Assembly (NCBI GenBank): GCA_003693705.1 | Contig: RBZT01000656.1 | Span: forward strand, 62,001 to 126,000 | Direction: 5' to 3' | DNA length: 64,000 bases | DNA from: Polymyxa betae A26-41 | Lineage: Eukaryota > Protista > Endomyxa: Phytomyxea | Part shown: positions 1 to 64,000 of the stretch, one piece after another | Layout of the letters: each line of letters opens with the position of its first letter | How positions within the stretch are numbered: position 1 is the first letter of the stretch | Position numbers and translations under genes: made by a program | The notes under the pieces: model-generated | Databases searched by the model: none | Told to the model about the DNA's origin: nothing | The model's input: the letters and a program-made list of their open reading frames with translations, nothing else

Positions 1-128
1 GCAAATGTCCGATGAGGCCATCCGATGACCGGAAGTGACCTTGGCGCTGGCTTCTAGGGTTTTTAGACTCTAGGCTCGCAAGAATTCCCGCCCTTGTGGG
101 ATCAGACTTTCTCTCTGGTATTATTAAT

Positions 129-1816
129 ATGACTGAATCCCAATCCGAAGACGTTCCCCAGGAAGTCCAGATCATGGTTACGAAAGACGAGTCGGAGTCG
201 GCGAGATCGCGATTCTGGCGCGTCCTCTGTCTGTTGTTCTTCTTGGGGACGCTGTTCCAGAGTTTCAAGCCGTCTACCCCGTTCATGTCGCCATATCTTA
301 AGTTTCGACATGGAATGACCGGCACCGATATCTCTAATCAGTACTACCCATATCGAACCTTCTCAATGTTTTTCCTGATGGTCCCGATCACGGTCTTGGC
401 CGAATTCTACGTCGGCTATATGCCAGTTCTATTCGCTGGCATCCTGGCCCGTGTTTCTGAACAGTTCCTGCTCTACTACTGTCCGGCCCAAAATTTCCAC
501 TTGATTCGGTTTTCGCAAGTGCTGCATGGGATGGCGTCGTGTACCAAGACCGTCCATGGGTCAGTGTTGAGCGCTCCCGTGCTGGGCCGCTTTGTCGCCT
601 AACTTTCGCGTTCAGGGCGATTCTCTATTTGATCGCTCCCCATGAGTTCTTTCCTGTGATGACGGGTCTGCTTCGGACCTCGAACTTAACCGGACAGGTT
701 TTTGAAGGGATTACTAGCAACATTATCTACGAGTACTGGAATGACCCAGAAAAGGAATTCTTTATTCTATTCACCATCACTCAGGTACTGAACCTGATTT
801 TCTTTTTCTTTTAGCTTAGTCAATCGATATTCGCAGATCATGGTCACCGCCGGTGGTATTTTCATGATTATTCTGTTCGCTATTCTTTATTATGACAGAA
901 AATGCTCGACCAATAAAGATTCGAGCCGACCGCTGGCACCACGAATCACTTCATTGGGAATGCTGCGTGATCTGCTACGAAAAGTTTACTGGGAAACACC
1001 TGGCGTCCTGCTCTGGTCGTTTTGGTACGAATCGCTTCCGAATTCGTTGGTCGTGTTATATTGAAATCGATTGCCAGGTGGTGGACTGCTTACTCGGTCG
1101 GGGAATTAGTTGACGAGATGCATACGGCCTTAATCGAGGACCGTTTAAAAAAAGGCGCCAAGAACGGGTTTCTTTCTGCTACTATTGGCGCTACTTCAGC
1201 GCTCTGTGCCTTTCTCACTGGTAGATCCGAGAATGTCGTGAAGAAATATTCCACCTCGATTGTCATTGGATGTACGAGGCTTCTTATCCTGATTTCCTTG
1301 TAGACTAAATCTGATTTTCTAGGTTTGGCCTTAAGCGGCACGCTGCTGTTAACCGTCTCACATCTTGATAAGGGCCACGATTACTTTTTCTATGCCTGTA
1401 TCGTGACAACTTTGTTCCTCTCGGAAGGGTAAGCGCGATTCGCTCGTCGGAAGGTTCTTCATTGCGAATTAATGATCTTATTTAGTTCGGCTGTGGCCGC
1501 TAATTCGACCATTTCTGTTGCCTTGCCAAAATCGCTACGAGGCCTGACGTTATTCTTTAACACTTTCTTGCAACTGATGTTCCAGTCCGCTGTCCAGGCT
1601 ATTCCACAGGCGTGCGACTGGTCGGTGTCGACAAAGTTCAAGATTCTGGGTGTCATTCTTTACCTCGTCTGTTTTGTGATTTTCTTCGGAACTCAAAAAA
1701 CCATTCTTGGTCGGAGTCAGGCGAAATCCGCCCCGGATGAAATCTCTGTTGGGGCCAGGTGTCCTCCAGCTAAATGCTTAGAGGGCAACGACGCTGCCCC
1801 AGTTTATGGTGCATAA
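129..1816 (+). CDS. Reduced folate/thiamine carrier (SLC19 family), multi-exon
   Basis: FKPSTPFMSPYL...ISNQYYPYRTFS...PITVLAEFYVGYMPVL matches the SLC19 N-terminal signature (RPSEPFLTPYL...YPVWTYS). Several hydrophobic ORF pieces are joined by ~50-nt GT-AG introns. Confidence 0.8.
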
Positions 1817-1979
1817 ATCCGCCATCTAGTATATCATTAAGTTAGCTCAGACTCATTATTTATAAACAACCGGGTTGGATGGACCCTGGCTAAATGGCTT
1901 TGCCCGAACCGAGATGTTTTGGGATTTGGACCAAAGTACGGAGTTGCGCGTTAGCAGCAACGTCGTCGGTCTGGGAGCG

Positions 1980-4296
1980 ATGTCGGTCGGGTCTCGGTTC
2001 GACCCGACGACGTCGTCGTTCGTCTCGAAGCTGTACTGGCCCACGGGACCGGGTGTGACGACGGCCATCGGCGGCCAGGATGGTCTGCTGATTGGCTGGA
2101 ATGACTGTAACTTTGTGGCCAATGTCGTTGCTATAGTTCCAGGATCTGATCTCAGCTCATTAGAACTCGGTACAAATCAACACCAATAAACACGTTTCTC
2201 GTTGTTTTTCGCTTTTTCACTCTGTTTTCCGCCCCCGAATTAATTTTTGTTATGCAGCGCTTCTGAAGCTTTCTTCGAATGCGTCCCTGTCGAAGCTTTG
2301 GGAGCATTGCTCGGGTGCGCCTATCGTGATCGGGAATTGCAGCCGGTCTCCTTCCAGCGCCTCGTTATCGCCACAGCTGGAAGAGCGACGCCGCACTGCC
2401 GATTTCTGGATCACGGTGGAGGTGTGCGACGGTCGTCCCATCCTGAGCAGAGTGTTCTGCTGCGGGTTCCTCTATAGGACCGCTACCCAGATCTTACTGT
2501 ACGACCCGCCTCAGGACCGTTGCTCCTATCTATGCGATGCACCATTCACCTTCGACTGGACGTCAGTGTTCGCGCCGCTCCCTGATGACGACGTCAACGT
2601 CACCGACCTGCAGCTTGTCCTGCGCCAGATCAGCTCAGCCGGTGAGGTCCAGGAGGAGCTCGTCTCCGCCCTCGAGCACGTTGCTGCCGAGACCATCAGT
2701 GATTGCCCGGCTGCTGCCACCGACGGCCTACGCCGGCGCCTGCAGACACGCCCAACTTCTGCCGAACCGTCCTCGGATTCGATGTCTCGTCCCCGCGCCG
2801 GCTTCATGTTCCGTGGCTTTGTGAAGTTCACACATCTGCTGTTGCTACTATGGCGGATCGGCTGCCATCTGGCGTTGGTGTTCGCCAACTTTCCGCTGCC
2901 CATGCTCATGGGCGGTCGCCGTATCAAAGATCGATCAGCAGTGTTCCGCCAGGTCGATCGACGGATCGTCGAGCTGACCCAATGGCCCGAAATGTAATGT
3001 TACGCAACCGTATCATCGTCCATTAGCTGAAGCCTTCTGCAGGTGGGTACGAATGCGATCACCGGAATGGCACCCGAAGGCGTATGTAAACGCCAGCATT
3101 ATCGCGTTTCTGAGCTCTATCTGCCAGTTTCTGGTCGATATCTTGACCGGCATCGTGGTCGGCTGTCTGCTACGAGCGCATTCTCAGTCTGTCTTGGACA
3201 CAATCCATAACGCCGGCCAGATCCTTCATGTCGATGTTCTTCGCCGCCAAGTCATCTGGCTCATGGGTATCACTCGGCGCCCGTCGTCTATCCTTGACCC
3301 GTCTCATGCGTTGCAGGCCTGCCAGCTGGAATGAAGCTGAATTTTGCACTGGACCAGTCTCTGGGCTCCATGGTGTTGTACGGCATCGATTTCTGGAACG
3401 CGATCACCACAGTCCTGACTCCGCTCGAATCACATATCATTACCGCGATCTCGCTGATCGCCGGATTTGGCTTATCGATTGCGGTAAAGCTGACTGTTGA
3501 TTCCCGAGACGACGTCTGTGCTCATTGTATCAGGTCGCATGTGCTATTGATCTGCTGTCAATGATGACGACCCATGTCCTCTTCGTTCATACGGCATTCT
3601 CACGTTTGTATTCACTGTCACTGTCAGCGCTATCGGCTCTGTCCAAGCTGTTCAGCGGCAAGAAGCATAATATTCTCCAGCGTCGTATCGATTCATGCCA
3701 TTTCGATGTTGATCAGCTTTTACTCGGTACGATCCTGTTCACGTTGATTTTTTTCCTGTTCCCTACAGTTGCTATATACTATCTGTAAGATTGCTTCAAG
3801 TCCTGTCATGACATACCTTAATCTCGATAGGTTTTTCGCGATTGTTCGGTTTCTGATCATGTTAGTTGAGGCGGGTCTACATCTGTCAATGGCTGCATTG
3901 AATAATTTCCCATTCTTTGAATTAGCCATTTTTCTGTTTGATCGAAGGTATGGATGTTCCTTTGTGTTGATACAACGTATTAACGAGCTGCTTTACAGAA
4001 GGCTGCCATCAGGAATTCGACTTGAAGTCCTTCAATCAGTGAATCAGTCCTCAGTTTACTTAATGGTTCATAGCTGCTGTGTAGAATTAGGCACTGTGTT
4101 CCGTCAATGCCTCTGTAATATTCAATCAGTCTTGAATCGATATTCTCTAACGGAAAGTCTACGATGTCTGCTTTACGGTTTACCAATACCACCATCGCGG
4201 TTGGATCTTTCTGATGAAGACATTGTCATGGATTTCAGTCCTGGTATCACTGGGTTCTGGTCTGTTTCGTTCAAGTTATTTCTCTCCAGATTCTAA
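1980..4296 (+). CDS. PIGQ: GPI-GlcNAc transferase subunit Q (PIG-Q/Gpi1), multi-exon
   Basis: N-terminal KLYWP...GLLIGWN. Gpi1 domain motifs KLNFALDQSLG and LFSGKKHNILQRRIDSCHFDVDQLLLGTILFTLIFFLFPT. Confidence 0.9.
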
Positions 4297-4457
4297 AGTT
4301 TCTCCAGGTTTTTCCTGAAGACGCATCTAGATGCTCATTGATATGTCATCTACGCTACTGTGTATAAACATTGTTTAAATTATGACAAAAGTCGTTCATC
4401 TTTGTTCTCCTGTCAGAGATCATGCCTCTGTCCAAGTTAAAAAAGTTCGCGACAAAC

Positions 4458-7400
4458 CTAACAAATCGTACCTTTTTTTCTAATTTTAAAAACGTCAGCT
4501 ATCCCTATCGCTTGCTGATGCTCATATAATGTCAAAGCATTATGCGGCAGTGGAAAAATCCATTTCTCACGCTGAACAATGTCAAGTAAAGCCTTCATAA
4601 TAGGTGAATGTTTCAACGTCGAGACAGATCCAATTAGAATCAACTTCTGTTTCGCTCTGGATACGGCGACATTTACACGGCGCCAATCCTACATGGGAGA
4701 AATGAATTGAAGTACTCAACAGAGTATTTGACTGCAAACCTGAAGTAACTCGCCCACACGGCCTTGGTCGTTACTGCGAACAAACGACATGATAATGCAG
4801 TTCTTATCTCGCCCTTGAAACTTATCGACTGACTCTATCTCCAACTGATTTGTCACTGCAGAAGCGAGCAAATGCCGAATTAACCGAATTTGCGATCTGT
4901 CTCGAAAGCTTGAAAAACAAAATAAGATTGATGGTATTTGAATTAATACCTGTAAGGAATGACGATTCCAATCTCACGTGGATTCATTCCAGCTTCGATG
5001 AAAGCGCAAACAAGATCGAATACAAGTTTGGCTTCAACATGGTTCTGCTCACCTCGAAGGGTGTCTAAGGCGGCAATGGGATCTGTATTAAGGAAGACAA
5101 CTGCTGGATCTGGATTTAACCCTAACTATAAAGCAGTAATCAAAAAAATAAAAAAGGGCTTTATCAAGAATGCTCTGCGTACCCTAATCCAATCCAATTC
5201 TGGATGTTTCTCGTGCTCTTTCTTCAACTTTGGATAGCGGCTACAGTTGAAACGTGCAAGCCGATTTTCAGCAACAGATATCGACCCACATTGCAAAGCA
5301 CTGCTGTAAATTAACTCATTACATAGAAGCAGGATTGGAGCGTTCATTCGATATTGATATGAAAGTTGACAGACCTGTGTAACGTCCTCAACACAGACAC
5401 ACACGAAACTAGCATAATATACCGCATGAGGATGAGCTTCAGATAAGCGTAAAAACAAGCTGACATCCATGCCAGATCGTTTAGCAATGGGATCTTTGAT
5501 TAGCGGAGGCAACTGGTAGTGATCCCCCACCAAGACAAATCGATCCCCCATCTGTAATGGCATCAACATAACAGACTGAGTTGCCTGCGAACCTGATTCA
5601 AACTGAGCGCAACGAAACCGAGTCATTTCAAACCTACTTTCATCAGCGATGACAACATCGAATCGCTTTCCTCCCAACATGGAGGAGGTTACACCAAGGC
5701 AGGTTGAACCGACGATTTGCTCCTGCTGGCAAAATTCTTTAGCAGCTTGAAGACTTGGAAATCTCCGCTAAAAAGAATTACAATACTGAATCAAGTTTCG
5801 GCTACCATATTACTTCGGTAAATAAGTATCTCCTGAGACGGTGTGGAATCTTATCGCTAGATGAACCCCATCTTGTGAATGCAACGCCAACGTCATCCAG
5901 TTTCTCCAGAATGTTATCCAAAGATGTGTTCGTGTGACAGACAATCAGGACAGACAGACCCAGACTTGCCAGCAGACGTATCAAAAAAACTATCAATGTC
6001 GATTTGCCTGTTCCAGGCATCCCTATTCCACATGCAATGAACAATAATTTCGAGACCCTGAAGACAACTTCACCTAGGATAAGAGTGTAATCCCTGGAAG
6101 CCATGATTCTGCAGATTGCATATCGTTGGTCGTCATTGAGATTGTTAAACACTTCCAATAAATTCCGGTTCATTTGCGAGGGATCCCAATCAACATCGAA
6201 CTCTGGCGATTTCTATAGACCTCAATTAAGTTCAGTCATTCACTGAACTTAAAATCTCCAAACCAGTTCAATAATCAGGCGTCGCATTCTTTGAATCTTC
6301 TGGTCTTCGTCGAAAAGCGACACTAAAGCTCCACGTAGCTTACCAGGTGCACTCATGAACTCATCTTTATCCAGCCGAAACAATGACGATTCGTACCGGG
6401 TTGTAATCGGTTTTGCAAAAATACAAACCGAAATAGAATGGGTATGGATTTCAGAGACAAAACCGATAGCAATCGCTACCTTAATCAATATCAACACAGG
6501 CCAGTGAATGAGAGCACGACCTACTTGGCCAGATTCGGTGCTAATCACAACCTTGTCGCCTTTTTCAAATGATAAATCTGTGAAGAATACGTCGCTTATA
6601 TGCGATTCGAATCGATAAATGTAGCGATCGTCGATTATCTGGACAGCAACACATCTGAGCAGGAAAAATGAAAAACCAATCCGTTAAAACCTTTTTGTCT
6701 TTAATAGCAACGTTGCCAATACAACGCCCATGAGTCTGCCTCACTTCCGATGTTTGAGTCCAGATTCCCTTCTGTAATTGCCTTGGCTCTCGAGCCTCCA
6801 GATCAATCATCCGATTCCAGAAATCGAAAAATGGAAATGCTTCTTCAGGAACGTGATTCTGAGGAAGCTTAGAATTATTGAAGAACAATCATCGACGAAA
6901 CATACAAGTTTGTCATCGATAGGCGAGTAGGAATCTTCGCCAAATGAATTCAGCTCATAGACTTTCCTGTACAAAGAACAAGCATTAGCCTGTTAGAAAA
7001 TTAGCACATCAGATTTTAAGGGACAAACGAATATCAACAAACCTGATAACATTTCAGACATTGGCGTTCATCTTCTGTCATTGCGGGGAGTGAGCCCGTA
7101 CGCCCGTGCATTTCACTGTTGGTTAAATATGCAGCTATGATGTTCCGCTTGATAAGTAATGCACGTAACTCATGTCGACCATTATTGACTCCTGTTCGAT
7201 CGGATTCAATTCGAAAGCAATTTTCAAAATTTCACTATTACCATGCATGGCGACAGATTGTGGTGTGATGTACATCAGCAGTCCTTGGCCCGATGCCGTT
7301 TCATTGCCATAGCGTGTATTTGTAAGCAATGTATATAATGCTAACTGAGCATTGTCTGTAATATACGGCTTCCCAGTTTTCAGTTCTAGTGGCAGTATCG

Positions 7401-8433
7401 AACTATCATTGGGAGCATTGGCATTCTTGATCGATCGATTCACTCGCAACGTAGCATCTATCTTTCCCTGCAAACCTATCAAATCTTCAAAATGCAATTG
7501 GAAAAAAGCAAGAGAAGATGTACCGAATTTCGGCGCCCAAATCATGTCCTCAATGTCAATAATGTCAGTTACGTGTGTCAAGTATGATTGACCAGAGAAC
7601 ATGACGCTGTTTGACGCCTTGGGCTCAATGTAAGAATCGGCCCAAGATTGTAGTTGAGGCGTTAACGATGTCAGGTATTCGACAAAATCGGCTTCACTTT
7701 CCTGGAAAGACAGCCTAGTATCCCATATAAATTAGAATAACAAAATGTTGCCAGTGTTACAAGGCATGATATGATTTTTGCACAATGCGCTTGGCATTTT
7801 CAGCAATGAATTTGACCCCAAAATTAGAAGCTTTTAAACAGCGCTGGAAGAGTTCATGTGCCAGTATACCCTTCTGAGCATACACTGATACAGATCCATA
7901 CTAATGAGCTTCAACTTGGGGAGGAATAATAATTACGAGTGAGATTTACATTAGCCTTTTCACTCAGAACCGCTCGCCGCATGCAAGTCACGCTGGATCC
8001 AACTCGAGTTCCAGTTATTAACCGGTCTGGGTGGACGATCAGCATGTTAGCGTTGTTGTCGACAGCAAAATTGCCATCAGACTCGGCCTGGGTATTTATC
8101 ATTTTAAAAGATAAACAAGAACAACGGGTCGGCAACCTTTCCAATAATATTAACATAATCGCCAACGTTAATTAAACATTCAGTCCAGTCCTCACGAACG
8201 AAGCATAAGCATTCAGTGTTTCGATCCCCATTAAACAATCTTAGAACCTAAAGGCAAGCATTTGTATGCGAAATGTCAAGGCACTGGTCTCTGGTTACTA
8301 GGTCGAATTCCTGTGGATATATCTCCAAAACCAGGAACCGATACGTGTCGTTGGCAGGATGACGCTCCGGATCGTTTAGCACCTGCAACAGAGCCTGCTC
8401 GAATCCTTCGTCGTCATCTGATATATAGACCAT
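4458..8433 (-). CDS. DNA2: DNA2 helicase/nuclease, multi-exon
   Basis: Nuclease motifs [39 protein letters not shown] and [10 protein letters not shown]1 helicase motifs [19 protein letters not shown] and QYRMN. The 3' end may lie at ~4420 if a final intron is used. Confidence 0.95.
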
Positions 8434-8959
8434 TATAAGCAGAATGAAGGTCCCCGCATCTCTAACCTATCTCATGACACTATCAATCATCTTGAAAAGT
8501 TTTCATACATGACTGTCTTTGGCATTGCAATGTTACACACAATAGGTCGGCAACAGTTGGTGATTAATAGTGGGTTGCTGTGGACATGAGACGATTGGAC
8601 CGTGAAGCCATTCATATTTCGGGGGGTCTGCAGCCAGCTGATGACAATAGATACGGTCCAGTCGAATAGCGAAAGCTTCCCTGTGCATCATGAGATTGTC
8701 TATTTTCATAAACAAGTCTATCACGACGATTGAGCCAAACAGAACAAAAATTCCATTATAATTGCAAAGCTGGAGTTGCGGTCGCAAAATCGCGCTCGTG
8801 GACAAATGGTTCACGGTTTGTTAAGTCACATCAAAATGGGTCATTGCTGGCAAGTTAATAACATAGAGTCGCGAGAATGTGAAAATCTTCAATCTAGAAG
8901 GGATTCGGAGAGGTTTTGCGTCGGAGGTCGGGGATCAAACGAGTGTTATTGCTATCAAG

Positions 8960-10057
8960 ATGACCTCGACTGTCGCTTTACATCCGCTAGTCCTATTGTC
9001 AATCGGCGACCACAGCGCCAGATCCAAAGCGCAGAACACACCCGAGCGTCGTGCAGGGGTTTTGTTTGGCATCCAGGTCGGGCGGGATGTCGAAATCGTC
9101 GACACGAGCCCGATGAATTTCGAAGACATGGCCGCGACTGAGATGGAGGTTGATCATGACGATTTACAGAGCTGTATTCAGCTTCGTAAGTTTCAGTTTC
9201 TGCATATTTAAGTGTTTAAGATCCGATCTTTTTCTAGATAAGGCTGTTTATTCGAATCATGAAGTTCTGGGGTAATTCATTTTTCTAAATTCCGAACCTG
9301 GTGTTAATGGTTTGCCAAAAAGATGGTATGCTTATGGAGATACGGCCAGCTTGCCAGAATTTAGTCGCAAAATTCAGCAAGAAATGGAGCAATATAACGA
9401 ATCCCCACTGTTTCTGTACTTTACAATCAGTAAAGTGCACTCTAACAGTCTGCCGGTCGCCATCTATACCTTCAGTCAACAAGATAAGAAATATGGCTTT
9501 ACGGCGGTCCCTTTTTCGATTTCTACTGAAGAGGTAACCTGGCCACAATAGCCACGACAACATTTTTTCACGTCATTCAGGCGGAAACCCTCACTGTCGA
9601 TTATTTATCGAACCAGCTTGTTACAGGAGGTGCAAATCCTCGTGAGTCGTCAAGAAGCACATTTTTCATTGCTTAGTGTTAACATAGTCGCACTTCATTT
9701 TCGGTCGCTGTCAAAAGCAGTGGCCATTATGGCGAGTCGTATTCGTCTTCTTCTTCAATATTTACAATCTGAGGATTCTGACGATCCAGAAATTCTTCGT
9801 TCGGTTAAGAATGTCTGCGATTCGCTTCCCTTGGCAGATTTATCATCCTTGTTTCAATCCGCATTCATCGGCGAATTCAGTGATTCCTTGCTAATTGCGG
9901 AGTGTGCCTCCATCACAAGAACCACAGAATCCGTCCAGGTAGCCTCAACAGCTATGTGCAAAACGCGTAACTGATATGATCCCAGCGATTTTTAGCGAAA
10001 TGTCGTATCGCCTACGATGATGGCTATGAGCAGCGTAAACGTCGAGCTTTTATATAA
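8960..10057 (+). CDS. CSN6: COP9 signalosome subunit 6 (MPN- domain)
   Basis: VALHPLVLLSIGDH...GVLFGIQVGRDVEI, NESPLFL, and a C-terminal SRIRLLLQYL...EILRSV...LP helical region typical of CSN6. Confidence 0.85.
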
Positions 10058-10458
10058 ATTAACCTATGCTTTCATATACGTTCAGCAAAGGGATTTAAGA
10101 ATGCATGCGTGTTACGTTTACATTGCAAATTAATGTACACAGCAGATTAACACATCTGCGAAACCTGGCCTGCTTCTCCAACAGTATAGGCCAGTACCTA
10201 TTTACAACGCCGCTGTTGGATTACCTGACAAAGTGGTGGTTGAGAGTCGAAAGTCGAAATCGATGTTGTCTCTGCCAATATGTTATGCGTCTGGGACTTT
10301 GTGGTAAGGTTAGCGACTGCATTTAAAAAATGCACTGAGATGTGAAAAATGTGGGGTTCCTCTAGCTGAGCAGGTCGGCTGCGATTACGAAAGAAGGAAC
10401 TGCGTAGTGGAACATCCATCATATGGGGACAGAGCCTCATTGAATTCTCTCATAGTCA

Positions 10459-13400
10459 ATGTCTGCCGACCTCGACACAGCTCAGCTTCGAGCTGCTGTT
10501 CAGGACACATGGAATGGACAGTATACTGTTGATTATCTAAACCATGTCCTGGTTAAATTCCAGGACGCGCTTGTCGACCCGCTACGTCAACCGGTTGGCT
10601 TCGGTGTTATTCGGAAACTACAACTTGCTAATCAGAAGATCGTCAGGCACCAGATGCAGCTAGTCGTCAACAGATTCAATCTATGAGCGTCAAGCTTCCT
10701 GGAGAAGTCCAGGAAATTACTCTGCAGAATGACGTGGTTGCATGGGTTAGGATCTGGTTTAAATTTTCAGTAAAATCGCCAATCAGTCTGACGTTTGGTA
10801 GATTCTGGATTTCACCGACGCTGTTGAGGTGAACGAGATTGAGATTCTGAGACTTCTTCTGCAAGCGTTCCGGATGGTATTCAGCTATCATGAATTTGCT
10901 GTGCACGATTGTTCCTCAAACGATAACTTAGAATATGGATGATCGAAGGCGCTGTGAAAGCGAAAGAGAGACCGCAATATCTTTATATTTTAGCCAGCGA
11001 CAAGATCTTCTGATCGCTTTGCTTGATATTGTCCAGATGGTGGAAAGAGATCATGAGTTCAGTCAAGAGCTCATTCGAATCACGCAATCATTCGTTGAAC
11101 GTCTTAAAGAACGTGGTCTCGTACCGAACATAATCAATCGTCTGAGGGTTTGTTTTAAATCAAAATGATTAGTTGTTTGTGGTTCATTTCCTCCAGGCAC
11201 TCTCTAAACTGAAACTGTCACTGTACACGCCGCATATTGACAACGAAATCCGATTGCTATCCCTAACCCTGTTTTATCTTGGGACCAGTTTGGGATTAGA
11301 TTCGAAGGCCTCAGCCGAGGTCACTTTTCCAAACACGGTTGCTTTGAGTGCTCTAACGGGTAATGAGGCTCGGTTTCCACCTCGGATCGTTCTAAAGTGA
11401 TGCTGCTCAGAGGAAATGTCTAACGCGATTCCCTCTGTTCGATTGCATCAAGATCATCAACAGGAAGTTTTGGCGCATTGCCACTCAATCACAACGGTCG
11501 GTGTCCTTGCGACAACAGAAATCAATAAGCTCATTTTATATATCCAGTCAATTTATATTATGTTTACAACCCTGACTAACGCAATGCTCGAATCGGGCGT
11601 CACTTCGCTTCCCGCTTGGACCAACCCAAATCTGCATTCGCCCTTGGCGAATTCCCATAGAACGTTGATCACGCTTCTCAATTACGATCAGCAACTCGCT
11701 GAACAAGTTTGTAATTCAGGTTGTCTATTTGTTATCTTACAATGTTTTACGGTAACGATTTATCTCAGAGGAGTCCCAGCATTTGGTATTCCAAGGGTTT
11801 GCTGGCTTCGGTGCTTTCGTACAGCAGCTTCCTTCTTTGAATGAAGTTACTCGCGTGGACATATGCTCGATATTGAGCAAGTTCGTGATACATTTTTTCC
11901 GGCGCCATCTTTCGTCCATCCGGACTTGGAAAGATTCAAAAGGGACTTTTTCCTTACTGGGATTCCTCGTTGCAGATATCTGCAAGACGTCACCGGCTCA
12001 AGTTTCCTCATTCTGTCAGCCGTGCTTTAATCATTCTCGATTCATCTAAGTTTGTCTCAGGGCACTGCCAGAATCTCTCTACCCTATTGCATAGTCTCGA
12101 TCAAGAGACTCCCCCTGACAATCCAGGATTCTCTGCATATGTTGATTTGATCGTGGCATTATCTGATGGGCAGCATTGTATTCGCTCGGTACAATTTATC
12201 GGCAGTGCAAAAAACACCAACTGGCACCGGGTCTTCGATCTATTTCATAGGGCAGTGGCTCCTGCTCTCAAACACGATCAAACCCAGACCCTGCTTCCCT
12301 TAGACGTTAGGATTCTTTGCGATCTTGCCTGTTTAGTCCAGGTCATGGCTCGGTGCGGTTCGACCATCAGTTCTATGTAATGGTTTTTATCTATGATTAT
12401 ATTTGGGCTTAATGTCCTATAGCTCGTTTCAGCAATTTCAAGTTTTAGAAACATTGTTTCAAATGTTGGCATGTGCTTTCCCAGTCAGACTGAAGGCTGA
12501 ATTGTTCAATACACTTAACTGCTGGGTTCAAGGTCGTCCAGCTGAAGCTGGGCAAGTCTGGGACAGATTGGAGGGAATGCAGGTTAGCTCAAGCTGTCCG
12601 TTAATTCCCATTGCTTTACTGAATGGAATCAGGTTTTCCCCACACTCCCAGAATCGTCGAATCTCCAATCTTGTGGGCTGTTACATGATCTTGAAGAGGT
12701 AATTATGGGCGAACTGCACTGACGCTCGGGTTGACTTCAGTACAGATTGAAGCTCGAGATGGATCTTTTCCCTTGACAAGGTCCTTCATCTCATTATTGG
12801 AAACCTTGATAAGAGCAACCCCAAGGGTTGTTCTCGAGAAGATCGGCGCTCCCCTTCGCGCTCCTGGAATTTCTCCCTATCTGAACTTTGTCCGAACATA
12901 CGTTTTCTCAAAGATCAATGGCAGAACTTATTCTGGTTCTCACCGCAATTGCCTTCTGGAGTTTATCTGATTTTCAGTATCAGATGTTTCGGAGAAGTGG
13001 AAAGTTGCCACTACCGCATTGCGCTTGCTGATCCTGCTAACATCACCTGAAGACCCTGATCCAACCGGCATTGAGATTCTAGAGTCATTCGTTCGAAGCG
13101 GAAGTTGCGAGGTTCGTGCAATCATCGAACTGATTTTAACCAATCCCGACCCTGGTACATTGGAAGCTAGCCTGGATCTGATCCGTATTGTTTTGTATCA
13201 TGAGCCGTTTCTGGTGGACCACATTAGTCGTGCTAGTCAAGAATGTCTCCCTCTGTCTATCGTGCTACTTCGTCAACCTCAAACTGTTGCTGTTTTATGC
13301 CAGCTCGTTGGCAGCTCGTTTTCACTTTCCATCCAAGCTCACGCCGTAGAGATTGTATCCTATCTGGTTCGGCGTGATTCGACTTTGATTGTTCGGATGC

Positions 13401-16400
13401 TTTCATCACAGAATCTTGATAATATCGTACGTCGTCAATGGGCCTCACAGCTTTTGTTTGCTTCTTCCGATTATGAGAATCAACGTAAAGTCGCTCATGG
13501 AATTATCAGTATTTTGAAAGAAACTTCCATGTGGCCGTCATTATCCCACCTTTTACTAGGATTCGATATCACTTCTTCGAACACCGATACGAAACTCGTG
13601 TTTGCATCTGATGGTTGCTTTTCTGCGGTTATTGATCTTGTCGACAAGCCTGGGTTAGCCTTTCCCTACTTCGATTCTCCTTATCTCAATGCTTTCAGGT
13701 TCCTTAATGCTTCTGCTGATGTCGCCGCTTTCGGTCTAAACCTTATTTGCTCTTTGTTGGAAGATCCGGTTACCAGCAGGCCGATTTTTGAATATATCAA
13801 TTTGCATCGTGATATGTTCTTTTGTAATTGTCTGGAACGCTTGCCGTTGCTGACACAAGGCATCGATTCTACTTTTCAACGAACTCACTACTTCCTTCAA
13901 GCGGCGTAAAAATCTGAATATTTTTGACTTATGCAAAGGGTAACACGAATGCAGGTGGCTTTTGAAATCCGTCGCTCTTGATCTTCATCTTCGTCGTGGT
14001 GATCGTGTTCTTGACGAGAGCTGTGCTATTTCCTATCTGGGGTTACGCAATGGGACTTCGGCTTCCCCTTTGATATTGACAGTTCTTGATGCGCTCCGTC
14101 CTGAAATTGCCAGTGAACTTCCTGAATTTGGCGGTTTGGATCGGCAGTCATGTATCGCTCTTGGCAAAAATGTTCTGATGTCTTGCATTGACACCGAGCC
14201 GAACGTCTTCTCCAGGTACGTGGCCACTTTCAATGACCATTTTCTGACACCTTTTAGAGCACACAAATCGTCAGGGGAATTTTTTTGGAAGGTTCCCAAG
14301 CTTCGCTCCGCTGCATCGCGTGCTGGATTGAATACGGCTGCTGTTGAAAAATCTGCTCTTTCATTCAATGAAACCGTTCGTCTGTTGTCCTCTCTCCGTC
14401 TGAGCTCACAATCCTGGGCGCAGCTGATCGAGGTAATGTACTTTATCGAGTTTCAACGGCAAACGATATCAGTTCTGAAAAACTGTTACTGACTGTTCCC
14501 TCTATTCAGGTGTGGCTTCTTGAACGGGACCTATCAGAACTCAATCCTACACTCTTATTAGACCTTCTGATTGCTGTTCTTGGTAAAATTTCGGATCCTG
14601 CTTGGTCGCAATCTAGTTTATGTTTCGCAAATGCTGCTCTTTCGTTGATGGTCCACATTCGAGCCATTTCCACAAATTCGATTATTGCTGTTGATCATCG
14701 CATTGTTCAAGGGATACTTTCTGGCATTGTTAATAATCAGAATCATCAAACCCGCGCTCAGCTTTGCGCTGCTTTCTATACGTAATGTTTCGATCTTGGC
14801 AAGACTCTCCGTTGATATTGTTTTGACAGCTACATGGATTTCATGTCGTCTGTGGAATATGAAAGAGACTGTGGTAGCCGTGGTAGTGAATGGGCGCTCG
14901 TTCAGGCTCTCTCTGACCTTAACCTTTCTCCCGCGAATCTGATTCAACGCATCTGCGATCATGCTTTATCAAATAGCGCTTCTATTCGAGCATTAGCTAC
15001 GGCTTTCCTCTGTGCTTATCCACTCGAGCAGCTCATTCCATTGCTTGAACAAACATCACAGGTCTATGGCAGCTTTGTTTCTATGCCCCGACTTACTTTG
15101 CTGCAGCTAGTTCGGTTTGTTCAAGGGATTCATTCAAGTTCAGATCTGCATTCTGCAATATGTGCGGATCCTTTGAATTACCATCTGATTCTTTCTTTCG
15201 AATCGCATTTCCTGTTCCTTCTCCATATATGTCAAACCGTCACTGGAGCTCGGGCTCTCGTTAGTGCTGACATACTCTCTCGTTTGGCTAGTTGCGAATT
15301 TTTCGATTTAAGGCCGCCAGAGATTTCACAGTCTCAATATGCAAATGGGCATCCAACGGCCATGCAAAAGTATTTGCAGGTGAGACTCCTTCTGATCCTG
15401 GTGTATTTCTCATTTGCATTATAGCTGACAACTCCCTATCTTCGTTTAATTGCCTCGATACTGACTGCGCTCCCTCATCGGCATGACGTCCATGAGAAGA
15501 TTGTTGACATTGTTTTGGTGCGTTACCTCAAGCCATTCAATGCCATTATTCAAAGCTCCAAGTCATTGCCTGAAAGTGTCGAAGGTTTAATCTATTTGAT
15601 CCTGTTTTCATATTATTCAGTCGATGATAGCTTATCACGCAGCAACTGCAATTGTTCTTTGTTTAGCAACTGGTCCTGTACATTCTCGCTCGGAGATTGC
15701 TACCATTGTACAATTCCTTCTTCAGCAGTTCCCAGTACAAGCTGTCGTTTTCAGGAATTCTACCAACGATGTCATTGTACTGCTAACTTCTCTAAATCCA
15801 TACTCAAATATTTCAGATAGCAACCGAAGTATCTGATGACCGCGGACCACTCTCCTTTGCAAAAGAAATCACTCGGGATATGGTAATTCTCTGCTCATTT
15901 ATGGCCCAACGAAGGCTGCTTGTTTTCGATCCAAACATCGATCCCAAACTTGATCGTCAAGAAAACGTATGATGACAATTTGTGTTCGAGTCTGCTTACT
16001 TTACTAATGGGATTTTTACTTGCAGGATCTCATAGCGTCAGCAGCAGATGGCAAACTGCCTTTAGGAATTGTTGTGTACTACCTCATTCCTGGAGCGTTG
16101 ACACTATTGAGAACTTCAAGCTCGAAAAGATCCCAACTGGAGCAGTCGCTTGCAAATGCACAACGCCATGTGTCGGCAGAATCAGATGGTTTATATGAAG
16201 ATGATAGTAACGGTAGTGAAGTAACGTCAGTTGGCAAACATTCTCAAATCTGTTTAGCAATTCCTCGGAATCGATTAACTTCAGCCCTAAAATCTGCTCA
16301 AAACGAAGTTCAGCTGGCGATTGTTATGGTCCAGAACTGCTTGCAGCTTATATACTTATCCTTGCAGATTTTCTCATCAGCAACGCTCGAGTCCAAGCAA

Positions 16401-16598
16401 ATTCTGAATCATGTCGATCGCCTTCGAGAAATTGTCACCAAAGTCGATGCTGCTTTCGGGGCTGATTTCATGGATGATCTCATCGACAAGCAATTAAGCA
16501 AGATACGACAGGAGCTAGATCTGACGTATGGACAAAAGTCAAATCCTGTTGTATCTACTATTGCCCCTGCGATTCCTCTCGCTTTGGAATCTCGTTGA
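10459..16598 (+). CDS. NUP205: Nucleoporin Nup205/Nup192, many exons
   Basis: EARDGSFPLTRSFISLL...GAPLRAPGISPYLNFVRTYVFSKINGRTY...EKWKVA resembles the conserved Nup205 segment (YPLTRAF...GAGLRPPGFDPYLQF...EKWEVA). Long helical protein spanning ~6 kb. Confidence 0.85.
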
Positions 16599-18007
16599 TT
16601 CCTCACTGTTAAATATAAATTCCGAATGCATTCATACGTGTTTTTATGTCCCCCGAGTTTGTCATCCCTCAGCTTACGAAATTCTGATTTGCGTTCTGTA
16701 CATACTGGCCTTGCAGAATTTGTTAAACTTGGGTCTCAAAGCGTTGATTGTTACGCAGTAGGTACATCAGAACCCATCTGTGAGCAAACATTCTGCTGCG
16801 TTCTGTCCAGGCTAATATAGCACTTGGTTGGTGATGAGCCGCCGATATACAACCGGCTCGTTTGACAGCTGGAAATAAATGAAGCTCTGTTTCGATAGAG
16901 TATTATAACCACGATTCAGTCTTTGTTTAGTGTTTACACATACTGTAAATAAAACAAGATTAGTACCTGCACCTCAATGGAGAACAAATCCGGAATGAAG
17001 CTGACCAGCATTTACCGACATTGATATCGAAGGGTTATAAAAGAAATCGCCGTTCTCAGCATTTATAAACACGATATGATCGTGGTTCGTCATCGCGCTC
17101 ATTGCGGTATTAAACAAGAACAAATCAAGGGCAATATATCTTTCGAGAACGGAGAAATTTGGTGGAAGATCAAGTTTTCATAAAAGCAAGATTGAATTTA
17201 AATTGGTTTTTGATTGGAAGTGCAATGGTAGAGACAGAATATCAACTGCATTATTGATTATATTTGCAGAAGAGGAAAGAATGTGATAGAGATGGCTGAG
17301 CTCTGTCAGTTTAACATCGATAAAAACTTATTCCCGAGTCTTGAAACCATTTTCCATTCGGAAGCGATCCCTAGATAAGAAGGGACCATACATCACCCCG
17401 AATTTGTCGATTCTATAAAGAACGTCCAAGAACTACGAAATGGTAGTTGACACTCGCCAGATGACTGAATTAAGAAAAGTTTCTACGGTCAGGTCCAGAT
17501 GGCGTCACAAGATGGCCAGATCGGGTGTGTTCGAAATGTTCAAATGACGTTGAAACTCGAGATGGAATTCACAATTTCTGACCGAGACAAGATCTGACAA
17601 ACTTTCATACAGATCCGAGTCCATATTGGACCTAGAGATACGAATGCAATCAGAAGCAAACATTGAATCATGGAACTGTCTTCAACGATTAGTAGCCGAG
17701 CTCTGCAAGCTGCTTGGCCCCGATTTCCGATGCTTGCCGCAGAAAGCCGCTGGTTTCCCTTTCCGTGACCAGTGCGATAAAGCAACCTGAATATCTCTCT
17801 CTCTTGACCAGATTATCGGTTTCATTATTCATAAAAACGTACGACGACATTTCCAGTGTACGATTTGATAGCATCGGCTGCTAGACAGAAGATTGGCTCT
17901 GATGGAAGCGGATGAGTTTTCCTATCTTCGTTTCATCTGTCGACTTTTGAGTCAACAAGGTCGCGTGTCCGCCAGGTCGTACTGCATTTTGGGAAACCAT
18001 TCAAACA

Positions 18008-18306
18008 TGGAACAGCCTAAGCAACCATTCTGTCAGGTAACCTTCTGCTGCTGTCTATCAGTCCTTACAATCATGAGTGCCATATTGGCCATTGTTATCG
18101 CTACCTATACGACCCTGGATATCACACTTCTGGTCGTATCCTGCGTCTTGATTGCAGTTAATATCAGCACGTTGAAAATCAAAGATTACAAGTGGAGATT
18201 CCTGGTGTTTGCTGCTAATATCTTCTGCCTGGGCATGTTCGCATATTATCTCTATAGACCTGAACCTGATGGAAGAAACAAAATATTTACCATATTTAAC
18301 AACTGA
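18008..18306 (+). CDS. Small hypothetical membrane protein (~3 TM)
   Basis: ATG-initiated 99-aa ORF with three hydrophobic stretches; no family recognised. Confidence 0.5.
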
Positions 18307-18416
18307 TACACAAATATTCCATTTGTGCTTTGCTTTTTTTTGCTCAAGCGATATCTGTATAGAGTGTTGATAGCGTGTCGTTGCTGTGAACATCGAGATG
18401 GTCATGTATTGATGAT

Positions 18417-19205
18417 TTACATAATAACCAGCTTATTCACTAATTCGCTCACATCCGAACGAACATAATCTTTCAACTCGTCTTTCGTAACCCAGAGGTA
18501 TTCTTGACCATGGACGGAGCCACCAGCGTAATAACATCTCAGGAAGAATACCTGTAAGCAATATTCAGAGCTATGCTTTACGCTCCAGGCAGATAACGAT
18601 TCACTTTATCATGATCAGATTCTAGATGAGCGATTGGAGCCTGTCCAGTGAATGAGACTTCCAAACTAGAGCCAGCAGATTCTGTGATAGCTCTTTCTGC
18701 TGTTTGTCTGATAGTTTCTGGATCCTGAGTCCAGGTTGCCTCGGGCAGACCCCAAGAACAGTCTTTCTGCTTCAAAACCAAAATCAACGATCGATCCAGC
18801 TTCCGATTCGTCGACGTTCGAACATCGAGTCGATCATCCTGGAATAGATTAAATACTATTCAATGTCTGTTGCATATAACTAAGGTACTTCGGTGATTCG
18901 AGGAGCTGGAGTAAATCGCTCTTTGACTCTCACCATATCCGGTTGAGACATTCGCTCATCCAACTTATCTTCCAGGATTTTCGGGATCGGCTTCGTATAC
19001 CTGACAGCATTATCAGGAACCATTGCAGAAATTATGTGAAACCAGATCCTGACTTGACGTTCAGTTCATGCTGCATCTCCTCGAATTCCTGCTCCCAGGG
19101 CTCAGAATCCGGAACTATCACAGGCAATCGTTCAACGATCGTCGCTGCCTTAGCGGTTCGGTTTGCCGACGATGAAAGCCATCTAAGACTGCCTCTAATC
19201 ATCAT
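18417..19205 (-). CDS. MRPL46: Mitochondrial ribosomal protein mL46 (Nudix-like fold)
   Basis: Spliced product reads IVERLPVI...WEQEF...PAPRITE...RKLDRSLILV...WGLP...ETIRQTAERAI...KVFF...YLWVTKDELKDY, with an Arg/Ser-rich N-terminal presequence. Confidence 0.85.
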
Positions 19206-19285
19206 TTGGAGATGATTTTAACAGTCTGAGCAGCAGCCCCCATCATGTCCGTGTGTCTCCTATCACCTTACTACAACCATCCCTC

Positions 19286-19315
19286 CTCTCTATAACGACA
19301 CTCTTTATAACGACA
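19286..19315 (+). repeat. 15-bp tandem duplication CTCT(C/T)TATAACGACA x2
   Basis: Seen directly at 19286-19300 and 19301-19315. Confidence 0.7.
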
Positions 19316-19989
19316 GCTCCATAGAAGCCCGGTAATGTTACTTTACTAACAACCAGACACCATATCGACTCTCTTATCTCATCAAGACTTCAATCCTTTC
19401 TATGAAAACTGAAATGCATCGCCACACCCTGCTGCCCAACAAAGTGGTGCTCTAGCAGCTGAGAATGGCAATACATGAACGCCTCGGATGCGGTCCAAAG
19501 TAGCAGCCGGAGCCGCCTTTGGAGTATTCTATTGTGATCCTGCCGTATAGAGTACCACTGGCAAGAAACAACCCGTTTAACACGAGGCAGGGGCATGTAT
19601 GACCCCGTTGTTCTGTGATGACATACCGTATTAAAAGCAGCAGCTTGTTTTTGATAGGTGTTCTCAGCAACGACAAATCTTACATAAAGGCACATAAAAC
19701 GGCAACTAACCGCTTATTGCTCTACAAAAGATTAATCAACATAGAAGTATAAAGTCGATTTAGATGACTGTAGGTCACCATATCGGTTTTAGCATTACAG
19801 GTTTTGAGGGTCGATTGCGCCTCAGAAGCGAAGCTCCCTGTGAAGCTTCCTGTCGAGAGAGATACGACATTTCTTGAGTCAATGCATATCTCAGGAACAT
19901 TTGCATGAGTCATGGTGATATGGTGCCCGGAAGACGACAGCGAATCGCAACGAAATCGGGGCCATTTCAGCTGCTGCTGCTCTGCACCG

Positions 19990-20493
19990 ATGTCGTCGCC
20001 ATTTCGCGCCGTCTCTGTCGTCACGTTCGTGATCGCGATTCAGTTCGGGATTTATGCCCAGGACTTTTTCGACGACGATCTCGATGCCGACACCGACTTG
20101 ATCACCATCCGGCATGATCATGACGACAGCGACGGGTACGACTTGGACCATCACGACGAACACGGCCTCGGTGGCGTGTCACACGGTGTTCATTCACTCA
20201 AGGCAAACGGCGTCTTCCTGCAGACGTCGGTCGGCCAGGTCGAACACTCCGGCTCCAGCAACGAACACATCGATCGTGGCCACGAACACATCCGTCTCGA
20301 AGGCGACGAAATTGCCGCTGCTAAGGATAGCCTGGTGTCGAACGAGGCGCCCTCGTTGACACCACCAGCAGGCTTACCTGATAATCAGCAGGTTCACGTC
20401 CCCGACTTGACCAATCACGCGCTGCCAGAGCATTCGCAGTTCACAGGCTTGCATGGCATGACGACACCGTCGATTCTTGTGCCCAACACATGA
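19990..20493 (+). CDS. Secreted His/Asp-rich protein
   Basis: Signal-peptide-like MSSPFRAVSVVTFVIAIQFGIYA, then DFFDDDLDAD...HDHDDSDGYDLDHHDEHG. Single exon with GC3-rich codons. Confidence 0.7.
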   Translation: MSSPFRAVSVVTFVIAIQFGIYAQDFFDDDLDADTDLITIRHDHDDSDGYDLDHHDEHGLGGVSHGVHSLKANGVFLQTSVGQVEHSGSSNEHIDRGHEHIRLEGDEIAAAKDSLVSNEAPSLTPPAGLPDNQQVHVPDLTNHALPEHSQFTGLHGMTTPSILVPNT

Positions 20494-20774
20494 ACCAGCT
20501 TTGAGGAACTTGTTCCATGAGTATCCACATCGCTGATGGCGCATTACGACGAACGCTCGTAAGGTCGCAGCAACAGCGCAGCTTTTCGCTGAAAAAAAAC
20601 TCTTGATGCATTTCTGAATTTGGAGCCATGAAGATGAAAGATCTCCCCAAGAGAATCCCGTCCCACGATGGGTAATTTGAGGAAACCCGCAATAAACTTG
20701 TTGTTTGGCATTTTCGTCGTTTTTCTCTAGCGGATTGCGATACTGCAGCCCGAAACACTATCTAGACCTTTATC

Positions 20775-21704
20775 ATGTCTGAAATAGCTCAACCAAGAGC
20801 AGTTTCAAGATTGATATCCCATTTAGGCATATTGGAATCTTGCCAGGCGTATTGTTTACGAGAGCAAGTTCATAATTGTATGCGATTTCAAAGAGAGCAT
20901 ATTCACAGCTCAAATATGAACTGATCGGTCATGGCTCGATCTATTTCGAAGAGGCGCATGATTTGGTCGGCAACATGATTGCCGAAATATCTACATTTGC
21001 GGGCCAATTTGCAGATATTTTGCTCGATAAACAGCCTCTGTACTCAGATGTAAATCTATTCTTGCGTGTCGCTGAATTGCTGGCTAACGTCGTCGGATGG
21101 TAGTAAGAACTACCACCTTATGAATGATCTACATCAATGTAACAATTCAGATTCCTAGCAGAGATCAAGACTGATTGGACTTTGTTCAGTTTTTATGATT
21201 GTTTGCTCAATATTCACATTGATGATCCTCGGGGCCGTATTTCAATGGCGTCCCCGGAACATTCACGACGCCGATCACAAGAGCTTATTACAAGCGAGAA
21301 TCAGGCGGTCCCAGAGAAAACAAGAAGCTCTACATATGCGCGCTTATGAACTCAGAATGCAACTGGTCGAGACGCAGCAGGCAATCCAGCAAGAAATCGC
21401 CCTGACCCACCTGGTCTCTGACGACAAGGAGAGAAGAAAGCGGCAGCACGCTCGGCGAAAGAAACGGCGGAAGTCGTCGCTGGACTTGAAGACATGGATG
21501 AGCCATGCAGACAACGACGACATCTTACTGAAGATCACCAATGAGAATGACGCCATCGAGTCGCGTATTGAGATCAGTATCTCATCATCATGTAACGATA
21601 TCTCAAGTGCTGATGAGTCAGAGAGCGACCTCCTTCCACTTCCAAGGAGGCCGCGTGTACCTCGACTTGACCTCTCTCGTGTCTTGCGACCTCTGATTGT
21701 TTAA
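20775..21704 (+). CDS. Hypothetical protein with one TM segment, coiled coil and basic cluster
   Basis: ORFs 20876-21103 and 21195-21704 can be joined by short introns; hydrophobic IVCSIFTLMILGAVF; RRKRQHARRKKRRK. Confidence 0.55.
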
Positions 21705-21771
21705 TCAACCATAATAAAATATATTGACCATGGCAATATCGATATGGCGATTGGAATTCATAATTTGAGAG

Positions 21772-23253
21772 ATGGGAACCCGTTGTAGGATGAAAATATC
21801 TAGATTGGTTGTCGCCCTATGGTGTCTGGATTTGGGCCTGATATACATCGGCGGCAGGATGTGATTCAAAGCCTGCGAATTGGGAAAAGCCAACGCTCAG
21901 ATCGGGATATAGAAACGATCTTGAATTTCATCACGACCAACTGCCGAGCCAGTATATTCCGGCACATCTCGCAGGACGCTCTCAGCAAACTCTGTCGTGG
22001 CATTACATTAGAGGAATATAAGCCAGACCAGGTCATCATGCGGCAAGGTTCTGTTAGCGATTTCATGCTTATTTTGATCAAAGGAAGAGTAACAGCTAAC
22101 AACATTCACATCATTAACATTTGCTTTTTTAACAGTTTTTAGGTGGACGTGTTCAGAAATCAGAGCGGATTTGGATCGAATACTGGCAAGTTTATCATCA
22201 ACATAAGCAGACCGGGAGATTTCGTCGGGGAAATGGGTCTTATGGAGAGCGCTCCCAGAAATTCAACTGTTATTGCAACCCATGCGACATGGTGCATGAA
22301 AATCGACGGGAGCCGAAGTCGAAATATCATTAAGAAGCAGCTGCGTTCCGAGCAAATCGCAAGAATGCAGAAAATCGCCGCACTATCGTATTTTGATTCA
22401 GGCAATGGAGCCAGTTCCGAAGAGTTCATTCGAGAACTATCGCATACGTTCAAATCACAGACGCTTCGAGCTCGTGACGTACTGTTCAAAGAAGGAACCA
22501 TCGCCGATGAGGTTCGCTTGATGGGTTTCGTGTGATGTTCTTTTACAAGAAAGCTATAGGTCTCGTTCATAGTTAGTGGAACTATTGGCCTTAGAAAACG
22601 TGACCTAAATTGTAAGCTGATCTTTCGATATCGCTTGTATTTGCTAAATGAGGAATCGGAAAATCTTAGGTGCAAAACCATTGCAATCACAACTGTTTGT
22701 ATGTCTTGCTGGGGTTGGAGAGATCATCGGTGGTGAAGCACTGGAGCCGCTACTTTCAGAGCCCAGATATCGATTCTCTGCCGTTGCTGAAACGACCGTT
22801 GAGCTGTTCACACTTACACGCGCTGCTGTTCGAATTCTGGACCGGAATCTGTGCCGTGATCGCATCTGGAATCTGTTCCAAATACGCCAAGCAGCTCGGC
22901 TGGAAGCAGTGTTCGTCAGTTTTATCGCGAATTTATCAAGATGTCTCTGATTTGGATTCAGAGCGGATCCGCGACGTCTGACCGGAACAGCGTTGAATGA
23001 GTCTTTGAAAGCACAGAAAACCAGGGCGATTAGCGGTGAGGACAGGAAGCGATCTCAGAAGACAGTGTCTCTGGACCAAGAGCTTCTCTGTCTTCCAACA
23101 TCGAACGTCGGATTACGATTTGCACCGAATCCACCTTGTCACCGTTGTCGTGCTAACATAACTGGCATCCGACCTTTGTCCAATCGAAGACTGATCCCCC
23201 TAAGATACACGAATGGCCACTTAGCCGAATGGCATCAGAAAACCGGGCAATAA
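21772..23253 (+). CDS. Cyclic nucleotide-binding domain protein (two CNB domains)
   Basis: YKPDQVIMRQG...MLILIKG and GDFVGEMGLMESAPRNSTV; second domain VLFKEGTIADEV...GEIIGGEAL. Start uncertain. Confidence 0.75.
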
Positions 23254-23934
23254 TGACCATTGTGACCATCGAGGAAATTCGGCAGGCTCTTCTGAATCTT
23301 TTCAATAAAGAACCAAAGCGAATCTCATTGTCAGGTATTGGCTGAAATTTGTTAGAGGTAGCCTGCACGTAAGTGAAAATCGTCATCGCTCAGGATCATT
23401 AGAGACACAGGTTCAAGCATGGCACATCAGTCAAAGCGAGCTTGTACGACATCCTCTAGCTCGTATGAACAGTCCTATTCATAAAACAAGCTGCTCAAGA
23501 TGAAGAGATTCGAAAGATGTGGGAGACCAACGTTTTGTGCAATCTTCGACCATACTTCAATAAGAATGTGTGTTTGACAAAAAATGGCGACAGCGATTTG
23601 CTCAGCAAAGGGCGACTTAAATTGCTTAGCTGCAGAAAACACTCATCGAGGAAGGTCATTGACGAGCAACCAGGCGCCTAAGTTGCAACCTTCCATAGTA
23701 CAATACCAGCATTCAGCAACATTTGCCGTCTCTTGCAGACGCAGATAGATCTTTAAGACGTCAGTAAAGAATCGTCAATGCAGTTCTGTAAACTTCAACT
23801 GTCCATCAGCCATGCCTGGTGACGAGTTTCAGATTTGAAACTCTGTGAGAATGATTTGGGCGAAGAGTGCGCAGTGTATAGCTGTAATGTCATCTCCATA
23901 TTGTCTATAAAGGGGAGATAGATACACATAGTCA

Positions 23935-26370
23935 ATGAGTAGTGTGGTTCAATTCACACCCTTGTATGGTGCCAGCGATATCGATCCACTCTGTTATCTG
24001 CTCGAACTAGACGACTGTAAAATCCTGCTTGATTGCGGATGGGACGACCATTTCAACGAGAAGGACGTCGAAGCTTTGGGTCGGGTCGTTAATGACGTTG
24101 ATGCTGTTCTCAGTAATACGATCTATGCTATCTCTGGCTGTCTATCTGATCAATGCTATCAGTATCACATCCGGATATTGCTCATATTGGTGCATTACCT
24201 TATGCTATTGGGCAATTAGGTCTGGATTGTCCAATATTCTCCACACAACCTGTATGGAGAATGGGCTGGATGTTCATGTATCAGTATTTCATTATCCTCG
24301 ACAAATATGCTGATTTATAATCAGGTATGATGCCTGGCAACGATTAAATGCTCGAATGGATTTCGACCTTTTTTCAAGTAAACCCGCGATTTATCAATTC
24401 TTTTTTCCATTCTAATCAAGAAAACAGTCGACGACGTCGATGCAGCATTCGAGAAGATCACGAGCGTGACATATTCGCAGGAGTGTCGTCTAACAGGACG
24501 TGGTGATGGTATTACAGTGACACCTTTTCAAGCTGGTCATACACTGGGTGGTGCTATCTGGCGTATTGTGAAAGAATCTGAACAGATCGTCTATGCAGTC
24601 GACATCAATCATAGACGAGAACGGTCCGCCATGTTTTTGCATTCGCTTCCAATCCCGTTTTGATCCTCAATGCTAGACATTTGGATGGAACGGTCTTAGA
24701 GACAGCGTGCCCTCGACCTTCGGTCCTCATTACAGACGTTTATAATGTCTTAAAGCATGTGCCGACCAGAAAGGAGCGCGATGCACAGCTGTTCGATGCG
24801 ATCAGAGATTGTCTGGAAGGCGGCGGTAACTGTCTCATGCCTGTTTTCACAGCCGGTCGTGTCCTGGAACTCCTCGTCTATCTGCATTCGCGCTGGGTCG
24901 CCTCACGATTCGACCAGAAATACGCGATCGCTTTCCTATCCCATGTCGCCTTCAACACGATCGATTTCGCGCGAACCTATTTGGAATGGATGAGTGAGAC
25001 CTGCCAGAAACAATTCGATCAGGCTCGTGAATCTCCTTTCGATCTGAAACACCTTCACGTAATGAGCACTCATTCTCCTTAAATCGCTCTAACATTATCT
25101 ATATAGATCTGTCAATCAATCGAGGAAATCGATCGACTCAACCAGCCTGTGCTTGTTCTAGCTAGCTGTCCCTTCATAGAGTCCAGTTTTGCTGAAGATC
25201 TGCTAATTCGTTGGGCATCTGATCAGAAGAATCTCGTATGTCGTGCAACCTCATCGAATCTTCAATCTGATCGGTTTCGCCTCTCAGATTATGCTGACCT
25301 CAGCTCCGAGAGTCCCTTGTATAGCGTCGACGTTGCTTCAGGTACCGCCGCCGCCTTCCATCGAGATCGTACGTCGGTTTCGAAAGCCTCTGGAAGGCGA
25401 AGAACTTCGCGAACACGAAGAGAAGCGCAAAGAACAGGAGGCCAGTATGGCACAAGAAGAATCCGAATCTGAGTCCGAAGAGGAGGATGAGGCCGATTTC
25501 GATGAGCGCGTCGGCGCCGCCACTGCCATGTTCAAACGTCGCCTGAAACTCGTCCCGACCTATCCGATGTTCGGCTTCAAGGAGGTCGTACACGCCAGCG
25601 ACATGTACGGCGAACAGATCGAGTTCAGCGATTACGTGATTCCCGATATGAACCCGGTCAGTGATGGTGTACATCCGGCTGGGCCAGCAGGGACGGCGAC
25701 GGCCACGATACCAGACGCCGCTCCTTTGCCAACGATTCCCACGAAGTCGCTCACCGAGAACGTCCCCGTCGCCATCAACTGCAAAATCGCGTTCGTTGAT
25801 TTCGAAGGCCGAATGGACCAGAACTCGATCAAGAATGTGATCAAGAGGGTGCAGCCAAGGAAGACGATCTTGGTGCATGGACCGGATAAAGGCAAGGACC
25901 TCGTGATGCAGTTCATTGAGAGCGACCTGCCGTCCTCGTCGACGGCCGTGGCGCCCGATAATTTGCAGACATCGGTGATATCGGCAGAGAAGAATGTATT
26001 CAATATCAAGCTGCGTGATTCGTTGGTGAAAAACTTGCGGTTCGTTAAAGTTGACGATTACGAGGTCGCCTATGTCGATGGGCGAATCGTGCAAAGTGAC
26101 GAATCGCGACATCCGGTGCTGGAGGCGACCGGCTCCACCATGTACGAGCGGCCGGCCGTCTTCCTGGGCGGTCCACGAATGGCGGATCTGAAGAAAGCCA
26201 TCACGAACGAGGGGATCGGAGCCGAGTTCATATCGGGTGTGTTGGTTTGTGAAGGCGGCGAGGTCAACATTCGTAAGGTGACCGACCAGCAAGTTAGTAT
26301 TCAGGGTGTAATTGGTGAACTCTACTTCAAGATCAGGACCATCGTTTACAGTCAATATACGATTATTTAA
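23935..26370 (+). CDS. CPSF2: Cleavage and polyadenylation specificity factor 100 kDa subunit
   Basis: [13 protein letters not shown]...[60 protein letters not shown], and C-terminal [12 protein letters not shown]. Confidence 0.97.
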
Positions 26371-27478
26371 TTCGCTTTCAACGTTTGTTCGAAAGCCGAC
26401 GCTGCCGCCCGGGCTTCGTCGTGATCAACTGACGTAAAGCAGAGTTGCGTTCGGTGAAGAAACGGCTCTGTTGATGAAGTCTTCGGGTACGACCCGATTT
26501 CGACCTATGCAGGTTAGGAGAATTTCTTCAGAACAAAAGCAGTATTACATTTGGAAACCGTCTCTGAACATCAGCAAGTTTATCGGCGATTTCCGATTCA
26601 CCGATATCGACTGTAACCGAGATCCTGATTTGTCGATCACTATGGTTGATGACAGCTAACACCGAATGCAGCATCTGCTCGAATAGCGCCGGGATTCCCG
26701 GCAGAATGAACACATTTCGGCATTGTACAGCCGGAACCCAGAGACCCGCCGTCGTAATGATCCGATCTGCTGGAGATGGGAGAGTCGCCATTCTCAACCG
26801 AGCTGTAATCAACATTAAGTCGCCGAAGCATTCACAAGCGCGATCTATTGCTGACCTCCATTCAACGGTTTCCCTTGTTTGTCGTAATATCTGGCCATGG
26901 CGTCGACAGTGCCCTGATGTGGCTCCAATTTCAACCCGAATGCATCGCTTATTGCTCGATACTGGAAAAGCCCATATTAAGCAACATCAGAGACAATAGC
27001 TGCCAGACGAACCGTAATATCATCGTGAGTGCAACCGATGCCTCCGCTCGTAAACACCTAGTTAGATCTTGAACAAAACCAGTGCCGATTTGCGCGATGG
27101 GCCTGTACGTAGTCGAATCGCAACGACAGCGCCAAAACCGTGTCGGTTATATCGTGGGCGATATCGGGTATGGTCTCAACACGACATAATCGGATTCCAT
27201 GGCTGAACAGCTCACGAGCTAGCACATGTGAGTTCTTATCATGCGTCTTGCCAGATAGAACCTCATTGCCTATCCAAAAAGTCGGCATTTTACAAAACAG
27301 ATTCTTCTCAGCTGCAAAAATCCCGCTCGTGAGAGAAAAACAATTGAATGTGAGAATCAATGTCGTAAGAAGAGATACCGATAATGATTGCAGCAGCCGT
27401 ATATTGTTTATTCCTAACCGCATGCAGATAGCGAGTAGACAGATGAATACGAGGTAGGATTCGGGCCAAAGTCACCAT
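26367..27478 (-). CDS. MoCF/CinA-like molybdopterin-binding domain protein (FAD-hydrolase-type), probably mitochondrial
   Basis: AAIIIGNEVLSGKTHDKNSH, FTSGGIGCTHDDIT, NVFILPGIPALF, ESEIADKL...IGSYP; presequence-like MVTLARILPRIHLSTRYL. Confidence 0.85.
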
Positions 27479-27891
27479 CGTCTGGAGAGAGGTGATACCC
27501 AAAGCGATGACGACGCTGCAATTATCGCAATGCCTGGTTGGTATAATGGTTTTTGAATACCAGTACTTACTCTTATGATTCTTATGATACTCCCAACCAT
27601 GTTCGAACAAAGTTTGCTGTCAAAGAGCGGCAACTGCGCAAATTAAAGCCACTCAGACTCGTCATCGCTGTCACTTAATTTGCCGAAAACGATAATTGCG
27701 CGGTGCGCCCCGGTAAACTTTGCGGATAAGTACATTTTTATACTGAGGTTTTCAAATGAATCCATTTATGGCATCATTCATTTTCTTCTGAACGAACTCG
27801 CTTTTGTTTTCGCTCTAAAACCCCATGGAGCGAGTCAATGTTAGTATCGACTCAACAACAAACTGATGAATGACATCATTAGCAGGTCGTC

Positions 27892-28520
27892 TTAGAGCCC
27901 GTACTGAATCAATACGCTGCCTTTTGAATTTCGGAATAGATCATTTGGGACAAAAATAAAAATCACAGGTCGTCCAGAATTGTGCGCCAGATAGGCTTGA
28001 AAAGGGATAAAAGGGATGATGGAAAGGACGAATTTGGGAACAAGGAAGAGAGACAAAAAAGGTCTCTCTTTTATTAAGTCAGCGCGGAAATAAAAGCCGA
28101 AAAATGAGTCAGGTTCCGCCGCGGCCCTTCTACCGGAGAGATCACAGCTCTGGCCCGGCGACAAGAATACAACCGAAAGCGAGCACTTCACCATCGATCG
28201 GATGGTGATTGTTGATAGTGAACTGTAGAATTCCATCAGTAACCAATGCATCTAACGTTGGAAAGTTGGAAATCACTGGCTGGTAGTATACTGCTTTCTC
28301 CAATTCAGGTGGAAGTTCACGGAAAAAAACTGTGTTGTTTCCAGCTTGTTGAAAGATATATCTCTGTCAGATGCATCTTCTGAAAGCAGAATAAGTGAGC
28401 GCAATCGGAATTCATGCAAATCGTCAGAATATTTGAATGCAGGTAGAATTGAAATAAATGCCCCCCGAGTGCCCTGTCATGATTGTGTGCAGGCGCAACC
28501 GCTTCCATCAGGAACTGCAT
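27892..28520 (-). pseudogene. Crinkler/RHS-type restriction-endonuclease-fold gene remnant
   Basis: Across frameshifts: LGGHLFQFYLH ... VYYQPVISNFPTLDALVTDGILQFTINNHHPI ... IFIFVPNDLF...QYGL*, the motif order of CR-REase C-terminal domains. Confidence 0.6.
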
Positions 28521-28523
28521 TCT

Positions 28524-28740
28524 TGTGACTACATGATAATACAGAGCCTGCGCAACACGACCGAACTGGGCAGTTCGGTCAACGCCGTTCTTGAATCAAC
28601 TTTCTCGTCTCGTTTCGTCTTAGTCTCGCCTCTCACCGCCACTCATCCTATTTCTTCTTTCCCTCTTATCTTATTATTCTTACACCTTAGTATTTTATTA
28701 TATTCGTCGTTACGACAATTCGGTTTATTCGTCATGACGT
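28524..28740 (-). mobile_element. LTR-like repeat, copy 1
   Basis: Its reverse complement aligns by eye with 29941-30186 (AAACGAGACG..AAGTTGATTCAA.AACGGCGTTGA..GAACTG). It starts TGTGA on the + strand and lies next to a gag fragment. Confidence 0.55.
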
Positions 28741-28757
28741 CGGGGCGCTTCTCCGGG

Positions 28758-29100
28758 TCATTTGGTCCAACAATTGTCCGATGCGTGGAATCTGAATCCG
28801 CGACCTTCCTTCCGGCAGTGCTCGCATCCCTTCGACCTCGTGAAATTTGCTTGCAGCTGCTGTAAATGGTAATTTCTGCCCGATAATTCCATTTCAAGGT
28901 TTAAAATCATCTGTGAGATGCGTTCTGTAGAGAGAGAGTCTGCGTGGCTGTCGGCCGCCGCTATGACCGATCCAAACTGGCTTGGTAACCCCGCCAAGAT
29001 CACTGCCGCAGTCACGGAATCTGTAAGGACAGCTTTAGAAACCTCCTGAAACTCCCGTGTTGCGTCCTTGGCTCGACTAATATATGCCTGTGTATCGGTT
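28758..29100 (-). pseudogene. Ty1/copia-type gag fragment with zinc knuckle
   Basis: AAVILAGLPSQFGSVI (copia gag/UBN2-like) followed by CEHCRKEG...HASDNCW. The 5' part is truncated at a palindrome. Confidence 0.7.
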
Positions 29101-29103
29101 TGG

Positions 29104-29147
29104 GAACCAACTAAGCAATCTAAGTGCTTAGATTGCTTAGTTGGTTC
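29104..29147. repeat. Perfect 21-bp inverted repeat with 2-nt spacer
   Basis: GAACCAACTAAGCAATCTAAG-TG-CTTAGATTGCTTAGTTGGTTC. Confidence 0.95.
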
Positions 29148-29369
29148 TGACACAATTCATCTGGTTGTTTACGCATATTTACGATGCCGCCGATCTTGAA
29201 GTTTTGAGCATTGGCAGATCTAAAGAAGCTTGGAGTTAGGCTCGAGGAAAACGTCCCCTATTATTGGTTAGAGAAGCGGTGCGCGATGACTCGGGAGCGG
29301 AAGGTAGGACGCAGGGGACCGGTGTCCTGCAACGGAGCGACGTCAGGGAGTCCTCGGAGGCGGAGCGAC

Positions 29370-29560
29370 GGGGCACGGAATGGAGCGGAGATATGCGATC
29401 CAAGTTTAGTATTGAAGCGAATGTTCTTCAGATTAAAAACAAGTATCAGGCGCTTCAAAATAATTTTCGCAAGGTTCAACAAGATGATCAAAAGACAGGT
29501 AACGTTGCGGCCCCACCGATCGAAACCGCATAGCTGGGACGCTTTATTATTAACCACAGC
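29370..29560 (+). pseudogene. Myb/SANT-like DNA-binding fragment, probably PIF/Harbinger-derived
   Basis: RSKFSIEANVLQIKNKYQALQNNFRKVQQDDQKTGN resembles transposon Myb/SANT helices (QIKNK...L...F...TG). Frameshifted and truncated. Confidence 0.45.
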
Positions 29561-29940
29561 AATGACAGCGCCCAGAGCGACCGAAACACTGCCCCAGATA
29601 AGGCTGCAATGGTCGAATGAGCGTTGGCATCGATCATTGAATGGGAGAGGTAACGTTAAAGAAAAAGAGATAACGTACGGAAAAAGAGGTCCGTGACCTC
29701 TTTCGAAACGAAAGAGATGGGCAAAGTAGGTCCTACCAATTAATCAGATTTCTCAGTTTTTCCGAACCTCCTATTTTAGTACAGTACCTCTTTCTACCTT
29801 ACCGGTAGTACCCTCAACCCTGAAATAGAAACTCATTACTCACTCAAAAAGGAGATACGCAAAAAGTAGATCGCCCAGGCAGAGTAAGGGGTCGGAAAGA
29901 CGGAAACCTGCGTGCGTTGGTCTCTTACATTTCGAAAGAG

Positions 29941-30186
29941 TGTCAAGAACCAGCTATATAGTGAATAAACTATAACAGATATAATGAAGTATGTAGAAGC
30001 CTTAGAAGACAGAAGAATAATAAGAGAAGAGTTGCAGAACGAAGAACAGGAAGACGATGACGAGGGACTAAAGCTACGACCAAACGAGACGAAGAAGTTG
30101 ATTCAAAACGGCGTTGAACGAACTGAAGGCCAGTTCGTTCCTGTTGCTGGTTTTATTGAATAAGCTAACAGTTACACAGTGTAACA
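29941..30186 (+). mobile_element. LTR-like repeat, copy 2 (solo)
   Basis: Begins TGTCA and ends TAACA; homologous to 28524-28740 in opposite orientation. No target-site duplication found. Confidence 0.55.
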
Positions 30187-30349
30187 CCTGATAAATATCT
30201 AAGGCAGGCTGTTGGTTATGACAAAGAGGTAACGCCATCACGGACCTCATTTTCCGTGGGCTACCTCTAGCTTGATCACCCAGTCAACGACTGCAGTTCC
30301 ACGGGCGCCGATGGTGACATTCTTATCATGACTTCTGCCTCTCGACTTA

Positions 30350-31118
30350 CATGATCATAGTGCTATGTCCACGCGCGAAACCGTGGGAGTCGCTTCAGGA
30401 CCAGGCGTTGTTGCGCCCGACACGACCCGGGTTCTGGGAATGCCCAAAGCCAGATCCTCGACGCCATGTCTCAATGGCGTCACAAGGCCGGTTGGAACCT
30501 GCGCTAGGACACATTGGAAAGTGTCGAGGTGATATCGGTTATGATGGACGTGCGAGGACTGATTTTGTGTCCAACAGGACAATGACAAAGTAGTCAGCAG
30601 TCCCATGACATCCCGGATCGCTTCCCAGTCTGCTGCTGTTGTCGCGCAATTTCTCGATCTGCTCTCCAGCCAGTTCGACATTTCGGCTGAATACATGAAG
30701 AGTTGGGGCATGTGCGGAGAAAAGTGGGACGGGGATACACCCGACCCGCGTCATATCGACAGGCAACCTCACCTCTGTGGCGATATCGCAACGGCATTGA
30801 ATTGGTACAGGCTTGAAAGCCATCGGGAACCAGGAGTGCATCTTCACGGTCAATGTGCAGGTGTCACAGTGGAATCCAGCGGCATGTAACCTTCTAACCA
30901 CTATGCTGGCCTTTGCTGACACCAGTACAAGACGGCCGCTTCGTATTGTGAACAAACGACTTGATGCTCACTTTCCAAGCCCCCTACCGGATCCAGGTGC
31001 TGATGCCGAATCTGTTCTGCATTTCGCTATGGAATGGGTGACAGAAAGATTGCCAATCTGTGTCCACGATCCTGATAGGCTTCGTACATTACAAAGTAAC
31101 ATAAACAGAGATCATTAA
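30350..31118 (+). pseudogene. Possible degenerate coding sequence of unknown family
   Basis: Consecutive GC-rich, protein-like ORF pieces in shifting frames without clear splice sites. Confidence 0.25.
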
Positions 31119-31766
31119 TAGCGAGCGAGGCATACAATGCTCAAGTCTAAACATAGCCTTAGCGAATGACGCTGTAGCTTACAACTCAGACTTTAGCATT
31201 TTGGTTAATCACGCAGTTGGTATTTTATTGCATACACTAGCGTTAGAAAATCAGAAGTCATATATCAAGGGCTAACAAGGGATCCTGAAATCCGGAAGAA
31301 TTCGAGACAACTATGAGAAACTTCGTTTTTGGAGAGCCACAACAGCTTTTAGAGTATACATTGCTGTAGAGTTATGAAAGTTCGGAACCGACTGAGAAAA
31401 CACCAGAACTCGGCTCACTTCGGGCCAGATACACAATGAGTATATATCACCGAGCATTATGCCATCTCTCCGCCTTTCCGCTTTCCTTTAAGCAAGATAA
31501 TCAGAAATAGATTGGTGACGTCGTAATGAGTGGACGCTTGATACGCCTTATCCCATCCTGGATGCAATCCCAGGCTGAAGCAACCCATTTGGTCTGAGAA
31601 CGCTTCCGTCCATCCGCCGAGGTCTGAATGGCAATTCCCAATTCTAGTATCAAGCAATAGCAGAGCAGGACAGTAAATGGATCAAGACAGAATGGGCGTG
31701 GCCTTCTTCCCTGTTCTGTCAGTGATCTCGAGATCTTCATCTTCTGTTTTCGCAATTCATATCTAA

Positions 31767-32960
31767 ATGGGCAGGCATCTGGCCAATTCGGTTCGGGCCT
31801 TGTGGATCGTTGCATCGCAGCCGGAGGGCACCCGATACCGACTAATCACATCGAGGCGATTCCCAACGGTCGTCTGCCCCTGGACAATCATGCCGAGCCA
31901 TCCTGATCCTGGGTCGTAGGTGGAGGCAGCGGCCAGCGATCAGGCGCCCGATGATCAGACCGTCATGGCCAAGCTGTCGACAGTGGACGATCTGCGGCAA
32001 CGGTGCTATCTGACTCTCGAGGATTCGATGCAGCTCATTATTTCGTCATCTGATCGTGTCTCGGTGCTGATTTTACCCGCCATCAGCAATGATCAGATTG
32101 CCATCGGAACCGCCGCTTTGCTATCGGAGACGTTTTGCAGCTGGATCTCGCCTTACGTCGCCGATTTTGACGTAAACCTGCTCTGGTCGATCTCGACGCC
32201 TTTGTCGTTGGTGTTTTTTCATACGATGCCCTTCGGCGAATATCTTGACGACCGACCGCTCAGCGACGTTTACAATGGGCTTATACACGGAACGTCGCTG
32301 CCGCCAATGCTGACACCGACCAGCGCAGCCCTCGCATCCGTCACCGTCCTAGAGCAGACCAGCTGCTGCTTCGAAGGCGATTTAACGCCTGTAGGTTTTC
32401 GGCAAGTTGGCGCCATTCAATATGAAGGTTCTGTTTGTAATCGTGTGTTTCAACAAGGAAATTTAAAACTGTTTCAGGTTCTGCACCTGCAGATACAAAG
32501 CTACAAATATCGTTTTTGCAGAACCCGGATTTAAGGCAGTTAAAAGTGCACGAGAAAGCGTCCTTAGAAAACACTCTTGACAAGCACGTGATCACTTTCC
32601 CGCCTTCTAAACAGGTACACTAGATACAGCAGGATTTGTCCAGTTTGTTAGTCTCGATATCAGATGATAATTGCAAAATATGACTGGATGAAACCAGAAG
32701 TTCCAATTAGCAAATATCGATTCTCCATTGATGCGGTTAAGAACGACGACACATCGCTTCAAGCCCTATTAGAGGTGACATTCTCAAAATTCGTCCAGCA
32801 TGTCGAAATCCTGTTCGAACTTGAACAAGATACAGTCGTCGAGCGCTCTGACTCCGAAGTTCAAATTAGTCGAGTTAATGAAAAGACAAATGAGTTTCGA
32901 TGGCCAGTTGGTAAGACAGGTTCGCTGAGCGTGACATTTTTGGTAACAATGCGAACTTAG
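31767..32960 (+). CDS. AP5M1: AP-5 complex subunit mu
   Basis: Exon 1 (absent from the ORF track) reads MGRHLANSVRALWIV...SRRFPT, joined by intron 31869-31919 to VE. This matches the AP-5 mu N-terminus (RAVWLI...SRRYPTVE). A beta-rich mu-homology-like C-terminal region follows. Confidence 0.8.
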
Positions 32961-33195
32961 GCAATGTGTTGACAAACGGAACGATACGGAAAAGAATCCA
33001 ATGGAGCTCGAAACACGGAAGGCCTCTGCATAAACAACGGTTCATTGAAATTCGCTGCATTTCGAGCCCAAATCTTGAGCTGGTAGATTCAGCAGATCAA
33101 GTTAAATATTTTAATTCAAACTTAAACCGAAACCTGTACCGTTTGAAATTTAAAAGTAGCAATAATAATATCAGTAAAGAGGACAGACAATGACA

Positions 33196-34284
33196 CTACA
33201 ATTTATCAGTTTTCTGAGGGGCATCTTTTTTTAAGAATAAATCACCAACATGAACACAATCGTATTGTTGTCGTGCATAAGCATCCGCATCAATTTCATA
33301 CCCCTCAGAAAACAGTTCATTCAATCTTTCAGTTGTCCCATTAGATTTATCATAAACTGCATTCTGAGCGAAAGTAAACTTCATTATTGGCAATAAAGAA
33401 TCAGTTGTCAATACCTGATAAACGTCTTGAACGCGATTCACAGTTACGATCGATAAAGTGGGCTGACGAGGACAAGCGCTAAACAGATATTGATCGGACG
33501 GGAACAAGCCAATGTCTCTAAGAGCCCGGTTTCCAGCCACTTCAAACGTATTTGGATGCGATAGCTCAGATGGTGAAATTGCGGCAATTATCTCGAGCAA
33601 TTCAGGGAGCCATCCAGTATCAATATATGAAAACCAACCTGATCGACAGCCTGCCTTCTGTATACAGACCCGCTTAAATCCCAGCAATAGGACCAATCAT
33701 GTGAGCCTGGACGAATAATTCAATACTATGCGGCATTGTCGTAGCAGTTCAAGGGACCTAATATGGGTAGGTATTCGAAATGAGTGCCATGCTCGAACAA
33801 TGGCGGTATTTGACAGGAAGCCGATCGGGTATAACAATATGTGATTCCTGGGTGTAGCCGAATATGGTAGGCGAAGCAATTGGAACCCGGTCGTAAGACA
33901 CTAGCGATCAGATCCAGATCTAGCGGCCGATAGATAATGGCATCGTCAACCAAGAAGAATACAAAGTCGGAGGGTGTGGAGGCAAATACGTCGTCAAGAA
34001 TGGCCTGGAAGCACTTCAGCACAGAAAATTGTTAGGCGTGCGATTTTAACATGGAATTGAGCATCCGGGTTGTCGGATTCATAGCGGAAATGAACTTGGG
34101 GAAATCGCTGCTGAACACATTTATATGCATGCATGAAATGAGCATTGGAGGCAGCAACTATGACATTGACTTGTATAATATGATTATCATGAGATGGTTG
34201 GACATAATCAAACAAAGATTGAAGGCAGCTCTGCAATTGCAGAGGTCTATCTTTAGAGAGCACAACACACAAGAATTGCGCCAT
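33196..34284 (-). CDS. GT-A-fold glycosyltransferase-like protein
   Basis: VVLSKDRPLQLQSCLQSL start, FFLVDD (DxD-like), WSYCWDLSG, HPNTFE, VNRVQ; 3-4 short introns. Confidence 0.65.
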
Positions 34285-34387
34285 CAATATCGCTCTGCCT
34301 TCATCAGATCACCGATACTGGCGATACTGTACAACAAAAATTATTCTACAGTTTATCTGCATTTTTACAGATTAAAAAAAAATATTT

Positions 34388-37251
34388 TTACAGAGGTATT
34401 AGGAAGTCCCGAATTCCTCCGACGCCAATGGCTTCAGTCGTTTTTAGTGAAACTGGAACAATTTCTAAACCAGTCGACTTGAGCAATTCTTTTTGCTCCA
34501 AAGTCAATTGGTCCAGGGTTGTCCTCGACGAAAATAACATATTCGGGCCGGTTTTCGAGGAAATTTCAGCGAAGCTGAAGGAGACCCTATGTACAGCTTG
34601 TTCTATACTGATTTCGATTCTTCTAGCTGGTAAATGCTGTATGATCTGATTCAACGAACTCGAGCAGAGCAATTCAGGGCATAACATCGTGAACGCAGAG
34701 CAGACATAGAGAACTTGTGATAAATGGTAAGGCTCCTTTACATTTACATAGACAGGTTCCAATCCCAACTTTGCAAGCCATGAATATAATGTGCTGCCAC
34801 TAAATTTGGAATCAATGACGGCATAGGTATGATACAAAACCATATCAGTGGCCCCATCCAGATTCTGAATCGGACAGTTGATAATGCCCATTGAAAAGGC
34901 ATAAGACATTGTGAATTTGATTGAATCCAGCTGTAATTGCGACGCTGATTGGAACGTAGTTAGAGCAGAGTTGACGGGCATAACGAAGGAAGCAGGGCTT
35001 GTTGACTGAGCTGCAGCTCGCGACTTCAGAAAATTCTCTTCACAAGTAAGGATATGGACATGGGCAAGGTCGAAACATTGTAGCTGTAAATGCAACGTAG
35101 AGAACTCTTTTAGCACCAAGTTAACCAGACTCCGTCCTTTCATGGAAAGCAGACGGATTTCACAGCCACTTTGACGTTCAACTGGGATTCCATTACGGAG
35201 GATAAAAGCCACATCTTCCGGAATGAACAGCATTGCAGAAGGACGCTCTCCAAGTTCTGAAACATATCTAAGGCTATGAGAGAGCAAAGAGAGCAGAATT
35301 TACGAGGAAACGCGATAGGATCCTTGATTGAATAGGGAAGGCGGGAGGAGGAATCTTCCGGTTGGTTTTTCCGGCGTACAACCTAATTCGTTGTTGTTTT
35401 GAATAAAAAAAACAGTAATTTCATTATGCTCTACCTGGGAAGTGCAGTGCAGCGACCCTAAGGCTGATTTAGTCTAAAGTTAGAAGAAGAATGACATTCA
35501 TACCATACATACTAGAAACGCTGCCGTACTCAATAACATTGATACGTCCCTAGAAATACATTTCAGACACAAGAAGAATTTGCTGAAGAAAATCCAACTT
35601 TAAAATGTGAATTTCTGGCAACAAGGCGAGCAGATTCTTCATGCATCATGATCAGGTTCGAGTTGCCCAGATTCAAGCAGCTGTTTGTACAGAATTAGTT
35701 TGGTGCATGTGATAGTAACAAGCTTTTGGAATACTTTACTCCATATAACAGCTGGTACTGATCAGGAATACTAAGTTTACAATAAGCGATGCATAACCTA
35801 ACGCTATTTGTGACAAACCCTTGAATGTGGAATGATCTCATCCTGAGATATGTGGAAAATTCGACATCACTTCGAGTCATGACATATTGTTTGGTGATTG
35901 GGTTGCGAGTATATTCCGATACAAGGCGTCTCGTCAAAGATTTTGGGTTCTGAAAAATTCATGAGTACAACTTAAAACAATTGCAGAATTGACAGCAATT
36001 GCCCACCTCCAAAGATCCCATCAGAAGAACCAGATCATGCGAGATAATGTTAAACACGCAATCAAGATGCATCCTATCTTGACTTCGCTCGAAGAGATCT
36101 CGAACCTCAACAACGTAATCACAACCAATTAGATCAGCATCCATTAAGTGTTTGACAGCCAACGTGTTTGTTCTCAATCCGGTTCCAACGAAACATGTGT
36201 CACCAGCCATGAAGAAGTCGCCTCCTACATTGCTATTGGTAAGACGAAAAAATATCGGTTTTAAACAAACCTTCCAGTAATGCAGGAGATGCTATCCGAC
36301 CAATCAAAGGTGCCCCAAGATTTGTCATAACCTCTTCCATCAAATCAACCTCACCTAGGAGAATTTCATCTTGCGAGCCACATCAAATGAATCAGTAGTA
36401 CCATCGCGTGCTTTTGATGCCATGTTAGCCATTACGATACCTTTCTTTGTAGTAATCTGCTGATCTCTGGTGAAAATAAGATTTCCTAAAGGGCTCATTG
36501 AATGCTCGACAGCAATCTGAACCCAGCTAAGTTATTGACGATAACCGATTGAGAAGCTTTCATTACATACCATGGAGGTGTCGCGATGAGATCGATCCAG
36601 AGTAACACAAGGGCATGTCATAACAACTTGAACCAGTTGACTTGAATTCATCTGTTCTATGCATTGGCGTTTATATTCGTTGGAGAGATAGAAAGCCTCT
36701 TCTTGCGTTAACGACGACGCTTCACAGTTCGGTGAGAGCTTGTACTTTAACTGCTTCATAGCCAGATCCTATAACCAACCATTAAAGACCGCTAGGTAAT
36801 CCTAGATTTGTGCTCGCCTCCAGCCTTAGTCTTTTCTTCATATCGAAAGTCTTTCCTTTAGCACAGTCCTCTGACAATATCTTGCAAAATGTTAGCTGTT
36901 AGATACAGTTTGCATCTTGCAACATTACAGATTCCACATGGACGACCTTCACCCCAAAATCCTCCATCGCAGCAACGAAGAGCTAAGGTCAAGTGTCAAT
37001 TTCGCTCTCTGTGTTCCGATATCTACAAACTTGATGCTCGACGCGAGCTCGTTCCAAATCGAAAGGCTGTTCATACAAACGACCACAAGGATGCAGATTT
37101 CCAAAGAAATTCGCAGTCGAGCTGGGTTCTAAATTCAGATCCTGAGCCATCCCCCAGGCAAGGCATGACAAACGATGCGACCTTGAACAACACAGACGAG
37201 AGCCTCATCGTTCTCGTGAGCTTGATAGACATCACAGCCGATCCTCCTCAT
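34388..37251 (-). CDS. Arginine deiminase (eukaryotic type) with a fused C-terminal CtlX-like pentein domain
   Basis: GNLHP...LYE, GNLIFTRDQQITT, LEGGDF, GTGLRT, QDRMHLDCVF, catalytic SLHCTSQV (Cys codon 35444-35446). Introns 35434-35383 and 35303-35257 join it in frame to ORF 34388-35287. Confidence 0.85.
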
Positions 37252-37847
37252 GACGTCTCTTTATAAAGTCTGAACGAGAGGGTCTGGGGTGATGGGTTCT
37301 CTGGTGGGTTCTCTCTGTTCCAGATATCGGACTGCATGTTCATGTTTCACATCACTTTATCACAGCCACCAGGTGTCTTTGTTTTGGCTTACATAGAATC
37401 CGGACCCAATCAGATGCTGTTAATTCGAGTCAGTTGTGAGATGGTGTGCTGGTATCGCCGGCTGTTGTCACACCATAGGCGACGACTAAGGCGAAGAACG
37501 ACGAAATCAGAGAACTTCTGTCAATCATTGCCAGCAAGGTAGTAAGACAGTCGCGACCCGATAGCATGAGCCGATGTTTCAGCTTTGGTATACGACATGG
37601 AACGAATTTAAATCGACTTGCGACTCTGTTTATTCATTGATTCTCGAATGAACAAGCAGCTTAGTTGGGTGAATGGATAGCACTTCAATTCGCCACGACA
37701 AGGAAATACAGGCAAAGACCTTCGATCAGACGAATCGGTCATAATGAGAATGCTGAACTTTATGGCTTTGAGAGCACGATATGTTGACCGACAAAATAGT
37801 TGAATCCTCCGCATAGATTTATTATTTACTAATTGGGGCTAAGCACA

Positions 37848-38405
37848 ATGACGACAACAGCTTCTGGCGAACAATTCCAGCCAGGCCCATATGCAGATAC
37901 ACTAAATGCCTTCCGACTCATGTTTCTTACTCATGATGAGAAAGCTGTATATCGTGCCCTGGTCTTACTGAAGCGAATACTGCAAAATTTACAGCAGCAT
38001 CCTCAGGAGGATGTCTATCATCATATCAGGCTCTCAGCAAAACCTATTCAAGAACGCCTAATTCCTGTCCCAGGTTCTCTTGATGTGCTACGATCGATTG
38101 GATTTCGGGATGCTGGAGATTCCGAGCATCTTGAATTGCCTTCGATGACAAGAGATTCTTGTGATAAGACTCAGAGCGTGATTACTCTTTTAGATGCCAA
38201 AATCAACGACCTAACGCATCCTTATGAGACGATGCAGGATCCGGTCAGAGATATCGAGTCAGATCTTGGCCTGTTAAAGAAATTTCGATATAAGGAAAAT
38301 CGCGATGCACGCGAAGCCGAAATCGAGGAGAAGATCGAAGCTGCCAAGCGAGAACGTAAACTCGAACAAATGAAGAGGCGATCGACCAGCCGCGAACGAT
38401 TTTAA
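37848..38405 (+). CDS. PUB domain (p97-binding) protein
   Basis: LLKRILQNLQQHPQEDVYHHIRLS...GSLDVLRSIGF PUB signature, with a charged C-terminal helix. Confidence 0.85.
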   Translation: MTTTASGEQFQPGPYADTLNAFRLMFLTHDEKAVYRALVLLKRILQNLQQHPQEDVYHHIRLSAKPIQERLIPVPGSLDVLRSIGFRDAGDSEHLELPSMTRDSCDKTQSVITLLDAKINDLTHPYETMQDPVRDIESDLGLLKKFRYKENRDAREAEIEEKIEAAKRERKLEQMKRRSTSRERF

Positions 38406-38439
38406 ACAATTTTGAATCAGTCTTTAATATTAACAGAAA

Positions 38440-39896
38440 TCACTCTGCTTTTTTACCCAAACGTTCCAATCCAACTTTGAATATCTCCATTTCAGTATGT
38501 ACAAGTGATTTTGCTAGGGCGACCCTATTGAAATAGTGTGAAGTTGGCAGTGAATCAAGACGTTTTTGAGCAGCAACGATTTCTCGCAGAAGGAGCGACA
38601 TGAAAGCTTGCAGCGACACCAGAGCGCGCTCTTCATTCGCTTCGCTAACGGATTCTGCAGTCGGGTTCCGTAGCAGAAATGCAGCATCATCACGACTCAA
38701 GCAAGCGATTCGGGCAGCCCATCTTAGCGGTGAGGATATCGACCCATCTGGGGCAATCGTCATCGGTAATGACGAAAGTGAACGCTTGTCGAAAAGCATG
38801 GCACGCAGCTTCTCAATGCCATCCGATGATGCGCCAAGAGTCTTCAGATCTGCTTGGACCTTAGCTGGTGTGATAGGGTTGCGGTGCAGGTAGCCTTGCA
38901 GGACCAGCAATTGGGCGGCAGAACGTTGACCATAGTTGATGAAGATCTCAGAACCGGGTTCAATCGGATGCTTACATTCGGCAACAAGTCGGTCTTCAGC
39001 TTGAATGAAATACGACTCGGCGCCAGAATGTTTATCGTTGCACATATCCCAGCAAGGAACCAGAAATGGGGTCCCATCAGGCGATTCGTTCTGACGAGAG
39101 AGAACGATAGCGCTGGCCCATAGCCATTCTACCCAAGAAAGACCGAAAAGCACCTTCGGCAACCTGTCATCATATCAGTCTGGATACTGCAGGATCTTTA
39201 AAGCCTACTGGATACGGCCCATAATATAAACATAATGCTGAATTGTTGATAGTCTAGTGCGAATTGCTTTTTCGAATGCCGAAGTTCCAGTGAGAAGCGC
39301 TTGGATGTCTTCAAAGCTCCAAAGCCAGGCGCTATCCAGATCGTCAATGCCGACATAAGGCAAGCTTGATATGAACAATGCATTGCAGGTGGAACTAGGC
39401 TTTCTGGTTTCGATTAACAGTTGCAAAGTGAGAGCCGCACTTGGGATTTGTGTAAAGAAAAAGTTCATCTGCAAGATTCCGGGTGCTGCCTGAAGCATCA
39501 TTGCCTTCGGAATCGAAATAAACACAGAGCCTTTAAAGATCAATGAAGATAAAATCAAGTTTCACACCTATATATACCTGTATCTAAATGCCGCTTAGCA
39601 CATACCGAGTTCGCCTTATTTGAGAATTCCCAGAGGACTCCAGCCTGACTTTGAGGAAAATTCTCTTGAGTCCAATTTTGAAGTTTTAATAGCGCATCGT
39701 GCCTCGATTGCTCTGGAGGCCTCAACAGCGGCTGTTGAGGCTGCAATCGTTGCAGCTTGGTAAGCAGTGGCTCGGAAGCTCGCAGACTATCAACAGGATT
39801 CGGCCCCGAACCAATTGCATCTACCAGAGCCTCGAGCAAGGCGGCTTGCTCCTGGGGAAGTCCATTACTAGCAGCAAACTGACATCGGTCTGGCAT
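38440..39896 (-). CDS. SET-domain methyltransferase (SETD3/Rubisco-LSMT type)
   Basis: WASAIVLSRQN, LVPCWDMCN, IFINYGQRSAAQLL..GY, followed by an LSMT substrate-binding-like helical domain. Confidence 0.85.
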
Positions 39897-40418
39897 TCAA
39901 AGGAACGTCAGACAACAGATCTGGGTTACAGCCGCCACAACAAAACACAATCAAACTAATACTATGTCATTCAATACAGCGAACATCCGTATAAGGGTAG
40001 GGGACATCAACTCTGTATGCAAAAGTTTGGCTGTTGAAACAAGTGGACGCTGATAATTCGCTCAGCAAGCCATAGCGAAAAATTGTGTTGGATTAGGGCA
40101 AGCAATCAGCTCTAAAAATGGGATATATTATTCCAGTTAGATTAATCAAATTTCAGAATGTAAGCAGTGATAGCGAGTCGATTGATGGCTAAGCCGACCT
40201 CCTCAGGTCGTGGGTGGCGACAGTCGAGCCATTTTGGCCTGGAAGGCCAGCCTGGGTGTCTAGTTCACCAAACCCATTTCCACTATAGACACCATCTTCT
40301 TGCAGTCATATTCGCTTATGGATCCCGTCCCTACGCCTGCCCTGCCCTGTCCCCCATACTGTGAGAGGATGATGATGGGGTCGCACTATACTGTATAAGG
40401 GCATGGCCCTTTGTCATT

Positions 40419-40873
40419 GTGAGACTGGCTGCTCGCCCATTATCATACGTGACGCCTGCCGGCCGCTTGTTCTGGAACAAGGCCAAATTGGAATCCGATC
40501 AAAAGGTACAGCGTCGGCTTGATACCGGTTTCGCCAGTCTCCATCAAGAGTGGCAGGCAAGGCCTTACGAATGGCGACCGGATCCCGATCGATGCGTCGC
40601 TGGTTTAGCGTGAAAGCCAGAGGCAGCGATGTCAATCCGAAGCTGACGCTGGTCGAGCTGAAGATCCCCTACGTCATGGGTCTGTTCCTACAGGTCTATC
40701 CATCGCAAAAGCAGTTACAAGAACGTCTGCTGAGAGCGCAGTTAATGCATCAGACGCGCAATGGCAAGACCAACCTGCCGGTTCAGCGGCAAGTCGGCGG
40801 GCCGCTTTCGAAGAGCTCCCGGTCAAGCCTGGCAGCGATGTGGCCATTTCCATGGGTCAACCAGAAAAAATGA
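40419..40873 (+). CDS. Possible small hypothetical protein
   Basis: GC-rich protein-like ORF pieces; exon structure unresolved. Confidence 0.25.
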
Positions 40874-41231
40874 CGCTCCAGTAAATTCATCAGCAAACTG
40901 CCATGACCGATGATCGAGTCAAGGATTCTATTTATTAAACTCGAAACTTCTTGCAAATATGGAATCATTGAGCTTCGCTTCGAGAAGATCTGTTTTCTAG
41001 AATATTGGTTAGAGAGCGAAGATAGACCCAATCGACGACCTGAATAATCCTGACTTGACCGATTAAAAATGCGCTGATTGTCTAAGACATTTGTAATAAT
41101 CGGCACCAAGAGACAGCCTTCGAAAGGTCGTCTCAAATCTTGAAAATTTCATTGCCGGCCTCTTTTGTGACTAGAAGCGCTTTGTTGATCATTTGATCCC
41201 ATTTCTCGGACGGCCCGGCGGCTAAGAGGTC

Positions 41232-42261
41232 ATGGCCGCCAGGGGTGATAATTACGTCTTGCGCAAGCTCATCGACGATCTGCAGAGCATTCAGCGAGAA
41301 TGCGACCCTGGTGCTGTCCAGGCCCAACAAGAGCAGGGCAAAGATAAGCTCGATGCTTTCGAGCAGCATAAACGCGATCTCACGTTTATGGTCAGCGAGC
41401 TCAAAAAGGTAGGACTAATTGATTTTGATCGGATTTTGAGTTCGTTAATTATTCTTTTATTAGAATGTTGAGAAGCGTAATGAAATGGTACAAAACCATG
41501 GGCGTCAGGAGCAGACCATTAGGTTGCGGGCCGAGAATGAGAAGAGGCTTACTGAAAGCAAGTTAAAGTTCAATGAGATGAAGAAGGCACATGAAGCCCA
41601 GGTCTCCAAGAAAAGAGGCAAACGTTTGCCCGAAGCTATTCTGCAGACCCGAAAAGAGATGATCGATATCCTCGAAGCTGATATCAAAGATCTCGAGCAG
41701 GCCCATAATCAGATTCGTCCAAATCGCGGAAGCAATCGAGAGGTTGCCAGGTTTGTTGTGTATTTCTTCTTCAACCATGGATACTGACTGATTTTAGGGC
41801 TTTGAAAGACGCCAGGTTGAAGGAGAAAGAGGATGATGCGAAAATGGGCCGGGAACCGAAAGAGGGCGTTCCAATGCGGGAAATGACGTCGGAAGCGACT
41901 CAGTTCATGATGTCCAAAGAAGAGAACGATGTTAAAATCGATTCTCAGCTGGATATCATCCGGACAGGAGTTCGCAATCTGCATGAGATCGCCGTCGATA
42001 TGAACGACGAACTCAACGTTCAAGCCGTCGTTACTGAGGAAATCAACAAACAGTTCGATGTTCTTGATAAGAAGTTCCGGACTGCTAACCAGAGAATGAC
42101 GACGCTGCTCGAACAGGTATATTGACCAGATTGACGATTATTGCTGCAATGTGTCTAATGAGTGGTAGACTGGTGGAACTGCCAGATGGTGCGCTTTGAT
42201 GATCGCGTTCGTGATCTTAATGGCTCTACTCGCCTATATATTCCAAATTGTCGGATTTTAA
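41232..42261 (+). CDS. Qc-SNARE, SYP7-like syntaxin
   Basis: Helical N-terminus, SNARE motif IDSQLDIIRTGVRNLHEIAVDMNDELNVQ, and C-terminal anchor WCALMIAFVILMALLAYIF. Confidence 0.85.
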
Positions 42262-42798
42262 TATATCCTCAATGTACTTTCAGATGAGTTTCATTATATC
42301 TATGGCTAGGATCCTTTTGACCTTGATGATCCAGTTTCTCGAACTTTCCTATAGTATTATCGCAATAACAATTGATTTTTGTTTGATTTTTGTTGCACTT
42401 TAATCCAGGAGTATTATGAGCGCATGGTATTTAAACATGATGATAACATTAATAACAAGGAAATGGTTAGCTGGTCTTTGAGTAACATTATGGCTCGGAT
42501 GTCGAAAAGCGTGTCTCAATCGAATCACGTTCCAGGCTTCTATTGATTTAGGGTCCTGCATCATATATGAATGGTGCAGTTAGAGCAACGTCGATGGTGG
42601 TTAATGAGTTCAGCATTTCAATCAAATATTAATAACTTGCTAGATATTTGTAAAGGCAATGATGATTATGACTGGCAGGATATATCCTTTGCTCCAAAAC
42701 AAGTCGAAGTTGTTATACTGTATGCTGCAGCAAAAGAAACCCCAAAAAGGTTAGATCACCATGCGGTTCCCAGCTGGTCCCCCACGCCAGTACTAAGC

Positions 42799-42804
42799 NN
42801 NNNN
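42799..42804. other. Assembly gap (6 N)
   Basis: NNNNNN in the sequence. Confidence 1.
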
Positions 42805-43188
42805 CGGTCTGGTATGAACCTAACCTGGTAGAACTCTTTCCAGCAATGATCAAATACGATCACTGTTTCAAATAAACGCCCTGTGACGATTGAAGGTCAA
42901 GAAATAGGTCCTTCCCGACATAAGCCCAACGGAAATCGGGCTCCTCTATTAAAGCTCTGAATGCCACAGTTCCGCCCATAGATTCAATCGATTACTTGCC
43001 TCCGAAGAAAAACCTGCCAGATACACAGCAACAAATTCCATAGTATGTACAGAACGACACTGGCACATTGCCAAATGTGAAATGTTCAATAAAGTGCGCT
43101 TGTCAATGTATTTTTTGGTTTGTTTTATCTCATCTGAACTTTCACCATGGAACAATTGTAAAACACGTTGATCTGTTATCTCTGCCAC

Positions 43189-44339
43189 ATGTCAGGCGTT
43201 CAGGTCCCAATTGGGTTATGGGGCCTAGATTCACAGTTCTGGTCATACACCCGTTTACTGATCAGCGACATCCATGCTCTGAAAGATTACGATGCTCTGC
43301 CTGGCAACAGCTATCGCTTGAATGGTGTCCATCCGATCCATCGTGTTTGTATTGTTGGCGTTGCGGTCGAAGTTAAAATCCATGCCACCAATACGAGCAT
43401 TTTCATCGATGATGGGACCGGCATTATTCTAACGACTTCGTGGCACAATGGCGACCAGCCCTGCCATCAGAACTGTCTCGGGCAACTTCTCATGCTTGCT
43501 GGGAAGCTATCCACATTTCGTGGTGAACATCAAATCAACATTCAATCAATCGGTACAATGAAAACTCTCGTATATTTTATTATGATCATTGAAGCGTTTA
43601 AAAGATGAGATCCTGGACCCGAATATTGAGATCCTTCATTGGGTTCAAGTTCTCGAACTGCAACAGACTGTATATAAACAAGTAGATCCTTTAGTGAAGA
43701 AAACTCTGGAGAACTTGGCGTCCAAAGACACCCAGATGAGCTCATCTCATTCAGAAACGATTCGGTCCAGCTCCATTCTAATCTGGTTTTCTATACGCTT
43801 ACTAATGAGATAGGAACGTTTGGGATGAACTTCTGCAATTATGCTTTGATCTGATACCATGCGGGAAGGAAGTGCTCTTCTCAGATATGTGTTCGAATCC
43901 GCATCTGATCGCCCTGGTTCGCAATCGGATTCTAGCTGCAGGCTCGTCTCAACATGATATTGCCCTTGTATGTTCGATCAACATCTCACAGCCCATGATT
44001 GACGTGTTTTTGTTAGGCGATAAGTAAAGCTGTGAGCCGATGTGTTGCACAAGGATTGATAGTGCAGAGGTCGCGAGAACGTGATAGCTATATGAGACTT
44101 GATACGAATCTGGTCTGTCAACTGATCGTTGATGAATTCCGGGCATCTGGCAATGAACCAGTAAATGTGTTTTTATTGACGAATTCATTGGTACTGAATA
44201 TGACGCACCCAGATGTCGTTGACACGAATCCTTGCGGCCTTTCGTCGTAGAGATCAATATGCATGTGTTCAGCTGCAGATGGTTAATGAGTCGATTTGGT
44301 TCTTGGAGAAGAGCAGCATCATACGACGTCAATCGATAA
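43189..44339 (+). CDS. STN1: CST complex subunit STN1 (OB fold plus winged-helix)
   Basis: LWGLDSQFW...LISDI...NGVHPIHRVCIVG...IDDGTG...DPNIEILHW matches STN1/OBFC1 (LWGLDP...NGHPI...VDDSTG). Confidence 0.85.
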
Positions 44340-44380
44340 ATACATTTATGTTAATTTAAGAAAAGGTTGAGAGATCGGAT

Positions 44381-46203
44381 TCATTGCTGGGTCGCGTCGT
44401 CATCCGTCCTGGATTCTGAAACTTCCAATTCCAAAGCCTCTTTGTTCAAATCCCAGCCAGTCGATATAAAAACGTCGAAGATTCGGTCAGTTTTGTTGAT
44501 ATCGACCCGCATGAACTGTTTCTCAGGCTCTAATAAACCCCTGTTGAAACTCTCCGTCACGATCCGCTCTTTTATAGCGATCAACTGCTTCGGGAACAAT
44601 CGCAGTCTTCTGCAGAGCTCAACCTCAACCTTCGACAACGAGCTGAATCCTGGCATGGATATATCCACTACCCATTCGGGTTGTGGCGGTTCGGCAGCTG
44701 GCGTCGACAAATCGGTTGGGGTGGCCCCCCTATCGACACCATTCATTTCCACACCCGACCGCCTTCGTCTTACCGAAGTCACCTAAACGCAGCTCTGTTA
44801 AGCAATGGCCCTAACAGCTTCAATATACAACATACATTGCGTGGAGTTTGATATAAATAATCGAGTTTCTCTTTATCTCTTCGGAGATTCTTGTCTGCTT
44901 CTCTCTTCTTCTTTTCACTTTCATATTGAACACTCTCTACTAATGTCCGAATGCCAAGAAGCCGATGCTCCTGTAGCTGTTCGATGCGCTTCCTAAGTCG
45001 ATGCTCATTGATGAGACCTGCGTACAACCCGTTAACCGATTAACATTCAGCATTGGCGAATCGCTCATACCTTGGACGAAACGGTTATGTTCGTCCCTGG
45101 TTTGAAACCGAGCGAAACATGCCATCTTCTGGGCGATATCACGCTCTTCTCTAGACCGCTTACGATTCTGGAGAATGGTGATTAACAGTCTGTAAAAGAG
45201 AAGGCGGAAAAAGTCCATACACAAGGAATCAGTAAATCTCGATCCACAATGAACTCTTTGCGACGTTGTCGTTCATCCAGTGTCTGATTATAAACAGCAA
45301 TCACATCAAGCTTCAGACGCCGTTCTTCGGGCGTATCCTCGGCAAGGAATTCCATATCGGAGAGATACTTTTCTGCATCGTTGTCGTACTCCGTATCGAA
45401 ATCGCCTGAAGCCAGACGAATTGAGTAAGCGAAGGCCATTCGTCGTGAATCGGATGCAAACCTCTCTTCGGTACGTATCCTACCATACGAGCCAAACTCG
45501 TGTCCTGAGATTTCAACGAATTGGACGTCGGCGGCGGTTTCGATGGCGTCCCGTATTTACTGCCAGGCGCGTCCAGATGGTCAGTGGACAGAGACAGCCT
45601 TCTGTCATTCTGCACCGTGTCCTTCTTATAATCCTGTTCGAAACCATTGTTAGACGGGTCGTTCGACGAAACCAGAACGCATGGTTACTTTGGAATCTAG
45701 CAGAATCTCCATATTGGGTAGCGGAGCCAATGCAGACGAAAGATAGACGGCGTTATAATGGGCCTGGCATTTATGTTTGGATTTGGTGCCCACGTAATCA
45801 GCAATATCTTGCCAGTTGCCGAACCCGTACTGCAAGATGCCTTCGAGAAGAGAGCGCTCTTCTTCGGCACCCCATTCGCGATCGAAGATCGGATCAGTGA
45901 TATGTTCGATAACGCGATATGGATGATCGTTCTTATGCGTTATGAGTTCCACGCCCATTGAGAAGCATTCAATACAGAGATCGAATTCGGCACATTTGGC
46001 GCACCGAATCCGAATCGTCGTTGTGATATCCTTTCGACAGTAATCGCATTCATAGCGATTCGCTCTGGCTAAATTATCGTTTGAATGAAAGCAAAGTCGA
46101 GAAAAAACCATAGCAGTACGTTTTGAATTTGAAGGCTGCGATGTGGCTTCTTTGGTTTGAGAGCCGGGCTCCTCAGCTGGGGCCGGATCGGGCTCACCTT
46201 CAT
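44381..46203 (-). CDS. ADA2: Transcriptional adaptor ADA2 (ZZ, SANT, SWIRM)
   Basis: CDYCRKDI...[20 protein letters not shown]...[28 protein letters not shown], and [21 protein letters not shown]...DINKT. Confidence 0.95.
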
Positions 46204-46372
46204 CGGCAGCGCCCCCGCGACTCTGCCGCTTCGTATTGCGCCTATATCGAAGGTTAGATCCGTCAGATGCCGGGCGAGATGCAATCTAACCCGGCGCCCA
46301 TGACGTCTGGAAGGAAGAGGAGACGGTTAGATGATCACAAAATACACCTCCACCGAGACGAACCACAGGCCT

Positions 46373-46401
46373 AACAACTGCGCAGTAGCAACAACTGCGC
46401 A
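46373..46401. promoter_or_regulatory. Duplicated AACAACTGCGCA in the ADA2/GAA1 bidirectional promoter
   Basis: 12-bp direct repeat at 46373-46384 and 46390-46401; the same core occurs upstream of other genes in the window. Confidence 0.4.
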
Positions 46402-46794
46402 AAAAACTCCGCAGTTTTGTTATTTTTTCGAAAAGCTTGAAAAATTGTTTACCTTGAGATTCAAAATCGGAAAGTCGATTGACCGCGAATGGCGCCTGTC
46501 TCGACTGATCAGCTTATACAAAAGTCAATAGCCCAATAAATAACGTGTCTGGCTACCGTAGTTAATCGTTCATGTAGCACAGATTGAGGGTGCTTTAAGA
46601 TGTCGGTGCATTCTTGCAATCTGTAAGAGCTATGTGATATGGCAGTTGTTCAGAGCGGTCCAATAAGAAATTTGAGCCATTCTAATCTCAGATTATTGAT
46701 TCGATCTAGTTGCTGAGCGGCCTTTCTAAATGTTACACTTTAGGTGTGAGATTGCTGTTAGGGGGCGTCACTGTAGCAATCAGAGACGATTGCA

Positions 46795-48538
46795 ATGCTG
46801 CAGGTGCCCATCAAGTTAGAGACTTTCAGGCGCATCTCACTGGAATGGTTTCTGCCGCTCGTCTATGTAATAGGCCTGGCCTATATTGCTCTTCTTCCGG
46901 AGCTAGCAGTTGAATATTACGTCGATGAGAATGCGTTCATCGTTCATTCGATTCAGGCTGCTAGCACATCTCACGACATCAAACCTGCATTGAACCTTCC
47001 GGGTCCTGATCGTGTTTCTGGCGAAATAATTCACCGCTGGCTGAGTGACGCTTTGGGGACGCCCTCTATTTCGGTTGTATTGTTTACAGTTAGGGAACTG
47101 CCTTCATTGTTGATATGTTTAGATTAGGGGCTTCGATAACGATGCTGTATATGCCCTTTTACGATCAAGAAGATCGAATGGAGAAGATTCGATTGTTATC
47201 GTCGTTCCGTATTACGCCTCAAAAGGGAATCAGGTCTCAGGACTTCATATAGCCACAGCTTTGCTAAAGTACCTCAATACTGTCAAATGGCTTGCTAAAG
47301 ATATCATTCTGCTTTGTGTTCCAGGCAATAATCCAGATGCAGTTTCGAACTGGGTCTCAGCCTATCATTCCGATTACTCCAATCGGAACGAATCACAGCA
47401 TTTACCGATGGAAAGAGCTGGTGCAATTCGCGCGGCTCTGATTCTGGATTTACCGCCTTCGACTGAGTTCCATGCACTCTCGCTCGTATGTCAAACTGGT
47501 CAAGGCGTTCTTCCCAATTTCGATATGGTTGCAATTGCTCAGTATATGATGCAGCAGCACAACATTCCGTTATCAATTTCCGACCATTATAACAGTTCAT
47601 TGCTACGCCCTTCTATGGACAAGTTTGCATTTCTCGAACGGTGGCGTCCCATGCTAAGGTTCATGGCTGATACCCTTTCCGCTTCTCACGCAGGCCTTCA
47701 TGCGCCTTTTATTGATTTCAATATTGATGCTCTGAGCTTAGTTGCAACTGGAATATCAACCGATTCATCTACCAGAGGAGTAAGGTATGTCTCTCTTGTT
47801 CAAGCCATGGAAGAAACAGTTCGCGCTTTTAGCAATCTTATCGAAAAACTCCATCATTCGAGTTTTCTCTACATCCTGACATCCACCACAAGAGTGACTA
47901 CATTTGTTGCCTATTATTGGGCGTCCGTAGTCGTCGCTACTCCATGGCCCCTAACTATTATTCATCGATTGGAGAACGATTTGCCGTTATCGACAATGCT
48001 ACCAGCATTTCGCGCTTTTTCTGTGTTGCTGTGTTGGTCGTTATCGCTTCGATATTTACCATTCTTTTTTAGCTCTGGATTTTGGTGGAATCTGTCTGTC
48101 TGGTTACTATGTTCGCTTGTCACGCTTCTAACTTGCTACTTTTATGTCCCGAAGGGGATGTCCTGGGCCTGGTTTCACTCATTTATCGCACTAATGTCGC
48201 TGATTGTGGTGTTGCCCTATTCCGTCTTGAATTTTACGGTGACTCTCGTCTTCATTCTCACAACTGTTCCCTTAGTTCTTGTCAAACCGCCAATATCCAA
48301 AATCGACCGTTTCCGCAATATTTCATTGCTGCTATTATGCTCTCCTGTCATTCCATTGGTTCTCACATCGTCGGTCTTCGAAATGCCAATCCAAACTCTC
48401 GTATACAACTTCTTTAAGCATATGGACAATTCTATCCATCATATGTACCAATTAGTGTATTTTCTATATCTACCTAACTATACAGCTGCTATAGTCGCCA
48501 CATTTTTCTTTAAACCTACCCATATCAAAACGGATTAA
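46795..48538 (+). CDS. GPAA1: GPI transamidase subunit GAA1
   Basis: YVDENA, WLAKDII, GVLPNFDM, RAFSNLIEKLHHSSFLYIL, and a multi-TM C-terminus ending in a KxD-like tail. Confidence 0.92.
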
Positions 48539-48650
48539 ACTCTGTAAGATCATAATACAGTACCGATATTAATCTGACAATATATTGCGATTGCATCAAG
48601 CGCTTTCATATCGTGTAACAATCAAGCAATCTATGCATTAAGGAAGCTGG

Positions 48651-50333
48651 ATGGCGTTCGTCTTTAGGACAGCTCGATTTCGATCAGAAAACGGCAATAT
48701 TCATTTGGGACCCGGCTCTTATAATATCGACAATGCTTTGCGAAAACGTCCCGCCAAAGCGCTGGTCCCTTTCAACTCGACCTCTGCTCGTCTGCTATCG
48801 GACACCAGCACATCAGATACTCCAGGTCCTGGGTCTTATATTCCAGTACATCTGGATCCACCTGATTCAGCCCAACATGCAGCTTCGAGTTCGTTTGCAT
48901 CGAATACGTCGCGATTCTCCTATTTGTACAAACCATCGAGCGAGGCCAATGCTCCAGTTCTCACGCATCCAGATTGGACGCGATCCATTCGACAACAGAA
49001 ACGCACTCGCCGGGCGCAAACTGTGGCCTGGTGCCGGGTTGGGACGGCGCCCTCGATTCCCGCCCGAAACCAATCGCATGGATACTCACAAGACGGCTAT
49101 GGCGATCTTCACCCGAGACCAGCAACGACGAAAATCCGTTCTGGCGTCGGTAATGATACAGCCGGCCCGGGCGATTACGACGTCGACGATCGCGCTCTGC
49201 GCGTCGTACGAACCTGCGATTTCGGCAGGTCGACCTCGAAGCGAAGCGCCACAGCCGCGCCAACATCGGCAGCGACCGGACCGTATCTAGGACCACAGCC
49301 CTGGATCGCCGCGAAAACGAAACCATCCGCTGCGTTCGCCTCCAACACGAAACGCTTCGATAATCGACGACGCGATGATCTTCCAGCGCCGGGGCAGTAC
49401 GACCCCTATCCTGATCGGATCGTACACGAGAGCGGCAGCAGCGCCTCAAAAACGCATCAGGTCTGTAGAGAGCTCTTGGTGCATCTCCCCTCTGAATGAT
49501 GATTTTTGAAGTCGTTTTCAAAACAAGTTGGTCGCGATAAACTTCCAAGAACAGAGGCGGAGACGCCCGGCGTCGGATCGTACAATGTCCAGGCGAATTC
49601 GTCGTTTAAATCTGCGTCCGAACTGGAGAAACGGCGAAAGGCGTTGTGCCTGAAGGATCAGGCTCCGTTCCAGAGCCAGGCGCCGCGATTTCGGTCGGGA
49701 TCGTCGAGCGAGACGCCCGGCCCGGGGGCCTATGACGTCCATCAGCCCGCCATCATCGATCCGGAACTGGAGGCGTACAAGAGCGCGAAACGCAGCGCGT
49801 TCGGGGTCGGGACCGAGAGATTCCGCGACGACAAGAAGAATGACGTCCCGGGACCGGGAGAATACCGAATAATAGGAGCTCCAGAGCCAAGATATAAGGT
49901 AGGGTTTCTAGGGTTTAGGGTTTCGGCTCTAACATGATCATAGTCGGGCCGCACATCCAGCTTCTTCCAATCGCATTCGAAGCGATTCGTGGATCCGCGA
50001 CCTGACGACGGACCTGGGCCGAACACCTATCAGAAGATCCCAGATTGGAGGAAATCGCCGAAAATTCGCTCTAAAACAGCCGCGTTCTTGTCGTCGCAGA
50101 AATCGGCCAGATGTGAGACGAAGGCGGCAGATACGCCTGGGCCCGGCGCCTACGTTCTTCCAAGCCGATCCGCTTCAAGAACAACGGCAGCGGGTGCTGC
50201 GTTGCGATTCACAGCGAAGAGGTTCGCCGATGGCCACGACGATCGCCCGGGCGTTGGAACCTACGATCTGATCTCGCACGATTCACTCTTGAAACGTTCC
50301 TTTAATATTACGATCAGTGATGAATACCAATAG
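48651..50333 (+). CDS. Sperm-tail PG-rich (SHIPPO/STPG) repeat protein, flagellar
   Basis: About ten repeats of (T)PGPGxY, each preceded by AFxSxxxRF. Confidence 0.88.
49900..49923 (+). repeat. Telomere-like AGGGTTT repeats in an intron
   Basis: TAGGGTTTCTAGGGTTTAGGGTTT immediately after the splice donor. Confidence 0.6.
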
Positions 50334-50386
50334 AACACTTAATACTCGATAAATAATATATTGCAGGAGACTATAGCTGTTGGCTC

Positions 50387-51334
50387 TCATACAGAGCGAA
50401 GGCTCTGCAGACGGGTATCAACTGCTAGAAGCCTGAGACGATCTACAATGAGCTCGGATTCGGCCGCCAGAACACGAAGCTCGGCTTTCACAGCAGCACG
50501 ACGACATTCCTCGACCTCCGTCGAGACACGCGCCAGGCGTTGCCTGAGAGCGTCGACATTGGCCGATCGGAAGCAGGCTGTCCATCTAGATGTAAAACCA
50601 GCGCTGGGTTGAGCTACAGGTGGAGGCGGCGCAGCGATCGGCGCCGACGTCGACCTTGGCATCGTCTTTAACGGCGTCATAGCGGCAGGGGAGCTTTCCG
50701 GCGACGTCCGACTCGACAGCGATAACGAACGCGACTTTGGAAAGGACGGACGACGGGCGTAGGGCGTCCCGAGAGGCGAATGACGAGCTTGTTTCTGAAA
50801 GCGTCCCGGCTGCGAATTCTCTTTCGATCGATTCCTGGGTGAGAGAGGGCGGCTTAATGGGCGATAACGCCCGGGTGGGCTCGGTGAACGACGCTGATGA
50901 TGGATGAGACGATCGGGGTGAATCTCAGGCTGAGGTCGTGTAGCGGGCGGCGTCGGAGGCGGCGGCAGAAGCGTCATTGGTCGATCGATCATTTCTACAT
51001 AGATCGGATGGTCGTTCCAATTCGTGCCAGATAGCCTCAGAGCCGCCTGAACGCCCATCTCGTTGGCGAACTCTAAAATCGCCGATCTGGGAGGCAATCA
51101 GTAAAGAGATGGACAACAATGAGACAGCCGAGACCCGGTGTCGTGAATCTGCCTCTCTGGAGTACAGACGAGCGATTGGCCACAATCCGGGCTGAAGAAT
51201 CGAATCAGATCGCGGGGGTTGGTCTTGGGCGGAAGTCCAGCGACACGGACCCGCAGGCCGAGCGGGGTTGGAGGCGGCGGCGGTGGCGGTGGCGGTGGTG
51301 CTGGTGTCCAGGCCGGGCCACCTGCTCCATGCAT
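50387..51334 (-). CDS. RRM protein with poly-Pro N-terminus, RS/SP-rich middle and coiled-coil C-terminus
   Basis: RVRVAGLPPKT..RDLIRFF (RNP2), SAILEF..E..VQAALRLSG; one intron near 51090-51135. Confidence 0.7.
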
Positions 51335-51658
51335 GAAGCGGCGGTCGGCGGTCGGCGTCTGAATCCGACCGAATAGAAGGTGTCCGTGGCGGACAACAAA
51401 CGCAGGATGTTTGTTGAAGCGATTTTCACAGGAGGCAACGTTACATTAGGGTTTGGCTGTATGGAGGAATCTCCAGTCGTGTTTGTATGGTAGATTTCGA
51501 ACAGATATTGACCAGGTCTAAAGGATCATATAGGATGGTAGGCATCCATATATCTGTGAGGTCTGCTTAGTAGATTGTATCAATGGATTTGATCAGACAG
51601 GGCGGAGAAGACAGTGATTCCAGGCGATGGTAGGTCTGGATCTGTCCGAGCCATAACT

Positions 51659-51678
51659 GGGGTTAGGGTTTAGGGTTT
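51659..51678 (+). repeat. Telomere-like repeats GGGGTTAGGGTTTAGGGTTT
   Basis: Seen directly, ~80 bp upstream of the secreted RING gene. Confidence 0.6.
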
Positions 51679-51737
51679 GCCTGCAATCATTCTGGTCACT
51701 GCTCCTTGCGGAGATCCTCTCCATCGTGGTCATTGTC

Positions 51738-52895
51738 ATGACAGCTTCAACAATGCTGATGGATCCCACTGCCGCCATTCTTATCGTGAGTTTCCTTACC
51801 AGCCAAGCTTGCTGTTCGCCGTTTTCCAGCAATTCTGCTGAATCCAATACCATCCACAAGCTTGGTGAAAGGATGATCGAGCTGCAACAAACTCTCCAAA
51901 GCCAAACGATCGCCCAAAACCCATTTCATGATGAAATTGAATTCGACTCGATGAATGCCCATTATGAAGCTGTGTTAAAGTCGTACAAATCCCATCACGA
52001 TCGTTGGTCGTTCGGCGACTTCTCCGAGTTCGACAAACCCGACCCCGAGGTTGCTGTGATATTCTGCTCGTTGATCCAGAGCCTGGTCGAAGACGGGTTC
52101 TATTCTGCTGAAGCTCATTGCAAGATCACCCATATCTGGACCCTACAAGATCTGGGCGAGTTCAGCGATTCGTCCGCTGTCAGCCTTCTCTCCAAAGCGA
52201 TGGACGTCTTTCTCTCAATCGAAGGCGAAATGCTCTACTGGAACGTAGCGCGGCAGCTGATGGAAGGCGATCTGACCATGGAGACGATTCAGAACGCCAA
52301 GGATAGCTTAGCGTACCTGATCGACAATTATCCTCCATCTGATGCTCGCGACATCGTTAGCAGAATCGATGCTCTTCTGATAGAGAAATGCATCGAACAT
52401 CTCCGAGAGCTATGGCTGATTCCTGGCAGAATCTATGAGCCAGATTATATCAATTCGTGGATGGACGATTTCCGCAGATTTCAAGAACTGAATTTCTTCG
52501 TTGACCCCAAATCTCGGCACAACGTCCTGTTTGACGCCTTCAACAAGGCGTTCGAACGATTCCAGAAGCTGAAGAAGTTCGAATCCGTCGTCGATCACAA
52601 CCCGATTGAGCCCGACGAATGCCCGATCTGCTTCAGGTACGAACAGAGATTGCAGAGAATGCTGGTCGTACTGGCTCACACACCCTATTGTTACAGGGAC
52701 AGCGATGAAGTCGAATGGGTCAAGTTCTGCGGTTTCTGCGACGAATTCCGATTTCTCTGCATTGATTGCATGCAGGAGCCAATCATGAAGAAGTGCGGGA
52801 TCGTGCTATGCTGTCAATGCAGTACTCCGAATATGCCATCGAAATGGCCAGATGCAGCAGAATGCTACACGACCACATCCAGTTTGTTAGAATGA
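51738..52895 (+). CDS. Secreted protein with C-terminal RING-like zinc finger (candidate E3-ligase effector)
   Basis: Signal-like MDPTAAILIVSFLTSQACCS; C-terminal CPIC...CGFC...CIDC...CCQC with a predicted intron at 52637-52696. Confidence 0.7.
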   Translation: MTASTMLMDPTAAILIVSFLTSQACCSPFSSNSAESNTIHKLGERMIELQQTLQSQTIAQNPFHDEIEFDSMNAHYEAVLKSYKSHHDRWSFGDFSEFDKPDPEVAVIFCSLIQSLVEDGFYSAEAHCKITHIWTLQDLGEFSDSSAVSLLSKAMDVFLSIEGEMLYWNVARQLMEGDLTMETIQNAKDSLAYLIDNYPPSDARDIVSRIDALLIEKCIEHLRELWLIPGRIYEPDYINSWMDDFRRFQELNFFVDPKSRHNVLFDAFNKAFERFQKLKKFESVVDHNPIEPDECPICFRYEQRLQRMLVVLAHTPYCYRDSDEVEWVKFCGFCDEFRFLCIDCMQEPIMKKCGIVLCCQCSTPNMPSKWPDAAECYTTTSSLLE

Positions 52896-52933
52896 ACCCT
52901 GCCAGTGTTGTTTAACAGTTTGTCGTCTCAAAT

Positions 52934-54305
52934 TCAGCCGTCGAACGCTTGATCGAACGCCTGCGATGTCGCGCCCTGGCTAACACGAGAGACGGGAATC
53001 GTGAATGGAAGGCCGGCGTCCTACAAACACATGAATCACGTTCTCTGCAAATGTTGAAGGGCGCCCTCACCTGAATGTATTTGTTCGCGTACTGGAAGCA
53101 TTTCGCGCGTTCGTCGTGGCTGGCTCCCGATCCGACCCAGATGAACAGGCTATGTCCGGCCACATCCACCAGGAACACGTCGTTCGAATCCAGCAGCGAT
53201 CGCTTCAGCGACCCGCTCGCGACCTCCGTCATCTGCAGGTCGCCATTCGCATCGGATAGTCGTAGGAGCTTCTTCGTGCTTTGAACGACGGCTGCATCGG
53301 GGCCGCCTTGCTCGGCGGATTTCACGGGGCCTTGACCTCCTACAAGCGACCAGAACGCATCACATCGCTCCTGGCCATCGAGAACCTGGAACGTCGGCTT
53401 GCAGCCGCGCGATTCGCGAATCTGATTGGCGACCTCGTTGGCTTTGCGCTTCTCGTACACGCCCGCCTTCGATCCGTTCCATTGGAAGATCTGCAGACCC
53501 GCGTCTGTTCGCTGCGTCAGATGGTGAGAACGAGAAGCGAACTCGATACCGAGAATGAAGACGTCGCCGTCGTTCAGCGACTGAATGCTGGTGGGAACCT
53601 GCTTGACAGCGACCGCTTTACGAACGCCTTTAACATGGAGAAGGCGCGGTTTGTAATCAACAGGCTTGACGTTATTAAACCTGATTCAGCACTCATTAAG
53701 ATCGAGCGAGTTTTCTCGAAAAAGTTTCGAAAAACTACGAGAAAAGCATCGTACCCGCTGGCGACACCTCCGCTCAAGATCATGATGGCGGGATGGAACA
53801 GTTTCAGGAACTCGTCGGATTCGTGTCCCTGCACTTCTCGATATTGGACCGGCAGATCGGACAGCAGCGTATCGAGCTCGACGGTTTTGAACGCCGCCGT
53901 GCCGGCCTCGTCCTGGGTCGTGTTCTGCCCGAGCCAGAAATGAACATTGTAGGCGAGACGATCGCCGGACCCTGGTTGACGATACGTGTTCAGAACAATA
54001 TAGGAATCGCCATCGTAGAATTGCCCGAATTGCTCTCGAGGGATGCGATTCACGCCGAAATTCTCAACTCGCCAAATCATCACTCCTGGAGACGCCAATT
54101 AGCAGAGCGTTCGTTGAGAGGCGCGAGTCGAACCGGGTTCCTTGCCGGCGCCCACGAACTGGGCTTCGCAGGCAGCGGCCGCTTTGCGAACTTTGACGGC
54201 CGTCTCCGAGTTCAGGCCGGCGATGTTGGATTCTTCGAATTTCACTACGACCGAGTTCAACGAAACGGGATAACGCGACTGGGTGGAATCACCTTGCTGA
54301 GGCAT
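52934..54305 (-). CDS. Gelsolin/severin-family actin-severing protein (3 domains)
   Basis: IWRVENF, GQFYDGDSYIVL, HFWLG..TTQDEAGTAAFKTVELD, QYREVQGHESDEF, LDSNDVFLVD. Confidence 0.95.
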
Positions 54306-54609
54306 GATGAATGAGACGTATTGATGAGAATGAGCTCAACGTATGACGAAAGATCTTGGAGAAGGGTCGGCGCGTGCGCGGCGTCAACACACTGAATAAG
54401 TTCAAGACGGATCCTTAAGTCACGATTAATTATAGAAATATCTCATAGAGGACTTAGTCCTAGGTTCGAGAAGAATGACGCCCTGAATATAGATTAGTAA
54501 GTTTTATAGGCGGTAGAGCTGTTAGCTGTAAAGAGGGATTGTTGTATTATGTTGATCATCTGCCTTTATGGTTGCGAAAGCGAATCGAGACGGAAAGGGT
54601 TCGCATCGC

Positions 54610-56458
54610 TTAAAGCAATAGACGGAATGGATCCTCGCAATATCGCTTGAAGGCCTGCAGCCATTGAGCGCCCACCGCCCCATCGATGATTCGATGATCG
54701 CAGGACAACGTCGCCTGCAGCACCATCGCTTGTTTCCAGCTGGCGTCGGTTCCTGCGACGATCGTGGCCTCAACATGACCCAATGCTAGAATGGCGGCCT
54801 GGCTTGGGACAATGATAGCTGAGACCTGGCTAACGCCGGGCTCCTGCATGTTCGAGATCGTGAACGTCGCCTCGGATACGGGACCTTCATTCGACCTCGA
54901 GGCGGCGATCTCACGAAGGCCTTTCTGATCGGCATCTTGGACGACATACGTGAGAAGGCGACCGTCGTCGTTGGCCGCTTGAACGCCGATATCGACGTAC
55001 TGGAACTGGCGAATCGAGTCGCCATTCCATCGGCTGTTCACGATCGGGATATCTTTCATGGCAGCCGCCGACGCCTTCACGATGAAATCGCGCAGCGAGA
55101 TCGGGCTGTCTTTAGATTGCGACGCGACGAGCTTCAGGATGGCGTCGGCGTTGATTTTTGTGGTTAAGTAGTAATGAGGGATCGTCTGCTTCGATACAGC
55201 GGCGGCTTCCGCATCGAGATTTCCAACAGTAGCTGCAGCGACGCCTCCCGATTCCAGAAACGCCTCGACGTCACGAGCAACGATTCGATTGTTTTGTCCT
55301 GTTGGCGTTATCTGCTTGATATCAAGGTTGTTCTCGGCAGCGATCTTCCTCGCATATGGGCTGGCGAACACTCTTCCACCTTGGGGTGCTGAAGGCGACG
55401 GCTTCGATGGCCGAGCTCTTGAAGGTTGTTTTGGCGGCGCGGACGGCGTGCTCGGCGCTGTTGATGGTTTCGCTGGGGCGGTCGTCTTGGCGGCAGCTGG
55501 CTCCGAAGCGGGAATGAAATCATGGAAGGCTTCGATGGCGCTCTCAGCATCCACGAGAACGGCGATCGGTTGGCCGACTTCAATATCGGGTTGGTTGGCG
55601 TCGATGAGGATTTTAGCGATGAATCCGTCCTCAAGCGATTCTGTTACAGACCTCAGCAAAACGCATCTCGAATCAACACGAATAAAAATACCGAAATCGA
55701 CGGTGGCTTTGTCGGTCTCAACTTGAGCGATCACATCACCAACCTTGACAGCATCTCCTTTCTTCTTCAGCCATTTGGCGATTTGCCCTTTCGTCATTGT
55801 CGGACTCAACGCCGGCATCGTTAACACCTGATGCGGTGGAAACGACTCGGTCGACTTCGTCGACTGATCGGCAACGGTCGTGTCGGCGTCTTTCGCCTCA
55901 CCGCCGATATCGCTAACCGAGAAGCTCGCGAATTTCGACACATCGGATTCGTCTTCGACCATGATGCCAAGAACCTGAAACTTGATGAGAAAATGAGCTT
56001 CAAAATCAGGCCGAAATCGATCACATTGCCAACGTTAATATCAGTTGTGCCCTGCTCAACGAATTGTTTCGCGAGATAACCCTCCTCTTGAGCCTCTATA
56101 GAAATGCTCAGAACAGGGCTGTCTCAGGCGATGTTGTAAATTTACCGAAATCGACGGTGGCTTTATCTGTCTCGATCTCAGCGATCCTATTCACAGGTGT
56201 GAGCTAATCGCCATCATATCACCTGTTAGATACCAACTTGTCACCGGGACTGATTTTATCGCCAATCTTCTTGCTCCAGGACGCCAGTCCTCCCTTTGTC
56301 ATGGTCGGGCTCAGCGCAGGCATCCGAATCTCCAGGTATTCAGGCCCTATATAAACGTCATCATCCGCAAAACCACCGGATTGACCAGGCAGAGTACATT
56401 GGCTGGCGAATCGGAGCCCGAATCTCACGAATCGGAGCGGTGTCATGCAACGATACAT
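54610..56458 (-). CDS. DLAT: Pyruvate dehydrogenase E2 (dihydrolipoamide acetyltransferase)-family protein with two lipoyl domains
   Basis: Two MPALSPTMTKG...ETDKAT lipoyl domains, the RVFASPYARKIA E3/E1-binding domain, TIPHYYL and SCDHRIIDGA. Confidence 0.88.
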
Positions 56459-56950
56459 GATCGATGAGCGTCCTGATAAGAGAATCATCTATCGACTTTG
56501 AATTATCTGACGATGAGAAGTCGCGGACTACCGCGTCTCTATCAACATAACGAGGTTTTTACAGGACCATTAATGCAGGCTCTGTGTCATTTTGGATTTT
56601 AGACCAGACTGACTAGGTGTTGGGATAGATCAAATGGCAACGGCATTGTAGGATGGGACGTTCAAACGTTTCAAAGGTCTCCTAAAAATCGCAATTTCGT
56701 TCGCCGGTTTTGATCTTTGGATCCCAAGATCGAATTGTAAGATGGATTTATCGCCAGTTTAGATAAAAAGTATTTTAGGAGTACATAAAATCATTCCCGT
56801 TATGAACAGCCTCTGCAGCGTTTCTACTGATTTATACAGTGAGCAGAGAAAGAACAAAAATGCGTCACTGCGCACTAAAAAACAATTGCGCGGCGACCTG
56901 ATTTTTTGCTGCGGTTTCTGTCAAATCTTGTCTGGGCTAAATTTGGAGCC

Positions 56951-57819
56951 ATGTTGTACATTATCGGTCTGGGCCTAGCAGATGAACGTGATATCACAGT
57001 GAAAGGACTAGATGCGGTCAGAAGCTGCTCACGAATCTATCTCGAGGCATACACGTCGATTCTTGGAGTCGATAAGACCAAGCTTGAGCAGTTCTACAAC
57101 GTGCCCGAGGTAATCGTTGCTGATCGCGAGATGGTCGAATCCAACTCCGATATCATTCTGGATAACGCCGATCAAGAAAACGTGGCATTCTTGGTCGTTG
57201 GCGACCCGTTCGCGTACTTTATTGCTTTCCGCCTCTTGCTTCTAGTTAACAATAGTGCAGGGCTACGACGCATACCGACTTGCTGCTTAGAGCTGCCAAA
57301 GAGAAGAGAATTAAAGTCCAAACGATCCATAACGCATCGGTTATGAATGCGATAGGTGCTTGTGGACTTCAGCTCTATCAGTTCGGACAGACGGTCTCGA
57401 TTCCATTCTTCACCAAGACCTGGCGCCCAGATTCGTTCTATTCGAAGATCAAAGTCAATGCTGACGCCGGCTTCCATACACTCTGTCTGTTAGATATCAA
57501 AGTCAAAGAGCAGAGTGAAGAGAACCTGCTTCGTGGCCGTCTGGTCTACGAGCCGCCGCGATTCATGACCGTTAACCAGGCGTTAGAGCAGCTGTTGGAG
57601 GTCGAAGCGAAATACCAGCAGGGCGTCTGTACGGAATCGACGCGAGCGATCGGCGTCGCCCGTCTTGGCGCCGACGATCAGGTCATGATATACGGGACCG
57701 TCGGCGAGCTGTTACGCTGCGACTTTGGCAAGCCGCTTCATTGTCTGGTGATCATTGGGCAAACGCACGTAATCGAGGACGAATTCTTAGAAAGCATTCG
57801 TGTCAATACAGCTAAATGA
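56951..57819 (+). CDS. DPH5: Diphthine methyl ester synthase
   Basis: MLYIIGLGL...ITVKGL...[50 protein letters not shown]. Confidence 0.98.
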
Positions 57820-57941
57820 AATCAAATCGAGAAAAAAACAGAAAGTTTTCTTGACACACGGAGTTATTTTGGTGTTACTGTATCGAGTTATCCCTTTTTA
57901 TTATCATTTGAGCCATTTCGGGTTCGTGATCATCGGTTGTC

Positions 57942-58360
57942 ATGTCGACGTCCTTTATTGGACGGGTGTTCAGCACTAAAATGAAGAAGACCATCATGGT
58001 GCTGGTCAACAGATATACGGTGCACCCATTGTTCAAGAAGCGGGTGCGGTCGACGAAAAAGTTCATGACGCATGATCCAGGTTGGGACAACGCTGCTCGC
58101 TGATAGATCGTCGAGTTTAATTTTTTATTTTAGAAGGACAGGCAGCCGTCGGCGATATGGTTCTGATCAAGTCTTGCCGCCCATACAGCAAACGGAAAAC
58201 CTTTGAGCTGAAAGAGATCTTGAAGCGATCGCCCGAGTTCCTCTACCAGGAAGAGCTGCGGAAAGCGTCGCTCGCTGCAAGCGCTTCACAGACGATTACG
58301 AATGGCGACGCCGCCGCAGAGAGAGCACAGCCAATAGATGCTAAAGATCTGTCCGCCTGA
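57942..58360 (+). CDS. MRPS17: Mitochondrial ribosomal protein uS17m
   Basis: FIGRVFSTKMKKTIMV...HPLFKKRVRSTKKFMTHD(P)|EG...VGDMVLIKSCRPYSKRKTF; one intron at ~58081-58133. Confidence 0.92.
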
Positions 58361-58399
58361 TAAAATTGTATAGCTTGGGTCTTCCCATATAGAAAATCT

Positions 58400-59500
58400 T
58401 CATAGACCAGCCATTGCTACAATTAGATCAGCGATCTTTGCATACGTGTCTGCTCCGATCATCTTCAACTGTTCAGTAAGCGATCCTGATCTGAACAACT
58501 GATAGATTAGAAGCAGATTGTTTCCGGTTCTGTTTCTGTAGAGGGCGTGATGAAGCATGGCGAAGTGTTCAGCGTCTTGTTCAGCCCATTCATCCAATTG
58601 GAGCTCTTGCAACGTTCGGTTCGCCTTCAACATGTGCTCGAGATATTCCAATAATGTTGTCGGGTGAGGATTCTGCCTCAGATCGACAGCACGAAGTATT
58701 CTATTGTCGGCCAGCGCTTCAATGAAACCAGCAACATCGTCGGCGCTCTCTGCGCAGGAGAATAGATCGAGCTGTTCCAATGATGATTGAAGTCGGATAG
58801 CATTGGCGAAGGCATTCATGCCTGCCGATCCTATCGGATTCGACCCGAGACTCAATCTAACCACAGACGAGGTCGACGAGCACGAACGAGCTAAAGCGAT
58901 CGCTCCCCGAGCTTTGACGTTGTTGTCAGAAAGGTCCAAGGCCGATATGGTGAAGTTCAATTCCAGCGCCGATGCTAATGCTGCGACACCATTATCAGCT
59001 ATGTGATTGCTAGATAGGTCGAGCTCTATCAATGTCTCATTATGTCTTAGTGCTAAAGCCAATATACAGCAGTCAGCATCGGTCACATTACAAGAGCGTA
59101 GACGAAGTTTGCATAGCGTCCCGTGTGTTCGTATTGTACCAGCTAAAGCTTCAACGAGACGCCCTGACGCTGGATTCCCGGATAGGTCCAAGTATCTCAG
59201 GGTGGATGATTGTCGAAGGCCATTGGCGATCGCTTCCAGTCCATCCGATGTGAATCGGTTGTAGCCGATTTCCAGGTGCGTCAGCGAGGCGTTCTTGCGA
59301 AGGCAACGTACGAGATCGTTGCAGACCACATCGGTGAGACGGTTATGGTTCAGATTCAGTGTCTGAACGCGAGTATTGGTGCAAAGAGCTCGGGCCAAGG
59401 TGATGATCTGGCGGTCGCCCAGTAGCTGCTTGCTAAGGTCGACGTTCAATGTCGTATCGAGCTTCGGCAAAACTTCATCGATCGAGCGAATCACGATCAT
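58400..59500 (-). CDS. Ribonuclease-inhibitor-like LRR protein
   Basis: About ten 28-aa repeats of LxxNxxLxxLDLxxNxIxDxG; intronless. Confidence 0.88.
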   Translation of the reverse strand: MIVIRSIDEVLPKLDTTLNVDLSKQLLGDRQIITLARALCTNTRVQTLNLNHNRLTDVVCNDLVRCLRKNASLTHLEIGYNRFTSDGLEAIANGLRQSSTLRYLDLSGNPASGRLVEALAGTIRTHGTLCKLRLRSCNVTDADCCILALALRHNETLIELDLSSNHIADNGVAALASALELNFTISALDLSDNNVKARGAIALARSCSSTSSVVRLSLGSNPIGSAGMNAFANAIRLQSSLEQLDLFSCAESADDVAGFIEALADNRILRAVDLRQNPHPTTLLEYLEHMLKANRTLQELQLDEWAEQDAEHFAMLHHALYRNRTGNNLLLIYQLFRSGSLTEQLKMIGADTYAKIADLIVAMAGL

Positions 59501-59698
59501 GACATCTGCAAAGACGACGAGCTGCCAAGCAGCCTGCCGACAATCTGAGATTTTTCTACAGCAAGATATTAGCAAGCGTATTTGGGGTAAATTAAATAAA
59601 TTTTATCCAACCGATGAGTCAACACTTAACCTGCACAAAATGACGTCATTCTAACAACAGTTCGAACAACTACAAACATATTTAACAGATCTAAATCC

Positions 59699-60448
59699 AT
59701 GCAGGTCCACGCTCTAATTATTATACCCATTCTGGTATCAGCATTGGCATTTGCAAATCAATGCCGACTTCGTCCATTCCATCTTCAAGATCAGATCTAT
59801 GGCTCCTGCCCCGATTTCGCCGGTTTGTCGCCCAAGAACGAATCCAACTATGCGATCGCTGCTGGTCCCTTCCCATGTGGCTCGTGTGTTCGAGTCTCAT
59901 ATCAGACTCGCCAGCTCTATCTGATCGTTGTCGATTCGACATCATCACCCGGGCTGGACCTCCATCTCGACCCGATGGTGAAGCTGTCTCGCTCTGCAGA
60001 TCCTTCTATGCTGATTCAAGGCCTGATTGGCTGCCAAGCAGATGTCGTACCTTTGGAAATGTGCAATCCGGACACCGGACGTACCCAAGGTGGCGATATC
60101 GCTGGGCAGACAGCAATTGGAGGTCAGCGACAAATACCACAGCAGCCTTGGATGAATCCAGGGCCCGGGCTTGGACAGATCAATGCCCAGAACGCATTCA
60201 AAGCGCAGCAGCAATTCCAGCCAAATAGCCAATTCGGAGTGGGTGGCGGCTGGCAGCAGCAGCAACAGCAGCAGGCGAAGCCAGTACAGCAGCAGCAGCA
60301 GGCGAGCCCAATGCAACAGATGCAGCAACAGCCGTCATGGCAGTTTCCAAATGGTCAAGACAGTCAGCAGATGAACAGGATGCAGCAGATGCCTCCCAAT
60401 GCTCCAATGTTCCTGCGGCGAAAGACTCAGATTCGGGTCTATGACTAA
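59699..60448 (+). CDS. Secreted DPBB/RlpA (expansin-like) protein with Gln-rich tail
   Basis: Signal peptide MQVHALIIIPILVSALAFA; GSC...AIAAG..CGSCVRV...VVDS...LDL; poly-Q C-terminus. Confidence 0.7.
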   Translation: MQVHALIIIPILVSALAFANQCRLRPFHLQDQIYGSCPDFAGLSPKNESNYAIAAGPFPCGSCVRVSYQTRQLYLIVVDSTSSPGLDLHLDPMVKLSRSADPSMLIQGLIGCQADVVPLEMCNPDTGRTQGGDIAGQTAIGGQRQIPQQPWMNPGPGLGQINAQNAFKAQQQFQPNSQFGVGGGWQQQQQQQAKPVQQQQQASPMQQMQQQPSWQFPNGQDSQQMNRMQQMPPNAPMFLRRKTQIRVYD

Positions 60449-61199
60449 AGACCTTCGTTATGATATATTCTATAGTGCGAATTCATACTGATTACTGATT
60501 AATATTGACACAATTTCTTAGCGCTTCTATAGATTTAACACTTCTGCCAGCATTTCTACTTTATTTGCCGTTTGATACAGTAGAACAGATCCTCGACCGT
60601 GAATGAAAGAAAATTCAGCCTTGAAACAGAATCCTTGAAATGTAATCGACTTAAAGCGGCTGCAGAGGGGCTCTAAAAGCAGCAGAGTGAATGCTAGGTG
60701 CAGCCAATGGAAAGGCAACAAATTTTGACTCCAAAACGGCTGCGTTAAGTTTGATCATTCTTAAACAGCGCTTTACTATCCGTGATCGGGATCCTCAATG
60801 GTTTATGGAACACATTATCCGCTTTTGCACTCCAAAGCAGTAAAGCAGAACACAGATGTTTCTTTGAGATGAGCAACAGCTTGCGGACCCGTGCATGACC
60901 GCATTAAACTGGCGCTGCACTAAAATGTGAACGCCGCGGCTACGCTCTACACGAGTTATCTGTTACTGACGGAGTTTTTGGCGACTGCGGTCCCCGAAAC
61001 AGAGCCCCGAAATGCGTCGGCGCTGGTACCCGAGATTCCAACAGAGTCGAAATCGGCCAACTGCATGTAAAATATTCGTGGATGCCAATGACCGATATGG
61101 AGCGTTGCTTTCCTGCCATAAGTGACAATATTTCAGTCTGCTGTTAGACGTCGGGTACTTTATGCGTAGTCTGATTTCTTGGTCCCCGAAACGCCCACC

Positions 61200-62238
61200 A
61201 TGAGGGCGACGCAACAGCACCTTAACTGCAGTACAGCACCGCTAAATAATTATGTTGTTGTTGGACCAGCGCCCATCGATTATAGGCCGCCATATCCTCA
61301 ACGACCTCTGATCAGACCACCACCTGGGCTCCCTGCTCCAATCCATGCCCCTTTAAACGTCTTGACAACCGGCTGGGCAATGCCCATGGGCTACTATCAA
61401 AATCACCGGCAGGCTTCCATCCCACGATCAACAGCACATAAGGCGCCGTGCAAAGCCAAGCCGTATACGGATTGTTTAGACAGTTTCGAAGCGATCTTGT
61501 TGCAGCGCGAACGTGACTACGTCGTTTACAACCCGAATGCAAAGTTCATCGAGTTTCGGATCGTGCTGATTCAGTGGATGCTGAACATCTACGAAGAGTA
61601 TGAGATGCACACGAAAACGATAGCGATTGCCTGCAACTTGCTTGACCGAGTATTATCAGCAGAGGACGCGCCCATGAATGAATGTCAGCTGGTGGCGCTG
61701 TGCTGTATAATGATAGCAGGTCAGATTAGATAGGCTCATGCCTGGATACTATCCCGCTTATATTTTCATAACAGCCAAGCTCGAGGAGACCATCGATCAA
61801 ACTCCGTTATTCGAGGAGCTACTGCAATACACGACCGGCGGGTATTCCAAACAAGATGCCATTAAGATGGAACAGAGCATCTTGGGCTCTCTCCGTTGGA
61901 ATCTGAATGCAGTCACTCCTATTGACTTCATTGATATCCATATGGAGAGGGTCAGAGCTGACGAACATGTGCAATACATCCCTGAAGATCTTCAGCAACT
62001 ACACCGGGTCATAAAGATTCGTCAGCAGCAATTGCTCGAGCTAGTGCTGAACGATTACGCCTTCAATCAATGGCGTCCTTCAGTGATTGGCGCCTGCATA
62101 TTCGCAGCGAGCAGGATTATTATTGATCTAGTTCCTAGATGGCCTTCCTTCAACTCTCCATGTGACGATATCAGCGATCTCGCTAGATGCATTCAATATC
62201 TAATCACCAAGTTCGAACATGCGTATTGTAGCATGTGA
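61200..62238 (+). CDS. Cyclin (cyclin N and C boxes)
   Basis: RIVLIQWM...TIAIACNLLDRVLS...CQLVALCCIMIAAKLEE, MEQSILGSLRWNLNAVTPIDF, WRPSVIGACIFAA. Confidence 0.92.
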
Positions 62239-62349
62239 TCGCTGTATCATTTACTGTTCTAACCTTATTTATTTGTCCACCTACTTCAGGAAATGATATA
62301 CGAGCAAAACCGAAATTTGTGTGTGTGTTTGTTGATAGCTAGCGCAGGC

Positions 62350-63870
62350 TCAGATGTTGGAATCTGGTGCAATGAATGGACGTATCTGCCTGATAGATGT
62401 CACCAGCCTCTGATATTCGGAATGATGGTTGGCGCTAAGGGCATCAGGGACTTCAGCCCAAACCACCATTAAACTATCGACAATGCTTTCAACCATAGTC
62501 ACAGCCAAGAACATCATCGCGAATCCGATAGAATACGAAAGAGTTACAACCATCGCAATATACGAGTGCCCTCCGATTAAGAAGTAGAAAATGCTTCCGA
62601 TAACAACCCTAGTCGCATATCAGTGAGACCACGTGCGTCATTATGGACGAGCGCGCTCTTACCCAAAAAGGCCACCGATCGAGGCTGAGGCCCAAACCAC
62701 GACATAGGTGAAGTTGTAGTTGACAAATACATCAACGGCACGAGTTCGAAGCAGTGTGCTAGTTTTTTCTACAGCAGAGCAGAAATCGACGCCCTGTTAG
62801 GATTCATTGATCCAATTTGATAAAGGCCGATAACGTACCCAAACTGCAACGTAGCTGAAAGCGAATCTTGTGACGAAATTCGATGAGTATTCCAGAATTC
62901 CAAAAATGCACGCTGCCAAGCAAGACCCTGGAGCGCCAGTTTGCACAGATCCTTGAGCCAGTATCCGCAATGTCTGCGCTATGGCAATCGCCAATGAACC
63001 GAAACAGATAGACCCGAAGCGGGTTTTGAAGATTTGAGCCGCATCAGCGGATAATTCGAAACTGGATTGTGGCGTGAAATACCACGAGGAGAGGACACTT
63101 CCGCTCATAACATAGATGACACTGATGGTGACGTTCGCTGCCCAGATTTGATTGATAAACATCAGAAGGATAAACACTAGTGAACTGGAGCTGCTAATTG
63201 CAACCAGCCAGATAACACTATACAGGATCAATGCGGACTGAGCGATAAACACTGTTCGTATTAAGAGATTCGATCGTTGGCAGCCGAATGAAATTTCCAG
63301 CAAAACGGAAGTGAAATCTAATCCTATTGAAAAATCTCAATCAATGAAAACATGATCTTCAGGATCAGACATACTGTGTCGCATAGACAGATACAAAGCG
63401 CCAGCCGCAGTGCAACAAAACACTGCAATAATAGCAGAGTACCATATGCCATGAGCTGACGAGATAAGCCCAATGCCACTCCATAGTAAGATGTTGACAG
63501 CGGTAGAGAATCCGATTATGTTGGGCGAGAATTGCGGTCGCGACATCATCGCGATCCATACGAACCCGAAGAGTGCAGAAGCATATGCACACAATACCAA
63601 AGCAACGACGGCGCTGAAAGGAACATCGCAGATATTCAAGATCTGATTGCGATGGCAGACTGAACCTCCAAACAGATTGATGATGGCTGCTAGACACACA
63701 ACAGCAACGCTGGCAGCGAAAATTACAGTCCAGATGACACCATGGACTTTGAACTGGCTGCTATCAGGCGGACCCAAACGATTCGCTTCGTCAGCTTGCG
63801 GCGGGCTAGAACTTGGCGCTGGCTCGGGCCCGCGATCACTTTGAGCCAGAAGGCTCTCGGTGTCGGCCAT
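62350..63870 (-). CDS. Choline transporter-like (CTL/PNS1, SLC44) membrane protein
   Basis: FGSICFGSL, AFSYVAVWG.DFCSA, SIVDSLMVVWAE.P; many TM segments. Confidence 0.85.
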
Positions 63871-64000
63871 GTCTCAATTCGTACGAATGATCAAGCGCAA
63901 AGGAAACGAAAAGGTCTAACAGGATTACTGTAAGGGTGCGCAGCCCGACTTATTACGATTATGATCTTTGACTTAGTACCATAGAGCTCCTGGAGCATAG

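Follow-up and report, generated by a model that had tools for sequence, protein, structure and literature searches.

A predicted arginine deiminase joined to a CtlX-derived, apparently non-catalytic pentein domain in Polymyxa betae

A single gene of Polymyxa betae A26-41 probably encodes one 721-aa protein in which an arginine deiminase (ADI) predicted to be active is joined to a non-catalytic partner domain derived from CtlX. The gene lies within the window, that is, the whole stretch of 64,000 nucleotides analysed here, to which all positions refer. An active enzyme would thus carry, as a permanent attachment, an inactive member of the family whose proposed task is the next step of its own pathway. 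No paper describing this architecture was found in the literature and no P. betae protein entry was found in the protein searches; the genome paper reports no gene annotation (PMC6328671), and the P. betae gene model is new.

The gene is located on the minus strand (37251-34388; positions are given below in the direction of transcription) and comprises 15 exons and 14 introns, with 721 codons followed by a TAA stop (34390-34388). The start codon is at 37251, with no other ATG between it and an in-frame stop 5' of it. Exons 1-13 (37251-35435) encode the ADI domain, aa 1-406, as indicated by PF02274 matches on the exon frames. They lie at 37251-37182, 37128-37031, 36982-36929, 36880-36818 and 36768-36571 (exons 1-5), at 36516-36402, 36354-36271, 36224-36007, 35949-35819 and 35770-35735 (exons 6-10), and at 35680-35599, 35549-35504 and 35457-35435 (exons 11-13). 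Exon 14 (35382-35304) encodes a conserved linker of ~26 aa, aa 407-432, which contains VVRRKNQPEDSSSRLPYSIKDPIAFP (35382-35305) and whose RL.Y..K core is kept in all three plasmodiophorids. Exon 15 (35256-34391) encodes the second domain, aa 433-721, which Pfam, NCBIfam, AF2, Foldseek/VIA and alignment together indicate to be of pentein fold, derived from CtlX/PF19420 and without its nucleophile.

Each of the 14 introns is 46-57 nt long. Intron 4 (36817-36769, 49 nt) is the sole GC-AG intron of the gene, and was taken as such because the Spongospora sequence RLEDLAMKQLKY can be matched with exact collinearity only in this way; a GT-AG alternative was ruled out, as it deletes conserved residues. 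Intron 13 (35434-35383, 52 nt, GT-AG, phase 0), which separates the ADI Cys motif from the linker, and intron 14 (35303-35257, 47 nt, GT-AG, phase 1) lie exactly where a preliminary description made from the letters of this DNA had placed them. They join the Cys motif in continuous frame to a 303-codon open frame at 35299-34391, and match the other 12 introns in size and splice sites. The peptides named in that description (SLHCTSQ at 35449-35435, VVRRKNQPEDSSSRLPYSIKDPIAFP, YHLSQ, RIEISIEQ and GGIRDF) were all recovered at their coordinates. Profile and sequence searches were run on single exons, and the joined 721-aa protein was used only in the frame check, the alignments and one tree.

The N-terminal domain is predicted from its sequence to be an active ADI. 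Catalytic and guanidinium-binding roles are known from the ADI structural literature for the residues of its motifs, and the translation retains FTRD (aa 176-179; 36474-36463; guanidinium-binding Asp), LEGGD with its EGGD motif (aa 226-230), HLD (aa 280-282; 36069-36061; catalytic His and second guanidinium-binding Asp) and HCTSQ (aa 402-406; 35449-35435; this motif closes exon 13 and holds the catalytic Cys403). None of these motifs varies among 13 fused ADIs, in keeping with the active type first proposed for this half. Since every ADI catalytic motif is present, the domain is predicted to turn L-arginine into L-citrulline and ammonia. PF02274 matched the P. betae exon frames at 40.8 and 35.0 bits (cut-off 22.8) and the orthologue P0001 at 145 bits over profile positions 3-377.

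As modelled, the second domain has the pentein fold, the fold of guanidino-group modifying enzymes. The AF2 model of its ~290 aa reached a pLDDT of 88.8 and a pTM of 0.87, and its best structural matches with Foldseek and VIA were all penteins; in VIA, the Z score was 21.6 against ArgZ (249 aligned, rmsd 3.4) and 20.4 against DDAH. The pentein assignment made in the preliminary description is thereby upheld by structure prediction, and its CtlX-like affiliation finds support in the profile searches. The open frame 35299-34391 matched Pfam PF19420 (DDAH_eukar) with E 5.1e-10 and 39.5 bits (gathering cut-off 23), over profile positions 103-284 of 291. The NCBIfam CtlX model (NF046062) gave E 1.9e-7 and 30.5 bits, which does not reach the equivalog cut-off of 334. 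Less diverged fused domains scored 275 (P0044), 234 and 173 bits over the full length of the CtlX model, and the free-standing P0004 scored 356 bits. Because these less diverged fused relatives match the model end to end, the second domain is placed in the CtlX/PF19420 lineage, and its descent from this putative citrullinase family is supported by the sequence comparisons. A protein atlas search returned the same superfamily assignment and nothing further. With exon 15 as query, a word-indexed protein search and a PDB sequence search each gave no match, and an exhaustive HMMER protein search recovered an orthologue. An 886-aa protein with Calx-beta repeats (P0002) was rejected as a relative, the match being spurious and of low complexity.

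Alignment supports the view that the second domain is catalytically dead, its Cys nucleophile being absent. Asp716 (codon 34408-34406) aligns with the catalytic Cys of CtlX (GGIRDF, 34420-34403, against GGGxxRCM), and YHLSQ (34729-34715) stands in place of YHTNV, with the His kept and the Asn gone. The stretch aligned to FPNN reads SFVMP. Both CtlX signatures, FPNN and HTN, in which Asn replaces the two guanidinium-binding Asp (PMC9007349), are thus absent. The replacement of Cys by Asp had been read correctly at the outset, but the extent of the degeneracy had been understated, as FPNN and HTN are gone too and the second domain of Plasmodiophora brassicae has also lost the His. The nucleophile Cys is missing in all 14 ADI-fused second domains examined, with Asp at its position in the three plasmodiophorids and Gly in eight of the 14; of 16 non-fused relatives, 15 keep it, as does a separate CtlX-like gene of the P. 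betae genome. Several fused domains carry an ADI-like F.RD or F.AD motif in place of FPNN. Two of the least diverged have Ser at the Cys position and retain NN, HTN or HTD, and LEGxGS. A Ser or Asp at this position could in principle take a catalytic part.

The 721-aa model is collinear with proteins of Spongospora subterranea (A0A0H5QLC4; 63% identity) and P. brassicae (780 aa; 60% identity), a 1-aa gap in the linker being the one interruption. These orthologues, named just 'arginine deiminase' in their database entries, have the two domains, the linker and the Cys-to-Asp change in common with P. betae; the P. brassicae protein differs in its lost His and in an extra 26-aa C-terminal tail. 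The Spongospora protein, for which there is no encoding contig on record, derives from a de novo Trinity transcriptome, and its transcript encodes the fusion. In the P. brassicae gene, a single exon spans the ADI Cys motif and the linker, with no intron at the position of P. betae intron 13, and the last intron corresponds to intron 14 in place and phase. The fusion proposed from the P. betae letters thus has the support of one orthologue at transcript level and of another in its exon structure.

A search for the same two-domain architecture in protists, as the preliminary description had proposed, also found it encoded in transcripts of Echinamoeba and Diphylleia. Besides P. betae, four named genera (Spongospora, Plasmodiophora, Echinamoeba and Diphylleia) and about nine environmental eukaryotic proteins show the fusion, in every case without the Cys, and the architecture is kept in at least three eukaryotic supergroups. 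In the second-domain tree, which includes a small non-fused sample, the fused domains fall on one side of a branch with support of 84/88. The fused proteins also cluster in the ADI tree (SH-aLRT 94); in one tree, the P. betae ADI row consists of concatenated exons.

A separate and intact CtlX-like gene was found on another contig of the P. betae genome, at C413:80597-81816. Together with the ADI, it suggests a plasmodiophorid route to ornithine, and from there to polyamines or proline, without detectable arginase. Arginase, argininosuccinate synthase and carbamate kinase (arcC) were undetected in the P. betae genome, which is a draft (~91% CEGMA; PMC6328671), so that these absences are no proof. 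For the OTC of the classical ADI pathway (ADI, OTC, carbamate kinase), transcarbamylase-like matches lie on contigs C900, C846 and C739; exon boundaries break them up, and this keeps them below the cut-off. Neither the intact CtlX-like gene nor the wide eukaryotic occurrence of the architecture featured in the preliminary description.

The second domain has evolved fast: it shares 39% identity with its Spongospora counterpart as against 79% for the ADI half, and the three-way plasmodiophorid identities of 23% and 68%, respectively, are a pattern that a slowly decaying relic would also give. Synonymous sites between P. betae and P. brassicae are saturated, the amino-acid identity being ~33%. 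This divergence, the degeneracy of every catalytic signature and the many eukaryotic ADIs that manage without a second domain would all suit a functionless relic, tolerated as folded and harmless. Such a relic is nevertheless unlikely, given that three genera, and other supergroups besides, have retained an open frame of ~290 codons, that its fold is predicted with high confidence, that the full-length Spongospora model has a pTM of 0.78, and that islands of conservation persist in the C-terminal motif as well as in the first strand and first long helix, with G..RD...PL as the best-conserved block. It is within this block that the plasmodiophorid Asp is constant, and this constancy, like the Ser found among the least diverged fused domains with their other signatures in place, could mean that the domain is still enzymatic without Cys, the nucleophile or general base being Asp or Ser. 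Arginine would in that case be taken to ornithine by a single bifunctional protein, ADI and citrullinase in one, and fusions of consecutive pathway steps are a common pattern. Against this quite improbable reading stand the Gly in more than half of the fused domains, the loss of FPNN and HTN from the plasmodiophorids and of the His from P. brassicae, and the intact CtlX-like gene elsewhere in the same genome; moreover, all characterised penteins, to our knowledge, use a Cys thiouronium-type intermediate.

It is scarcely credible that the two halves are expressed separately in P. betae, with the ADI cut off by a retained intron 13 or 14 and with exon 15 as a gene of its own that starts at Met439. 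Retained intron 13 would bring a stop after 45 codons and retained intron 14 a stop at 35143, and an in-frame ATG lies 7 codons inside exon 15; however, the linker exon is conserved as protein in three genera, the Spongospora transcript encodes the fusion, P. brassicae has no intron between Cys motif and linker and conserves the last one, and introns 13 and 14 resemble the other 12. The preliminary description had further pointed to arginine depletion as a host-manipulation strategy of other parasites; on that reading, the protein would be secreted as an effector to deplete the arginine of the host, and the dead domain would serve in host targeting. Release of ADI and depletion of host arginine are documented in Giardia. 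P. betae, for its part, is an intracellular biotroph (PMC6328671). No sign of secretion was found in the P. betae protein, however, its N-terminus being without a hydrophobic leader, and what else the genome encodes is in line with a housekeeping route from arginine to ornithine. The presence of the same architecture in the free-living Echinamoeba and Diphylleia argues that it did not originate for parasitism, and such an effector role is very unlikely.

The likeliest role of the second domain is to partner the ADI, structurally or as a regulator, without catalysis of its own. The citrulline/arginine sensor or oligomerisation module suggested in the preliminary description is a conjecture. We infer a single origin of the fusion early in eukaryotes, for which the tree support noted above is moderate, after which the partner domain would have lost catalysis early and then been retained as a non-catalytic module. 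This module probably packs against the ADI as a pseudo-partner within the same chain, stabilising or regulating it. The full-length Spongospora model, in which the linker-equivalent stretch is disordered, is consistent with a fixed domain arrangement, its pTM being the evidence for packing. In less diverged lineages, the module may still bind an arginine-family ligand; the plasmodiophorid pocket residues are too degenerate to infer ligand binding. Citrulline would be handled by the separate CtlX-like enzyme, completing an arginine-to-ornithine route.

A more specific version, which can be put forward only tentatively, holds that the pseudo-citrullinase of an ancient eukaryotic fusion became an allosteric sensor of arginine, citrulline or ornithine, or an obligatory folding partner of the ADI, and that the C-terminal domain of Giardia and other fornicate ADIs is a truncated vestige of it. 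In the ADI tree, the tail-bearing fornicate ADIs and the fused ADIs fall in one set with support of 99, and the fornicate tails open with a strand-helix-strand pattern like that of the second domain. A further hint is the ADI-like F.RD or F.AD that several fused domains show instead of FPNN. With hhalign against the fused-domain profile, the Aduncisulcus tail reached a probability of 37% (this tail having been removed from the profile) and the fornicate tails 11%; with such weak profile evidence, the Giardia tail as a vestige stays a lead. ADI serves as a therapeutic enzyme and, in Giardia, is a target for drugs and vaccines. Pseudoenzyme domains are increasingly seen as regulators. Should the dead domain prove to regulate or stabilise the ADI, it would offer a clear example of a regulatory module drawn from a neighbouring pathway step, and might also account for the C-terminal domains of unknown function in some protist ADIs. 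The ornithine route would also be relevant to plasmodiophorids as arginine-dependent biotrophs.

Among known systems, RESC5, a DDAH-fold pentein of the RNA-editing RESC complex of Trypanosoma brucei, shows this fold at work outside metabolism, and we take it to serve there as a non-catalytic subunit. RESC5 (PDB 8dpk, 8fn4) is a structural match of the P. betae domain at Z 16-17; unlike that domain, it is free-standing, is not fused to an active pentein and belongs to a different subfamily. CtlX putative citrullinases (NF046062; Price et al., 2022, PMC9007349) are the best and sole family match of the second domain and are alike in fold. They are free-standing, however, whereas the P. betae domain is fused to ADI, scores far under the CtlX cut-off and is without FPNN, HTN and the Cys. 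With the eukaryotic ADIs (PF02274), including that of Giardia and the eukaryotic ADI clade (PMC5052871), aa 1-406 share all motifs and cluster; the difference from an ordinary eukaryotic ADI is the extra, complete second pentein domain of ~290 aa. A term search of the eukaryotic ADI survey of Novak et al. (2016; PMC5052871) gave no passage related to a fusion. The arginine dihydrolase ArgZ/AgrE (PDB 6juy, 6lrf), whose N-terminal domain is the best structural match of the second domain, is likewise multidomain and likewise acts in arginine-to-ornithine metabolism. Its pentein domain is active (Cys264) and performs both hydrolytic steps, and its partner domain is a non-pentein, whereas in P. betae both domains are of pentein fold and catalysis is predicted for the ADI half.

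Polymyxa betae, a plasmodiophorid that lives as an endoparasite in sugar beet roots, has a draft genome of 1,001 contigs and 27,085,946 bp (GC 45.1%) for which no gene annotation was reported (PMC6328671); the assembly used here holds 27,085,814 bases in 1,001 contigs, and no P. betae protein was among the matches in the protein database searches run. Exons were placed by tblastn with two orthologous proteins and a frame-keeping splice-site search. The resulting gene lies on the minus strand (37251-34388) and comprises 721 codons in 15 exons, split by 14 introns and ending in a TAA stop at 34390-34388. Its introns are 46-57 nt long and 13 of the 14 are GT-AG. The remaining one, intron 4 (36817-36769), is GC-AG, and reading through it leads to a stop; a GT-AG alternative was rejected as it would delete 23 conserved residues. 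Introns 13 (35434-35383, 52 nt) and 14 (35303-35257, 47 nt), which flank the linker exon, share the size range and splice-site type of the other twelve and coincide exactly with those of the preliminary description, every quoted peptide of which was found in the sequence. Exon 15 sits inside a 303-codon open frame in DNA of 41% GC, and this frame matches Pfam PF19420 (DDAH_eukar) above the gathering score (E 5.1e-10) and, as its sole NCBIfam match, the CtlX model (E 1.9e-7), indicating that it is coding and not a chance frame. Sequence searches were run on single exons, the joined 721-aa model being used only to verify the frame, for pairwise alignments and as a row in one tree. The next downstream gene (33196-34287, minus strand) begins about 100 nt past the stop codon.

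When exon 15 was used as query in an exhaustive HMMER search, one strong relative was recovered, P0001 of Spongospora subterranea (A0A0H5QLC4 / CRZ02793.1; 747 aa, E 1e-52), aligned at residues 456-747, in which Pfam places arginine deiminase (ADI) at 63-432 and PF19420 at the C-terminus. For Spongospora, Schwelm et al. provide a transcriptome assembled de novo with Trinity (HACM01; PMC4471660), to which this protein presumably belongs, judging from accession series and date. Aligned end to end, the P. betae model and P0001 are 63% identical (79% in the ADI part, 39% in the remainder), with a lone 1-aa gap inside the linker. Identity to the P. betae model is 60% for a second orthologue, the 780-aa P0013 of Plasmodiophora brassicae, recorded as 'Arginine deiminase'. 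This protein was mapped exactly onto genomic DNA (locus L011, GCA_036867785.1), where HCTSQ of the ADI and the linker VVRRR...SIKPCSPLP share one exon with no intervening intron; in a sister genus the genome itself thus reads from ADI into linker. The one intron ahead of the second domain has the same site and phase in both species, being the last (phase 1) in P. brassicae and homologous in position to P. betae intron 14. This exon structure and the collinearity of the orthologues support the proposed fusion of ADI to a CtlX-like domain, and two other protists, Echinamoeba exundans (P0020) and Diphylleia rotans (P0025), have Trinity ORFs, annotated as complete, that encode the same architecture. 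Precomputed Pfam matches of P0020 (930 aa) include ankyrin-repeat families; these probably lie between the two halves, since its tail is 521 aa long and the second pentein domain spans only about 561-930.

The second domain was modelled with AF2 from a 23-row alignment (pLDDT 88.8, pTM 0.87), giving the pentein fold that had been suspected. The best Foldseek matches in the PDB were the ArgZ/AgrE N-terminal domain, DDAH, RESC5 and amidinotransferases, and the top VIA matches were all penteins (ArgZ, Z 21.6 with 249 residues aligned and rmsd 3.4; DDAH, Z 20.4). In plasmodiophorids the domain has diverged strongly. Full-length matches to the CtlX model score 275, 234 and 173 bits for other ADI-fused domains, and a free-standing relative reaches 356 bits, over the 334-bit equivalog cut-off; on these scores 'CtlX-like', as first assigned, is correct as to descent. 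The defining marks of CtlX are the FPNN and HTN motifs and the pentein Cys (Price et al., PMC9007349). The aligned P. betae residues, SFVMP.., YHLSQ and GGIRDF, show neither FPNN nor the Asn of HTN, and Asp716 has taken the place of the Cys, bearing out the suspected loss of the nucleophile; three CtlX membership features are thus missing from a domain that retains its fold. The Asp at the Cys site is common to Spongospora and P. brassicae, the latter also lacking the His.

The Cys is absent from all 14 ADI-fused second domains (Asp in 4, Ser in 2, Gly in 8), namely the window, P0001, P0013, P0014, P0016, P0020, P0025, P0027, P0031, P0034, P0044, P0049, P0057 and P0080; it is kept in 15 of the 16 non-ADI PF19420 proteins, other fusions included (P0003-P0012, P0082-P0087). 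The one non-fused relative without it, the free-standing P0012 (305 aa), reads SGASVASL there, has FPSS for FPNN and lacks HTN, and would have lost catalysis independently within the family. In P0082-P0087, eukaryotic and environmental proteins of 430-730 aa, a Cys-retaining and apparently active PF19420 domain is C-terminal to unassigned N-terminal regions; P0087, of Thecamonas, also carries PF01931. In the second-domain tree one branch (support 84/88) sets the 14 fused rows apart from the rest, and the fused proteins cluster in the ADI-domain tree (SH-aLRT 94), where a 99-supported set joins fused ADIs with fornicate ADIs bearing 100-260-aa tails. These unrooted trees would be read most simply as one old fusion in which the nucleophile was lost early, with many lineages later shedding the entire domain. 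The fornicate tails (P0069-P0076, P0050 and P0033, including the 580-aa Giardia-type) begin, as the fused CtlX-like domain does at its N-terminus, with a strand (LYIP.F), a helix and a second strand (G..VY), and the Aduncisulcus tail terminates in GGGLRCF; hhalign of tails against the fused second domain gave 37% and 11%, and the profile evidence for homology is weak.

The ADI half carries FTRD (aa 176-179), LEGGD (226-230), HLD (280-282) and HC (402-403), columns invariant among 13 fused ADIs, and is predicted to be an active arginine deiminase. Alignments and models together show a predicted competent ADI tethered to a modelled pentein domain that would be incapable of Cys-based covalent catalysis. 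As an open, confidently folding domain has been kept in three genera and several supergroups, we infer that it probably acts as a structural or regulatory partner of ADI. Among the three plasmodiophorids, conservation is highest in three islands: the first strand, the first long helix and, at the C-terminus, the block G..RD...PL. The pTM of the full-length Spongospora model (0.78, linker 438-457 disordered) suggests a defined inter-domain arrangement. The sensor or oligomerisation role proposed in the preliminary description is plausible. In lineages that have diverged less, ligand sensing is possible; several of them have an ADI-like F.RD or F.AD where CtlX has FPNN. In plasmodiophorids, whose pocket motifs are unrecognisable, nothing favours it. 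The suggested link to host manipulation found no support, since a hydrophobic leader was looked for at the N-terminus and not found, and free-living protists share the architecture.

A second, multi-exon PF19420 gene is present in P. betae (contig C413, 80597-81816, minus strand; loci L004-L010). It keeps the Cys, with FPNN, HTN and GGGGVRCM intact (VFPNNWFSTH, FLEGTG, IYHTNV, GGGGVRCMIAEIF), and its product is a candidate active citrullinase downstream of ADI. A whole-genome search gave no match to carbamate kinase (TIGR00746), argininosuccinate synthase (PF00764) or arginase (PF00491), absences that are provisional in a draft genome, and transcarbamylase-like loci were detected on contigs C900, C846 and C739. 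Given this enzyme complement, ADI and the intact CtlX-like enzyme could form a route from arginine to ornithine. Arginine synthesis is compromised in P. brassicae (Schwelm et al., PMC4471660).

A literature search found no paper on an ADI that carries a second pentein domain, which is absence of evidence as most subscription journals lie outside its coverage, and a text search of a eukaryote-wide ADI survey (PMC5052871) gave no passage on such a fusion. Public databases list the orthologues simply as 'arginine deiminase', both Pfam domains having been precomputed for them, so the sequence facts are public, though apparently uninterpreted. At the level of sequence, the predicted fusion gene in P. 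betae is confirmed, and its architecture, the descent of the second domain and the loss of the nucleophile are supported. Compared with CtlX, the P. betae domain keeps the fold but lacks the FPNN, the HTN Asn and the Cys.
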